Shown: positions 1 through 64,000 of the stretch, in pieces
Layout: the number at the start of each line of letters is the position of its first letter
How positions within the stretch are numbered: the stretch's first letter is position 1
Source of the DNA: a virus
Length of the DNA: 64,000 nt
Strand: one strand, 5' to 3'
Virus record (IMG/VR): IMGVR_UViG_3300036828_000198
Span: 3,409-67,408 of that record
The notes under the pieces: model-generated
What the model saw: the letters and a program-made list of their open reading frames with translations, nothing else
Databases searched by the model: none
Told to the model about the DNA's origin: nothing
Translations under genes and position numbers: made by a program

Positions 1-186
1 AGCAGTGCGTACCGAAGGCTGCGACTGCACAGGTCCTTGGGACGGAACAGTAACAGAAGATCCTCCAGCTGACATGTGGGAAGAAGCGTCTTACGGGACT
101 AAGATATTTACAGTAGGCAGACTAATGGAACCCTACGAACAATTCAGAGATAAAGGCGATCCGACTCCTTCAGGTCCGCTACCGTA

Positions 187-600
187 ATGCCAGATGACAA
201 CTTGTATGATGGTCTAGTCAGACTAGGACAAGGTAGAAAGATATTCAGGAGGAAACGCAAGAGTAGGGGAGCAGACTTTTCCGGTCAAGAACCCCCTACT
301 ATGCAGGAGATCAACAGAGGCGTATGGTGCAAACGATGTAAGAAACGTCATCCGTACAATGGATCCAAGAGGATTAGATTGGGAACACAGTATGAAAAGA
401 GAGGAGCCCACTTCGTAATTTATTGGTTGTGCCCTGTAAGCGGTGACTATATAGGAGAGATATGTCTAGGACGTACGGGGACATCTACCCAACAAGACGA
501 GACTCTCACAACCACTACTATAGACTCTGGCACGGAATGCTCAAGAGATGCTACGACCCCGAGCATCATAACTACGCATACTACGGAGGAAGAGGAATAA
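187..600 (+). CDS. hypothetical protein, possible Zn-binding (CKRC...CPVS); 3' part overlaps HNH gene
   Basis: ORF coupled to upstream stop (TAATG); last ~45 codons overlap the HNH ORF and look like read-through. Confidence 0.55.
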   Translation: MPDDNLYDGLVRLGQGRKIFRRKRKSRGADFSGQEPPTMQEINRGVWCKRCKKRHPYNGSKRIRLGTQYEKRGAHFVIYWLCPVSGDYIGEICLGRTGTSTQQDETLTTTTIDSGTECSRDATTPSIITTHTTEEEE

Positions 601-980
601 CAGTATGCGATCGATGGTTCGAATTCGAATATTTTGTGGAAGACATACTGGAGTTTATTGGTCCTAAGCCCGAAGGACATACTCTAGACAGAATTGATAA
701 CTCAAAGGGATATTGTGCACGTAATGTACAATGGGCAACGATGATAGTGCAGAACAACAATAGACGTGAGATAAAGGCGCCAAGGCAAAGAGGTACAAAC
801 TATAGAGGTGTCACTCTGCATGCAGGCAAGTGGGTTGCAAAGGGTTCTCATAGAGGCCCTATCTATCTAGGCAGGCACGATACCCCTGAGGACGCAGCTA
901 GAGCATACGACACCTGGGCTCTACAAGAGTTCGGTCCGGAGTACAAAGGTTTCAACTTTCCAAGGAACGTAGGGAGGTGA
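462..980 (+). mobile_element. free-standing HNH homing endonuclease with C-terminal AP2-like domain
   Basis: WHGMLKRC, YGGRGITVCDRW, TLDRIDNSKGY...NVQWAT..QNNN; YRGV...YLGRH.TPEDAARAYD; RBS GGAGAG. Confidence 0.9.
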
Positions 981-985
981 TGTCA

Positions 986-3333
986 ATGAATTCGTCACGT
1001 ATACAACTATACACCTTCCAACGGGAGGCGGTCGACAAACTAGGAGTTCCCGAGCTTGCTAGTAGGTTGGTCGGTGACGATATGTTATCGGACTAGGAAA
1101 AACGTTCGAGGCTATTGTCATAGATATGCGCCTTAGGGTTAAGACCCTTAATGGCTCCGGACCTTTGAAAGTTAGGCGTACTCTGATACTTGCTCCTCTT
1201 TCGGTTCATGGACATTGGCAGAAGCACATTAAGGCATTGTGGCCTCAAGCACGTGTATACGTTATGGACAGAACTGGAATGCCTGTTGATGGTAGGCGAG
1301 CGTTCAGGAAGGCATTGACCCAGAACTACAACTACTACATTTGTCACTATGAAGCTGTTCGCAATAAGGATCTTATCCCAGCTATTCGCAAGGTAGATTG
1401 GTTCCACGTTATTGCTGACGAATGTCATAGGTTGAAGGGAAGAAAGACTCAACAGACTAGGGCTGTCAAAACCCTTAAACCTAAATTCAAGACAGGTATG
1501 TCTGGAACCCCTGCAGAAGATAAGCCACAAGACCTCTGGTCGATTTTGAATTGGCTGTGGCCTCAGACGTATAGGTCGTTCTGGAAGTTCGTTGGTGACT
1601 ACTGTAATCCACCGGAAACTCCTATATGGATGGCAGATGGAACTTTCAAGGCACTAGGAGACGTAAAGATTGGAGACAAGGTAATAGGTTGGGACTCTTC
1701 AAAGAAACTTTGTGTCTCTGACGTACTTGCGATCTACGGACGTAGAGCACCTCTTGTCAAGGCAACACTAGCATCGGGTTCGACTATCAGATGCACGCCT
1801 GATCATAAGTGGCTAGACCCAAGAGCAAGCGTACCTTCTAGAGTTAAACTAGGTTCTAACCCTTGGGTACAACTTGGACACAATCCTTTGGGACTATACG
1901 GTGGTTCTAAACATCTGTCCAAAGTGGTTGAAGTACCAGATGAGCTAACCTGGAACTTGAAAAAAGAAGCCATGTGGCTAGGTGGTCTTTACGATGGAGA
2001 AGGTAACATCAACGGAAAGGGTAATTTCAGTATATCTCAGTCTCCAACTCATAATCCGGAGGTATGTGACAGAATTAGAACAGTAACACGCCTTCTAGGA
2101 TTCGAAGTAAGCGAAGACCCTCACGGCGGATGTATTGTATTTAGGTTTACAGGAGGACAAGGGTCCCCTACCCTAGTCAATAGTCTGAAGGTTAAGTTTC
2201 TCAGCTACTGCGAACCATCACGAAAAGGTAAAATTGTAGATAGTCTGCTTAAAGCTCACTTTGGAAGGCTCGATCGTGTCGAGAAAATAGAGAAAGACGG
2301 AGACGACGAGCCTGTTATATCCATGAAAACCTCAACGGGAAACTATGTAGCTTGGGGATATGCGTCCAAGAACTGTGAACAAGAGACAGTCTGTCAAGAG
2401 TGCGGAGGGGTTTCAGCATTTGAAAACGGACCCATCATACACACTAGTCGTTGTACTAAGACTGGAACAACGTTCAAGAAGATCGTAGGCGTAAATAAAG
2501 CTTCTATACCTGCACTACGTAGGGAGATGTCTAGGTACACAGTCAGAAGGCTAAAGTCTGATCCAGGTATTCTAGATGAACTACCACCCAAGACGTACAC
2601 CGACATAGAAGTAACACTTGCTCCTAGGCAACGCAAAGCTTATGACCAGATGCGTAAGAATATGCTAGCCTGGATCGGAGAACATGAGGACCAACCACTT
2701 ACGGCGGCAGTGGTTGTGGCTCAGCTTTGTAGACTACAACAGTTCGCATTGGCATCTGCTCACATTGAAATGAGACCAGTTAGGAGACGTAAGACAGGAC
2801 AAGTAGAACTAGTACGATATGTCGTTCTAGAAGAGCCATCCTCCAAACTAGCAGCCCTAGAAGAGGTCATAGATGACCACCCAAACGAATCCTTCGTCGT
2901 CTTTTCCCAGTTCAAGTCGATGGCTAATCTCGTTGCCAGGAAACTGGAAAGTAAGAATATCTCAGTCGGGGTCTACACAGGTGACGTCAGGGAACAATCG
3001 GTTCGAGACAAGCTTGTTGATGAGTTCCAACACGGCGATATTCAGGTGTTCGTTGGGACCATTGCGGCTGGGGGCGAAAGTATCACGCTTCATAGATCCT
3101 CTACGTGCATCCTTCTTGATAGGCACTGGACGCCCACTAAGAACGAGCAAGCTGTCGATAGACTTCACCGTGATGGACAAAAGCACCCAGTCCAAGTTAT
3201 AGACATAATCGCCCGCAATACTGTTGACCTAGGACGTAGAACTAAGATTGCCGGAAAATGGAATACTCTCAAACTTCTACTGGACGACAAGGTAGACATG
3301 GACGCGTACGAGGAGCAGGCAAGTGGATATTAA
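986..3333 (+). CDS. SNF2-family helicase with intein; frame broken by a 5-nt insertion (1085-1089) in Walker A
   Basis: GGAGG RBS then MNSSRIQLYTFQREAV...LVGDDM (986-1084); GLGKTFEAI resumes at 1090 in the frame of ORF 1126-3333; ADECH, SGTP, VFSQF, QAVDRLHRDGQ motifs. Confidence 0.9.
1603..2373 (+). mobile_element. intein (257 aa) with LAGLIDADG domain in the helicase
   Basis: DY|CNPPETPIWMADG start, CTPDHKWL block B, WLGGLYDGEGNI, NYVAWGYASKN|C end. Confidence 0.9.
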
Positions 3334-3796
3334 GGATTCTACCGATCACAGGAAAGCTTATCTCAGTTGTTGTAGCCAGAGTCACTTTAGTATAGAATTC
3401 CGTAAGTCGGATTCGACGCTAGCATATGAAGAGTTGAGGAGTGAGCAAGCTAAAGCGACCGGACGTCCTTTCCGTCTTGGTGATCCTGATATTCTGGTTG
3501 CTATTTGCCTACGTTGCGGTAACGAAATTACGATTACGGATACAGAGGGTAAAGTACCGAACGTAAGAACGGCCGCCTCAGATGTGTACTGGGGAGCTGA
3601 CGGACGTATCAAAGTTAAGACCCGCGTGGCTCACGACGCATCTGGAAACTATCCAGACAAGGAATACTACGATCCAAGAGGCTATCGCGACCAGAGGATC
3701 CATAGGCCAGAAGATCTGTACGGTGACTCTAACTGGAAAGCACACATAGATGGGCTTCGTAGGGCAGCGAGAGGAGATCCCCTTGAGTGGGAATGA
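3323..3796 (+). CDS. hypothetical protein
   Basis: ORF overlapping helicase stop; CC/CxxC motifs. Confidence 0.6.
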   Translation: MDIKDSTDHRKAYLSCCSQSHFSIEFRKSDSTLAYEELRSEQAKATGRPFRLGDPDILVAICLRCGNEITITDTEGKVPNVRTAASDVYWGADGRIKVKTRVAHDASGNYPDKEYYDPRGYRDQRIHRPEDLYGDSNWKAHIDGLRRAARGDPLEWE

Positions 3797-3814
3797 AGAC
3801 TGGACAGAACAGTT

Positions 3815-4288
3815 ATGAGACAAATTCCAGTAGGTAGTATGGTTGCTTTCGTAGATGATGAAGACTACGAAAGAGTATCGGGCTATACTTGGTACCCTAT
3901 TGGTGATGGAAACGGCTATACGTTCTACGCAAGAGCATATGCGCCAACTGAACCTAGTGAACGCATCAACATGCATACGCTTATCACTGGTTGGGACCGC
4001 GTTGACCACTCGGATGGAAACGGTCTCAATAACCAGAAAGGCAATCTGAGAGAGACTACTCGTAGTCAGAATGCTATGAATCAGCGTAAGAAGACAGGGA
4101 CGTCTTCTTGCTTCAAAGGCGTAGGCAAACATAAGCAGTCAAACAAGTGGGCAGCGAGAATTAACAAAGACGGGCAAAGAACTAACCTAGGACTCTTTAC
4201 AGACGAAGAGGAAGCAGCACGAGCCTACGATATAGCAGCTAAAGAACTATTCGGAGAATTTGCCTATCTCAACTTTCCGGAGGAGTAA
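3815..4288 (+). mobile_element. HNH homing endonuclease with AP2 domain
   Basis: MHTLI...VDHSDGNGLNNQKGNLR.TTRSQN; FKGV...WAARI...LGLF..EEEAARAYD. Confidence 0.9.
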
Positions 4289-4501
4289 ATGGCAAACGAA
4301 GACGAGTGGACCTGTTGGGGAGACGCAGCCGAACCTGTTCTTGAAGGAACAGAAGAGGAGTGCAAGAAGTACGTTGTACATCCTCCTGAGGAATCAAAGG
4401 ACAGAATAGATCTGTACGTAACTGACCCAGAAGGCAACGACTGGGTGTACAACGACAACGATAACTGGGTACTGGAGTACAGCATCCTAGGCGACAAGTA
4501 A
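4289..4501 (+). CDS. small acidic hypothetical protein
   Basis: GGAG RBS, abuts HNH stop. Confidence 0.65.
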   Translation: MANEDEWTCWGDAAEPVLEGTEEECKKYVVHPPEESKDRIDLYVTDPEGNDWVYNDNDNWVLEYSILGDK

Positions 4502-4518
4502 ACATCCACAAAGGAAAC

Positions 4519-4938
4519 TTGCGTATCATACCCTCGACCGGTTTGGAGCTAAACATGGGTGACGCAAGTATACCTGCACGTGTACACGATCTGCTTGACC
4601 CCGAAGTAGAAGACCTCATTAGGAGTACTATAGACAAGTTCAAGATGGGCCTAGAGATCTGGTGGGCAGCGGTGCCTGATATAGCACAAATGCCTATCCT
4701 AACTCCTGAAGGCCAACCAACAGGTGCAGTTCACCATCAGCCGGTCATGAAGATCATTATCGGAGCACGAGGACTCGCCCTGGGCCTTCAGAACTTCCTC
4801 TGGTCTTTCGTTCTGACAGACCCTATACCGCAGCAACCTAGCCTAGAAAGAGTCATCATAAAGGCTATAGAAGAACTAAACCAGCAAAGAGCATCACAAC
4901 TCAACGGACCATCAACATCTTACCCAAAGGGAAGCTAA
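4519..4938 (+). CDS. hypothetical protein
   Basis: ORF in tightly packed operon; AAGGA before TTG. Confidence 0.65.
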   Translation: MRIIPSTGLELNMGDASIPARVHDLLDPEVEDLIRSTIDKFKMGLEIWWAAVPDIAQMPILTPEGQPTGAVHHQPVMKIIIGARGLALGLQNFLWSFVLTDPIPQQPSLERVIIKAIEELNQQRASQLNGPSTSYPKGS

Positions 4939-5210
4939 TGTCACTCGAAACACGCAAGTGGAAGATAACCGTAGAATACCTCGACGGGCACATAGAAGAG
5001 CAACTAGGCGAAATCTACCTCAAGGACGCAGTAATCGAAGTTCGAACCAGAGGCGCACAGGTAGGATACGGTGACACTGCCGATCTGGTCGCATGGTTCC
5101 CTCTGTGTAATATCCGCAAGAGTACTCTCGAAGAGTACTTCGAGCCAGAACCAGCACTGCATCATGATACAGAAGTGCTAGTAGCAAGACATGGAGGAAA
5201 CTTTGGCTAG
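4938..5210 (+). CDS. hypothetical protein
   Basis: TAATG coupling. Confidence 0.65.
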   Translation: MSLETRKWKITVEYLDGHIEEQLGEIYLKDAVIEVRTRGAQVGYGDTADLVAWFPLCNIRKSTLEEYFEPEPALHHDTEVLVARHGGNFG

Positions 5211-5775
5211 AGTCGTCATACTGTCCTTCGAGAACAATGCAGCTGCCAACAAGTTCGTTAAGGACTTGAACGCGTCACAGAACTCAGACGAAGTAGCATC
5301 TAGTAAGGTTGCAGAGATGGGCCTTATAGCTATGTCGTACAGCAAGCTAGAAGCACTCCTAGCTAGGCCTACGTTGGCTTGTGAATGCACCAAGGGTCTT
5401 GGAATCAGGAGCCAACAGTACAAGGCGGTAGCAGGATTCGGCAAGACTACCAAGTTTGGCTGGTGGGTTCATTCTGCTTGTAAAAGGCCAACTAAGCTGG
5501 TCGTAGATAGGTTCATTCACAACCTGATCATCTCAGGCGGTAATAATCTTCTACAACAGGTCTTGACACCCAAAGGGCCTGTGGAGGCTCATGTTATGGG
5601 GGGCCCGAATCAGAAGATGTTCCAGCCAGGATACAAGCCCAACGATCCTGTAGACCATTCCCAGCATATGCTAGGTGGTGAAGATGGAGCAACCGAAGCT
5701 TCTGACACTGAGAGAACAGATACAGTTCCACCTGGAGTACATCAGGAAGAGGTACGGGATGAAGGTAATACCTGA
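5191..5775 (+). CDS. hypothetical protein (CxC...HxxC)
   Basis: ORF in operon. Confidence 0.65.
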   Translation: MEETLARVVILSFENNAAANKFVKDLNASQNSDEVASSKVAEMGLIAMSYSKLEALLARPTLACECTKGLGIRSQQYKAVAGFGKTTKFGWWVHSACKRPTKLVVDRFIHNLIISGGNNLLQQVLTPKGPVEAHVMGGPNQKMFQPGYKPNDPVDHSQHMLGGEDGATEASDTERTDTVPPGVHQEEVRDEGNT

Positions 5776-6376
5776 ACCAGGAGACTTCGCTGCAGTTAGA
5801 ACAGGCGGAGACATAGGTCTAGCAATCAGAATAGGACAGTGGCTGAATGGAGGCGGATTCAGAGATTACGAACATGCACTAGTGTGTGTAGGTCCTCCTC
5901 TGACAGTGGGATCTATTATTCCAGATCCTATGCAAGGAGCAATGTCTGGCATTCAGGGTCGCACAGTCAAAGAGGGAGAAGTCTGGATTCCGGTACTAGA
6001 GGCTCAGCCTGGTGGATCGCGTGTTAGGTACAGGCGAGTAGAAGATACGGATCTCTGGTCAACAGGGATCATTGATATTACGCCGGAACAGAGATCTAAG
6101 GTGCCATCATTGGTATCTGGGTTCACAGGAATAACCTATTCATCTCTAGTCTACTTTGCTCTAGCGTTGCACAGACTCCATGTCAACACTAGTGCACTGC
6201 AGAACTATATCAACGAACACAGACAGGACATCTGTTCTCAGCTAGTAGACCAGTTCGAACTAGCTCTAGGAGTTCACCTGTTCGTCGACCCGCCTAGGTG
6301 GCCTGGAGATGTCGACCCGGAAGACCTAGCTAACCTACTGATAAGCGAACGATACAAAAAGGGTATCAAATCGTGA
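5759..6376 (+). CDS. permuted papain-like NlpC/P60 (YiiX-like) enzyme
   Basis: PGDF, YEHALVCVG, EAQPGG, Y, ICSQLVD, PEDL in His-before-Cys order; start at ATG 5759 after GAGG. Confidence 0.75.
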   Translation: MKVIPEPGDFAAVRTGGDIGLAIRIGQWLNGGGFRDYEHALVCVGPPLTVGSIIPDPMQGAMSGIQGRTVKEGEVWIPVLEAQPGGSRVRYRRVEDTDLWSTGIIDITPEQRSKVPSLVSGFTGITYSSLVYFALALHRLHVNTSALQNYINEHRQDICSQLVDQFELALGVHLFVDPPRWPGDVDPEDLANLLISERYKKGIKS

Positions 6377-6579
6377 ACGAGATCATAGCCAAGCTACTAC
6401 CAGGACAACTATTCTTTATCATAGCACTCATCATTATAGTCGGGGGAATAACAGTAACTTCAATAGCACGATGGACATCTAGAGCAATCATAGGAAGGTA
6501 CGAAGACGACAAGGAAGAGGAGGTGAGGCCTATTGCCGACTCTAACGGGGACGACTCCTCAGGCAATCCTGAGGAGTAG
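6373..6579 (+). CDS. small single-pass membrane protein
   Basis: hydrophobic LFFIIALIIIVGGITV. Confidence 0.6.
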   Translation: MNEIIAKLLPGQLFFIIALIIIVGGITVTSIARWTSRAIIGRYEDDKEEEVRPIADSNGDDSSGNPEE

Positions 6580-6597
6580 TCAATCATTGGAGAAGCA

Positions 6598-7407
6598 ATG
6601 CACAAGGCACAACATGCGGCGAAAAGGTTCGTTAGTGAAATACGTGAACTAGCCTACAAAGGCCAGAACGTAAAAAGGACCCCAAAGAACTACATGTGGC
6701 TACTACCCATAGTTGCAGTTCTAGCACTAGTGCCAGTGTCAATCATGCTCGTTCCGAAAGCGTTTACAGGAGGAGGATCTTCACTACGCGACTTCTCAAA
6801 CTTCTCAGCACCTGAGAGCAAATCTACATCAGCCGTCGCAAGTTCAACCTTGTGGCGGCATAATCATCCTATTGCAGCTCCAGCAGCTGGAGAGGCAATA
6901 AGTTCGTTCCCGTACTTCTACACGGTAAGAAAGGGAGATACTCTCAGCACGATCGCCCAGCGCATCTACGGTCGATCTGATGCTTGGACTCTTCTGTACT
7001 ACAAGAACCATATCAAGGACCCATCAACCATAAGTACAGGTACGCGACTTAAGGTCGTAGCACTACATGGCAATCCACCCGAGCCCCCACCTGTACCTAA
7101 AGCATCCACAGCCCCCACGCCTAGCCAAAGTTCCTACCAAGCTTCACCCTCTTCGTCTTACACCTCAGTATCAGGGGTCGGAGGAGCTTTCGGCGCGTGC
7201 GTTCGAGCGGCAGAAAATGGAGGCAGTTACTCGTGGGCAACAGGTAACGGAGGAGGAGCATACCAGTTCCTTGCTTCTACTTGGGTAGCATACGGTGGAG
7301 ACCCAAGTCTCTACGGCAATGCTGGACCTGCCTATCAAGACCAAATATTCATGAACGCTATCAACGCAGGAGGACAGAACAACTGGGCACCATATGATGG
7401 ATGCTAA
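6598..7407 (+). CDS. membrane-anchored LysM + Rpf-like transglycosylase
   Basis: TM segment; YTVRKGDTLSTIA LysM; CVRAAENGG...GAYQFLASTW...YQD...W..C. Confidence 0.85.
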   Translation: MHKAQHAAKRFVSEIRELAYKGQNVKRTPKNYMWLLPIVAVLALVPVSIMLVPKAFTGGGSSLRDFSNFSAPESKSTSAVASSTLWRHNHPIAAPAAGEAISSFPYFYTVRKGDTLSTIAQRIYGRSDAWTLLYYKNHIKDPSTISTGTRLKVVALHGNPPEPPPVPKASTAPTPSQSSYQASPSSSYTSVSGVGGAFGACVRAAENGGSYSWATGNGGGAYQFLASTWVAYGGDPSLYGNAGPAYQDQIFMNAINAGGQNNWAPYDGC

Positions 7408-7546
7408 GTAAACCGGAGGGTCCCATACGGCGAGGGATAACCAAGATCTCAGGCTACGGCAGAAGCCGGTCAGGCAAGCCGTTTCAGACTGCCATCCTTA
7501 AAGGTGGCCTGAGCCGCCCTCTACTCAAAGTCAAGAAGGGTACAAC

Positions 7547-7828
7547 GTGGACACATTCCCAACCGTGGAAGAAGCTAATGTAGCTGCGCAACATCTGCAT
7601 GATGCGCTAGACGAGAAGTACAGCGCTCAGGTAGGTATGGCTAGGGAAGCTGTACTACACGATATGTCACCAGGTGAGATTGCAGAGATGGTAGCAATCC
7701 ACTTCGATGAAAGTCCAGAAGATGTTCTCGATACAGCAGAAGCACTCGTAGGACAGTTCGGGTCTATGGGATATAGACTTAATCGAGATCAAGCTCATGA
7801 ATGGGCCGATAAGGCCTTCGGCGTCTAA
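7547..7828 (+). CDS. hypothetical acidic protein
   Basis: ORF with GTG start. Confidence 0.6.
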   Translation: MDTFPTVEEANVAAQHLHDALDEKYSAQVGMAREAVLHDMSPGEIAEMVAIHFDESPEDVLDTAEALVGQFGSMGYRLNRDQAHEWADKAFGV

Positions 7829-7846
7829 CAATCAGGAAGAAGAACC

Positions 7847-8293
7847 GTGCGTAAGCCAGTAGTACTACTACCCGTCGCAATCCTAGCAGCTGCAGTAGGA
7901 TGCGGAGCATCATCTAGTTCAACTCCCTCTGCAGTGGCTTCTAGTGCCAGAGCTCATGCTCAAGCACTAGCTACTAGCCCTACAGTACTCAAGGCAGAGA
8001 AGACGGTAGCGGTCAAGTTCGGACGATGTGCAGCCGGCAAGGGAGTAACTCTCACCATCGTCAACGCAGGAACGCCTCAGATGAAGGTCATGGTCACTCA
8101 CGTATCTGGTTCCTTCATGCTTCATCCTGTTCACAGTACAGAGGACATTGGGACCTGTATGGGACTCACTTCTGCAAAGGTCGCTCAACTCAAAACCTTC
8201 ACCGAACAGACCATTATGGCTAATGGTCTAGGATCAGGTAGCGGTACTAAGGACTTCACCGCTATCGTCAACAAGGTAGCTCAGCTGTCATGA
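7847..8293 (+). CDS. putative lipoprotein
   Basis: signal peptide with lipobox AAVG|C followed by Ser-rich linker. Confidence 0.7.
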   Translation: MRKPVVLLPVAILAAAVGCGASSSSTPSAVASSARAHAQALATSPTVLKAEKTVAVKFGRCAAGKGVTLTIVNAGTPQMKVMVTHVSGSFMLHPVHSTEDIGTCMGLTSAKVAQLKTFTEQTIMANGLGSGSGTKDFTAIVNKVAQLS

Positions 8294-9180
8294 CAACGGC
8301 TAGCAATGATTACGGAGTGACAACGGGAATTCATGTAGTTAAAGCCCGTAAGATCAAGCAGGTCTGCTGGTCATTGGGTCTAGGTGTCCTTGTCTTCGGC
8401 TTGCTATCTTCAGGGCTGTACTTCGGTATCAGCCAGGTGCACTGGTACGTTCATGTCGGGTCGTTCTACTGGCCTGGATTCTGGCTCAAGCAGGGCTGGG
8501 ATAGTGGCATGGGCATAGTAGGTCAGCATACCTGGCTAATCAACCAGGGGAACTGGGCTGCTTATCGACACCCCTACAGGGATATCGGTCTACCAGCTCT
8601 GGCAACCATGGGCGCACTGTCTATTGCTGGAGGAGCACGTAAGCCTGCCAGTAGGTGGTACACAGCTATAGCTCCGATACTGGTGCTAGTATCTGCAGTA
8701 ATCCTTATCACTGCAGCTACGTGGCTGAAGCTCAGGTTCAACAGTAGTCCAGGCGTATCATCAATCACTGCCCAACAGATGAACTGGCTACATCTAGCAG
8801 AATCTCTGTTCCTGGGCATCCTCATAGGCCAAATACTCCATAGGATCTGGAGACCAGCTGGAACAAGAATTCAATCGTTCATAGTCGAACGACTCGTAGA
8901 TTCACACTTCCGAAGGGGAGGTATTGGTGATCCATACTGGATGCGCTATGAACTCATGCCTCCTACTGCCATAGAAGCAGCAACGAAACTCATCCAAGAA
9001 GATGAACTATCGGGAGAAGCAGATGCTCTTCGGAAAGAAGGACATACTTCTAAGTCCCGAACGATCTACTGGGTCGCCGCTCTTGTGTGTCTGGTTATCC
9101 TGAGCATCGACTTCGTAGGGTTCATCGGTCACTTCTGGGTTGGTGTGTTGGGACACAACTTCCCCTACCTAGCCCCCTAA
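8290..9180 (+). CDS. polytopic membrane protein
   Basis: about five hydrophobic helices. Confidence 0.75.
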   Translation: MTTASNDYGVTTGIHVVKARKIKQVCWSLGLGVLVFGLLSSGLYFGISQVHWYVHVGSFYWPGFWLKQGWDSGMGIVGQHTWLINQGNWAAYRHPYRDIGLPALATMGALSIAGGARKPASRWYTAIAPILVLVSAVILITAATWLKLRFNSSPGVSSITAQQMNWLHLAESLFLGILIGQILHRIWRPAGTRIQSFIVERLVDSHFRRGGIGDPYWMRYELMPPTAIEAATKLIQEDELSGEADALRKEGHTSKSRTIYWVAALVCLVILSIDFVGFIGHFWVGVLGHNFPYLAP

Positions 9181-9194
9181 TAGAAAGGTACAAC

Positions 9195-9989
9195 GTGAAG
9201 CGCATACTCTGGCTTCTACTGATCGTTCCGCTCGCGATTCTGGGATTCACAGCATCTCCTGCTGTAGGTTCTACAAGTGCTCATCATAGTACTTCGGTCT
9301 CACAGCACGTTCAGCATTCTCGTGTGGACTGCACCATCAGCATCGATGTTGACCACTCGCCGGGCTTCGTTGACGCCCACGGTCGGTCCTGCTCGGAGAC
9401 CTACAACTCGTGGGCGTTCTTCAGCACGCCGACCAATGCTCTGAAGCACGGGCGCGGCACCACAAGCAGCAACGGGTCCGCCATCATCGCTCAGGGCAAC
9501 ACGCTCTACGGCGGTTACGATAGATGGCAACATAATGGTACGGAGCATACCTACTGTACCTGGGGTTGCGTGCTGTTCCACAAGGCGGGCATCCGGAAGG
9601 CAGCCCTGACGACATGCATGTACCACCACGCCACCGATTGCATCAGAACGGGCATCCTACTGGCTGCTTTCCAGCAGAATTGTAGGCCCGGATGGGACGA
9701 CAACGTCAACACCAACAACCTGACTGGCGCGTATGCCCAGGCTGACTGGGAGACATCCGGTTGTCCCACCTCGATGCAGGTGCGAATCCTGTGCGAGAAC
9801 GTCGTCACTCTACAACGGTATACGCGGACCAGTGGTGAGGTCACTAGAGAGGAACTTGAAACGAGGGCAACGTGCGGTATCCCTGACGCCATCCTCCTCG
9901 CTACTATCTCGTTCAACGACGGCCCATACACCGAGTTCTGGCCATCACGAAAGGCTCTTACGAGCCAGACGTATCGTCTAGATGCATAA
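9195..9989 (+). CDS. secreted Cys-rich protein, higher GC than neighbours
   Basis: GAAAGG RBS, GTG start, MKRILWLLLIVPLAILGF signal peptide. Confidence 0.7.
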   Translation: MKRILWLLLIVPLAILGFTASPAVGSTSAHHSTSVSQHVQHSRVDCTISIDVDHSPGFVDAHGRSCSETYNSWAFFSTPTNALKHGRGTTSSNGSAIIAQGNTLYGGYDRWQHNGTEHTYCTWGCVLFHKAGIRKAALTTCMYHHATDCIRTGILLAAFQQNCRPGWDDNVNTNNLTGAYAQADWETSGCPTSMQVRILCENVVTLQRYTRTSGEVTREELETRATCGIPDAILLATISFNDGPYTEFWPSRKALTSQTYRLDA

Positions 9990-10021
9990 GGGAGGCAAAC
10001 ATGATCAGCTCTAGTTGGGGC

Positions 10022-10146
10022 TAATCTCCATTGAACGTCCGGCTCGAGAATGCGAGGGATGGTCCCTCACTTGAGTGATCTGGTCCAGCACAGCAGGTCG
10101 CTCTTGATCGGTCTGCATTCTCGAGCCGGGCCTTGAAAGGAGAATA
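10022..10146 (+). ncRNA. structured element copy 1 (TTGAA/TTGAA long hairpin)
   Basis: tctccATTGAACgtccggctcgagaatgc ... gcattctcgagccgggcCTTGAAAggaga; shares both arms with copy at 15273. Confidence 0.6.
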
Positions 10147-10149
10147 ATA

Positions 10150-10338
10150 ATGACAAATGCAGAATGGATAGCTAGCCTGGTTGAGATAGCCGGATATCCC
10201 GCTATAGAGGTTCAGGAGGACGGCGGCTGGGGATTTAGCGTATGGCGGGTAGGAGGCCCAAATGGCGTATTCAGTCTTACTATAGACACCGAATCGAAAC
10301 CTGTACCGTCTAGTGGAGACATTTCGGAGATCCAGTAA
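10150..10338 (+). CDS. hypothetical protein
   Basis: AAGGAG RBS. Confidence 0.55.
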   Translation: MTNAEWIASLVEIAGYPAIEVQEDGGWGFSVWRVGGPNGVFSLTIDTESKPVPSSGDISEIQ

Positions 10339-10610
10339 TGGGAACGCTCAACAGTAGGATGATGGGACAGTTCGTACAGCCTTCAATCAAGGGACGAATG
10401 AGTCTAGGTGACAACAAGCCTAGTAACGACCAGTATGACTTCGAGTCTCCTGCCGCCTTGTTGGACATGGACGAAGCACATGATGCTCAGGATGTCCTAG
10501 CTGGTATCTCGTTCAACAAGAAGGTACACAAGTCTAAGACCAACCGCGAAGATGTAGTGGAAGCTCTACAGGCCTGTGGAATCTTTATCAAAGACAGGGC
10601 TCCGAAGTAA
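10338..10610 (+). CDS. hypothetical protein
   Basis: TAATG coupling. Confidence 0.6.
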   Translation: MGTLNSRMMGQFVQPSIKGRMSLGDNKPSNDQYDFESPAALLDMDEAHDAQDVLAGISFNKKVHKSKTNREDVVEALQACGIFIKDRAPK

Positions 10611-10646
10611 CCCCTCAGGAAGTTAAATAAACAGGTAGTGAAGCTC

Positions 10647-10675
10647 TTGATAACCTAAGTGATCCCAGGTATAAT
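10647..10675 (+). promoter_or_regulatory. sigma70/HrdB-type promoter
   Basis: TTGATA-17-TATAAT in an AT-rich intergenic gap. Confidence 0.75.
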
Positions 10676-10703
10676 TGTATTATACAATTATGAGGTGATG
10701 GGC

Positions 10704-11165
10704 ATGACAACTCCAATTACTCCCAAGAGTCCAGTTAGCGGAAAGGTTTGGGCTGCTACAGGATCAGGTGGCTCTCTAGGTATCGCCGTAGGACTAATCA
10801 TCGATTTCGTTCCGTGGCTTCGTACAAATATTCCCCCCGATGCTATCCCCCTTATTCCGCCTTTCTTGGCAGGGCTAGGAGCATTCGCTGGAGGATACAG
10901 GGCTACGCATAGGCCTACGGTATCAGAGATCATTGCCGAAGTCGGATCGGCCGAGAGTCTCATCAAGGCCATCGAGGATGCAGCTCGCCCAGTAGCTACA
11001 CTAACCCCTACATTTTCATTCGCTCAGCATCCCGGAGTTCAGCTTCCAGCTCAGTCTAGCTCGGGTATACATGTCGATCCTGCTCAAGATCTTCAGGGTT
11101 ACGAGCCTCCGGCTCCTACAGTTCCACCTATGCCTGATCTTATTCAGGACGCTCCGCAAGCATGA
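10704..11165 (+). CDS. holin-like two-TM protein with Pro-rich tail
   Basis: PVSGKVWAAT...P..L....AFAGGYRA.H.P resembles actinophage holins. Confidence 0.55.
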   Translation: MTTPITPKSPVSGKVWAATGSGGSLGIAVGLIIDFVPWLRTNIPPDAIPLIPPFLAGLGAFAGGYRATHRPTVSEIIAEVGSAESLIKAIEDAARPVATLTPTFSFAQHPGVQLPAQSSSGIHVDPAQDLQGYEPPAPTVPPMPDLIQDAPQA

Positions 11166-12364
11166 CAGTAGACCTCTACTCTGAAGATCTGATCGCCCGC
11201 AGGATAGTACATGAAGTGCATACGAGTGAACGGCGATCATTCAGAGGCTGCCGCAGACGATGGAACTGGGTAAGAGAAGGTTACTATCCAGTCACTACGG
11301 CTAAGCCTCTTGAGTTCGGAACAGCGTTCCATATTGCAATGGAAACGTTGTTCAACCCAACGACGTGGAAGTACAACCATATAGTTCTAGGTGCACTAGC
11401 TGAAAAGGCATTCGTAGACACGTGTAACGAACAGCGTAAGCAGTACCTCTGGGCCAGAGATGAATTTGCTCTCGAAGGCGAAGACGAAGAAGACTACGAC
11501 GAAAGAGTTGATCTTGGCAGGGGCATGATCAAATACTTTGTCAAGCGTCAGCTTCCGATATTGCAAGACAAATACGTTCCTACCCACGTGGAGGTTAGCT
11601 TTGACGTTCCATTGCGAGATAGTAACGGGAACCAGTTGCTCTGCAAATGTAAATCCTGCCGATCCTCCTTTGCTAAGGCTGGTGGAGGTAGATGGAGAGG
11701 TAACCCTGTTGTCTTTTCCGGTCGAGTTGACGCCATCATGCATGACATGTCCGGAGGGTACTGGATCGTTGATTGGAAGACAGCTGCCCAACTTCGTGAC
11801 ATTGAAATATACCTAGAGCTGGATGATCAGGTTGCAGGGTACTGTTACGCACTTAGACGTGCAATGGGATTGAACCTACGAGGATTCATCTATTTCGAAA
11901 TTAGAAAGGCTTTTCCAGAACCACCTAAAGAAAATACGTCTATAAGACTAGGACGTAAGTATAGTGTCAACAAGCAGATGGCAACAGATTATCAGACGTA
12001 CTATGAAACCGTTTCTGTTAATGACGCAGAAGCCTTTAAAGCAGGTCTGTACAACGTTTTTCTTGATTGGTTGAAGAACGAAGGAATCGTTTATTATAGA
12101 TCGTCCACAATTTACAAGTCTGACTACGAACTAGAACAGGTCGAAGAAAACCTAGTCGCAGAAGTCCTAACAATGCTCGATCCGAACCTACGCATCTATC
12201 CAATGCCAGGTCAGTTCAGCTGTAGAACTTGTGCATATCAAACTCCATGTCTAAGCAAAAACGCAGGCCAAGACTACCAATACAGCCTAGACACACTTTA
12301 TCAGAAACTAGAACCGTATTACAAGCGGCAAAAGAAGCCTACAACTGATAAGGTAGGGGACTAG
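11162..12364 (+). CDS. Cas4-like / PD-(D/E)xK exonuclease
   Basis: HTSERRSFRGCRRRW, FGTAFH, GRVDAI...IVDWKT, Q...Y, CRTCAYQTPC. Confidence 0.85.
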   Translation: MTVDLYSEDLIARRIVHEVHTSERRSFRGCRRRWNWVREGYYPVTTAKPLEFGTAFHIAMETLFNPTTWKYNHIVLGALAEKAFVDTCNEQRKQYLWARDEFALEGEDEEDYDERVDLGRGMIKYFVKRQLPILQDKYVPTHVEVSFDVPLRDSNGNQLLCKCKSCRSSFAKAGGGRWRGNPVVFSGRVDAIMHDMSGGYWIVDWKTAAQLRDIEIYLELDDQVAGYCYALRRAMGLNLRGFIYFEIRKAFPEPPKENTSIRLGRKYSVNKQMATDYQTYYETVSVNDAEAFKAGLYNVFLDWLKNEGIVYYRSSTIYKSDYELEQVEENLVAEVLTMLDPNLRIYPMPGQFSCRTCAYQTPCLSKNAGQDYQYSLDTLYQKLEPYYKRQKKPTTDKVGD

Positions 12365-12621
12365 TGAAACCTAGTGTAGGTAGGACCGTACATTACGTTC
12401 GTAACAGCTCGGGCGGAGAACGTTACCCTCAGGACCACTATGCGGCTATGATCACAGAAGTGGCTAAGCCTACTTCGATCATGGAAGCAGAAGAGACCGT
12501 CGGCCTGTTCGTATTCGAACCTTATGGTCTCAAGATCAAGTCGTTGGAAAATGGTGGAGTCAAGCACGACGAGAACATGTCTGCAGGGACCTGGCACTGG
12601 CCCGAAAGGGTAGCGGAATGA
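12364..12621 (+). CDS. conserved small phage protein (KPSVGRTVHY...GTWHWPERV)
   Basis: recognisable terminal motifs. Confidence 0.7.
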   Translation: MKPSVGRTVHYVRNSSGGERYPQDHYAAMITEVAKPTSIMEAEETVGLFVFEPYGLKIKSLENGGVKHDENMSAGTWHWPERVAE

Positions 12622-12788
12622 AAGTCACAATCAAGTGTGAAAGAGCCGATGGACAGTTCGCTCTCGCTGTTACAGACGTGCCAGATGATCTCCTGTATGC
12701 AGATATAAGTCAACAGGATGCAGCAGAAGAAAAGATCAAGGGAGGCTTCGTAGATACTTACAGGCGAGCAGCGGAGTTGCCACGATGA
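12618..12788 (+). CDS. small hypothetical protein (56 aa)
   Basis: ATGA overlaps at both ends; MKVTIKCERADG... Confidence 0.6.
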   Translation: MKVTIKCERADGQFALAVTDVPDDLLYADISQQDAAEEKIKGGFVDTYRRAAELPR

Positions 12789-13597
12789 CTACCGTAGATG
12801 TAGTTCCGTCTCCCAAGACCTTCGCAGGTATTCCGATCGCGCCTGTGAGAGCTACAAGGTCTAATATCAACCTGCTGATCTACGGTAAGCCCGGAGCTGG
12901 TAAGACGTTCCTAGCTTCGACTGCAGATTACGTACCTGAAATGAGACCCGTTCTGTATCTTAACGTCGAAGGTGGAGACATGACACTACGTCACTCTGCA
13001 CCTGAGATCAGGAAGATACCTGAAGAGGGCAGCTTGACTTGGCCTCAGCTTCAGACCATCTACGACCTTCTAGCTCGCCAGTGCTATAACGGTCCTGAGC
13101 CAGGTGAATTCGTTCCTAGGACTGTTATTCTGGACACTCTCACTGAGTGCCAGAAGATGAACATGAGCCAGATCATGGCCGAGCTAATGATGGATCAGCC
13201 TGAAAAGGGCTGGGATCCAGACATACCCCAGATCAAGCAGTGGGGTAAGAACATCGAGCAGATCCGTAAGTGGGTTAGGAAGTACCGTGACCTACCCCTT
13301 AACGTGATCATGACTTGTCACGAGCAGATTGACAAGGACAACATGACGGGCCAGCAGCTACACAAGCCTCAGCTGTCTGGCAAGTTGTCCAACGAGGTGG
13401 CTGGCTTCTTTGATATCGTTGCGTACTTGTACGTGAAGCAAGAAGAAGGCAAGCCAGTTCGTAAACTCCTAACCGGATCGTGGGAAGGATATGTAGCTAA
13501 GGACAGATCAGGAAACCTACCAGAGATTATGGTAAACCCAAACATGGGAGAAATATACGAACGAATCACTCAAGGGATATCCGATAAAGTAGAGTGA
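12785..13597 (+). CDS. Sak4-like / AAA_24 ATPase recombinase
   Basis: LIYGKPGAGKT, VILDTLT, MTCHE, FDIVAYL, AKDRSG. Confidence 0.85.
   Translation: MTTVDVVPSPKTFAGIPIAPVRATRSNINLLIYGKPGAGKTFLASTADYVPEMRPVLYLNVEGGDMTLRHSAPEIRKIPEEGSLTWPQLQTIYDLLARQCYNGPEPGEFVPRTVILDTLTECQKMNMSQIMAELMMDQPEKGWDPDIPQIKQWGKNIEQIRKWVRKYRDLPLNVIMTCHEQIDKDNMTGQQLHKPQLSGKLSNEVAGFFDIVAYLYVKQEEGKPVRKLLTGSWEGYVAKDRSGNLPEIMVNPNMGEIYERITQGISDKVE
13551..13580 (+). repeat. 30-bp direct repeat copy 1
   Basis: aaatatacgaacgaatcactcaagggatat identical to 14517-14546. Confidence 0.95.
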
Positions 13598-13607
13598 AGG
13601 GAATCTA

Positions 13608-14468
13608 ATGAAGAAACGGATACTAGCCCTTACAACTGCAGTAGCAACAGCTGGGTTGCTATGTCTAGCTGGATCCTCTGCTGCTAGTTCAGGTGACAGC
13701 ACGAGCCTGTCCGCTACGGATGTCGGGTCTAATTCTACTCCAAACGGCTCACTGAGCCCGTTCCCCAATACATCTGGGAGCGGAACGCTATACTCACCAG
13801 CTGACGCAGGATACGTACTCACTCCTGGGACTATTAGCGGGTTCAAGTACGTATCTGCTACGTTCGTGCTACCATCTTTCAGTACCTGTTCTAGTGCAAG
13901 TGCTGCTATCCACCTAGTAGGACTAGGCGGCTGGAACGGTAACAACATTCTAGCTGCAGTCGGAGTAGATGAAGGCTGCACTGCTGGTGTTGCTGTTCCA
14001 TTCTATTACGGGTACTGGTACGACGATTTCTATCAGCACTTCGTCGAGGACTTCGTACCTAACTGGTTCCTCGCCCCTGGAGACACGATCTTCACGAGCG
14101 TTCTGGGTAACGCTGGAACAGGCACTTACACTTATACGCTCAACGACATCACGACAGGTAATAACTTCTCGACAACATACACCTGCGGCGGAACTGCTTG
14201 TGCTAGTGCAACTGCCGAGATATTCACTGCTACCTTCCAGAACAACGGCAGTACACCGGTGCCTAACTTCGGTAACGTCAACTTCACTGACGTGAAGGTA
14301 ACACCGCTAGGCCAGTCTGGTACAGAGGGCATCAACAATGCTGCGTGGACCACCACGAAGGTTATCGACTACGGTACATCCACATCGGATGTGGTGGTAC
14401 AACCAGGTAGCATCGGTGGAGACAGTAATTCTTCAACGTTTACCAACACCTGGGAACACGGAAGCTAA
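13608..14468 (+). CDS. secreted glutamic peptidase G1 (Peptidase_A4)-like protein, probably inactive
   Basis: signal peptide; AGYV..VSATFVLP, VGLGG, PGDTI, TAEI, VPNFGNVNFT. Confidence 0.7.
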   Translation: MKKRILALTTAVATAGLLCLAGSSAASSGDSTSLSATDVGSNSTPNGSLSPFPNTSGSGTLYSPADAGYVLTPGTISGFKYVSATFVLPSFSTCSSASAAIHLVGLGGWNGNNILAAVGVDEGCTAGVAVPFYYGYWYDDFYQHFVEDFVPNWFLAPGDTIFTSVLGNAGTGTYTYTLNDITTGNNFSTTYTCGGTACASATAEIFTATFQNNGSTPVPNFGNVNFTDVKVTPLGQSGTEGINNAAWTTTKVIDYGTSTSDVVVQPGSIGGDSNSSTFTNTWEHGS

Positions 14469-14516
14469 CCCAAGACTTCCTTTAATACAAAGGAAAGATG
14501 GACTATAGCAGGAGGA

Positions 14517-14546
14517 AAATATACGAACGAATCACTCAAGGGATAT
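14517..14546 (+). repeat. 30-bp direct repeat copy 2 (relic 3' end of ATPase gene)
   Basis: encodes IYERITQGI again, continuing FDKTKESIAS-stop. Confidence 0.95.
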
Positions 14547-14589
14547 TCGACAAGACTAAAGAGTCAATCGCATCCTAGAAGGTGAAACA

Positions 14590-15138
14590 GTGGGAATTAG
14601 AGTAAACGTTTCCGAACAGGAAGCAAAGAGTCAAGATCGCGAACCTCTTCCCAAGGGAAAGTTCCACTACAAGTTCACGGACATGGAAATCATGTTCGTC
14701 AAGGACACCGGCGCAGACGGATCTCCTAACAAGAACGCAGGAAAGCCGTACCTCAACCTCGAGCTCACAGTTCAAGACGGACCGTTCTCTGGCCGCAAGG
14801 ACTGGGTCAACATGATGTGCTTCGAGGGCGCTCTTTATACTGCATCACAGATCCTGAAGGCTCTCGATTACGATCTTCCCATCAATAGCCAAGGTAAGGC
14901 TATTGGCGGAGAGATCGATATCCCAGACGACCGCGACTTCTATGTCGGTAAGGACATCTGGGGACGTCGTGATGTCTCGAGAGGAAAGGACAAGAAGCCT
15001 CAACTGGACGATTCAGGAGAGCCTAGGATCCAGATTCAAGGCTTCTCCAAGTACGTCACGGGTCAGTCTGGAACAGCTCAGGCTCCCCTCGACGCTCCAA
15101 GCGGTGCCTCTAAGGCACCAGCAGGAGTTCTTCCGTAA
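14590..15138 (+). CDS. DUF669-like single-stranded DNA-binding protein
   Basis: EPLPKGKFH...PYLNLELTVQDGPFSGRK; follows Sak4-like gene. Confidence 0.75.
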   Translation: MGIRVNVSEQEAKSQDREPLPKGKFHYKFTDMEIMFVKDTGADGSPNKNAGKPYLNLELTVQDGPFSGRKDWVNMMCFEGALYTASQILKALDYDLPINSQGKAIGGEIDIPDDRDFYVGKDIWGRRDVSRGKDKKPQLDDSGEPRIQIQGFSKYVTGQSGTAQAPLDAPSGASKAPAGVLP

Positions 15139-15149
15139 AGGAGTATTCA

Positions 15150-15275
15150 ATGAATCCAGAAGGAAACGTCCCTACTTGGGACAGTGCAGACCAGGACAAC
15201 AAGGGCCCCGTAGAGGTCCTTCACCCCGCGGACTGCCTGTGTAGTCCTAACTGTGCAGCGCGGATTCGCCAGTAA
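15150..15275 (+). CDS. 41-aa protein with HxxxCxCxxxC
   Basis: AAGGAG RBS; stop forms the start of structured element copy 2. Confidence 0.55.
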   Translation: MNPEGNVPTWDSADQDNKGPVEVLHPADCLCSPNCAARIRQ

Positions 15276-15384
15276 TCTGCATTGAACGTCCGGCAGGAGC
15301 ATCTGAATATAGGCTACTCGTTGATCCGTGGGTAGCCATAACGGATCCAGAGCTCTGCTCCTGTCGGGCCTTGAATGCAAGTTA
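15273..15384 (+). ncRNA. structured element copy 2
   Basis: tgcATTGAACgtccggcaggagca ... tgctcctgtcgggcCTTGAATgca. Confidence 0.6.
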
Positions 15385-15400
15385 TTGAGAGGAGGTACGT

Positions 15401-15613
15401 ATGAATGAAGAACAGACTCGTAGAGAGACTAGAGGAACTGGGCCTGGCACGGTAGATGCTAACCTGGGAACGAGTCTAGTTATTTGCCCTGTCGGTAAGT
15501 GTACGACAACTCAAAGGTTTACAGAAACGGCAGCTACTCTAGCTATGCCGGTTAGAACAAACAAAAGCAGAGAGGAATATCTTAGGCTGGCACATAAAGC
15601 CGGACGCCACTAA
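15401..15613 (+). CDS. hypothetical protein
   Basis: GGAGG RBS. Confidence 0.55.
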   Translation: MNEEQTRRETRGTGPGTVDANLGTSLVICPVGKCTTTQRFTETAATLAMPVRTNKSREEYLRLAHKAGRH

Positions 15614-15624
15614 ACCAGGAGTCT

Positions 15625-17796
15625 ATGATGCTTCCGGCAGTCTTCTTTCATACCATATTCGGTTCATCTAGCGGAATAGTGTGTCTTGCTGTCAAGAACA
15701 AGAATGACTTCCAGGAGACTTACTTTAACTACCCTGATCAAATTAGGATTATGCATGAATTCGTCGAACGAAGCAAATACTCAGGAAACGTCTACTTCTG
15801 CCCTCAACTACTATCAGAGCCAACAAGGACTAAAGCTAACGTTGTCACTACCACATGTACATGGGCAGACCTGGATTCTTGCCCTCCTGGAGTTCTACTG
15901 GTTCGACCCACAATCGTCCTGCAGACAAGTCCTAACCGTTTTCAGGCTTTTTGGGTCTTTGAAGAGCCTAGGGATCCTACAGAAAGTGAAGACCTCGCAA
16001 GGCGCATTGCGTACTATCACTCCAAAGATGGAGCAGACAGAAGCGGTTGGGATCTCACTCAGTTGCTTCGAATCCCCGGAACTAGGAACTATAAGTACGG
16101 TGAGGGTGCACTTGCCCCTGAGGTAACCGTCGAAGAAGTAAATGACGCAAAGTACCGGTTGTCAGACTTCGACCAGTATCCGGTAGCTAAGGGTTACGAA
16201 TATACTCAAGTTCCATTTCCTCAGCTGGTAATCGAAGACGGAGTAAAGTTCCTAGAGCGGTACAGCTTCAAGCTAAGCGGCGTCGCACATACACTCTTTC
16301 ATCAGGAAGTAGAAGAAGGTACTAGAAGCGAAGCTCTATTCAGGCTAGTCATGGTTTGCTCTGAAGCAGGCATGACAAGAGAAGAAGCGTTCCAAGTAGC
16401 TAGGGACTCTAAGTGTAACAAGTGGCCCGATCAACCAGACCTCCTTTGGAGAGACGTTTGTCGAGCATATCAAGTCCATGATCAGAATGAAAAGGCAACA
16501 AATCTTCCAAGACCTGAAGAAGGACCAGAGCTAGTAACCGATCAGGAAAGACACGACATACTAGCTAACCCCTGCTTCATCGAGAGGTACATTGCATGGG
16601 CATCGACTCTAGGAGACGCTGCTGTCCAGTACCATCAGGCGGGTGCTTTTATTGCACTTTCGAGTATGTTGGCCGGTTCGATTCGACTTCCTACATCGTT
16701 CGGGCCCATTGTTCCCAACCTGTGGTTGATGATTCTGGCAAACACTACCCTGTCTCGCAAGTCTACCTCTATGAATACAGTGATGAACCTGATAGAGGAA
16801 GTTGACGAATCTCTTCTGATGGCTACAGACGGAAGCATAGAAGGGTTCGCTTCTGCTTTGTCGTCCAGACCAGGCAGAGTCTCAATCTTCTTTAGAGACG
16901 AATTCACCGGCTTGCTTGAGACAATGACAAAGAAAGACTACATGTCAGGCATGCCAGAGTTCTTCACTAACTTGTACGATGGAAGGAGTCAACTACGACG
17001 GCTACGCAAAGAGGAGATCAGGATAAAGGATCCACGCCTGATTATATTCGCAGGCGGAATCAAAGACAGAATGCAGAGCCTGGTAACCTTCGAACATGTA
17101 AGTTCGGGGTTCTTGCCCAGGTTCATTTTCGTTACAGCAGATACTGATCCAACTAAGGTCAGACCTCTAGGTCCGCCTACAGAAGACAACTGGGGCGCAA
17201 GGGACGTAATCCTTAATGAACTTAGAGACATGTATGCCTGTTATCGTGCTCAAGTTCCAATCACAATGAACGGAAAGGTAACAAGTCTAACTGACAGAGT
17301 CATAGACGCAACCCTGACAAAAGATGCGTGGACTCGATTTAACCGAATTGATCAAACACTTATGCACGTAGGAATGGACGCAGGAGACCTTAGGAACATC
17401 CTAACACCATTGTACGCACGCCTTGGGTTCAGTATGCTCAAGGCGGCAGTTTTGATAGCAGCTTCCAAGGTTCGAGAAGAGTCAGTTATAGTTCAGGAAG
17501 AGGACATTATAAGAGCGGCTCATTACGGAGAGTCTTGGAGACGTTACGCACAAGACATCGTAGTGAACATAGGCAAGGGACCACTCGAGCATAAGATCGA
17601 ACTGGTCAACAATGCAATATCCAGACACGGACACATTGCTCGGTCTGCAATTATGACCAGGTACCATCTAGAGGCTCGAGAGATGTCACTCATAGTTAGG
17701 ACTCTAGAAGAGAGAGGCCTGATACTTATAGACCAACATGGTAAGCAACAGGTGTATAGAACGACACTCACAGAGACGGAGAAAATTCTTAAATGA
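15625..17796 (+). CDS. RepB-like primase fused to DUF3987-like domain
   Basis: VYFCP, WADLD, QTSPNRFQAFW, LLRIPGTRNYK; SRKSTS, RDEF, SGFLPRFIF. Confidence 0.85.
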   Translation: MMLPAVFFHTIFGSSSGIVCLAVKNKNDFQETYFNYPDQIRIMHEFVERSKYSGNVYFCPQLLSEPTRTKANVVTTTCTWADLDSCPPGVLLVRPTIVLQTSPNRFQAFWVFEEPRDPTESEDLARRIAYYHSKDGADRSGWDLTQLLRIPGTRNYKYGEGALAPEVTVEEVNDAKYRLSDFDQYPVAKGYEYTQVPFPQLVIEDGVKFLERYSFKLSGVAHTLFHQEVEEGTRSEALFRLVMVCSEAGMTREEAFQVARDSKCNKWPDQPDLLWRDVCRAYQVHDQNEKATNLPRPEEGPELVTDQERHDILANPCFIERYIAWASTLGDAAVQYHQAGAFIALSSMLAGSIRLPTSFGPIVPNLWLMILANTTLSRKSTSMNTVMNLIEEVDESLLMATDGSIEGFASALSSRPGRVSIFFRDEFTGLLETMTKKDYMSGMPEFFTNLYDGRSQLRRLRKEEIRIKDPRLIIFAGGIKDRMQSLVTFEHVSSGFLPRFIFVTADTDPTKVRPLGPPTEDNWGARDVILNELRDMYACYRAQVPITMNGKVTSLTDRVIDATLTKDAWTRFNRIDQTLMHVGMDAGDLRNILTPLYARLGFSMLKAAVLIAASKVREESVIVQEEDIIRAAHYGESWRRYAQDIVVNIGKGPLEHKIELVNNAISRHGHIARSAIMTRYHLEAREMSLIVRTLEERGLILIDQHGKQQVYRTTLTETEKILK

Positions 17797-18740
17797 TATA
17801 CGGAACCGCAGTCACCCCAACACCAGTATTTCCAATCGAAAACGAACGAGTAATCATTCCCCCGGGCCTACAAGGAACACAGTTTCCACAGGACCTGGAA
17901 ATTCCGATTCCTAGAGAGGACCTAGTCGATAGCGTGCCTATCGTCGACGCAAAGGAACCTGATGGTGTAGTTATCGTGTCAGGTGGTCTAGACAGTATTA
18001 CTACTGTGTACCGTATGGTTCAAGTACACAATGCTACCCCTCACCTTATCAGCTTCGACTACGGCCAGCGGCATTCTAAGGAACTCGACTATGCACTCGC
18101 ATGTGCAGAACGTCTCGGCCTTAGGTGGAGCCTAGTCGAACTTAGCACTCTTACAGACCTGATCAGCAACTCGGCTCTCACATCTCAAGGTCGCATCATA
18201 GACGATCCTGATCAGCCAGGATACAAGATGGGTTCCGAAATTCTTGTACCAGAGGGGCACTACTCTGAAGACAACATGGCGATCACGGTAGTTCCTAACC
18301 GGAACATGGTGATGATCTCCATCGCTGCAGCTATCGCAGTCAACAACAAGTACAAGTATGTCGCTGCAGGTATGCATGCAGGTGACCATGCTCAGTATCC
18401 TGACTGTCGCCCAGGGTTTCTGAAGTCCGTACGGGAAACGATCATGTGGGCCAATGAAGGCTTCATCGATCCGAACTTCGAACTCCTAACCCCATACATT
18501 CGCCTGAGCAAAAACGATATTGCAGCAGACGCATATCGTTTCGGAGTTCCACTTCATATGACGTGGAGCTGCTATAAGGGTGGAGCCATCCACTGTGGCA
18601 GGTGCGCAACCTGCGTCGAGCGTCAAGAGGCAATAGCCAGTGTCAAGGAAGCCCCTGCAGACTGGGATCAGACTCTATATGCGGACTCTGAATTCTGGAA
18701 GCAGACAGTAGCAGACTGGCATCAGCAGCATTCAACCTGA
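17793..18740 (+). CDS. queC: 7-cyano-7-deazaguanine synthase
   Basis: SGGLDS, YGQRH, VPNRN, YPDCR, TWSCY, HCGRCATCVER. Confidence 0.95.
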   Translation: MIYGTAVTPTPVFPIENERVIIPPGLQGTQFPQDLEIPIPREDLVDSVPIVDAKEPDGVVIVSGGLDSITTVYRMVQVHNATPHLISFDYGQRHSKELDYALACAERLGLRWSLVELSTLTDLISNSALTSQGRIIDDPDQPGYKMGSEILVPEGHYSEDNMAITVVPNRNMVMISIAAAIAVNNKYKYVAAGMHAGDHAQYPDCRPGFLKSVRETIMWANEGFIDPNFELLTPYIRLSKNDIAADAYRFGVPLHMTWSCYKGGAIHCGRCATCVERQEAIASVKEAPADWDQTLYADSEFWKQTVADWHQQHST

Positions 18741-18752
18741 AAGATAGAGGCA

Positions 18753-19007
18753 ATGGCTCTTCCAGAACCTCCAGGTAAATATATCAAGGATATACAGGGC
18801 AAGATCGAGATAGTCATAAGTGGAGAACGATACACGGCGGAAATAGAAGAAGCTTGGACTCAAGAGAGTCCTGCAACTGATACATGGGCTGCAGCTGCAA
18901 AGATAGTCGGTAAAGGAAATGTATGGACCTTGAATGGAATGGGTCCTACAGATGCTGTCGCAAGATGTCTAGCAATTGCAGTATCAGCACACGAGGTAGG
19001 AGAGTAG
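18753..19007 (+). CDS. hypothetical protein
   Basis: ORF in operon. Confidence 0.6.
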   Translation: MALPEPPGKYIKDIQGKIEIVISGERYTAEIEEAWTQESPATDTWAAAAKIVGKGNVWTLNGMGPTDAVARCLAIAVSAHEVGE

Positions 19008-19107
19008 TAGTTAGTGGATAATGTCGTAGCAACAGTTACACTGATTCCAGCAGCACTAGCATGTATAACAATGGCTATCCTGAAAGCAACAAGGTGGAAG
19101 GGTTAAC

Positions 19108-27891: not shown

Positions 27892-28405
27892 GAAGCATCC
27901 GCCACGAAGAGGTCTTCTACCTAAGACTCAAGTGGGACCAACGACGATATCTCATATCAGGCCTGAAACGGGACCCCTACAACGACAAGATTCCACAGGC
28001 CCTTTCGATGGCCGATCCTATGAAGACTACCTGAAGCTTCGAGATGAACTCCAAGGTCTGATAACCGAAGCTCATGGTCTACTTAAGGACCTTCGGGTAG
28101 AAACCCGACAAGCCAGACGAGTCCTTCCTATGATCGTCTCCAAGCGTATCTCTGCAGAACTCGAAAAGCAGCTCGGCGAGATGGGAGAACGCATCTCGGA
28201 GGCTATGGATGCATCTGTAGCTAAGGTCGGAAGAGAATTCGACAAACTGTCGGATACCTTCTTGGGTAAGGATCACACAGCTCGGAAAGCTGGTCTCAGG
28301 CCACTACCTGAAATAGTAGATGCTTTTTCACATATCAGGGATCCCGAACTAGAAGACCGAATACTCAGACCACTACCAACGGATGCGGACAAATCAGATG
28401 CCTGA
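27884..28405 (+). CDS. coiled-coil hypothetical protein
   Basis: GGAGG RBS. Confidence 0.65.
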   Translation: MGRKHPPRRGLLPKTQVGPTTISHIRPETGPLQRQDSTGPFDGRSYEDYLKLRDELQGLITEAHGLLKDLRVETRQARRVLPMIVSKRISAELEKQLGEMGERISEAMDASVAKVGREFDKLSDTFLGKDHTARKAGLRPLPEIVDAFSHIRDPELEDRILRPLPTDADKSDA

Positions 28406-28784
28406 ACAGACACTAGACTGTCGGATGTGCAAACAGGAAAAGACAACCGACAACCATCTCATACATGTTCGTATCCATATGGTGAAGTCCTACCATAGTG
28501 ATTCATGTATTCGTTCAGGGTGCGACAACGATATAGCACACCCGGACGGATACTGTGAGGAACACCACTTCATATGGGTACATGAAGAGAACGCTCGTCA
28601 CTGGGCTCTCTTGACTCGTCAGGAAGTAGTAACAGGAAAGATACCTAAGGGCATCTGTTCCTGGAACAGAGACGGAGAAGACTGTCTAGAACCCAGAGAT
28701 AGAGCAGACTCCGGTTACTGTAAAGAACATCGCAGACAGTACGCCCGAGAGTACCATGAACACAAGGTCCATTCTAAGCTTTAG
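28398..28784 (+). CDS. Cys/His-rich Zn-finger protein
   Basis: two C...C...GYC.EH units. Confidence 0.6.
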   Translation: MPEQTLDCRMCKQEKTTDNHLIHVRIHMVKSYHSDSCIRSGCDNDIAHPDGYCEEHHFIWVHEENARHWALLTRQEVVTGKIPKGICSWNRDGEDCLEPRDRADSGYCKEHRRQYAREYHEHKVHSKL

Positions 28785-28929
28785 CGCTGAGCTAAGCAGC
28801 GCTTAAATTCCATAGATAGACGCGCTAGAGATAAGTCTAACTGTCAACACAACGCACCAACGTAGAAACTCATAGCTGTGTAACACAGCATCGTCTAACT
28901 CTCAGTCTAAATGATTAGAGGTAATCAGA

Positions 28930-29442
28930 ATGAAGGCAATCGCTCTCGATCCTGGAGGTCATACTGGATGGGCACTATGGGATAGCGTCTCTGGAAAATT
29001 CATCTACGGACAGCTAGAAGACGATAATCATCATCTGGAACTATGGGACCTTCTAATGGAAGAAGACCAGTATTATAATACTGGCCGAGCCGGCAACATG
29101 CTCATCATATGCGAAAGGTTCGATCACAGGAACAATCAGTTCGCCGAACTAATCAGTAAGGAATACATCGGCGTTGTCCACCTGTTTGAACAGGCTGCAA
29201 ACAAGGTGTCTCTAGGTCACGCCAGATTCCCTAATGTTGTGTGGGTCGGCTCCGACAAGATGAAGTGGGCTACTGACGAGAAGCTAACAAAGCTGAAACT
29301 CATGATCAGGCCTAAGATCAAAAATAAGGATGCCCTAGCGGCTATGAGGCACCTTGTCGGATACATATGTAACTACGGTGGAACAGATACAGACATACTG
29401 AGAGCCCGTAATCAAATGCTCAATACACTGAAGGAGGACTAA
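28930..29442 (+). CDS. RuvC-like Holliday junction resolvase
   Basis: IALDPGGHTGWA, IICERF, DALAAMRH. Confidence 0.75.
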   Translation: MKAIALDPGGHTGWALWDSVSGKFIYGQLEDDNHHLELWDLLMEEDQYYNTGRAGNMLIICERFDHRNNQFAELISKEYIGVVHLFEQAANKVSLGHARFPNVVWVGSDKMKWATDEKLTKLKLMIRPKIKNKDALAAMRHLVGYICNYGGTDTDILRARNQMLNTLKED

Positions 29443-29631
29443 GTGCCTAGGCAGAGCCAGAATAAGAATAATGCCGACAAGTCGGCAGCGAAAGCTAGTA
29501 CCGTAGGCGGTCAGAACCGTAGTGTCCGGACTACCGGCAAGACTGGTCAGGCTGAACGTGATGAGGCTGCGGTACGCGGATCCAATTATCACGACCCGAA
29601 AGAAGCAAACAAGCCCTGGTGGAAATTCTAA
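29443..29631 (+). CDS. small hypothetical protein ending KPWWKF
   Basis: AGGAGG RBS. Confidence 0.55.
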   Translation: MPRQSQNKNNADKSAAKASTVGGQNRSVRTTGKTGQAERDEAAVRGSNYHDPKEANKPWWKF

Positions 29632-29643
29632 GGGCCTGTGGAA

Positions 29644-29718
29644 CATAAAAGAGTCGGGCCCCGGTGTCACCTTTGCGCGGCGGACAAACGCAATCGCCGG
29701 GGCCCGACGTTTTTTATG
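29644..29718. terminator. bidirectional intrinsic terminator at strand convergence
   Basis: ataaaagagtcgggccccggtg...cgccggggcccgacgttttttat. Confidence 0.85.
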
Positions 29719-29720
29719 GG

Positions 29721-30581
29721 TTATGGAGTCTTGGTATAGAACACCATACCTGCTGGCATAATAGGTCGAACGTAACTATTGAACGCTGCAAGGTTTGTCG
29801 GATTGATACTAGTGGAGTTCATCGTGGTAGCAATGACCTCATCCATACTCTCGTTACGGTCTCTACAGAAACCGTATAGCGATCGAGTTCCGTCAGCTAC
29901 CTGACGATAGGGCCCTTGAGGTACATGACTCATGATCCACGCATCCAGGTCGCTAGGCGTTCCGTTGAAGGCATCTGCGTCAACTGCTGGATTCCCTACT
30001 GTACCCCACTGCCAGAAGTGTGCCTTCTTCCAAGGCGTAGTGATACTCTCTGGCGGCCAGACAGTGTTAGGCCACGCTACCCAATAGGGCCACGTGGTAC
30101 ACGACTTCAGATGCTGACCTACATTGTTGTTCGAATAGATCATCGGGATGGCGTGTACACCGTTAAGGGCACATAGGTCATCCAGCTTCTCATTGAACGC
30201 AAATGACTGAGAGTCTACGTTCGCTGCAAGCAGCTCTGTGTCATTGACAAGCATGTCTCCATCTTCAAGTCCAGCTGCATGAACAGCTGCGAAGAAGAAG
30301 TTAGCCTGTTCAACAGGTGTCGGACCACCATCAGCGTAGAAGTACCAGTACGCACCTCTGTGAACCCCGACGGCCTTCATTTCCTTCCAGTTGCGAACAG
30401 CATTGACATCGATGTTCATATTCGGGAAGTGCGACCAGTCACTGAACCTGGTATACCCGAACGAAAGTCCTTTGAGGTCTCCAGAACCAATAGGCCTCTG
30501 GAAGCTAGACCAGTCTCTTCCTTGTGCCGAGGTAACAGTCGCAGCATTTGTTGCTGTAACTACTTCTGCGTTGTAAGTCAT
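29721..30581 (-). CDS. endolysin, GH25 muramidase
   Basis: GRDWSSFQ, GAYWYF, EQANFF, NDTE, PMIYS, WQW, DADAFNG. Confidence 0.85.
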   Translation of the reverse strand: MTYNAEVVTATNAATVTSAQGRDWSSFQRPIGSGDLKGLSFGYTRFSDWSHFPNMNIDVNAVRNWKEMKAVGVHRGAYWYFYADGGPTPVEQANFFFAAVHAAGLEDGDMLVNDTELLAANVDSQSFAFNEKLDDLCALNGVHAIPMIYSNNNVGQHLKSCTTWPYWVAWPNTVWPPESITTPWKKAHFWQWGTVGNPAVDADAFNGTPSDLDAWIMSHVPQGPYRQVADGTRSLYGFCRDRNESMDEVIATTMNSTSINPTNLAAFNSYVRPIMPAGMVFYTKTP

Positions 30582-30602
30582 CTTGTCCGCCTTTCTTGTT
30601 GT

Positions 30603-30929
30603 TCACTTAGTACAGTTCCGTGGAGCATTTACTTTATCAACATAAGCCAGAAACTGATTGGTCAGATGTACTCTGGCTATCCTCTGAGCCGCAGTCTCGT
30701 TGGGCGGTGGAGGGCTGATATGTATTAGGAACGACCATAGTTGCCTCTGTTGAGCTCTAAATTCATTACCTGACTGACACAACTGTGTGATTGTCACTGA
30801 ATTATTGGTAGCAGTGCTTACGGCATGAGAAGCCAAAGCGTAATTGACAAACCACCCACCTACCAGAAGAGCAACTATTACTAGGCTGGCCAGAACGATT
30901 TGATTTATCGCAATTTTAGGCTTAGTCAA
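30603..30929 (-). CDS. membrane protein (lysis cassette)
   Basis: N-terminal TM. Confidence 0.65.
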   Translation of the reverse strand: MTKPKIAINQIVLASLVIVALLVGGWFVNYALASHAVSTATNNSVTITQLCQSGNEFRAQQRQLWSFLIHISPPPPNETAAQRIARVHLTNQFLAYVDKVNAPRNCTK

Positions 30930-31153
30930 TGTCCTGCTCCTTTACGCCAATCTTCTAGTATAGAAAGTCTAGTATTCTGCCTCTCTACTTTTTCCGTAAG
31001 TTCTATCATCGCCTCAGTCTGCTTGCGAGTCGCTTCAGTATTATCTTTCACTGCATCGCTTTGACGAATCAGACCTCGAACTAGTGCCCACACTGCACCT
31101 ATAAAAATTACTGCTCCGCCAAGAGCAGCCAATATAGACAAGAATATGTTCAA
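30926..31153 (-). CDS. membrane protein, holin-like
   Basis: TM plus coiled coil. Confidence 0.65.
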   Translation of the reverse strand: MNIFLSILAALGGAVIFIGAVWALVRGLIRQSDAVKDNTEATRKQTEAMIELTEKVERQNTRLSILEDWRKGAGH

Positions 31154-31494
31154 CTATTTACTCCGTTAGACCGAAGATATGATTCGTACAAGGCTTGCAA
31201 AGCAGCCTTCTGATTATCCGTTAGATTCAGGTCTGCATCTATAGAATCAGGCACCGACATTGCAACTACCGATTCAGGTGCTATAGGTTCAAACGGCATA
31301 ACGTTACCTCCTATTCCGCCTCCACCGCTACCTGGATTTCCAGAGTCACCTGGTCCAGGAGTGTTTCCTACTATACCAGTTTGCAAAGATATACCATTCT
31401 GCTGCAATTGAATGACCAGATCCTTGAAGCCCTGTTTCAGCTGTTTGATATCTCTGATTATGTCATAGGGTACTGCGTACCGGTACTTCGGCAT
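31150..31494 (-). CDS. hypothetical tail-associated protein
   Basis: coupled to tail protein. Confidence 0.6.
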   Translation of the reverse strand: MPKYRYAVPYDIIRDIKQLKQGFKDLVIQLQQNGISLQTGIVGNTPGPGDSGNPGSGGGGIGGNVMPFEPIAPESVVAMSVPDSIDADLNLTDNQKAALQALYESYLRSNGVNS

Positions 31495-34400
31495 TAGGTA
31501 CCGCTTCCCGTTGGTTCATCGAACACCAATGTAATTGTCTCAACGCCTGAAGCATTATCGGCTGGTACGATATTCCATCCGATGACCCTTACATTGAACG
31601 AGAACCCAGCAGGGAACCTAGGATCGGTAACGTAGGCAATAACATAGTCTCCCAGGCTGTAAGAACCGAACGGAGGAGCCCCTGCTCCAAACAAGTCTGC
31701 AGCATGAGTAACAAGAGGCATAGTAAGAGAGTTAAGGTCCGACTGTGCATGATCTTGGATAGTGGCGGGATCGGTAACACCAGAATAGGTGTTAACACCT
31801 TCTATCAGTGGCCAACCTGCTCCCAATGTATTAGGATCAGTAGCTTCTCCCGTAACAGCAGCTGACCCTGTCCCGTCTCCTACAGCCCACCACTGGTTAG
31901 CACCAGATGATGCATCTTCGTTGTAGGTGTAATCTTCAATGGTCCCAGGGTAGTCTACGACTAGGTTGGTTGTACCAACAGGATTGCCTATGCGAGGCGC
32001 CACAAGTAGCTGCTTAGCCGGAATACCGTTGTTATCCTGATTCCATAGTACGGTATAGTCTGGACCGTTAGAGAACACTATAATCGACTGAATCAAGTCA
32101 TCATACGAAGTTGATAGATCCCACCCGTTAACAGTAAGTTGTCTAATAACATCTTCTGCTGGAAGACTAAGAGTGGATTGTACTCCGATGCTTCCATTAG
32201 CAACGCTTTGCATCTGCTTCCAAAGGTCATCAATGATGAAACACTGACCACTATTGTACACCTGAGTATCCGTTTGAATTACAGACCTAGGGAACCTTCT
32301 TGATGCATACGATTCAAAGGTCTGACCAGTAATAGAGAATGACTTGCCCTTAGACTGCCACTGTCTGGTCCATATGATTCCACCCCAAACTATTTGGTTA
32401 TTCCTATATGCCCAGAAAGCTGTTCTGCCTGGAATAGTTCTCGCTATGAAGTCGGCATTCGAGATACGAGGATCATCTAGGTTGCCGCTAGCAGTCATGT
32501 TACCCGCACTGTTCAGCTGACAGTCTAGAGATACTCCTGATACTGGAATCTCTCCTAGCGTGGCTCCTGTTACTAGATCCGTAGTAAAGTACCCATAAAC
32601 AGGAGTCGGATAAGACGGGAATGAAACAGGACCAATTGGCGGAAGTACAATTGGTTGACTAGTAGTCATAGAGGCCTGACTAACTAGTATCTCAGCGGTG
32701 GTAATACCGGCCATGCCTTGACTAGAGACAAGAGTTCCCGTAACAGTTGCAGTGATATCAAGTTCGCCAGCTAGGGAGAATCCTCCTGTGCCTCCCGAGT
32801 TCAGAGCATCGAAGATGCCATCGTAAAGAGGTATCCTGAAGTCTCCGGTAAATATGGGCGGAGCGTTCAAAGAGTTATTTCCGTTGTCAATCATAATGTC
32901 AGCATTGACAAGACTAGTATTAACTCTGGTGGTGAAGTAGGTCTGAACGTAGCCGAAGAAGGTAGTAATCTGGGCAGTAGTTAGACCACCGCCGCCAGTG
33001 ACAGCGTCAACGAATGCGGGATAAAGAGTGTCACAAACGGTTTGTCTTGAAGGACTTGTTCCAGTAGTAGGAGCTAGAGTGTTCTGGTTAATACCTTCTG
33101 CACCAGCTGCTCCGTTATACCACATGCAGTCTAGGTTTTGCTTACCTGCATTCAGCCTCCCTACCATAATCGTTTGCCAGGCTTGCATAAAAGTCGTGAT
33201 CTGAGTCAGAGTCTGAAATGGCGTCAGAGGAATAGATATACCGAGTTCAAAGAACCCGAATGGCTTTGGAGGAGAAGCATTATCTGCAATGGCAATAATG
33301 TTGTCGTACCTAAGCCCGTTAGTGTACTCATGACCGTAGGTGTCTACAGCTACACCATCACAGAAAGCATCTCCGGGATAGTAAGAGGCCCATTGAGTCT
33401 GAGCGTGACCAGCAGCATCATAGATCAAAGGTAGACCTAGAGCATGTACGGTAGAATAGAAGAACTGGTACATTGCTACGTAACATTGGGCGGAAAGTTG
33501 AGCAGAAGCGTTCTGAGGCTCTTGTGCTAGAACTACACCTCTAATCTTAAGGCCTGCCGCTGCAAGACCATTGAGACTATTAGTAAGTAGAGTTTTTTCG
33601 CTATTTAGGAACCCGAACGGAGGTGCTGTTGCATTGGGAATATACGTAGGCCAGTAGAGCATCCAAGCATACGATCCAGTATTTATCAAGCCCTGCATGT
33701 GAGCAGTAGGACTAGTCGGGAACGGACTAGGATGCCCTGGTGTATTAGTGGTGTTGAATAGCTTTCCGACAGTAACTGGTCTATGAGTCACTGCAGCGAA
33801 CTGCTGTTGTGCTTGAGTAGAAGATGTACCAGTTGGGAAAATGTTTTCATTTACTGTCGAACCCATGAAGCCTGCGCCAGTGCCGCCGCCCCCCGTCGTG
33901 CTACCATTAAATCTCCACAGCCCGAACGGTTTCGGAGGGGTCGCACCATTGGCAATGGCTGCAGCTGAATCTATTCGTATAGCAGATCCGAAGTACCCTG
34001 ATGCGTATATCGTTGTCGAGACCTTATCAACGAACGCATCACCAGGATAGAAACTAGCACCAGCCTGATTCTGTGCACCGGCAGCACTTATGACAAACAC
34101 TAGTGGGTAGTACTGTCTAATGGTAGAAGCGTAGAACTGGAACGCAGCTATACTGAGAGCTGGAGTCATACCAGTAACGTTCGGTGGATCTACGAATATT
34201 GTTACATCGGCTATGAGTCCTGCAGTTTTACAGCTGCCTAGGAAAGTATTCAGAGCAGCCAAGTCGGTTGAAGTAGGTGGATTGAAACTAGGAGAAAACG
34301 ACATACAGACTTTTCGCCCAGCAGATACATCGGATTGCAAGTCAGCAGTTATCGCAGCAGGGATAGATGTAAAGTCTTGTTCCCTAACTGTAAGTGGTCT

Positions 34401-35165
34401 GCCTGAATAAGTAACCCAGTCTGCTATCGCTTGACCCGTTGTGAGTCCAGCAGGATTAAACGAACCGGTCTTGATCCACGAACCTACTAGGCCTTGCTGA
34501 ACAGCAGTTGCAGTTGCAGTGAATGTAAGGACTATACCAGTCCACGCATGTGTGTTAGTAGATGCTACCGAACTTGTGCCGATTACCGATATAGTAGTTC
34601 CTGCAGCGGAAAGCTTGTAGGAACTGTACATGTGCCTACCTGATGATGCCGTGTCAGAAACAAGAGTAGTGTGGCCAGAAGGAATTGTCCAAGTGATAGC
34701 TGCGGCAGGAGTAATAAACTCGTTGTAACAGGTTAGAATAAGATCACCAATAGCAGCAGCAGTACTTGTTATAGGAGTAACAGAAGCAACTGCACCAGCA
34801 ATAGCATTACCTACAGCATTAGGCGCAATAGTAACCCCAGCTCCAGCATCGAACTCCGCAAGTCCAGCTTTGAGGTTACCAGTAGTATTGTTAGTAAATG
34901 TAACAGACGTTACTCCACCAGCAGTATCGATAGCATACAGGATGGTAGCATGAGAAAAGCCACCATTAGCTATATCGGCATTCGGATATAGATTCCATCC
35001 TGAAGGTAGAGGTGTCCAAAGACCTGCGTTTGAATTGATCAATACGGCAACGAGCAAGTGCGGATGACCTACTGCACCAGTAGATGCAGCAGGCAAGGTA
35101 GGAGCCACTGTAAGACCTGAAGCTGTAGCAGCTTCAGTGCCTACTTGGGTTAGAGTCCAAGCCAT
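31494..35165 (-). CDS. tail-tip protein: beta-rich domain, two nested GH26-like barrels, Gp37-like minor tail domain
   Basis: YPGDAFVD / YYPGDAFCD, QEP, KPFGFFELG; TDLVTGATLGEIP...LNSAG...IVWGGIIW. Confidence 0.8.
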   Translation of the reverse strand: MAWTLTQVGTEAATASGLTVAPTLPAASTGAVGHPHLLVAVLINSNAGLWTPLPSGWNLYPNADIANGGFSHATILYAIDTAGGVTSVTFTNNTTGNLKAGLAEFDAGAGVTIAPNAVGNAIAGAVASVTPITSTAAAIGDLILTCYNEFITPAAAITWTIPSGHTTLVSDTASSGRHMYSSYKLSAAGTTISVIGTSSVASTNTHAWTGIVLTFTATATAVQQGLVGSWIKTGSFNPAGLTTGQAIADWVTYSGRPLTVREQDFTSIPAAITADLQSDVSAGRKVCMSFSPSFNPPTSTDLAALNTFLGSCKTAGLIADVTIFVDPPNVTGMTPALSIAAFQFYASTIRQYYPLVFVISAAGAQNQAGASFYPGDAFVDKVSTTIYASGYFGSAIRIDSAAAIANGATPPKPFGLWRFNGSTTGGGGTGAGFMGSTVNENIFPTGTSSTQAQQQFAAVTHRPVTVGKLFNTTNTPGHPSPFPTSPTAHMQGLINTGSYAWMLYWPTYIPNATAPPFGFLNSEKTLLTNSLNGLAAAGLKIRGVVLAQEPQNASAQLSAQCYVAMYQFFYSTVHALGLPLIYDAAGHAQTQWASYYPGDAFCDGVAVDTYGHEYTNGLRYDNIIAIADNASPPKPFGFFELGISIPLTPFQTLTQITTFMQAWQTIMVGRLNAGKQNLDCMWYNGAAGAEGINQNTLAPTTGTSPSRQTVCDTLYPAFVDAVTGGGGLTTAQITTFFGYVQTYFTTRVNTSLVNADIMIDNGNNSLNAPPIFTGDFRIPLYDGIFDALNSGGTGGFSLAGELDITATVTGTLVSSQGMAGITTAEILVSQASMTTSQPIVLPPIGPVSFPSYPTPVYGYFTTDLVTGATLGEIPVSGVSLDCQLNSAGNMTASGNLDDPRISNADFIARTIPGRTAFWAYRNNQIVWGGIIWTRQWQSKGKSFSITGQTFESYASRRFPRSVIQTDTQVYNSGQCFIIDDLWKQMQSVANGSIGVQSTLSLPAEDVIRQLTVNGWDLSTSYDDLIQSIIVFSNGPDYTVLWNQDNNGIPAKQLLVAPRIGNPVGTTNLVVDYPGTIEDYTYNEDASSGANQWWAVGDGTGSAAVTGEATDPNTLGAGWPLIEGVNTYSGVTDPATIQDHAQSDLNSLTMPLVTHAADLFGAGAPPFGSYSLGDYVIAYVTDPRFPAGFSFNVRVIGWNIVPADNASGVETITLVFDEPTGSGT

Positions 35166-35174
35166 AACTGCCTC

Positions 35175-35564
35175 CTAGGAAGCCAACGGTCCTATGGTGA
35201 CTACTTCGGACGAAAGACTGAGAGGGAACCCAGTCTGAACAGTTATGTTAGATGAAAGCTGAAAACTGAATATGAACACTCCAGCTGTCACCAATGTCCA
35301 TACCGATATACCGATGATAGTCTCAGGGCTAGTTCCAGCCCATGAAGGCCAAGTTGGTGTATTAGATATGTTCAACGTGCCAGCAGAAGGTGCACCCCAC
35401 GTTATCTGTTCTCTGGTCGTCGTCGACGATATGTTGGAAGACCCAGTTACTCCAGGGTCACCAATATGAAGCTCTGCCCAAGTAGCAGCAGGAGGAGTGA
35501 ATGTAGTACCGCCTATGGTCCCCAGTAGCTGGTTAGCATAAGTCGGATTCAGTCCGAATGGCAT
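35175..35564 (-). CDS. minor tail protein
   Basis: LHIGDPG.TG...TREQITWGAPSAG. Confidence 0.7.
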   Translation of the reverse strand: MPFGLNPTYANQLLGTIGGTTFTPPAATWAELHIGDPGVTGSSNISSTTTREQITWGAPSAGTLNISNTPTWPSWAGTSPETIIGISVWTLVTAGVFIFSFQLSSNITVQTGFPLSLSSEVVTIGPLAS

Positions 35565-35573
35565 AACTACTCC

Positions 35574-36608
35574 TTACACATCTATAGGAAGACGTGTGTA
35601 TAGATCGAACCTTATTGCTGCAATAGCCATACCGTATACTTGAATGCTACCATCAGGAGCGAAGTCAAACGCTGGAGGCTCCAGGTTACCTCCTACGGTC
35701 TTAATTGCATCACACCAGCCCGTTCTGCGGTGGAACGTAGGAGGCTGGTAGATTCCAGGAATACCTCCTGCATTAAGAACGTTAGTACCATCTGTCACGG
35801 TACCCGGAGTCAAGTTCCTGATTGCTACTACTATTTCGTTTTCTAGGGACCTGCGGTACTTGAAGTATCCGCCGCTACCGAAACCCCATCCGTTCTGAAG
35901 AGTGTTAACACTGTGCCATGAATCTATTTGAGTCAGACTAGACGAAGTCAAGAACAGGTACTTATACGTGCCAGCTACTATGATGCCTAGAGCCCCTGTA
36001 TCGGTCTCAAACCACATTGTTCCCTCGTGGCAAGACAGAGCGGGCTTTGCCGAGCTGGTAGTCCATAGCACTCCAGGCAACGGAGCAAACACTCTAGCAT
36101 CGATTACGGTGCCCCCTCCGTTAGTTACTGTCATGTTTGGAGTAACGTGTATAATAGCTAGTATGACTGAGTTGTTGGGAAGAGATGGCAAAGTACCTGG
36201 AGCGCTTCCTGAGAATGCACCTGCAACATCTACTATGTCCCAGTTGTTGTCTGCGTCTCCTTGAACAGCCGCATCGTGCTGTCTTGCGACTATATAGTCA
36301 GATCTCCACTGAGTTGCATTGGAAGCTGGAACAGCTACGCTGTACAGAGCGGTATTTGGAGCTGTGTACATTCCTTCCCAAGCTGTTGAATTAGGCATGT
36401 TGACTAGTCCAGTGTCAACGTTCACCGTCATACCAGCTGTGCCAGTTACTATGAGCTGATTACCGAATCCAGGAACTACTCCACCGATAGGTGAGGTAGT
36501 ACCTACCGGCATTGGCCCCGCATTAGGAGACATGTTAGACAGCCGAAATGTCTGCGCAGTATGGTCAGTTCTGTTCTGAAGACAGAACGACGGGTTAAGC
36601 GGAGCCAT
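35574..36608 (-). CDS. minor tail protein
   Basis: GMTVNVDTG...RSDYIVAR...PSLPNNSVILA. Confidence 0.75.
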   Translation of the reverse strand: MAPLNPSFCLQNRTDHTAQTFRLSNMSPNAGPMPVGTTSPIGGVVPGFGNQLIVTGTAGMTVNVDTGLVNMPNSTAWEGMYTAPNTALYSVAVPASNATQWRSDYIVARQHDAAVQGDADNNWDIVDVAGAFSGSAPGTLPSLPNNSVILAIIHVTPNMTVTNGGGTVIDARVFAPLPGVLWTTSSAKPALSCHEGTMWFETDTGALGIIVAGTYKYLFLTSSSLTQIDSWHSVNTLQNGWGFGSGGYFKYRRSLENEIVVAIRNLTPGTVTDGTNVLNAGGIPGIYQPPTFHRRTGWCDAIKTVGGNLEPPAFDFAPDGSIQVYGMAIAAIRFDLYTRLPIDV

Positions 36609-36619
36609 ATCCTATCCTT

Positions 36620-37966
36620 CTAATAGTATGTATTGTACACAGTTGCACTGTACGACCCAGACGTAAGAGACGTAAAGAACGTATCAATAGTGCCGGGAGG
36701 TATACTAAAGAAATTGATCCCGTTGTAAACAGACCGTACACTGATACCGTTGACCAATATCGTCTTATTTCTACAGTCAACTGTAAGGATGTCGCTAGCT
36801 GCCAGAGATATATTCAACATCATGTTAATGTTACTAATAGAATCGGTTATAGCTGGAGTTATCGTCGGACCGTTAATAGTAATAATCGGGTACGCAGTGT
36901 GAGAACCGAAGTTTCCTACGCTTACAAGACTAGGAGTAATAGACCCGCCAAATCCAACGTTGAATCCAAGACCGTTAACAGAAAGGAACACATCATCTAC
37001 GTAGTGGACTTCATTAGCCGCACCAGTTGCCTGAACTCCCACTACCAATCTGACCCATACAGCATTAGCTGGTGCGGCCGAACCTGGACCAAAAACTTGA
37101 GTCCAACCTGAAGTGGTATCAGCTACTGCTGTACCGAATACGTTTGATCCGATGACTGTACCAGTTATGTCGTAGTATGCAAGTCCTACTTCACAGCTTC
37201 TGGGACTAACCGCAGATCGAAACCAAGCATTACACGTTACGAAATCACCAGGAGATACGGCTGCGCCTCCAGTAGAGATGTTACCTACTGTAACGTGCGT
37301 AGCTGTCATAAGACCTGCTGCAACAGAGGTCATCTGAAGAGAGTTTACACCGCTATGAGCCTGAACTGCAGTGTCAGCCAATGTAGAGTTACTCAAGTTA
37401 AGCCAAGTACCCGTACCACCTTCAAAGCCTGAATTTACAACTGACAAGAAGTTAACTTGACTATTAAAGCCTAGTCCCATACTAACAGGACCAGTAGGCG
37501 CCGCAGCGGCAAAGTTAGCAGGGTAATCGTATATGTATGGATCGCCTGCTAGCAATGACAGTTGTATAGGAGTTACACCTATACGCCTGTTAGTGTCAAC
37601 AGCATATAGAGCTCCTCCACCTTGTACATTAATGAACCTGATCGGCTTACCAGGATGCTTGAAATAGAAGGGCTGAACTGTAGGGTTAGAAAACTGAGCG
37701 CGCAACAAGTCACAAAGTGTATCAGGGTCGAATGCATTAGTGTACACGTTGGCAGTAATTACTATTGTTCTAATAGACTGAAAAAGATTGTCTACATAGG
37801 TTCCGTCAGACCCTTCACGTTCAGTAGTGTTTATTCTTTGAGGAGCGGAATCCAAACCAGTAATGCTAAGGACGTCAACAAAAGGAATCGTATTGGTAAA
37901 GTCGGTATTGAGAACAAATCCCGTCTCTCCAAGAGCGTACTGGTAGTCAAGCAATGTTGGTGGCAT
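36620..37966 (-). CDS. distal tail protein with inserted carbohydrate-binding module
   Basis: follows tape measure; AGDPYIY; NSGFE...AHSGVNSL...YVDDV insert. Confidence 0.75.
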   Translation of the reverse strand: MPPTLLDYQYALGETGFVLNTDFTNTIPFVDVLSITGLDSAPQRINTTEREGSDGTYVDNLFQSIRTIVITANVYTNAFDPDTLCDLLRAQFSNPTVQPFYFKHPGKPIRFINVQGGGALYAVDTNRRIGVTPIQLSLLAGDPYIYDYPANFAAAAPTGPVSMGLGFNSQVNFLSVVNSGFEGGTGTWLNLSNSTLADTAVQAHSGVNSLQMTSVAAGLMTATHVTVGNISTGGAAVSPGDFVTCNAWFRSAVSPRSCEVGLAYYDITGTVIGSNVFGTAVADTTSGWTQVFGPGSAAPANAVWVRLVVGVQATGAANEVHYVDDVFLSVNGLGFNVGFGGSITPSLVSVGNFGSHTAYPIITINGPTITPAITDSISNINMMLNISLAASDILTVDCRNKTILVNGISVRSVYNGINFFSIPPGTIDTFFTSLTSGSYSATVYNTYY

Positions 37967-37976
37967 GATTCACCTC

Positions 37977-40900
37977 CTAAGAAGATCTCCTAGCCAACTC
38001 CCATCCAAGCTGGGCTGCATGGTACCTAGGATTGATTTCATTCGTAATGACTTGTAGCAAGAATGGAGGCTTGCCACCCTTAAGCGGAGTTACAGTAGCT
38101 CCATGAGGACCAACACTAACTGCCTCAATTCCTCGGTCGCCTACTATACCATGTCCCCCAAAGGGAATCGTTCCTCCATACCCGTACCAGTGATGAGAAA
38201 GTTCATGTCCCTCAGCGTTAGCAGGGCTACCGTACGTACTGCTAATATATCCAAGTCCCCAGTTGATCTGAGCCGCAGCAGACGACTGAGGTGGGTTAGC
38301 TGCAGCACCCATCTTGCCAGGAGGAAGTGCCTGTGGAATACCGTACGCACCAGAGGTCGGGTTCTGAGCAAATCTATTCCAACCAGACTCCTGATTCCAA
38401 AGTGCAATGAGCGGAAGCATCTGGGACGAGTTCCAACCGAAAGCCCCTAGTCTAGATCGAGCATAAGCCTGAGCCTGTGCAGCACTAGCGCTAGTAGGTC
38501 CGCCTAGTGCCCCTGGGCCAGTACCCATAGCTGACGGCTTGAGTCTTCCTGAAAAGTGAACAGAACGAACTATAGAATGAACAACATTAGAAAGCATACC
38601 AGCTAGGGCTCTAATACTGGGAAGAGATAGATGTACAACAACTCCACTAGTACCGGAAGCATATCCTCCTATTGCATGGTTAGGTATGACTGTTTCTCCG
38701 CCACGCATGTTGACTAGCTCGGGACCTTTTTCACCGACTACATGCCATCCGGCTATTGCACCACTAGTACCGGCAGCTAGTCCACCATGGATACCTGTGA
38801 TGTCATGAGACGAAACACCTTTAGGAAGATCTATACCAAGTTTGATAGGATACGTCGGGTTTGTCAGGCTAGCCAGATGAGCTTTAGTACTTGTAATAAA
38901 GCCACCGATAGCCTTATCGGCGCTCTTCAACTTGGGACCAAGAAATGGTATCCAGCTAAAAGCATCTGCAGCTAGGTGTACCATACCCTTAGCCCACTCT
39001 GCGGCCTTGAGCAGAATTTCCAAGAAGGTTATCTTAAGGAACTTATATGCGTCGTCAGCAATACGCTTGATGAATCCCCAAACAGTCTTCCAATGCTTAA
39101 GTAGTTCAAAAATGCCTATGACAATAGCGCCGATTGCTAGAACGATTCCACCACTTAGGATAATCATTGCAGCGTTAGCTACAACCCATGCTGCAACAGA
39201 AGCAGCAGCGGATGCTACCCACGCGGCTGCCATTGTAGCTGCCGTCCAAATTGTTTTAGCAAGCCAAATAGCTCCAGTCTTAATGGCACTAGCTGCAGAT
39301 ACCACCATATCCTTAGCATAGATTACGACAGCTTTTCCTATGGCCTTCCACATCTTAGCAACACCCATGCCCTTGGTATCTAGACCAAGCATCCCCGATA
39401 TAACGCCGCCGAACTTCAAAGCTAGAATCGAACCAAGGCCTCTATAGATCATATCAAATATAGCACCAACTGCTTTCAGTGTTCCGAACTTAGAGAACAG
39501 AAGAACAAATGCAGTCATGTTATACAGGAATGGACCAATACCAGGAATACCCGCTAGCTTGTTCAGACCCTTGAGCAGTAGATCAAGGAACTTAAGAGCT
39601 GCCGAACTTAGTCCTCCACCCATTTGAAGGATAAGCTTTCCAAGGATTTGGAACAGCTGCTTCAATATGTCAACAAGGGTAGGAGCATTCTTCTTCATTT
39701 CGTTAACGAACGCAGTGAAAGCTGGACTGCCAGTAAAGTTCTTAAACGAATTAGTCATCTTAACTAGGTCATTGACCATCATGGTACTAAGACCGGACTT
39801 AGTAATGGCCGTAAAGATGTGACCTATTCCAATTCCAACATTGATTATAGACTGACCGAACCCTTTTATAGCAGGTCCGCTAGCCTTAATCAACGTATTC
39901 ATGAAGTCTTTAAATCCGCTAGACTGGAACCCCTTTCCTATTTGGTTGATTAGAGGAACCAATGCTTTAGATGCCTGGTTTGCCAAAGGTGCAAGGTACT
40001 TCAGTAGAGGTGTCAGAGCCTTTAGCCCAGCATCATATACACTCAGAACAGCGGGCTGAGCTTGCTTCTGTGCCGCAACCAAAGCGTTGTCGAACTTGGT
40101 GTATGTGAACAGAGCTTTCTGCTGAGCAGCGTCCAGTTGCAGATACGCCTGACGTTCTGCCATCAGAGCCGATATTTGAGCCTTTTCTGACGTAGGCATA
40201 CCGGTGGTGCTCTGAGCAGCTACAACCAAGTTCCTTTGTTGGTTCTTGCTAAGCGTGTACCAGTTGGCATTAGGATTAGTTAGAAATCCTAGTCCTGGTC
40301 CTAGAGCATTTCGAGTACTAGTAGTGGACCCAGCAGTGCCAGCTGTACCACCACCACCAGCTAGCTGTCTCTGTTCAAATGCAATTGCTGCACGGTACGT
40401 CGCCTGAGCAGACGCAGTTCCTCTTGGAGAGGCCAACGATGCAGCCAACCGAGCCTGATTACCAGCTATCCTGGCTTGTATGATCTGACGTTGTGATGCA
40501 GTCAGTGCACCTGTACCTGCAATGCCTGCTGTCCTAGTAATAGTAGGAGCAGCCTTTAGCCACGTTTGGAGTGCTGTAGCATTCGCCTTAATGTTACCAG
40601 TAGTATTCAACTTGTCTATAGTAGTAAAAGCTTGTCTAACCGGACCTAGTGCTTGCGCAGCAGCTAGACCCAAAGCTCCTAGTCCCGCAGCAGCACCAAA
40701 GGCTGCAGCGCCAAAGCCTCCAAGGACACCAAGAGCTCCCTGAATTGCACCAGGAGCAGCAAGCATTCCTGCGCCAACCCATGGAAGCCAACCTGGAGGA
40801 GTAAACTTCTCTTTCTTAAGCCGGTCCCTAAATGACTGCGCAAACCTTGAAGCTACATTTTCACCCTGCTTCTTTGCCTCAGCGTCAGCATCAGTTCCTA

Positions 40901-41108
40901 GCTTCTTGACTGCATTCTTGATTATGCCCGACTTACCCAACTGGGCTACTCTTGCAAGTTCTTTCTCTAGATCCGTAGCAATGCTAAAGTCAGACTTAGT
41001 CTTAGCTTCTCGCCGAAACTGTGCAATAGCCTCCTGAGCAATCTTCAGCTTAGTAAGCAGGTCAGCTATTTCGCCCTTGAGGGTTGCAGTTACTTCAAGG
41101 TCTGCCAA
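37977..41108 (-). CDS. tape measure protein with C-terminal lytic transglycosylase
   Basis: Ala/Leu/Lys-rich helical body; VGEKGPELV; LWNQESGW...SGAYGIPQALP. Confidence 0.9.
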   Translation of the reverse strand: MADLEVTATLKGEIADLLTKLKIAQEAIAQFRREAKTKSDFSIATDLEKELARVAQLGKSGIIKNAVKKLGTDADAEAKKQGENVASRFAQSFRDRLKKEKFTPPGWLPWVGAGMLAAPGAIQGALGVLGGFGAAAFGAAAGLGALGLAAAQALGPVRQAFTTIDKLNTTGNIKANATALQTWLKAAPTITRTAGIAGTGALTASQRQIIQARIAGNQARLAASLASPRGTASAQATYRAAIAFEQRQLAGGGGTAGTAGSTTSTRNALGPGLGFLTNPNANWYTLSKNQQRNLVVAAQSTTGMPTSEKAQISALMAERQAYLQLDAAQQKALFTYTKFDNALVAAQKQAQPAVLSVYDAGLKALTPLLKYLAPLANQASKALVPLINQIGKGFQSSGFKDFMNTLIKASGPAIKGFGQSIINVGIGIGHIFTAITKSGLSTMMVNDLVKMTNSFKNFTGSPAFTAFVNEMKKNAPTLVDILKQLFQILGKLILQMGGGLSSAALKFLDLLLKGLNKLAGIPGIGPFLYNMTAFVLLFSKFGTLKAVGAIFDMIYRGLGSILALKFGGVISGMLGLDTKGMGVAKMWKAIGKAVVIYAKDMVVSAASAIKTGAIWLAKTIWTAATMAAAWVASAAASVAAWVVANAAMIILSGGIVLAIGAIVIGIFELLKHWKTVWGFIKRIADDAYKFLKITFLEILLKAAEWAKGMVHLAADAFSWIPFLGPKLKSADKAIGGFITSTKAHLASLTNPTYPIKLGIDLPKGVSSHDITGIHGGLAAGTSGAIAGWHVVGEKGPELVNMRGGETVIPNHAIGGYASGTSGVVVHLSLPSIRALAGMLSNVVHSIVRSVHFSGRLKPSAMGTGPGALGGPTSASAAQAQAYARSRLGAFGWNSSQMLPLIALWNQESGWNRFAQNPTSGAYGIPQALPPGKMGAAANPPQSSAAAQINWGLGYISSTYGSPANAEGHELSHHWYGYGGTIPFGGHGIVGDRGIEAVSVGPHGATVTPLKGGKPPFLLQVITNEINPRYHAAQLGWELARRSS

Positions 41109-41123
41109 CTATTTCACCTCCCT

Positions 41124-41609
41124 TCAGAACAGAATACCTGCAACTGCATCAAGCATAGACTTACGCCAGTGTTCAAAGAAGATATGCTGGGCACCAGTAG
41201 GATCGATTTCGCTTCCGAACTCTAGAACTATGGGGCGGAAGTATGGCCTAGGTGGAACATAGGTCGAATGATTCGTACCAGCGAAGCCGCCCATTTCTTG
41301 AATACGAGCATATACGGCGCCTACGCCTACTGTAGCTTGGCCCGGGAGAACCGATTCATTTACTGTTACAGAATCCCTAAGGTGTCCACTAATAAGACCG
41401 GGCGGACCTACGAACCGAGCAGTAGGAGATGGTGTCCCAGCTGGGTGAGGCCAAATGCTCAGAAGTTCTTGAACTCGTTCTGCAAGAGTTCTTGCTGCTT
41501 CCATGGAGGCTATATCGTTCTGCAAGCGAACGGTCTTATTCCAGTCGGCTATAAACGCCTCGAACTTTTCATCGTCCAAGGTAATGTTAACCTGAAAGCC
41601 TCCTGGCAT
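41124..41609 (-). CDS. HK97 gp10-like neck/tail protein
   Basis: PPGLISGHLRDSV, YARIQEMGG, PPRPYFRP. Confidence 0.7.
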   Translation of the reverse strand: MPGGFQVNITLDDEKFEAFIADWNKTVRLQNDIASMEAARTLAERVQELLSIWPHPAGTPSPTARFVGPPGLISGHLRDSVTVNESVLPGQATVGVGAVYARIQEMGGFAGTNHSTYVPPRPYFRPIVLEFGSEIDPTGAQHIFFEHWRKSMLDAVAGILF

Positions 41610-41610
41610 A

Positions 41611-41883
41611 TTACCTCCCTTGACGACGCTGTTCCATATGTCGTTGATTCTCTTCTATCTCGTGCTTTTTACCTTGCGCATCTACTACCCAGTTCATTCC
41701 TATTACGAGCAGTGAATCCTGATCGAGAAGTCCTCCTGGACTAGGAAGACACTTAAGCGATTGACACATATTTGTCATCCCGATGAGCTGGGTGGCAATA
41801 TCGCCGTCTCGACCGAATCCTTTGCCATCTTTGGTAGACCGCTCGTTGACGATCCGTTGCCAGATGGCGCGCTGGAGTTTGGG
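41611..41883 (-). CDS. tail assembly chaperone, -1 frameshift extension
   Basis: C CCA AAC slippery site (41883-41877); -1 frame open through CLPSPGGLLDQD to stop at 41611. Confidence 0.8.
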   Translation of the reverse strand, partial: PKLQRAIWQRIVNERSTKDGKGFGRDGDIATQLIGMTNMCQSLKCLPSPGGLLDQDSLLVIGMNWVVDAQGKKHEIEENQRHMEQRRQGR

Positions 41884-42248
41884 AACTGCTTCTTCCAGTT
41901 GTGCATTTCGTCAATACGTTCTGCTATCTCTTGTCCGATGTTACTGTCCAAGACTCGAACGTCAGCAGCATTCTTGAAGTCGAGAATTCTACCCGAATCA
42001 TCTTGGAGGTTGTGCTCTGTAACACAGGTACGGATCTGAAACTCCATAATGGCTGCTCTAGATATATCCACCCCGAGCTCAGGGTTATCAGAGCCGGCCT
42101 CATCAGCCTTCATCTGAATCTGATACATCATGTCCTGGCTGGCCATTAGCTCGCCGTATGTCATTCGGCGCATACTAATGTACCCGTCCGGTGGACAGGT
42201 AACGAGATTGAACTTCTTAGGAACCGTAGAGACGGTAGCCTTAGGCAC
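41775..42248 (-). CDS. tail assembly chaperone
   Basis: after major tail gene; GTG start after AAGGCGGACA. Confidence 0.8.
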   Translation of the reverse strand: MPKATVSTVPKKFNLVTCPPDGYISMRRMTYGELMASQDMMYQIQMKADEAGSDNPELGVDISRAAIMEFQIRTCVTEHNLQDDSGRILDFKNAADVRVLDSNIGQEIAERIDEMHNWKKQFPNSSAPSGNGSSTSGLPKMAKDSVETAILPPSSSG

Positions 42249-42315
42249 TTTTGTCCGCCTTCCTTTATGCCTTCGAGATCTGCGCAGTACCTTTAGTCTG
42301 CGCTTAGTACTCATG

Positions 42316-43263
42316 TTACGTAATAGACTCTTGAGACTGAACGACCAGCTGAGTAGCGTTACCCGAACCGTCGATGGTGGAGTCGTAAGTCAAGCTAGAC
42401 CTAACGATGTCTCCCTGAGCAGCCATAGGAATCTGCATAGTACTCTTGAACGCGTTCCCGATCAGGAACTGAATACCGTTGTTAGCTCCATGCGAAGCCA
42501 GAACAGTAATACTCTGAGCAGTACCAGCTTGGAACGCGTTGTAGTCAGTCCTGTCTAGGAAGTCCCTACTTGCAGTCATCTGAACAGTACGCTCACCCAT
42601 AGAGATGAACTGAGATCCTCGACCTGCGTTAGGACCTGTGTTCTTCAGTCGGTAGGCAGCTGCTCCTGCTTCATCTACGGAATACGAGAAAGTGTCCATA
42701 TCGAACACCTGAGTAGCAGTGGGGACCTGAACGGACCATGAACCCGGACCGTACGGAGTACCTGTTCCCCAGGTAGGACTAGGAGTACCCTGAGTTGTTT
42801 CGTTCTGCCCTAGGATGTCTACATCCATCTGCAGAATATCGTTAGTAATAGACAGCGTCAACTTAGACACGACACATCCAAGGTAACCGAATACCTGACT
42901 ATTACGTACGACTGTCAGAGACAAAGTTCTAGTCGGGAATGCATTAGTTGACGTAGGTGTACAGGTATAGATCCAGTTAGGAGTAGTACCAGTCCTAACA
43001 ATACCCATACGCATCGCGTACAAGTAGTACACGATAACATCATCCATTGCCTCCATAGATACCGTGCCCGATATACTAACGTTACCGGGAACCATACCTA
43101 TCTGGTCCACTGTCTGCCTAATAGGCCTACGAAAGACGTTACCAGGCATAAATTCTAGAGCTTCACTCAGAATCGGATGAAACTTGGTTGGAGCGACATA
43201 GGTGCCAGGAACCGTTTCGAAAGCGAGTCCTAGGCTACCACCACCTGCTACACCAATGCCCAT
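42316..43263 (-). CDS. major tail tube protein
   Basis: LGLAFETVPGTYVAPT; GCVVSKLTLS; position. Confidence 0.85.
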   Translation of the reverse strand: MGIGVAGGGSLGLAFETVPGTYVAPTKFHPILSEALEFMPGNVFRRPIRQTVDQIGMVPGNVSISGTVSMEAMDDVIVYYLYAMRMGIVRTGTTPNWIYTCTPTSTNAFPTRTLSLTVVRNSQVFGYLGCVVSKLTLSITNDILQMDVDILGQNETTQGTPSPTWGTGTPYGPGSWSVQVPTATQVFDMDTFSYSVDEAGAAAYRLKNTGPNAGRGSQFISMGERTVQMTASRDFLDRTDYNAFQAGTAQSITVLASHGANNGIQFLIGNAFKSTMQIPMAAQGDIVRSSLTYDSTIDGSGNATQLVVQSQESIT

Positions 43264-43625
43264 TAGGACTCACTCCCTGTATCTGCCGGGGCCCCACTTG
43301 ACGAAGAATCCACAGGCCCTTGTGAGTTCCCAGTATCCGTATTGGCTTTCATTTCAGTGACTGTAACACCTCGCATACCCTGAGATGCTGTCACCAGATC
43401 TGGACCTAGTTCTGGCTTAGGAATGTACTGACCGTACGATTCAGATTCAGGATCGTCGTCGTACTTACCTGTGTCGACAGAATTAACGACCCTAAAGTGC
43501 ATTTCTTGTTCATCGGAAATCTCGTACGTGCCGTCATCGTAGGCACCTAGACCATGAATAAATATCTCGCCATGACTGCTGTTAATGCCTAGGTTACTGC
43601 GGTCTACAACTAGCGTGTATGGCAA
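43263..43625 (-). CDS. hypothetical virion-region protein
   Basis: AAGGAGG RBS, TTG start. Confidence 0.65.
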   Translation of the reverse strand: MPYTLVVDRSNLGINSSHGEIFIHGLGAYDDGTYEISDEQEMHFRVVNSVDTGKYDDDPESESYGQYIPKPELGPDLVTASQGMRGVTVTEMKANTDTGNSQGPVDSSSSGAPADTGSES

Positions 43626-43637
43626 GGTATACCTCCT

Positions 43638-44132
43638 TTAGGCATCCAGAGTCACCTTAGTTCTTGCTACAAAAGTCAGTCTAGTAGTGTCGTACAATGC
43701 GCCTATGCCTGCGGTGCCGAGGAAAGCTACACCAGGATCAACTGCAGTGCACATGCAATCAATAACTAGTCCGCCAAAGTTGCCAAGAGTATTCTGGAAC
43801 CTCTTGACCTTATTAGCAATGGTCAAGGATGCGTGAGTGTTCAACTGAACATCCTGGATCTTACCGTAATATACCAACGCAAACGTTTGGAAAGTCATAA
43901 GTACTGGTCGTGCACCTATACCGTTGTACGCAGATGATTGAGGACCCGGAACGATTGTCATACAAGGAGTAGTTGGCAACAGACTTGTTTGGTTTCCGTA
44001 CCATATAGCCTGAATAGGAGTTGGAGGATTCCCGTTGTCAGTAAAAGTACTCATAGCGCCAGTGAAGGCATTCAGAAGATAGTTAGCCACCACCTCTGAA
44101 TCATCTGTAAGACCAGCATATGGTGAAGGCAT
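43638..44132 (-). CDS. putative tail terminator
   Basis: position before tail tube; IWYG...P..P.M.I.P. Confidence 0.6.
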   Translation of the reverse strand: MPSPYAGLTDDSEVVANYLLNAFTGAMSTFTDNGNPPTPIQAIWYGNQTSLLPTTPCMTIVPGPQSSAYNGIGARPVLMTFQTFALVYYGKIQDVQLNTHASLTIANKVKRFQNTLGNFGGLVIDCMCTAVDPGVAFLGTAGIGALYDTTRLTFVARTKVTLDA

Positions 44133-44140
44133 GTCACCTC

Positions 44141-44626
44141 CTAGAATACCTTATGCGTACCGAAGTAAGCTGGACCAATGGACATATCGTCCGGGTTTTT
44201 GTTTGCCATCTGCGCTTCAGTAGTGGAACTATTATCTGTAGGATAAAAGACTGGGGCAGTAGTAGGAAGATTAGGAAGAAGTTCAACAAGCTGAATAGAG
44301 CTGCTGATTATTCCGGCAAGAATTGTCTCTGCACTAGTTCTTAGGACTAGTCCATAACTGTTACCCTGAGTGGCAAGAACCTCACTATACTGCCGGTCGT
44401 AGAACCAGCCAGCATATATCATGGAAATTACTTGTCTAACCAGTTCAGGAGTAGAGTTCTGGTCTATCCAAGTTGGTGTACCGAAAGAAGGATCTCCATA
44501 GGTTTCAGATAGCCTACCTAGAACTTCGGTAGATATCTGCTTCTCCAAGGATGCATCAAGAGACGACAGGTTGGCTTTTGTTCCTTCTAGCCATGCCTGC
44601 GCATCCGAGAGAAGTATGTGGGCGAT
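44141..44626 (-). CDS. head-tail adaptor, apparent ATC start
   Basis: AGGAGG-aagac-ATC GCC CAC; in-frame TAG just upstream; TPELVRQVISMIYAGW. Confidence 0.65.
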   Translation of the reverse strand: MAHILLSDAQAWLEGTKANLSSLDASLEKQISTEVLGRLSETYGDPSFGTPTWIDQNSTPELVRQVISMIYAGWFYDRQYSEVLATQGNSYGLVLRTSAETILAGIISSSIQLVELLPNLPTTAPVFYPTDNSSTTEAQMANKNPDDMSIGPAYFGTHKVF

Positions 44627-44646
44627 GTCTTCCTCCTATGTGAACA

Positions 44647-44701
44647 GTGGCCCTGACACTTGTGTCTCCCTGACAGTGCAGGCGGGACGTATCAGGGCCA
44701 C
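44647..44701 (-). terminator. long hairpin after capsid genes
   Basis: gtggccctga...tcagggccac inverted repeat. Confidence 0.6.
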
Positions 44702-44711
44702 CGTCGTTAGA

Positions 44712-45164
44712 TTACCCCCCAGTCTTAGTACCCGCACTAGGACTGGGAGGAGTAGAAGGAGTTCCTCCACCGGAACCAGGCCCACCTGGATTAGACGGAG
44801 GGGGAGTATTACCTCCTACAGGAGGTACTGAAGCCTTAGGATCTGCAGCCTTAGAGCTGTCGCTCTTAGTAGCTGCAGCATCCTCTAGCTCCTTGATGCG
44901 AGCCTTGAGAGCCTGCATCTCTTCGTCCCGAGCTGCAGATTCTGCATCAGCTGCAGCAACTGCTCCTGCAGATCCCATTACGAGAGCTGCATCCGGGTCA
45001 CCAAGAGGAAGAACTACTCGGTGATCTACCATGTACTTCCAGTTGTCGGAATCTACTCCACCATGGTTGTCAGGGTCTACGAAGGACCCTGACGCACCAT
45101 TAGGACCTAGATCCGAATATGCTACCCAGCGCTGCTTAGCAGGCGCCTCAGCAATGTCAGCCAT
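44712..45164 (-). CDS. hypothetical protein with Pro/Gly tail
   Basis: GGAGG RBS; MADIAEAP. Confidence 0.65.
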   Translation of the reverse strand: MADIAEAPAKQRWVAYSDLGPNGASGSFVDPDNHGGVDSDNWKYMVDHRVVLPLGDPDAALVMGSAGAVAAADAESAARDEEMQALKARIKELEDAAATKSDSSKAADPKASVPPVGGNTPPPSNPGGPGSGGGTPSTPPSPSAGTKTGG

Positions 45165-45178
45165 TGTTGTTCCTCCCA

Positions 45179-46195
45179 TCAACCGACGAAGCCGGAGGAC
45201 AAGGTGTTGACGAACAGGAAGCCACAAATGCTCTTACCTGCGCCAGCTGGGTCAAGCCCGACCAGCTTGAGGTCGTAACGGGTACGAAGACGAACAATGT
45301 CGCTCGCACGACGCTCTTCCCTCCACCTGTCCACGACTCGATCCTGACCTCCACCGAATCCCCAAGCGAACTCGTACCCGAAGGCAGGAGTCTTGAGACC
45401 CGGACGAGGCGGGTTGAAGGCCAGCACGACCTCAATGTTCCAGAGGTACTGGAGAGTAAGAGTCTGACCTGGGTTGTTCGAGGCAAACCCGAATCCAGGC
45501 ACGACACAGTTAGACAGACCAAGCAGGCTCTCGACAAGGTCGGGAGTAAGGATCGCACGCTCCACGTACTGGATACGGTTGATCAGGTCCTGGCTGTCCT
45601 CGAGTGCAGACATCACCTTGTAGGAAATCACGGCCTGGTTCGGCTGCAAGAACGAGTTCTTGTGAATCAGCCTCATAGCAGTACGGATGTCCTTGATAGG
45701 TGTGGCAGCAGCCGAGCTGTCCCACTGAGGACCGAACCCAGTAGGAGCAGTGCTCAGGTCAACAGTAAGAGCGGCCAGGTATGCCGAAGCAACAGCCGCC
45801 TTCTGATAGATCCTGTACTCCTTACCGAGGGCGACACGAGACGTGATCATCTCGGTACCATCGACATCTGGGTTCAGAGGACTGTCAGCGTTCTCACGCT
45901 CTTCGTCCGTAATCGCCAGCTGGAGTGCGTGCTCCTGTGCGTAGTACGTGTCGACCGACATCGCCATACCGGTGATCTCGTTCGCTTCGTCGCCAGGTGC
46001 ACGACTGTCGTCAAGTGCTGGATACCAGCCCTCACGACCGTTGTAGATGTAGTACTTGTTCGACTGCTTCATCACGGGCACGACTGGGAAGAGGACTTCG
46101 CCAACCAGGCCCTCATTCGGCCAGGCTACCGACACGTTAGTCAGTACGACGTCAACGTGAACGTTACCTGATCCGGATGGGTTGTAAACTGCCAT
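45179..46195 (-). CDS. major capsid protein
   Basis: HVDVVLTNVSVAW...LFPVVPV; follows protease and cement genes; high-expression codon use. Confidence 0.88.
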   Translation of the reverse strand: MAVYNPSGSGNVHVDVVLTNVSVAWPNEGLVGEVLFPVVPVMKQSNKYYIYNGREGWYPALDDSRAPGDEANEITGMAMSVDTYYAQEHALQLAITDEERENADSPLNPDVDGTEMITSRVALGKEYRIYQKAAVASAYLAALTVDLSTAPTGFGPQWDSSAAATPIKDIRTAMRLIHKNSFLQPNQAVISYKVMSALEDSQDLINRIQYVERAILTPDLVESLLGLSNCVVPGFGFASNNPGQTLTLQYLWNIEVVLAFNPPRPGLKTPAFGYEFAWGFGGGQDRVVDRWREERRASDIVRLRTRYDLKLVGLDPAGAGKSICGFLFVNTLSSGFVG

Positions 46196-46213
46196 TTCTG
46201 GTTGCCTCCTCTC

Positions 46214-46669
46214 TTAGCTTCTCGCGCCGGGCGTGAGCAGAACGGCGATGATGTCACCTGCAGCAGCCGCAGCAGTAGTACCACCGGCATCACCAAGGTA
46301 GATCCCTACCTGAGGCCTGCCTGTAGTACCAACTGCAACTGCAGCCAGACGACCTGCAACGACACCCGATGGAATCAACGATGCTGCCGGGTTAAGAGTT
46401 CCGACACCATCCCAGATTGCGTAGGCGATACCAGCAATTGCAACCGACGCGTACGCCTTGCCGGTCTGAACCTTGACCAGGTCAATGTTCTCCTGGCAAA
46501 GCCCCAGAGGAGTCGGAGCATTAGCTGCATTAGCACCCGTAGTAGCCTGAACCATCTGGTTCGGGTCTAGAGCGGTTCCGGCAACAGCTACAACGCACTG
46601 TCCGTAAACGTACGCTGCAGCACCTGTGGTCAGAAATGCCTTGGCAAGAAGGTGATCCTGTCCAGCCAC
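46214..46669 (-). CDS. capsid cement/decoration protein
   Basis: Ala/Gly-rich; AAAAGDIIAVLL. Confidence 0.75.
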   Translation of the reverse strand: MAGQDHLLAKAFLTTGAAAYVYGQCVVAVAGTALDPNQMVQATTGANAANAPTPLGLCQENIDLVKVQTGKAYASVAIAGIAYAIWDGVGTLNPAASLIPSGVVAGRLAAVAVGTTGRPQVGIYLGDAGGTTAAAAAGDIIAVLLTPGARS

Positions 46670-46674
46670 CTAGG

Positions 46675-47850
46675 TCACCTCCCATCCGATGGAATGTACG
46701 CGTCCTGCCTATACTGCTCAGCCAGCTGGGGATTCTCCCTAGCAGCTTGCACAGAGGCCTGAGCGTGAGTCATCTTACGGCCCTTGGCAGCAGCATCAGT
46801 CATGATGCTGTCGATCTCGGTCAGGAACAGCTGAGTTGGCGACTTTTCATCGCCACGACGTTGCCAACCACGCTCGGTCATGTCAATGACGCCGAGCTCC
46901 AGGGTCTTCTTGTAGGCTTCGAAAACTTCCTTACCAAGGCCTTCAGGGGCCTCCATAAGGATTTCACGAAGACGGTCCTTGACTACTGGCGGAACAGCGT
47001 ACTTGGCACCATCGAGGCTATCGATCATGCGCTCGACCATGACCTTCTGCTGCTCTTCCTTCAGACTAGACAGCTGACGCTGCTGAGCCTCAACCAGTTC
47101 GGTCAGAGCCTTCACACCTGGGTTACCACTAAGGTCACTCAGCTGCCGAAGCAGGTCAGGAATCGAGGAGTTCTGGATGTCCAGATCACTCTTGGTCGGA
47201 GGAGTAGGAGGCGTCGGAGGAGTAGGCGGATTAGCTGCAGCAGCCATCTCTGCCAACTTCTTCGTAACCTCTTCATCCGTAGCCGTCTCCGAAAGCCCGA
47301 TGAGGGCACGGAGAACCTTCGGGTCCATGCGCGTTCCTCCCTTCGGAGGCGTTGGAGACGGATCCGGACTTGGCTCCGGATGCTTGAACAACTCACTGAG
47401 ATTAATTGGAACAATGTCCTTAAGGAACGGTCGGTTAGTGATCGCTCCGCCGAACAGAACATCCTTGTGCTTCACCCCCGTCTTGGGGTGCTCCCACTCA
47501 TCGTTGTACTCAGGACTAAAATACCTGTAGGCCTTCTCCTTGAGCTTCTGGTAGGCCGACTTAGTCCACTCGACTAGGATCCAAAGTCCATCTGGCCTAG
47601 CTTCAGCTTCCTTGATCCACCCAGCAGCTTCTCCACCGTTGGCCTTATGGTCGTAGTCGATATCCAGATCTTGCGTTCGAACGCCATTATTGACGTTGTC
47701 AGCAAATCTAGTGACCTTGTCAGGTGTAATGTTGACCTTGCCATACACCGGGTGGGTATACTCGCCAAGTGGCATAGCTTGGATCCAAACGGAAGTTCCG
47801 TCGTCTCCTAGCTTAAGCGCTGCCAGATCGGCCCAGTACCCGAACTTCAC
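46675..47850 (-). CDS. Mu-like prohead protease / scaffold
   Basis: IDYDH, AAGWI, VEWT, YRYFSPEY, AITNRPFL. Confidence 0.9.
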   Translation of the reverse strand: MKFGYWADLAALKLGDDGTSVWIQAMPLGEYTHPVYGKVNITPDKVTRFADNVNNGVRTQDLDIDYDHKANGGEAAGWIKEAEARPDGLWILVEWTKSAYQKLKEKAYRYFSPEYNDEWEHPKTGVKHKDVLFGGAITNRPFLKDIVPINLSELFKHPEPSPDPSPTPPKGGTRMDPKVLRALIGLSETATDEEVTKKLAEMAAAANPPTPPTPPTPPTKSDLDIQNSSIPDLLRQLSDLSGNPGVKALTELVEAQQRQLSSLKEEQQKVMVERMIDSLDGAKYAVPPVVKDRLREILMEAPEGLGKEVFEAYKKTLELGVIDMTERGWQRRGDEKSPTQLFLTEIDSIMTDAAAKGRKMTHAQASVQAARENPQLAEQYRQDAYIPSDGR

Positions 47851-48488
47851 GAGAAGTCACCTCCTGGGCCCTTAGTCGTGCCCTTACGGGCAACCTTAGC
47901 CAGGTTAGGATTAGCCTTCTTCGCCTTGGACCCAGCCTTCTGAGAAGCTGCAGCTACCATAGCGGCACCTTGCTGAGCAGATACACCGGCGGACTTAGCA
48001 GCAGAAGAAGCAGCTGCCTTAAATCCCATACCCTGAGCCATAGACTTGTTCTTGTCATCAGCGTCAGGTTCGGCGTAAGATGATCCGGAAGGCTTATCTA
48101 GGTCACTAGGGGTAGGTCGTGCCGAAGCTCCAGGCTGCCTGTCCATACGCGGCATCGTGGAATTTGCAAAGGTGTGAGCCGGAACATGATCAGCCAGAGA
48201 GGCTTTGCCGGTCTTGTTAGAGGTACCCGCTGCACTAGAAGCAGGAGCGACCTTAGAAGATCGTCTGTTAGAGGCAGTAGAAGATCCAGAAGAAATACCG
48301 TATGCCGACTTACTAGTCGATCCTGTGCCTCCTGCGGGAGCCGGCTTACCTGGTCTACCTCCGCCCTTATATCCAGAGCTTCCAGCATCGCTAGCAGGTG
48401 CTCCACCAGAAGCCCTCTTAGCCTTAATTCCGCCTCGAGCAGCTGCTCCGGTCTGTGACCCTGAGCCCTTTTTAGTTCTAGCCATCAC
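47847..48488 (-). CDS. basic low-complexity (Ala/Ser/Lys/Gly) protein, possibly DNA-binding internal virion protein
   Basis: GMGFKAAA...KKANPNLAKV. Confidence 0.6.
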   Translation of the reverse strand: MMARTKKGSGSQTGAAARGGIKAKRASGGAPASDAGSSGYKGGGRPGKPAPAGGTGSTSKSAYGISSGSSTASNRRSSKVAPASSAAGTSNKTGKASLADHVPAHTFANSTMPRMDRQPGASARPTPSDLDKPSGSSYAEPDADDKNKSMAQGMGFKAAASSAAKSAGVSAQQGAAMVAAASQKAGSKAKKANPNLAKVARKGTTKGPGGDFS

Positions 48489-48985
48489 ATCATCGCCTCG
48501 ATTAGTTTCGCATGCTTAGACCGATTACACTGTGAGCAGCCTGTCTGAACATTATAGAGACAGTGAAGCCCACTCTTAGAAAGTGGTATAACGTGGTCTA
48601 GATGCATTTCTTCAAACGGAACGAAGTCTCCGTTACAGACTAGCTTGATGCGACAGCAGCCTTCGTCACGTCCCCATACGGCTCGACGATCTATGCCACT
48701 TACGCAGGAACTATGTTCACACGATACCTGCAGTGATTGCCTACGACGCGCATGATTAGCTTCATGCTTCATACGTCCTTGTTCACTACTACCGTACTCT
48801 CTCTGATACTTCTTGATCTGATTCGCATTGTCTTCGTTATACTGTTTACGGTACGTAGCATATCGACTACGAGCATATGATGCTGTGCAATCTTTGCAAA
48901 TATAATCTCCATGTGAGAAACGCAGCGCAGTAATGTTCTTACCAACAATAAGAACACCACTACACTTACGACATATTTTCATCAC
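48485..48985 (-). CDS. HNH endonuclease
   Basis: VWGRDEGCC...HLDHVIPLSKSGLH...NVQ..C..CNRSK. Confidence 0.85.
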   Translation of the reverse strand: MMKICRKCSGVLIVGKNITALRFSHGDYICKDCTASYARSRYATYRKQYNEDNANQIKKYQREYGSSEQGRMKHEANHARRRQSLQVSCEHSSCVSGIDRRAVWGRDEGCCRIKLVCNGDFVPFEEMHLDHVIPLSKSGLHCLYNVQTGCSQCNRSKHAKLIEAMM

Positions 48986-49239
48986 ATTGGTCCAGTACCC
49001 TGGGGAATAATCTTGGCCCCAATATCATTAGGGTTGTTCTGCGCAGGATCAGAAGGCGTAATACGCTTACGAGAACTAGACATTCCGAAGGGCTTGATAG
49101 GCTCTCCGTCATTCTTAAGTCTGCCTCGAGCCTTCTTCCTTGCTTTCTTGGTCATCCTGACCTTAGGATGGCTAACCTGGTCAGAGTATGCAACCGAGAT
49201 CCCAGTCAACACACTGTCTTCTGCACCAGATTTGGCCAT
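48982..49239 (-). CDS. small basic protein
   Basis: AAGGAG RBS after late promoter motif. Confidence 0.6.
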   Translation of the reverse strand: MAKSGAEDSVLTGISVAYSDQVSHPKVRMTKKARKKARGRLKNDGEPIKPFGMSSSRKRITPSDPAQNNPNDIGAKIIPQGTGPM

Positions 49240-49259
49240 TCACACTCCTTAGTCTCTCG

Positions 49260-49298
49260 CTATCTTGATTTTACCGTAAGTCCACTATGAACCACAAC
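49260..49298 (-). promoter_or_regulatory. putative late promoter
   Basis: TTGTGG-18-TAAAAT; GGTAAAATCAAGATAG identical to 60380-60395. Confidence 0.65.
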
Positions 49299-49353
49299 GG
49301 ATTGTATAACATTGGGAAACACCGGAACCCTAGACATACAGTTTCCACAGGAA

Positions 49354-49782
49354 CTATAGTAGTCGTCTTTCCTGTCTTGCCTTATGAAGTGCATGATGTT
49401 TGTGTATAAGTTCCCTGGTTAGTTCTTTACCCATTAGATCAGGGTGATGATGTCTACAGAGCTTGAATGTTCCACCCGCAGCTTCATACTTGCCTAGACG
49501 CCAGCAGCCCCAAGGAAGCCAGCCTTCGGGATCGTGACAATTGTATCTCTTGTACTGTAGTACAAGCCATCCGAATACACCTGTCAATGCAAGAGGTGAC
49601 CAAGGGAACACGCTTCCGAACCCAGACCAGTAACAGTAAGGAAGACCCGTTGGTCCACATATGGTCCCTGTCTTGTAAGCATACCAGTGCTGCATCCAGG
49701 GCCAGGATATAGCAAACACTAGGCAGAGCAGTATTACTCCAGATGCAACTATCCGCCAGAACGATATCCATCTTGTACTCAT
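49354..49782 (-). CDS. membrane protein
   Basis: two TM segments; YWSGFGS; C...CWR.G...C..HHP. Confidence 0.65.
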   Translation of the reverse strand: MSTRWISFWRIVASGVILLCLVFAISWPWMQHWYAYKTGTICGPTGLPYCYWSGFGSVFPWSPLALTGVFGWLVLQYKRYNCHDPEGWLPWGCWRLGKYEAAGGTFKLCRHHHPDLMGKELTRELIHKHHALHKARQERRLL

Positions 49783-50120
49783 AGTCCTACTTTAACCTCG
49801 AATATGTTGAGTGCCGGAGCTATAATGGCGCCAGTGCCTATCCACTCATAGGTCCACTCATCTAGAGCGACACCAGCTGGTAGCAAGCCCGTAGTGTCTA
49901 CGTCTGCATGATACAGACCTACGGCATCTTTGGATATGCGAACATCAGGGAAGGTAATAGTTACTGTAGCAGCTGCAGATCCAGGCTTGTACTTGAGTAC
50001 TACAGTCGTAGGGTCTGCAAGGTTTCCGTTAACATCCCTGAAACCTCCAGTTGGAGTTGCTAGAGTTCCGCTATACGTTGCCATTCGTACAAGAGACCCT
50101 GTGTAGTATGTATTAACCAT
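49779..50120 (-). CDS. BppU-N/Ig-like structural protein
   Basis: FRDVNGNLADPTTV...GLYHADVDT...WTYEWIGTG. Confidence 0.6.
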   Translation of the reverse strand: MVNTYYTGSLVRMATYSGTLATPTGGFRDVNGNLADPTTVVLKYKPGSAAATVTITFPDVRISKDAVGLYHADVDTTGLLPAGVALDEWTYEWIGTGAIIAPALNIFEVKVGL

Positions 50121-50128
50121 ATTAACTC

Positions 50129-51634
50129 CTAGAGGAAGTAATCGAATGCACCTGTAGTATTAGCAAGTCTATCATACGCCCCTACAGTACCAACTGGACT
50201 ATCTGTTGCAGACACAGTATTCGGAGCCAATCGGTCAAATGCTGATACAGAACTAGCCGAACTATCAACTGCCTTAGTAGTATTAACCAGACTATCAACA
50301 GCAACTACAGTTCCACCAACGTGAGTTGGAGGTGGAGGAGGCGGAGGAAGAGCCGTTCGAACAAGACTTATGTAACCTAGACCAGGACCAGGACCTCCAA
50401 ACGATATACCTTGCACTCCAGACAAAATAGGATCAGGAGATGCAACATAGTTATACGGAGGCGGATTACTAACAAGTATACGAACACTATCAGGTGGGAA
50501 CTTAGTAGGAGCTACTACGACTATTGGCTGTACTGGGTTAGGCGGTCTAAGTGGAGTACGAGATATACTAGAGAAACCAGCAATAGTAGGAGTAGGCTGA
50601 ACAGATACTATAGGATCGGCAGTAGTAAGAACAGGAGGATCTTGTAGAGTATTCCTAATCAACTCTGGAACTGGATTAACGGTATAAGGTGAAGCAGATG
50701 TCGGCTGAACTTCTACAACAGGAACAGTCGTAGCACCCGAGGGCGGTATGATTGGCGGTTGAGGAGCTTGCGAAACAGCAGAGGTACCAGGTATCGTTGG
50801 TGTAGGTTGCGAAACTACAAGTGGCTGTGGAGTCGTTAGTACAGGTGGGTCCTGTAGAGTATTCCTAAACGATGATACAGAACCAGATATTGTGGGAGTA
50901 GGAGACGTTGTAACAATTATGCGAGAAGATCTTGGAGTAATGAAATCGGAGGTATCTTCCGTACCTCTGATAACGGTTGACGAACCTGGAATAACAGGTG
51001 ACGAGGCATCTACAACAATAGGTGGACTTGTTGTAAGGACAGGAGAATCTTGTAGAGTACTTCTTATCGTTACTGGATTAGGAGTAACAGTATAGGGACT
51101 AGCAGAGGTAGGCTGTTCTGTGACTATTGGTACAGTAGTAGGCCCGAAAGTAACAATAACAGGTGCCTGAGGAGCCTGTGATACGATTACTATACCAGAT
51201 ATCGTAGGAGTAGGCTGTGAAGAAATTATAACACGAGTTCGAGAATTAAAGTCAGTAGGATCTTCTAGGCCTCTAATAGTCGAAATATTACCAGGTACAA
51301 CAGGACTAGGCTGGACAACAACAATAGGCTGAGTTGGATTAACATCAGGTGCGTCTTGTAGTGAGTTCCTAAATGTAGCCGGAGGAGTACCTGAAACAGT
51401 TGGTGTTGGCTGTGAAGCAACTATAGTTCTAGAACTAGGATTATTGAAGTCAGTAGGATCTTGGTGCCCATGGGCAATAATCGGACTAGGAGCAATGATC
51501 ATAGCTGCCGCAGCAGCAACAGCTCCCATACAGTTTACTATAGTTTGTGTTCTAAGTCCTGTATCTGGAGCGTCCTGCAGATCATTACGAGAGAGGATAG
51601 GGGTATTCGGGTAACTGCGACCCATAATAGCCAT
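50129..51634 (-). CDS. Pro/Thr/Ser/Val-rich repeat protein
   Basis: ~32-aa repeats RNTLQDPPVLTT...QPTPTI.G. Confidence 0.8.
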   Translation of the reverse strand: MAIMGRSYPNTPILSRNDLQDAPDTGLRTQTIVNCMGAVAAAAAMIIAPSPIIAHGHQDPTDFNNPSSRTIVASQPTPTVSGTPPATFRNSLQDAPDVNPTQPIVVVQPSPVVPGNISTIRGLEDPTDFNSRTRVIISSQPTPTISGIVIVSQAPQAPVIVTFGPTTVPIVTEQPTSASPYTVTPNPVTIRSTLQDSPVLTTSPPIVVDASSPVIPGSSTVIRGTEDTSDFITPRSSRIIVTTSPTPTISGSVSSFRNTLQDPPVLTTPQPLVVSQPTPTIPGTSAVSQAPQPPIIPPSGATTVPVVEVQPTSASPYTVNPVPELIRNTLQDPPVLTTADPIVSVQPTPTIAGFSSISRTPLRPPNPVQPIVVVAPTKFPPDSVRILVSNPPPYNYVASPDPILSGVQGISFGGPGPGLGYISLVRTALPPPPPPPTHVGGTVVAVDSLVNTTKAVDSSASSVSAFDRLAPNTVSATDSPVGTVGAYDRLANTTGAFDYFL

Positions 51635-51645
51635 GACCTACCCCC

Positions 51646-52497
51646 TTACCAGTTAGCAGCGTCTGTAGTAGTTTGACTAGGAGCGACAATTACCTGGTTT
51701 GGTTGAGCTGTAACAGGAGCTGCGACGGCGACAGGAGCTATAGCAGCTACCGGTCCTACAAACGGCTGAACCGGGCCGAACGTCCCTGACAGCGCAGGCT
51801 GCCAGGGCAAGCTCCAAGAAGCAGAGCCGCCGCTAACTACGGACCCAGCAGGCAGAATCTCAATAGCGACTATGTTCTGGCCATCGGCGGCTGTGTTGCT
51901 AAACCCTATGGTTTGCGTGGACAAGCTGGACGTGAGGCCGGTCAGCCGGAATGCTGCGTACCTCTCGGTATCGCCGCTGTCACTAACACTCTGCCAGGCA
52001 GTGGTGACCCCGTTGACGGTTAGCGCTCCGGCAGCGATCACGTCCACCAGGCCGCCGCACAACAGCGAGTTCACCTGCGTGGGGGTGATCGCGATGCCAA
52101 AAGCAGTTGTGTTCAGCGCCGTGGCCGAAGCGCCCAGGCAGGTCGCCTTAGGCTGCGCCCCGGTGAGCACCTTGACGCACAACGAGTTGCCGAGGAAGTT
52201 GGTCCCCGTCGCCGGGGTGTAGGTAACAGTCCGCGCTGCGGGACTGGCCCCGGCGTCAGCCGCCCACACTTCCGACGCGCCGCCGTTACCAGCGCTGGCG
52301 CGCTTCAGCAGCGTCCAGGCGGAGCTGATCGAATCGGTGACGGTCCCGGTAGCGGTACCCGACCCAGTGTTGTTGCCGACGTTACCGATGGCCAGGATCA
52401 GAGAGTTTGCAGGTGGGGTAAAGCTCGTAGTCGTTAGGGCTGCATTCGCAGTATTGGTAAGCGCCGCTGGGGCACTGGCATCTTCAGCTATTGACAC
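51646..52497 (-). CDS. beta-rich putative virion protein
   Basis: TTTSFTPPANSLILA; resembles N-terminus of 35165 protein; higher GC. Confidence 0.7.
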   Translation of the reverse strand: MSIAEDASAPAALTNTANAALTTTSFTPPANSLILAIGNVGNNTGSGTATGTVTDSISSAWTLLKRASAGNGGASEVWAADAGASPAARTVTYTPATGTNFLGNSLCVKVLTGAQPKATCLGASATALNTTAFGIAITPTQVNSLLCGGLVDVIAAGALTVNGVTTAWQSVSDSGDTERYAAFRLTGLTSSLSTQTIGFSNTAADGQNIVAIEILPAGSVVSGGSASWSLPWQPALSGTFGPVQPFVGPVAAIAPVAVAAPVTAQPNQVIVAPSQTTTDAANW

Positions 52498-52525
52498 CGG
52501 CCCACCTCCTCTTTAGGGCAGGAGG

Positions 52526-53116
52526 TCAGCCCAATAGCTCAACGGTAAGCTCTTCGCAGGTGATGCTGGTCAGGGCGGTGGTCACGTTGGGCGTAGTAAC
52601 CACGTAGATGTTCTGGTTCGTGTTCGTGACCAGCCCGGTCGCAGTCTGAGCCACAGTCGCTAGTGCATTAGTAATGGGCAGCGTGCTCGGCAGTCCCATT
52701 GCACTGATCGCAGTAGCTTGCTGCTGCCAGCCTCTGCCCCGGACACTTGCGTTAGTACCGGTAGACGTAGATACAGCCAGGATAATTCCCCTGTACTCCA
52801 TCTCCCAAGGCCAGTTAGCGGACCCGGTGTTAGGAACCAGAACCGGAGCAGTCACGCCAAGAATTGCCGGGGTAGTAGCGAACGCCGTACCCACCTGGTT
52901 CATGTAGAACCCCCAGGTAGGCGTCGCTGTCGCCGCCGACGTAACAATGTTGCCCTGAGCCAGGATTCGCACCCGCGTTCCAGCCTTCAAGCTGTCAGCC
53001 GGAATAACTTGCGTGTACGGCGAAATGTCAGTTGCCGCTGCTGCGATGGCCGGGCTAGCTGTCGCAGTCGCCCCGAGGACGTCGAGGACGGGAGCAGACC
53101 AAGCAACAGAAGGCAT
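52526..53116 (-). CDS. putative virion protein
   Basis: Ala/Thr-rich ORF with RBS. Confidence 0.65.
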   Translation of the reverse strand: MPSVAWSAPVLDVLGATATASPAIAAAATDISPYTQVIPADSLKAGTRVRILAQGNIVTSAATATPTWGFYMNQVGTAFATTPAILGVTAPVLVPNTGSANWPWEMEYRGIILAVSTSTGTNASVRGRGWQQQATAISAMGLPSTLPITNALATVAQTATGLVTNTNQNIYVVTTPNVTTALTSITCEELTVELLG

Positions 53117-53128
53117 GTGTCACTCCTA

Positions 53129-53326
53129 TCAAAATATTCTGGGTCCTGCTTCGACTATCTTATATGCTTCAGGAAAATGCATCATAGAAGGCGACGCTTC
53201 ACAGTGGAAGCGATCCCGATGTTGAATCGCTGCCGGAGCAGTTGAATCGGGTTCGCTGTCCACTATGAAGGTCCTCGCTGTTCCCGATGCCTTCCGGATC
53301 TTCCGGTGGCAGTAGTAGCACTGCAT
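53129..53326 (-). CDS. small hypothetical protein
   Basis: CYYC...C...H. Confidence 0.5.
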   Translation of the reverse strand: MQCYYCHRKIRKASGTARTFIVDSEPDSTAPAAIQHRDRFHCEASPSMMHFPEAYKIVEAGPRIF

Positions 53327-53343
53327 GTCCGCCTCACTTAGTG

Positions 53344-53616
53344 CTAGGGAAGAGCTGTTGCAGTTTCAGCAGGAGAGTCAGCAGGAGCAGAAGAAGCAGT
53401 CTGAATAACTGCCTTAACCTGTGCTCCTACTCCTACCTTAGCCGCTTCAGTAGGCTGACCGTCGGGTCCGAACCCAGAGTCAGCGTTCTCTTCGTGCTCA
53501 TGAACGATCTTTACACCAGTGATCTCGTGTTCAGTTCCGTCTACATCTACTACGACAGGGACACCTGCACGGACGTCCGCGAGCATCTCCTGTACGTCTG
53601 CGTGAGTGTTTCCCAT
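53344..53616 (-). CDS. hypothetical protein
   Basis: GAGGA RBS; MGNTHADV. Confidence 0.6.
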   Translation of the reverse strand: MGNTHADVQEMLADVRAGVPVVVDVDGTEHEITGVKIVHEHEENADSGFGPDGQPTEAAKVGVGAQVKAVIQTASSAPADSPAETATALP

Positions 53617-53617
53617 A

Positions 53618-54103
53618 TCAGATCCTCTCGAAGAACATGGATGCACGAGCGTTGACGACAGCTGGTGCCGTGAGCCTAATAGAGAACCCGTTACTGACTG
53701 CAGCGTCGGGAACGTCACCGAGCGGGCAGTCATACACGACCGTACCACCGTTAGGCGTAAGCAGGTACGCGTCAACGTTGGTCTGAACCGTAGGCTCAGA
53801 CGAACAGTTGTACCCACCAGTGAATCCGAGCGTGATAGCCCGACCGTATATCTGCTGAATGTTAGGCGTAGTCGCTAGGTTCGTGTTACCAGTACCTGCA
53901 GTGGAGTTAGTCGCTGCAGTGTTGTAGTTCAGCTCTACGAAGACCGGAACGGCAGAAGCAGTGACACCGTCAAAAGACAGACGATACTTCTTCCAGTCCA
54001 TACCGAAGTTCGCAGTACCCGTAACGAATATAATCGTCTTAGCCGTAGCAGCAAGAAGACCTACAGCTGCGCCTGTCTGCGCTGAATACCCTGCCTTTGC
54101 CAT
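53618..54103 (-). CDS. putative virion protein
   Basis: SFDGVTASAVPVFVEL...IRLTAPAVVN. Confidence 0.7.
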   Translation of the reverse strand: MAKAGYSAQTGAAVGLLAATAKTIIFVTGTANFGMDWKKYRLSFDGVTASAVPVFVELNYNTAATNSTAGTGNTNLATTPNIQQIYGRAITLGFTGGYNCSSEPTVQTNVDAYLLTPNGGTVVYDCPLGDVPDAAVSNGFSIRLTAPAVVNARASMFFERI

Positions 54104-54112
54104 TGTCCGTCC

Positions 54113-54517
54113 TTAACTCGTAGTAGCCGTAGCTACTGAGTAGTTCACTGTTCCAGCAGCTCCCGTACTCGTCTGCTGAAGAGTAACTACATATATCTGA
54201 CCCGGAATAGTAGGTGGAGTTGCCGCTATAAGCGGATCGTCTACCGAGAACGGAATAGAGTAAGTAGTAGACGCAGTCGTTGTGAGTACCTGTGCGACGC
54301 CTACTAGCGTTCCGACTAGGCTCGCACGCCTTACACGCAGTGTAACTGCAGTAGTCAGAGTACCTGTAGAGTAATTAACGAATCCATCTACGATGACATG
54401 ACTAAGAAGCAGTCCGCCAGGTTCTGCTGGAAGCGGAACACCTGGCAATGTCATAGCTACGAATTCAGCAGTAGCTGCGCCTGCAAGTCCAGTTGCCGAC
54501 GCGACTGATCTCTTCAT
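54113..54517 (-). CDS. putative virion protein, paralog of 54528-54941
   Basis: SHVIVDGFVN...LRVRR...DDP. Confidence 0.7.
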   Translation of the reverse strand: MKRSVASATGLAGAATAEFVAMTLPGVPLPAEPGGLLLSHVIVDGFVNYSTGTLTTAVTLRVRRASLVGTLVGVAQVLTTTASTTYSIPFSVDDPLIAATPPTIPGQIYVVTLQQTSTGAAGTVNYSVATATTS

Positions 54518-54527
54518 ACCTTTCCTC

Positions 54528-54941
54528 CTAGTTCGCAGTCGCGTGAGCAACGGCGTAGTTCGAAGCACCAGCAACAGTCGCTGGTCCTGCTGACTGCTGA
54601 ACTGTCAGCACGTACTGCTGACCTGGTACATTAGGCGGAGTTGTCTGAATGACAGGATCGTCAGCCATTATTGCTAGGGACTGAGGAGCTCCAGCTGCAC
54701 ATGCAACTACTAGAGCCGCTCCGATCAGTGTACCTGCAATAGTAGTGCCTCTGCGCAACCTGACTGTTAGCTGTGTAGCTCCTGTTCCAGGAGTAAAGTT
54801 GACAAATGCATCAACTACGAGATGACTCCACAATATCCCAGAAGCCTCTCCCTCTACAGGAACGAACGGAAGAGTTAGAACTACACCTTCAGCCGTAATA
54901 GGGCTAGCGATTGCTGACCCAGAGACTACAACCCTCTGCAT
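54528..54941 (-). CDS. putative virion protein, paralog of 54113-54517
   Basis: SHLVVDAFVN...VRLRR...DDP. Confidence 0.7.
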   Translation of the reverse strand: MQRVVVSGSAIASPITAEGVVLTLPFVPVEGEASGILWSHLVVDAFVNFTPGTGATQLTVRLRRGTTIAGTLIGAALVVACAAGAPQSLAIMADDPVIQTTPPNVPGQQYVLTVQQSAGPATVAGASNYAVAHATAN

Positions 54942-54957
54942 GCTTTTCTCCTTGTCA

Positions 54958-56997
54958 TTACTGGCCCCTTCTGTTACCCTTGCCTGAACTGTCACCCTTG
55001 CCAGTAGACGGAGCAACAGTTCCAGGCTTAGTTTGCCTTGGTAGCCCAACCCTAGGCGGCTTCGGAGGCGGTACATTAGGCCCAGGAACGTTAGCGTTTT
55101 GCTTATGCTGTGCACCTACACCTGCACCAGACTGTTGCTGCTGTCCAGGCTGAAGACCAATCGGCCCCTTGATCTGTTCGGGTTGCGATGGCTGCGCTGG
55201 CGGAGGCTCACTAGGCGTTGCTGGCTGTCCAGGCATATTTGCCGGCAAAGTCTGGTGTCCGGGACCTGGCTCTTCACTAGGTGCAGGCTGAATCTTCTGC
55301 GGGTTAGTCTGTGCAGGAGTACGAACCAGACGAGCCGTAGCAGTGTTAACAGGTGGAAGACCCATCTCATCCCGGATCTGGTTCTCCAGATCATCATCTG
55401 GAACAATAATACCTGCACCGACATAGTTCCTAAGCGTAAAGCTCTGAGTACGCCAGTCTTCCTGCTCGCCAATCCTCTTGGCGTATACCTCAGGATATAC
55501 GGATCTAGTCCAGTTAAAGTCAACCAGCTGAGGAATGGCATACTTGTTCACTACATCCAGTAGGATGTCAGCCGTAAACCTTGTTGCCTTCAGGAACATC
55601 GTGTGTTGCTCTTCAATGTCCGTCTTCTCAGTGACCATAAACTGACCCAGGATGCCCTGAGGAATCATCTGATCATGGTGCTTAATGCTCGGAATGCAGT
55701 CAACCGGGTGACCCTTAAGCTCAGCGAATGCCAACGTCCACAATGGAGGCAGTACAACATGGGCTCGATCGTTTGTCCTAAGGTTTCGACCTAGCTGGTC
55801 AGCTAGCTTCAAGTCATCGTTAGAATATCCTACAGGAAGAGATACGACAGGGATACCAATACCATGCCGTTCCTTCTGAATAGCATCGATCTTATACAGG
55901 TTATCCTTGTAGTACCAGTGCTTATAGGCAGACCTGAGAATAGATATACCTTCTACGTTACCTGCTTCCTTGTCAAAGGAGAACACTATCAGCTTGCTAA
56001 TTGGAATGTTAATCCACCTAGAGAACGCTTGAATAGTTCCACCCTGGAAGGTAGGCGGAATGCTCTGAGGACCACCAGCAACAGCTGCCTCACCAGGCCA
56101 AACTGGAGGAGCCCACATGTCTACCGAAAGAGGTCCACCATTTATGTCGTAGAACCATTCCTTGACATCCATCGGGTGCCTAGGCGCGAACTTCTTCCAA
56201 CAGATCTTGCCTCTAGCACTAGGATCATTGGTTACATTCTCGCCATAATCGAACACTTTCTCGAACATATAGTAGCCGAAGTCCAACATAAGCAGGGCTT
56301 CAGTGACAAATTGGGACCAGGACATAGACGTCCACTTGGTCAGGTTGTTCCAAACAAAGTTCGCAATGTTTACATCTCTAGTGCTCTCACTTGCAGGCTT
56401 GATACCCCACTGAGCAGCTAGAACAGGAGTCTTAGCAAGACGCATAGTACCACGTACGGTACCATCACTCTTACGCATCTTGTCATACATACGCAGACCC
56501 TTAAATCCGAACAGGTCTGCATTGTACTCTCTACGAGTCCAAGCCGTCCACGGTGATGCTACTGCAGTGCCCAACTCAGTACCCATAGTGTCAGAATCGC
56601 TAACACCAATGCTCTGAGACAGATCAACCCTAGTATGAGGCTTAATTGTACCGGAAGTTGCTCCAATTCCGATCCTCTGGTTGCCTGTTTCAGCAGGAAG
56701 ACCAGCATATGGCTGCGGATTACTCCCAAATCCAGCAAGAGACATCTGACGATCGCCAACATCAGGAATAAGAGCACCTCTACCAGATATGATCTCTGGC
56801 TCAGGATACCTAGGCGCAACAACAATGAACTCCCTACCAGTTTCACCACTAACAATCACCGGGTCACTGTGATTTAGGACGTCGTTAAGGTCAACCCGTT
56901 CCAAATTATTGAGGTCGAATATCTGAGCACGAATACGTGGCTTGGCAGCGCGCCTCTCCTCATCTGACAGAGATTCCACAGGCCCGTTATCAGTCAT
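54958..56997 (-). CDS. portal protein (DUF935/Mu gp29-like) with Pro/Gln-rich tail
   Basis: YDKMRKSD, FGYYMFEKV, GISILRSAYKHW, ERHGIGIP. Confidence 0.9.
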   Translation of the reverse strand: MTDNGPVESLSDEERRAAKPRIRAQIFDLNNLERVDLNDVLNHSDPVIVSGETGREFIVVAPRYPEPEIISGRGALIPDVGDRQMSLAGFGSNPQPYAGLPAETGNQRIGIGATSGTIKPHTRVDLSQSIGVSDSDTMGTELGTAVASPWTAWTRREYNADLFGFKGLRMYDKMRKSDGTVRGTMRLAKTPVLAAQWGIKPASESTRDVNIANFVWNNLTKWTSMSWSQFVTEALLMLDFGYYMFEKVFDYGENVTNDPSARGKICWKKFAPRHPMDVKEWFYDINGGPLSVDMWAPPVWPGEAAVAGGPQSIPPTFQGGTIQAFSRWINIPISKLIVFSFDKEAGNVEGISILRSAYKHWYYKDNLYKIDAIQKERHGIGIPVVSLPVGYSNDDLKLADQLGRNLRTNDRAHVVLPPLWTLAFAELKGHPVDCIPSIKHHDQMIPQGILGQFMVTEKTDIEEQHTMFLKATRFTADILLDVVNKYAIPQLVDFNWTRSVYPEVYAKRIGEQEDWRTQSFTLRNYVGAGIIVPDDDLENQIRDEMGLPPVNTATARLVRTPAQTNPQKIQPAPSEEPGPGHQTLPANMPGQPATPSEPPPAQPSQPEQIKGPIGLQPGQQQQSGAGVGAQHKQNANVPGPNVPPPKPPRVGLPRQTKPGTVAPSTGKGDSSGKGNRRGQ

Positions 56998-57007
56998 TAT
57001 TCACCTC

Positions 57008-58543
57008 CTAGAAGTCCTTATCCATAGTAAATGTGCCGCCAAATATGGATCCTTCGTGCGAACCGAACATATCACTGTCCAAATCCATAATACTTGTTGC
57101 AGATCTAGAATTGGCTGCTATCAGTTCACTAGTCCTATTAGGCGCTCCCCGCTCAACACCCTTTGCATTAGAAGACAGCTCTACTAGTTCAGTCGCACCT
57201 TCAGTCATTACGTCGGCTAGGCTATAACTGGCACCCATTTTGTAAAGACACACCAAAGCGTACCTCAGTGCGTCTATTGTGTGGTCTTCAACTTTATTAC
57301 CCAATTCGGGAACGTTGCGACCCTTAATTGGATCCTTGCTCCTGTAGTTCGAGAACTCCTTAGTCACGGCTCTACACGACGGATCTACGAAGAACGACGG
57401 CTCATACTCTGGCGTTCCGTACTCATCCTGACTAACTTCCCGATCAGCTCTCATGAAATCACGCATCAGCATGATACCATCTAGCCAAGTATATAGGGAC
57501 TTCAGTTCCTTAGGCGCATAGAACGGGAACCCGAACTGCTGACCTGCAACTATTACACCCTCAGGATCTGCTGGATCTGCGAACCCCATGTTGACATGGT
57601 ACCCTGGAGGGTTATCCTGAGCCTTGTACTCACCAATTGCATCAATCAAGGTCTTGTACGACTTGTAGTACACCCTCCATACGAATATTCTATCGTCAGG
57701 CGATACCTGAAACTCTACAATGGCTAGAGGGTTAGTATAACCAAAGTCAATAGTAATGTAATTCTTCCAGGCTGGATTGAAAACATACGGACGAATGTGC
57801 AGGAACTCGTCCCAGTCAGGGAAAATCCTGCCAACGAAGCTAGCAAAGTCAGCAGCAATTTCCTGTGAGAACCAAGCCGGATCCATAGTGGCCCGAAGCA
57901 ACTCAATTTCCGAGTCTGTCTCTCCTCCGGGGTAGATATGAGAGTTTGCCCAGCTGGGAAACTTCCAGGACTCGTAGTCTGGAAGCGTAGGATCACGACC
58001 GAAACCAAACAAGTCGTAGATCCAGTTGAACCCTTCAGGCGTAGTTGGAAAGTCTGCTGAGCCATGGAAATCAGTCAGCGCAGGCCTGATCAACCGATCC
58101 CACGTTTCCTGCTTATGCTTGGCTGCCTCACACATAATGACATGGTGGAGACCTTCACCCACGAGTGAATCTGGGTTCTCAGCCGACTTAACCTCTACTC
58201 TTGCACCCCAAGGGAACGCAATGAACATGTCTCCCTGGCGAACGTTGTAAGCCTTCTTTACTCTTTTGTCCCTACCGAACTTCTTCTTGATAATCAGGTC
58301 TTTCCAGATGACACGGAACTCTTTTTCGCCCAGTCCATAGTTGGGGCCCACTAGCCATACATAGCCATCAGGAATGAGCACATGCTTCGGAATAGCATCT
58401 CGAGCTGCCATTGTCGACTTGCCGAACCTTCGTCCGCAAGTAGCTACTCGGAACCTGGCCTTACTCCTATGAAACGACCACTGCTCCCTAAACGGCTCGT
58501 AGCCAATTGACTTGAAGTATGCATCTACCGAAGGCATGTGCAC
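57008..58543 (-). CDS. terL: terminase large subunit
   Basis: CGRRFGKS, IMCEAA, TTPEGFNW, IDFGYTNP, DHTIDALRY. Confidence 0.93.
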   Translation of the reverse strand: MHMPSVDAYFKSIGYEPFREQWSFHRSKARFRVATCGRRFGKSTMAARDAIPKHVLIPDGYVWLVGPNYGLGEKEFRVIWKDLIIKKKFGRDKRVKKAYNVRQGDMFIAFPWGARVEVKSAENPDSLVGEGLHHVIMCEAAKHKQETWDRLIRPALTDFHGSADFPTTPEGFNWIYDLFGFGRDPTLPDYESWKFPSWANSHIYPGGETDSEIELLRATMDPAWFSQEIAADFASFVGRIFPDWDEFLHIRPYVFNPAWKNYITIDFGYTNPLAIVEFQVSPDDRIFVWRVYYKSYKTLIDAIGEYKAQDNPPGYHVNMGFADPADPEGVIVAGQQFGFPFYAPKELKSLYTWLDGIMLMRDFMRADREVSQDEYGTPEYEPSFFVDPSCRAVTKEFSNYRSKDPIKGRNVPELGNKVEDHTIDALRYALVCLYKMGASYSLADVMTEGATELVELSSNAKGVERGAPNRTSELIAANSRSATSIMDLDSDMFGSHEGSIFGGTFTMDKDF

Positions 58544-58550
58544 CTCCCTT

Positions 58551-58763
58551 CTAAAGTCCTGCGAACGGTGCAGCGAAGTTGGAGTTCTCCGCTACACCAG
58601 TTGGAGTTACAATAGCCAGATAGTTCGAGTTCGAAATCGAACGCAAGCCGATCTGGATAGTGTACGTACCAGGAGGAACAGTACCACCCGAAATGACAGG
58701 AGTACTAGCCACGCCCGCTGTAACGGTGAACGTAATCGTAGCAGTCCTGTCAGGCAGGCTCAT
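58551..58763 (-). CDS. small beta-rich protein, paralog of 58760-58960
   Basis: ITFTVT.G...GTYTI...IVTP.G. Confidence 0.65.
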   Translation of the reverse strand: MSLPDRTATITFTVTAGVASTPVISGGTVPPGTYTIQIGLRSISNSNYLAIVTPTGVAENSNFAAPFAGL

Positions 58764-58960
58764 TCGATGTCGTCTCCCTTAGTGAACCCCGACTGACCAG
58801 TTGCGCCATATGGCGTAACAATGTCAAGAGTGAATCCGGTGTTGTCACCCGTAACGGTAATGGTGTACGTACCATCTGAAAGCGTGTTGCCTGCCGAGGA
58901 GACAGCACTAGGAGTGCCAGAGGTAACCGTAAACGTGAGTGTACCAGAAGTAAACGCCAT
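58760..58960 (-). CDS. small beta-rich protein, paralog of 58551-58763
   Basis: LTFTVT.G...GTYTI...IVTP.G. Confidence 0.65.
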   Translation of the reverse strand: MAFTSGTLTFTVTSGTPSAVSSAGNTLSDGTYTITVTGDNTGFTLDIVTPYGATGQSGFTKGDDIE

Positions 58961-58965
58961 GAGAC

Positions 58966-64000: not shown

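What the first reader, a model, noticed from the sequence alone, without database searches (positions are those of the whole stretch)
973..1128. SNF2 helicase Walker A split by a TTA-led 5-nt insert (DDM[ttatc]GLGKT)
Seen: the ORF track starts the helicase at 1126 without a Walker A. An RBS-led frame from 986 encodes the Q-motif (LYTFQREAV) and LVGDDM, then reads TTA TCG GAC TAG. GLGKTFEAI resumes at 1090 in the main frame, which has a stop at 1075-1077 and no ATG/GTG/TTG before 1126. A +5 hop from ATG (1082-84) to ATC (1087-89) gives the canonical DDMGLGKT, whereas a -1 slip would add two residues to the P-loop. The insert also completes a hairpin (ggtgac-gatat-gttatc). Inference: a hungry UUA codon triggers the hop, which could tie helicase output to host tRNA-Leu(UAA) supply.
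Basis: partly seen in the sequence, partly recalled or inferred. Interest (0 to 1): 0.88.

Follow-up and report, generated by a model that had tools for sequence, protein, structure and literature searches.

The report
Ribosome-hop gap splitting a phage helicase
A five-base interruption in the ATP-binding motif of a soil phage's helicase gene is real, recurs in related phages beside selfish nuclease genes, and is most likely skipped by the ribosome, which is a rare way of reading a gene.

Summary
An ORF from ATG 986 encodes the helicase N-terminus up to DDM. Five extra bases (TTATC, 1085-1089) follow, and GLGKT resumes at 1090 in another frame. The two pieces abut residue-for-residue on an uninterrupted 84%-identical relative. 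Contigs of two sequencing runs carry the same bases.

It is not a one-off. Of 82 non-redundant relatives, 9 carry a 5-8 nt gap within the same few Walker A codons. The first gap codon is TTA in 6 and a stop in 3. The codons before the gap and before the resume point match at 2 of 3 bases or better in 7 of 9. TTA is by far the rarest codon in this phage. A profile search found 15 further split N-terminal ORFs; 12 break at Leu or a stop.

An HNH endonuclease gene lies directly upstream in 5 of 9 gapped loci against 1 of 59 ungapped. One near-identical pair changes from 70% to 99.8% identity exactly at the gap.

Best reading: the gap is the 3' edge of a homing-endonuclease cassette, crossed by a UUA-stalled ribosomal hop. 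It resembles phiHau3 terminase gaps and T4 gene 60/MobA. Translation across the gap is untested.

The parts
462..980 (+). HNH-AP2 type homing-endonuclease gene directly upstream. Its stop TGA (978-980) lies inside the helicase's Shine-Dalgarno sequence.
   Evidence: Pfam AP2 E 7e-7. PHROGs HNH endonuclease phrog_374 E 4.6e-46 and 8 further endonuclease families. In gap-free relatives the homolog of ORF 187-600 lies upstream of the helicase, adjacent to it in several.
973..981 (+). Strong Shine-Dalgarno sequence GGGAGGTGA for ORF1.
   Evidence: Sequence. The GGAGGTG/GGCGGTG motif is found before ORF1 in 8 of 9 gapped loci by script, and the ninth (L054) shows it by eye. It is found in 8 of 68 gap-free loci.
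986..1084 (+). ORF1: helicase residues 1-33 (Q motif, strand LVGDDM). It ends with the proposed take-off codon ATG 1082-1084.
   Evidence: Translation. 77% identity to residues 2-31 of P0004.
1075..1077 (+). TGA that closes the main helicase frame upstream of GLGKT.
1085..1089 (+). 5-nt coding gap TTATC. TTA 1085-1087 is the proposed hungry A-site codon. ATC 1087-1089 is the proposed landing codon.
   Evidence: Absent from P0004, P0005 and L002. Present in contigs of two runs. TTA rarity.
1094..1096 (+). TAG that ends ORF1 if the gap is read through (36-aa product).
1090..3333 (+). Main part of the SNF2-family helicase, from GLGKT to the stop. It has no start codon of its own before 1126.
   Evidence: Pfam SNF2-rel_dom E 1.1e-26 and Helicase_C E 9.5e-16. 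80-84% identity to P0004.
1603..2373 (+). Intein-like insert of 257 aa (C...N followed by C) with a LAGLIDADG-like motif, inside the helicase.
   Evidence: Absent from P0004/P0005 and bounded by FVGDY|C...SKN|CEQET. Pfam Hint, Intein_splicing and Hom_end_hint hit below cut-off. The same segment matches PolB proteins of other contigs. No PDB sequence match.
3815..4288 (+). Second HNH_3-AP2 endonuclease gene about 500 nt downstream of the helicase.
   Evidence: Pfam AP2 E 9e-8, HNH_3 E 3.6e-5. No comparable gap seen after it.

Best explanation
The 5-nt TTATC is the 3' junction of a homing-endonuclease cassette that invaded the Walker A codons of a phage SNF2 helicase gene. The cassette holds an HNH gene, a strong ribosome-binding site and its own copy of the first ~30 helicase codons. 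The gap breaks up the conserved DNA that such an endonuclease would target; this step is inferred by analogy with T4 MobA/gene 60. The helicase is still made because ribosomes cross the gap. With Met-tRNA on AUG 1082-1084 in the P site, the A site holds UUA, a codon this phage otherwise avoids. The ribosome stalls, the peptidyl-tRNA unpairs and re-pairs 5 nt on at AUC 1087-1089 (2 of 3 bases), and decoding resumes at GGA 1090 to give DDMGLGKT. Shown: the anatomy, its recurrence, the codon rules and the cassette boundary. Inferred: the hop itself, its efficiency and the immunity role.
For: (1) Recurrence. 9 of 82 non-redundant family loci carry a 5-8 nt gap within the codons for (D/E)-M-G-x-G-K.
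(2) First gap codon. It is TTA in 6 and TGA or TAG in 3, that is 9 of 9. The chance value is (4/64)^9 = 1.5e-11.
(3) Codon match. The codon before the gap and the codon before the resume point match at 2 of 3 bases or better in 7 of 9 (P = 6e-5). All four gaps inside G-x-G-K-T, where extra residues cannot be tolerated, have synonymous pairs: CTT/CTT, CTT/CTA, GGT/GGA, ACT/ACT.
(4) TTA scarcity. 12 of 18,640 codons; 23 in frame against 442 and 110 out of frame; no tRNA gene. There is no TTA elsewhere in the helicase ORF of the window, L010, L080 or L095.
(5) Independent replication. A profile of the 9 ORF1 peptides found 24 mini-proteins of 29-59 aa among 5.8 billion proteins, 15 of them new. 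After the last canonical residue, 6 stop, 6 have Leu, 2 Arg and 1 Gln. Twelve of 15 being Leu or stop has P = 1.8e-8.
(6) Cassette. An HNH gene lies directly upstream in 5 of 9 gapped loci against 1 of 59 gap-free loci (Fisher P = 6.9e-5). L080 against L053: 64 of 91 positions identical just 5' of the gap, then 1 mismatch in the first 450 nt 3' of it. L095 and L070 keep a remnant of the old helicase 5' end upstream of the HNH gene.
(7) Scattered on the tree. The gapped genes need 9 changes, at least 8 of them forced, and the reported nearest kin are gap-free.
(8) Persistence. Three gapped phages were each assembled from two samples.
(9) Precedent. Short UUA-led gaps in the phiHau3 terminase, with a junction peptide seen by mass spectrometry (PMC10732093, section 3.4 and passages read). 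The MobA cassette layout in T4-like phages (bioRxiv 2022.08.31.505936, passages read).
Against: No RNA, ribosome or protein data exist for any of these genes.
The insertions look recent. The nearest kin are gap-free, and L080 and L053 are 97% identical downstream. Intact downstream ORFs therefore do not prove function. My dN/dS comparison of L054 and L063 cannot be used, because the tree does not make them sisters.
The window's own codon pair, AUG/AUC, matches at only 2 of 3 bases.
L063 (AUG/UCG) and L080 (GAA/GUU) match at only 1 of 3.
In L054, TTA is not rare: 4 of 40 Leu codons in the helicase.
L093 has an in-frame TAG in place of the Walker lysine, which no hop could repair. Plain knock-outs at this motif therefore also exist.
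Predicted RNA structure around the gaps is only weakly stronger than in gap-free kin (mean z -1.01 against -0.32, P = 0.017).
L010, L050 and L063 have no recognisable endonuclease next to the gene.
The host is unknown.
The codons behind the 15 new ORF1 tails could not be seen.
Confidence: 0.62

Rival explanations
1. Inactivating scar. Homing-endonuclease cassettes, or error-prone repair at their cut site, have simply broken the helicase. The phages tolerate the loss, or the alleles are young and doomed. Nothing crosses the gap.
For: On the tree, each gapped gene whose nearest kin are reported sits beside gap-free kin, so the events look recent. Intact ORFs are therefore uninformative. L093 has a plain in-frame TAG at the Walker lysine. 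L024 has unrelated sequence fused just after the motif. The one MAG contig found ends at the motif. L063 and L080 have poor landing matches. There are no expression data.
Against: Random scars would not start with TTA or a stop in 9 of 9 cases, nor with Leu or a stop in 12 of 15 further cases. They would not duplicate exactly one codon across the gap in 7 of 9. They would not all stay within 5-8 nt. A cassette that kills a gene kept by all 82 relatives should not spread into at least 8 lineages. Diverged ORF1 pairs with the same break position stay open and conserved: P0131/P0140, P0128/P0137, P0144/P0145. Three gapped phages recur in two samples each.
Confidence: 0.2
2. Recoding occurs, but as a frameshift rather than a +5 hop. 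With UUA empty, an incoming tRNA-Ile pairs out of frame with AUC (+2), giving DDM-I-GLGKT. Alternatively a -1 event adds two residues.
For: Relative P0006 naturally reads GDD-LG-MGLGKT, so two extra residues just before the P-loop are tolerated. AUG/AUC is an imperfect pair. Gaps after Met in L054 and L063 could likewise be read with two extra residues.
Against: There is no slippery heptamer. Four related gaps lie inside G-x-G-K-T, where any extra residue would destroy the P-loop, and those four have perfectly or synonymously matched codon pairs, as a hop requires. The phiHau3 case was resolved in favour of bypassing by a junction peptide (PMC10732093, passage read).
Confidence: 0.13
3. Regulatory sensor. 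The main purpose of the UUA gap is to couple helicase synthesis to the charging state of host tRNA-Leu(UAA), as proposed for phiHau3 in Streptomyces.
For: TTA is nearly unused in this phage despite 49.5% G+C. The phiHau3 model is a precedent (PMC10732093; PMC5009743, passages read).
Against: Stop codons replace UUA in 3 of 9 DNA-verified gaps and in 6 of 15 further ORF1s. The link with HNH genes and the cassette boundary gives a simpler origin. The host is unknown: portal and helicase are only about 28-30% identical to actinophage proteins.
Confidence: 0.15
4. Sequencing or assembly artefact.
For: The contig comes from a metagenome, and both runs that hold it may be its own source.
Against: A different assembler (Logan) gives the same bases in two runs at word depth 19.8 and 5.8, with no indel. 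Chimeric joins do not add bases. The same kind of gap occurs in 8 other assemblies.
Confidence: 0.02

Closest known systems
UUA-led short coding gaps in the large terminase gene of Streptomyces phage phiHau3 and two prophages (Smith et al. 2013, known to me only as cited; Antonov et al. 2023, PMC10732093, abstract, section 3.4 and passages read)
   Same: A rare UUA follows the last correct codon. Then comes a short non-coding block (7-10 nt there, 5-8 nt here) that shifts the frame. The site is a highly conserved protein junction where extra residues are unlikely to be tolerated. The phage otherwise avoids TTA. A landing codon precedes the resume codon.
   Different: The gene differs (SNF2 helicase P-loop, not terminase). 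There are many lineages here (9 seen in DNA plus 15 by protein, against 3 of 100 ter genes). Stop-led variants exist. The gaps are linked to HNH endonuclease genes and a cassette boundary, which the parts I read do not report for phiHau3. The host is unknown. There is no experimental support here.
T4 gene 60 50-nt bypass with the MobA homing endonuclease cassette (Bonocora et al. 2011, as cited; Manning and Atkins, bioRxiv 2022.08.31.505936, abstract and passages read)
   Same: The endonuclease ORF is followed by an element-borne copy of the target gene's 5' segment and then the bypass. The insert ends at or near the landing codon. A stop, or in one clade a rare hungry codon, follows take-off. 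Take-off and landing codons match. The endonuclease ORF overlaps the start region of the following ORF.
   Different: The gap is 5-8 nt, against 50 nt (20 nt in the shortest clade). No strong take-off stem-loop was found. The endonucleases are HNH_3, HNH and HNH-AP2 types, not MobA. The target is a helicase, not topoisomerase II. Immunity to cleavage is only inferred here.
Hops over slow codons in E. coli constructs (+5, +6; Weiss et al. 1987) and bypass at hungry codons (Gallant and Lindsley 1998); both known to me only from reference lists and review text (PMC5009743, passages read)
   Same: A hop of 5-6 nt with peptidyl-tRNA re-pairing at a similar codon, triggered by an empty A site.
   Different: Those are synthetic or non-programmed and of low efficiency. 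Here the arrangement is natural and recurrent.
Byps of Magnusiomyces capitatus mitochondria (Lang et al. 2014, as described in PMC5009743, passage read)
   Same: Short inserts in coding genes with an unused codon in the A site. Take-off and landing pairs are imperfect in several cases.
   Different: Those are 27-55 nt (length recalled, not from a call), mitochondrial, and spread over many genes. Here there is one site in one gene family, beside endonuclease genes.

Membership tests
Programmed translational bypass (hop) element | Two ORF pieces that together encode one conserved protein, separated by non-coding bases | tested here: met
   ORF1 ends at Met31 and the main frame starts at Gly32 of P0004, with 5 nt between them.
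Programmed translational bypass (hop) element | Slow-to-decode or stop codon in the A site at take-off | tested here: met
   TTA 1085-1087. TTA is the rarest codon, 12 of 18,640. In relatives the first gap codon is TTA or a stop in 9 of 9.
Programmed translational bypass (hop) element | [quoted passage not shown] | tested here: inconclusive
   Window: ATG/ATC, 2 of 3 bases. Family: at least 2 of 3 in 7 of 9, synonymous in 4, poor in L063 and L080.
Programmed translational bypass (hop) element | Stimulatory mRNA structure at take-off | tested here: inconclusive
   Window fold -19.7 kcal/mol, z -2.48. Gapped against gap-free mean z -1.01 against -0.32, P = 0.017, with no shared structure.
Programmed translational bypass (hop) element | Trans-frame protein product shown | not testable with these tools
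   No RNA run holds the stretch. No proteomic data.
Homing-endonuclease cassette with bypass (MobA/gene 60 type layout) | Endonuclease gene next to the interrupted gene, followed by an element-borne copy of the gene's 5' part, then the gap | tested here: met
   Window HNH ORF 462-980 ends inside the SD of ORF1. The L080/L053 identity step lies at the gap. Old 5' remnants are kept in L095 and L070. 5 of 9 against 1 of 59 loci.
Homing-endonuclease cassette with bypass (MobA/gene 60 type layout) | The endonuclease cuts the uninterrupted allele and the gap protects | not testable with these tools
   Inferred only. The gap-free consensus at the site is highly conserved in 72 loci.
phiHau3-type UUA bypass | The phage genome otherwise lacks TTA, and the host limits tRNA-Leu(UAA) | tested here: inconclusive
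   The TTA part is met: 23 in-frame counts, most in small ORFs on the strand opposite their neighbours that are probably not genes. The host is unknown.
SNF2-family helicase | SNF2-related ATPase domain plus Helicase_C, with an intact Walker A | tested here: met
   Pfam PF00176 E 1.1e-26 and PF00271 E 9.5e-16. Walker A is intact only if the gap is skipped.
Pseudogene | Several disabling lesions or relaxed constraint | tested here: not met
   There is a single lesion. The 747-codon downstream frame and the 33-codon ORF1 are open. A recent lesion cannot be excluded this way.
Intein (insert 1603-2373) | N-terminal Cys, C-terminal Asn, +1 Cys, Hint fold | tested here: inconclusive
   The boundary residues are present. 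Pfam Hint E 1.8e-4 is below cut-off. No PDB sequence hit.

The most novel reading that the evidence does not exclude
At least three unrelated HNH endonuclease lineages have arrived at the same trick. They invade the P-loop codons of phage SNF2 helicase genes and leave a 5-8 nt gap that starts with an undecodable codon. Ribosomes hop the gap efficiently enough to keep the helicase working. This would make these the shortest natural programmed bypasses. It would also make hopping a general, repeatedly evolved self-immunity device of homing elements in soil phages, not a T4 curiosity.
Probability: 0.5. Interest if true: 0.88.

Novelty: new variant of a known kind. Interest (0 to 1): 0.8.

Why it matters
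Natural translational bypassing is known from very few systems: T4 gene 60 and its homologs, yeast mitochondrial byps, and the candidate phiHau3 terminase. The review I read (PMC5009743, passages) calls for further cases. This gene family would supply about two dozen natural variants of one site. They differ in gap length (5-8 nt), position, first codon (UUA, UGA, UAG, perhaps rare Arg) and quality of the landing match. That is a ready-made mutational series for asking what a minimal hop needs. It would also link the two known phage precedents, a hungry UUA and a homing-endonuclease cassette. For annotation, gene callers truncate these helicases: the window's gene was called from residue 62 of the main frame, without its Walker A (P0003).

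Tried and rejected
- No RNA holder was listed for the stretch, so expression could not be examined.
- Megablast against phage records found no match. tblastn found only relatives of about 30% identity.
- An exact 5-nt-gap pattern in viral contigs gave 2 chance hits that are not helicases.
Only L179 and L193 were helicase gaps, and both are the L063 phage. The 9-nt in-frame hits are ordinary M-L-D-M-GLGKT proteins.
- The genome-contig scan gave one truncated MAG contig.
- dN/dS of L054 against L063 was meant to show long maintenance of a shared gap. I rejected it after the tree showed they are not sisters.
- A crude scan of the whole contig for other TTA- or stop-led frame breaks gave a noisy list. 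Only the helicase site combines an in-frame TTA with a downstream frame over 700 codons long that has no start near its beginning. Other such gaps in the contig are not excluded.
- TAG or TGA recoding does not restore the gene, because the Q motif and the P-loop are in different frames.
- Two-piece helicase or internal start: the main frame has no start before 1126, and the P-loop would be split.
- The PDB sequence search with the intein found nothing.
Degenerate patterns for their tails found nothing in viral contigs.
- Loci left out of the 82: L024, L026, L059, L062, L069, L073, L090, L093 and L109 (no assignable Walker A site or no N-terminal region), L081 (a duplicate of L054), and near-duplicates at 90% identity or more. 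L110-L112 stayed in the 82 but were left out of the tree.
- The search of earlier findings returned nothing for this genome.
- Supplements of the papers were not seen. The phiHau3 gap sequences and structures are in supplements, so my comparison with them rests on the main text.
Full report
**What is there.** The window is bases 3409-67408 of a 67,408-base linear viral contig from a soil metagenome, estimated 68% complete. It has 49.5% G+C, is densely coded and has no N. It encodes a portal, a terminase, a PolA-UDG fusion, a primase-like protein and a PD-(D/E)XK nuclease.

At the finding, a strong Shine-Dalgarno sequence (973-981) precedes ATG 986. That frame reads MNSSRIQLYTFQREAVDKLGVPELASRLVGDDM, then TTA TCG GAC TAG. 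The long helicase frame is closed by TGA 1075-1077. It reads GLGKTFEAIVID from 1090 and has no usual start codon before ATG 1126, where the 735-aa ORF is listed.

Pfam finds SNF2-rel_dom and Helicase_C in the long frame. ORF1 aligns to residues 2-31 of the uninterrupted relative P0004, and the long frame aligns from residue 32. So exactly five bases, TTATC at 1085-1089, are extra.

**The bases are real.** Contigs built by another assembler from two runs cover 600-2600 without any difference or indel, at word depth 19.8 and 5.8. Both runs may be the contig's own source. Contigs hide rare variants, so a minor gap-free form is not excluded.

**Not inherited, but recurrent.** The closest proteins in the 5.8-billion-protein collection read GDDMGLGKT without interruption: P0004 at 84% and P0005 at 82% identity. 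P0006 (72%) reads GDDLGMGLGKT. Taken alone, that would suggest a private mutation.

I then fetched DNA of relatives: 80 loci from metagenome contigs, 28 from viral contigs and L002. Of 100 loci with an assignable Walker A site, 82 are non-redundant at 90% identity, and 9 of these carry a short gap in the same few codons. Each is written below as the codon before the gap, the gap in brackets, then the resume codon:

| Locus | Site | Gap length |
|---|---|---|
| window | ATG[TTATC]GGA | 5 nt |
| L094 | ACT[TGACT]GGT | 5 nt |
| L050 | ATG[TAGCTG]GGC | 6 nt |
| L054 (= L081) | ATG[TTACCTG]GGT | 7 nt |
| L070 | GGT[TGAAGGA]AAA | 7 nt |
| L095 | CTT[TTAGCTA]GGA | 7 nt |
| L010 | CTT[TTACGCTT]GGG | 8 nt |
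| L063 | ATG[TTACCTCG]GGT | 8 nt |
| L080 | GAA[TTACTGTT]ATG | 8 nt |

**Rules of the gaps.**
- The first zero-frame codon that departs from the protein consensus is TTA in 6 and a stop in 3. That is 9 of 9, against 4/64 per case by chance, or 1.5e-11.
- The last three gap bases match the codon before the gap at 2 of 3 positions or better in 7 of 9 (P = 6e-5).
- The four gaps inside G-x-G-K-T, where no extra residue could be tolerated, have identical or synonymous pairs.
- These are the marks of a hop: take-off codon, undecodable A-site codon, short spacer, landing codon.
- L063 and L080 fit poorly, at 1 of 3.

**TTA.**
- In ORFs of at least 150 aa of this contig, TTA is 12 of 18,640 codons; the next rarest codon has 97.
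- As a trinucleotide it is common out of frame, 442 and 110 counts against 23 in frame. Most in-frame cases lie in small ORFs on the strand opposite their neighbours, which are probably not genes.
- There is no tRNA gene in the contig.
- Across the 80 related loci, TTA is also the rarest codon, 301 of 79,640.
- It is not rare in the low-G+C members. L054 has 4 TTA among 40 Leu codons of its helicase, which weakens the hungry-codon idea for that locus.

**Independent replication.** A profile of the nine ORF1 peptides was searched among proteins of 15-76 aa. It returned 24 mini-proteins, 9 of them my loci and 15 new. After the last canonical residue the new ones stop at once (6) or continue with Leu (6), Arg (2) or Gln (1). 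Twelve of 15 being Leu or stop has P = 1.8e-8. Three diverged pairs break at the same position and keep ORF1 open. Their DNA could not be fetched, so the Leu codons are unknown.

**A mobile cassette.**
- In the window, ORF 462-980 is an HNH-type endonuclease (Pfam AP2; PHROGs HNH endonuclease, E 4.6e-46). Its stop codon lies inside the helicase's Shine-Dalgarno sequence.
- In gap-free relatives the homolog of ORF 187-600 lies upstream of the helicase, directly adjacent in several.
- HNH genes lie directly upstream in L070, L080, L094 and, truncated, in L095. In L054/L081 an HNH-AP2 gene lies about 800 nt upstream.
- Among 86 upstream ORFs of 59 gap-free loci, Pfam found one AP2 and one HNH_3 hit, and a homology search placed such an ORF upstream only in L045. 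Five of 9 against 1 of 59 gives Fisher P = 6.9e-5.
- L080 and gap-free L053 form a before-and-after pair. The 90 nt 5' of the gap are 64/91 identical and the sequence further upstream is unrelated. The first 450 nt 3' of the gap have one mismatch.
- L095 and L070 keep a remnant of an older helicase 5' end upstream of the HNH gene.
- The strong SD motif precedes ORF1 in all nine gapped loci (8 by script, L054 by eye) against 8 of 68 gap-free loci. Part of this difference is clade-specific.
- On a FastTree of 80 rows the nine gapped genes need 9 changes, at least 8 of them forced, and the nearest kin reported for them are gap-free.

**Mechanism proposed.** An HNH cassette carrying its own copy of the helicase 5' end entered at the Walker A codons, a 27-nt stretch highly conserved in 72 gap-free loci. 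The gap at its 3' edge breaks up that sequence. By analogy with T4 MobA/gene 60, this would protect the carrier from its own nuclease (inferred). The helicase is restored in translation: a stall at UUA, unpairing of Met-tRNA from AUG, re-pairing at AUC five bases on, and resumption at GGA.

**What is known.** UUA-led gaps of 7-10 nt in the terminase of Streptomyces phage phiHau3 and two prophages were found in 3 of 100 ter genes. They have partial experimental support (PMC10732093, section 3.4 and passages read). The MobA cassette layout and the use of a hungry codon in place of the stop are described in bioRxiv 2022.08.31.505936 (passages read). Both are discussed in PMC5009743 (passages read). 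Neither of the first two papers contains the word helicase. Searches on bypassing with helicase or HNH, and on coding gap with UUA and phage, found no report of this site. The library is incomplete and supplements were closed.

**Against.**
- There are no expression data.
- The events look recent, so open frames prove little.
- My dN/dS attempt is void.
- L093 carries TAG in place of the Walker lysine. L024 has foreign sequence just after the motif. Plain damage at this site therefore also occurs.
- RNA structure support is weak.

**Verdict.** The hop reading is well supported by comparison and remains unproven.

Noticed in passing
window 1603-2373: The helicase also carries a 257-aa intein-like insert (Cys start, Asn end, Cys +1, LAGLIDADG-like motif near 1978). 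P0004 and P0005 lack it. Similar segments sit in family B DNA polymerases of other contigs (P0104 and others, about 45% identity over the insert's length).
   Followed up: partly
window 3815-4288: A second HNH_3-AP2 endonuclease gene lies about 500 nt downstream of the helicase. With the upstream HNH gene and the intein, this puts three selfish elements in or around one gene. No gap was seen in the ORFs after it.
   Followed up: partly
whole window: TTA is almost unused as a codon (12 of 18,640) although G+C is 49.5% and CTA, ATA and GTA are common. In frame it is nearly as rare as a stop codon. This points to a host with little or no tRNA-Leu(UAA). The host is unknown.
   Followed up: partly
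L093:1020-1050: A relative has an in-frame TAG exactly where the Walker A lysine codon should be (GLG-TAG-T), with no extra bases and the frame kept. It may be a nonsense knock-out or a read-through site. No sign of general TAG recoding in the 5.4 kb held.
   Followed up: partly
L024:2990-3030; L113:1-10: Two more records break at the same motif. In L024 an unrelated open frame is fused just after the Walker A position. The only genome-collection hit, a MAG contig, ends at it. The site may be a recombination or assembly breakpoint.
   Followed up: no
ORF1 peptides: Most split N-terminal ORFs begin with Met-Ser (MSS, MSY, MSP and others), unlike most gap-free relatives (MAIELY, MKPY, MQLF). This may reflect a shared cassette 5' end. 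Judged by eye only.
   Followed up: no
P0012, P0086: Two further SNF2 hits were called without a Walker A, starting after it like the window's own P0003. They may be more gapped genes.
   Followed up: no
L045:2524-2991: One gap-free relative has an HNH-AP2 gene directly upstream of an uninterrupted helicase. Either that nuclease targets another site, or protection there comes from base changes.
   Followed up: no
window 1078-1090: The gap creates a perfect 5-bp DNA palindrome, CGATA-TGT-TATCG. This could be a trace of how the bases arose (template switching) rather than a signal.
   Followed up: no
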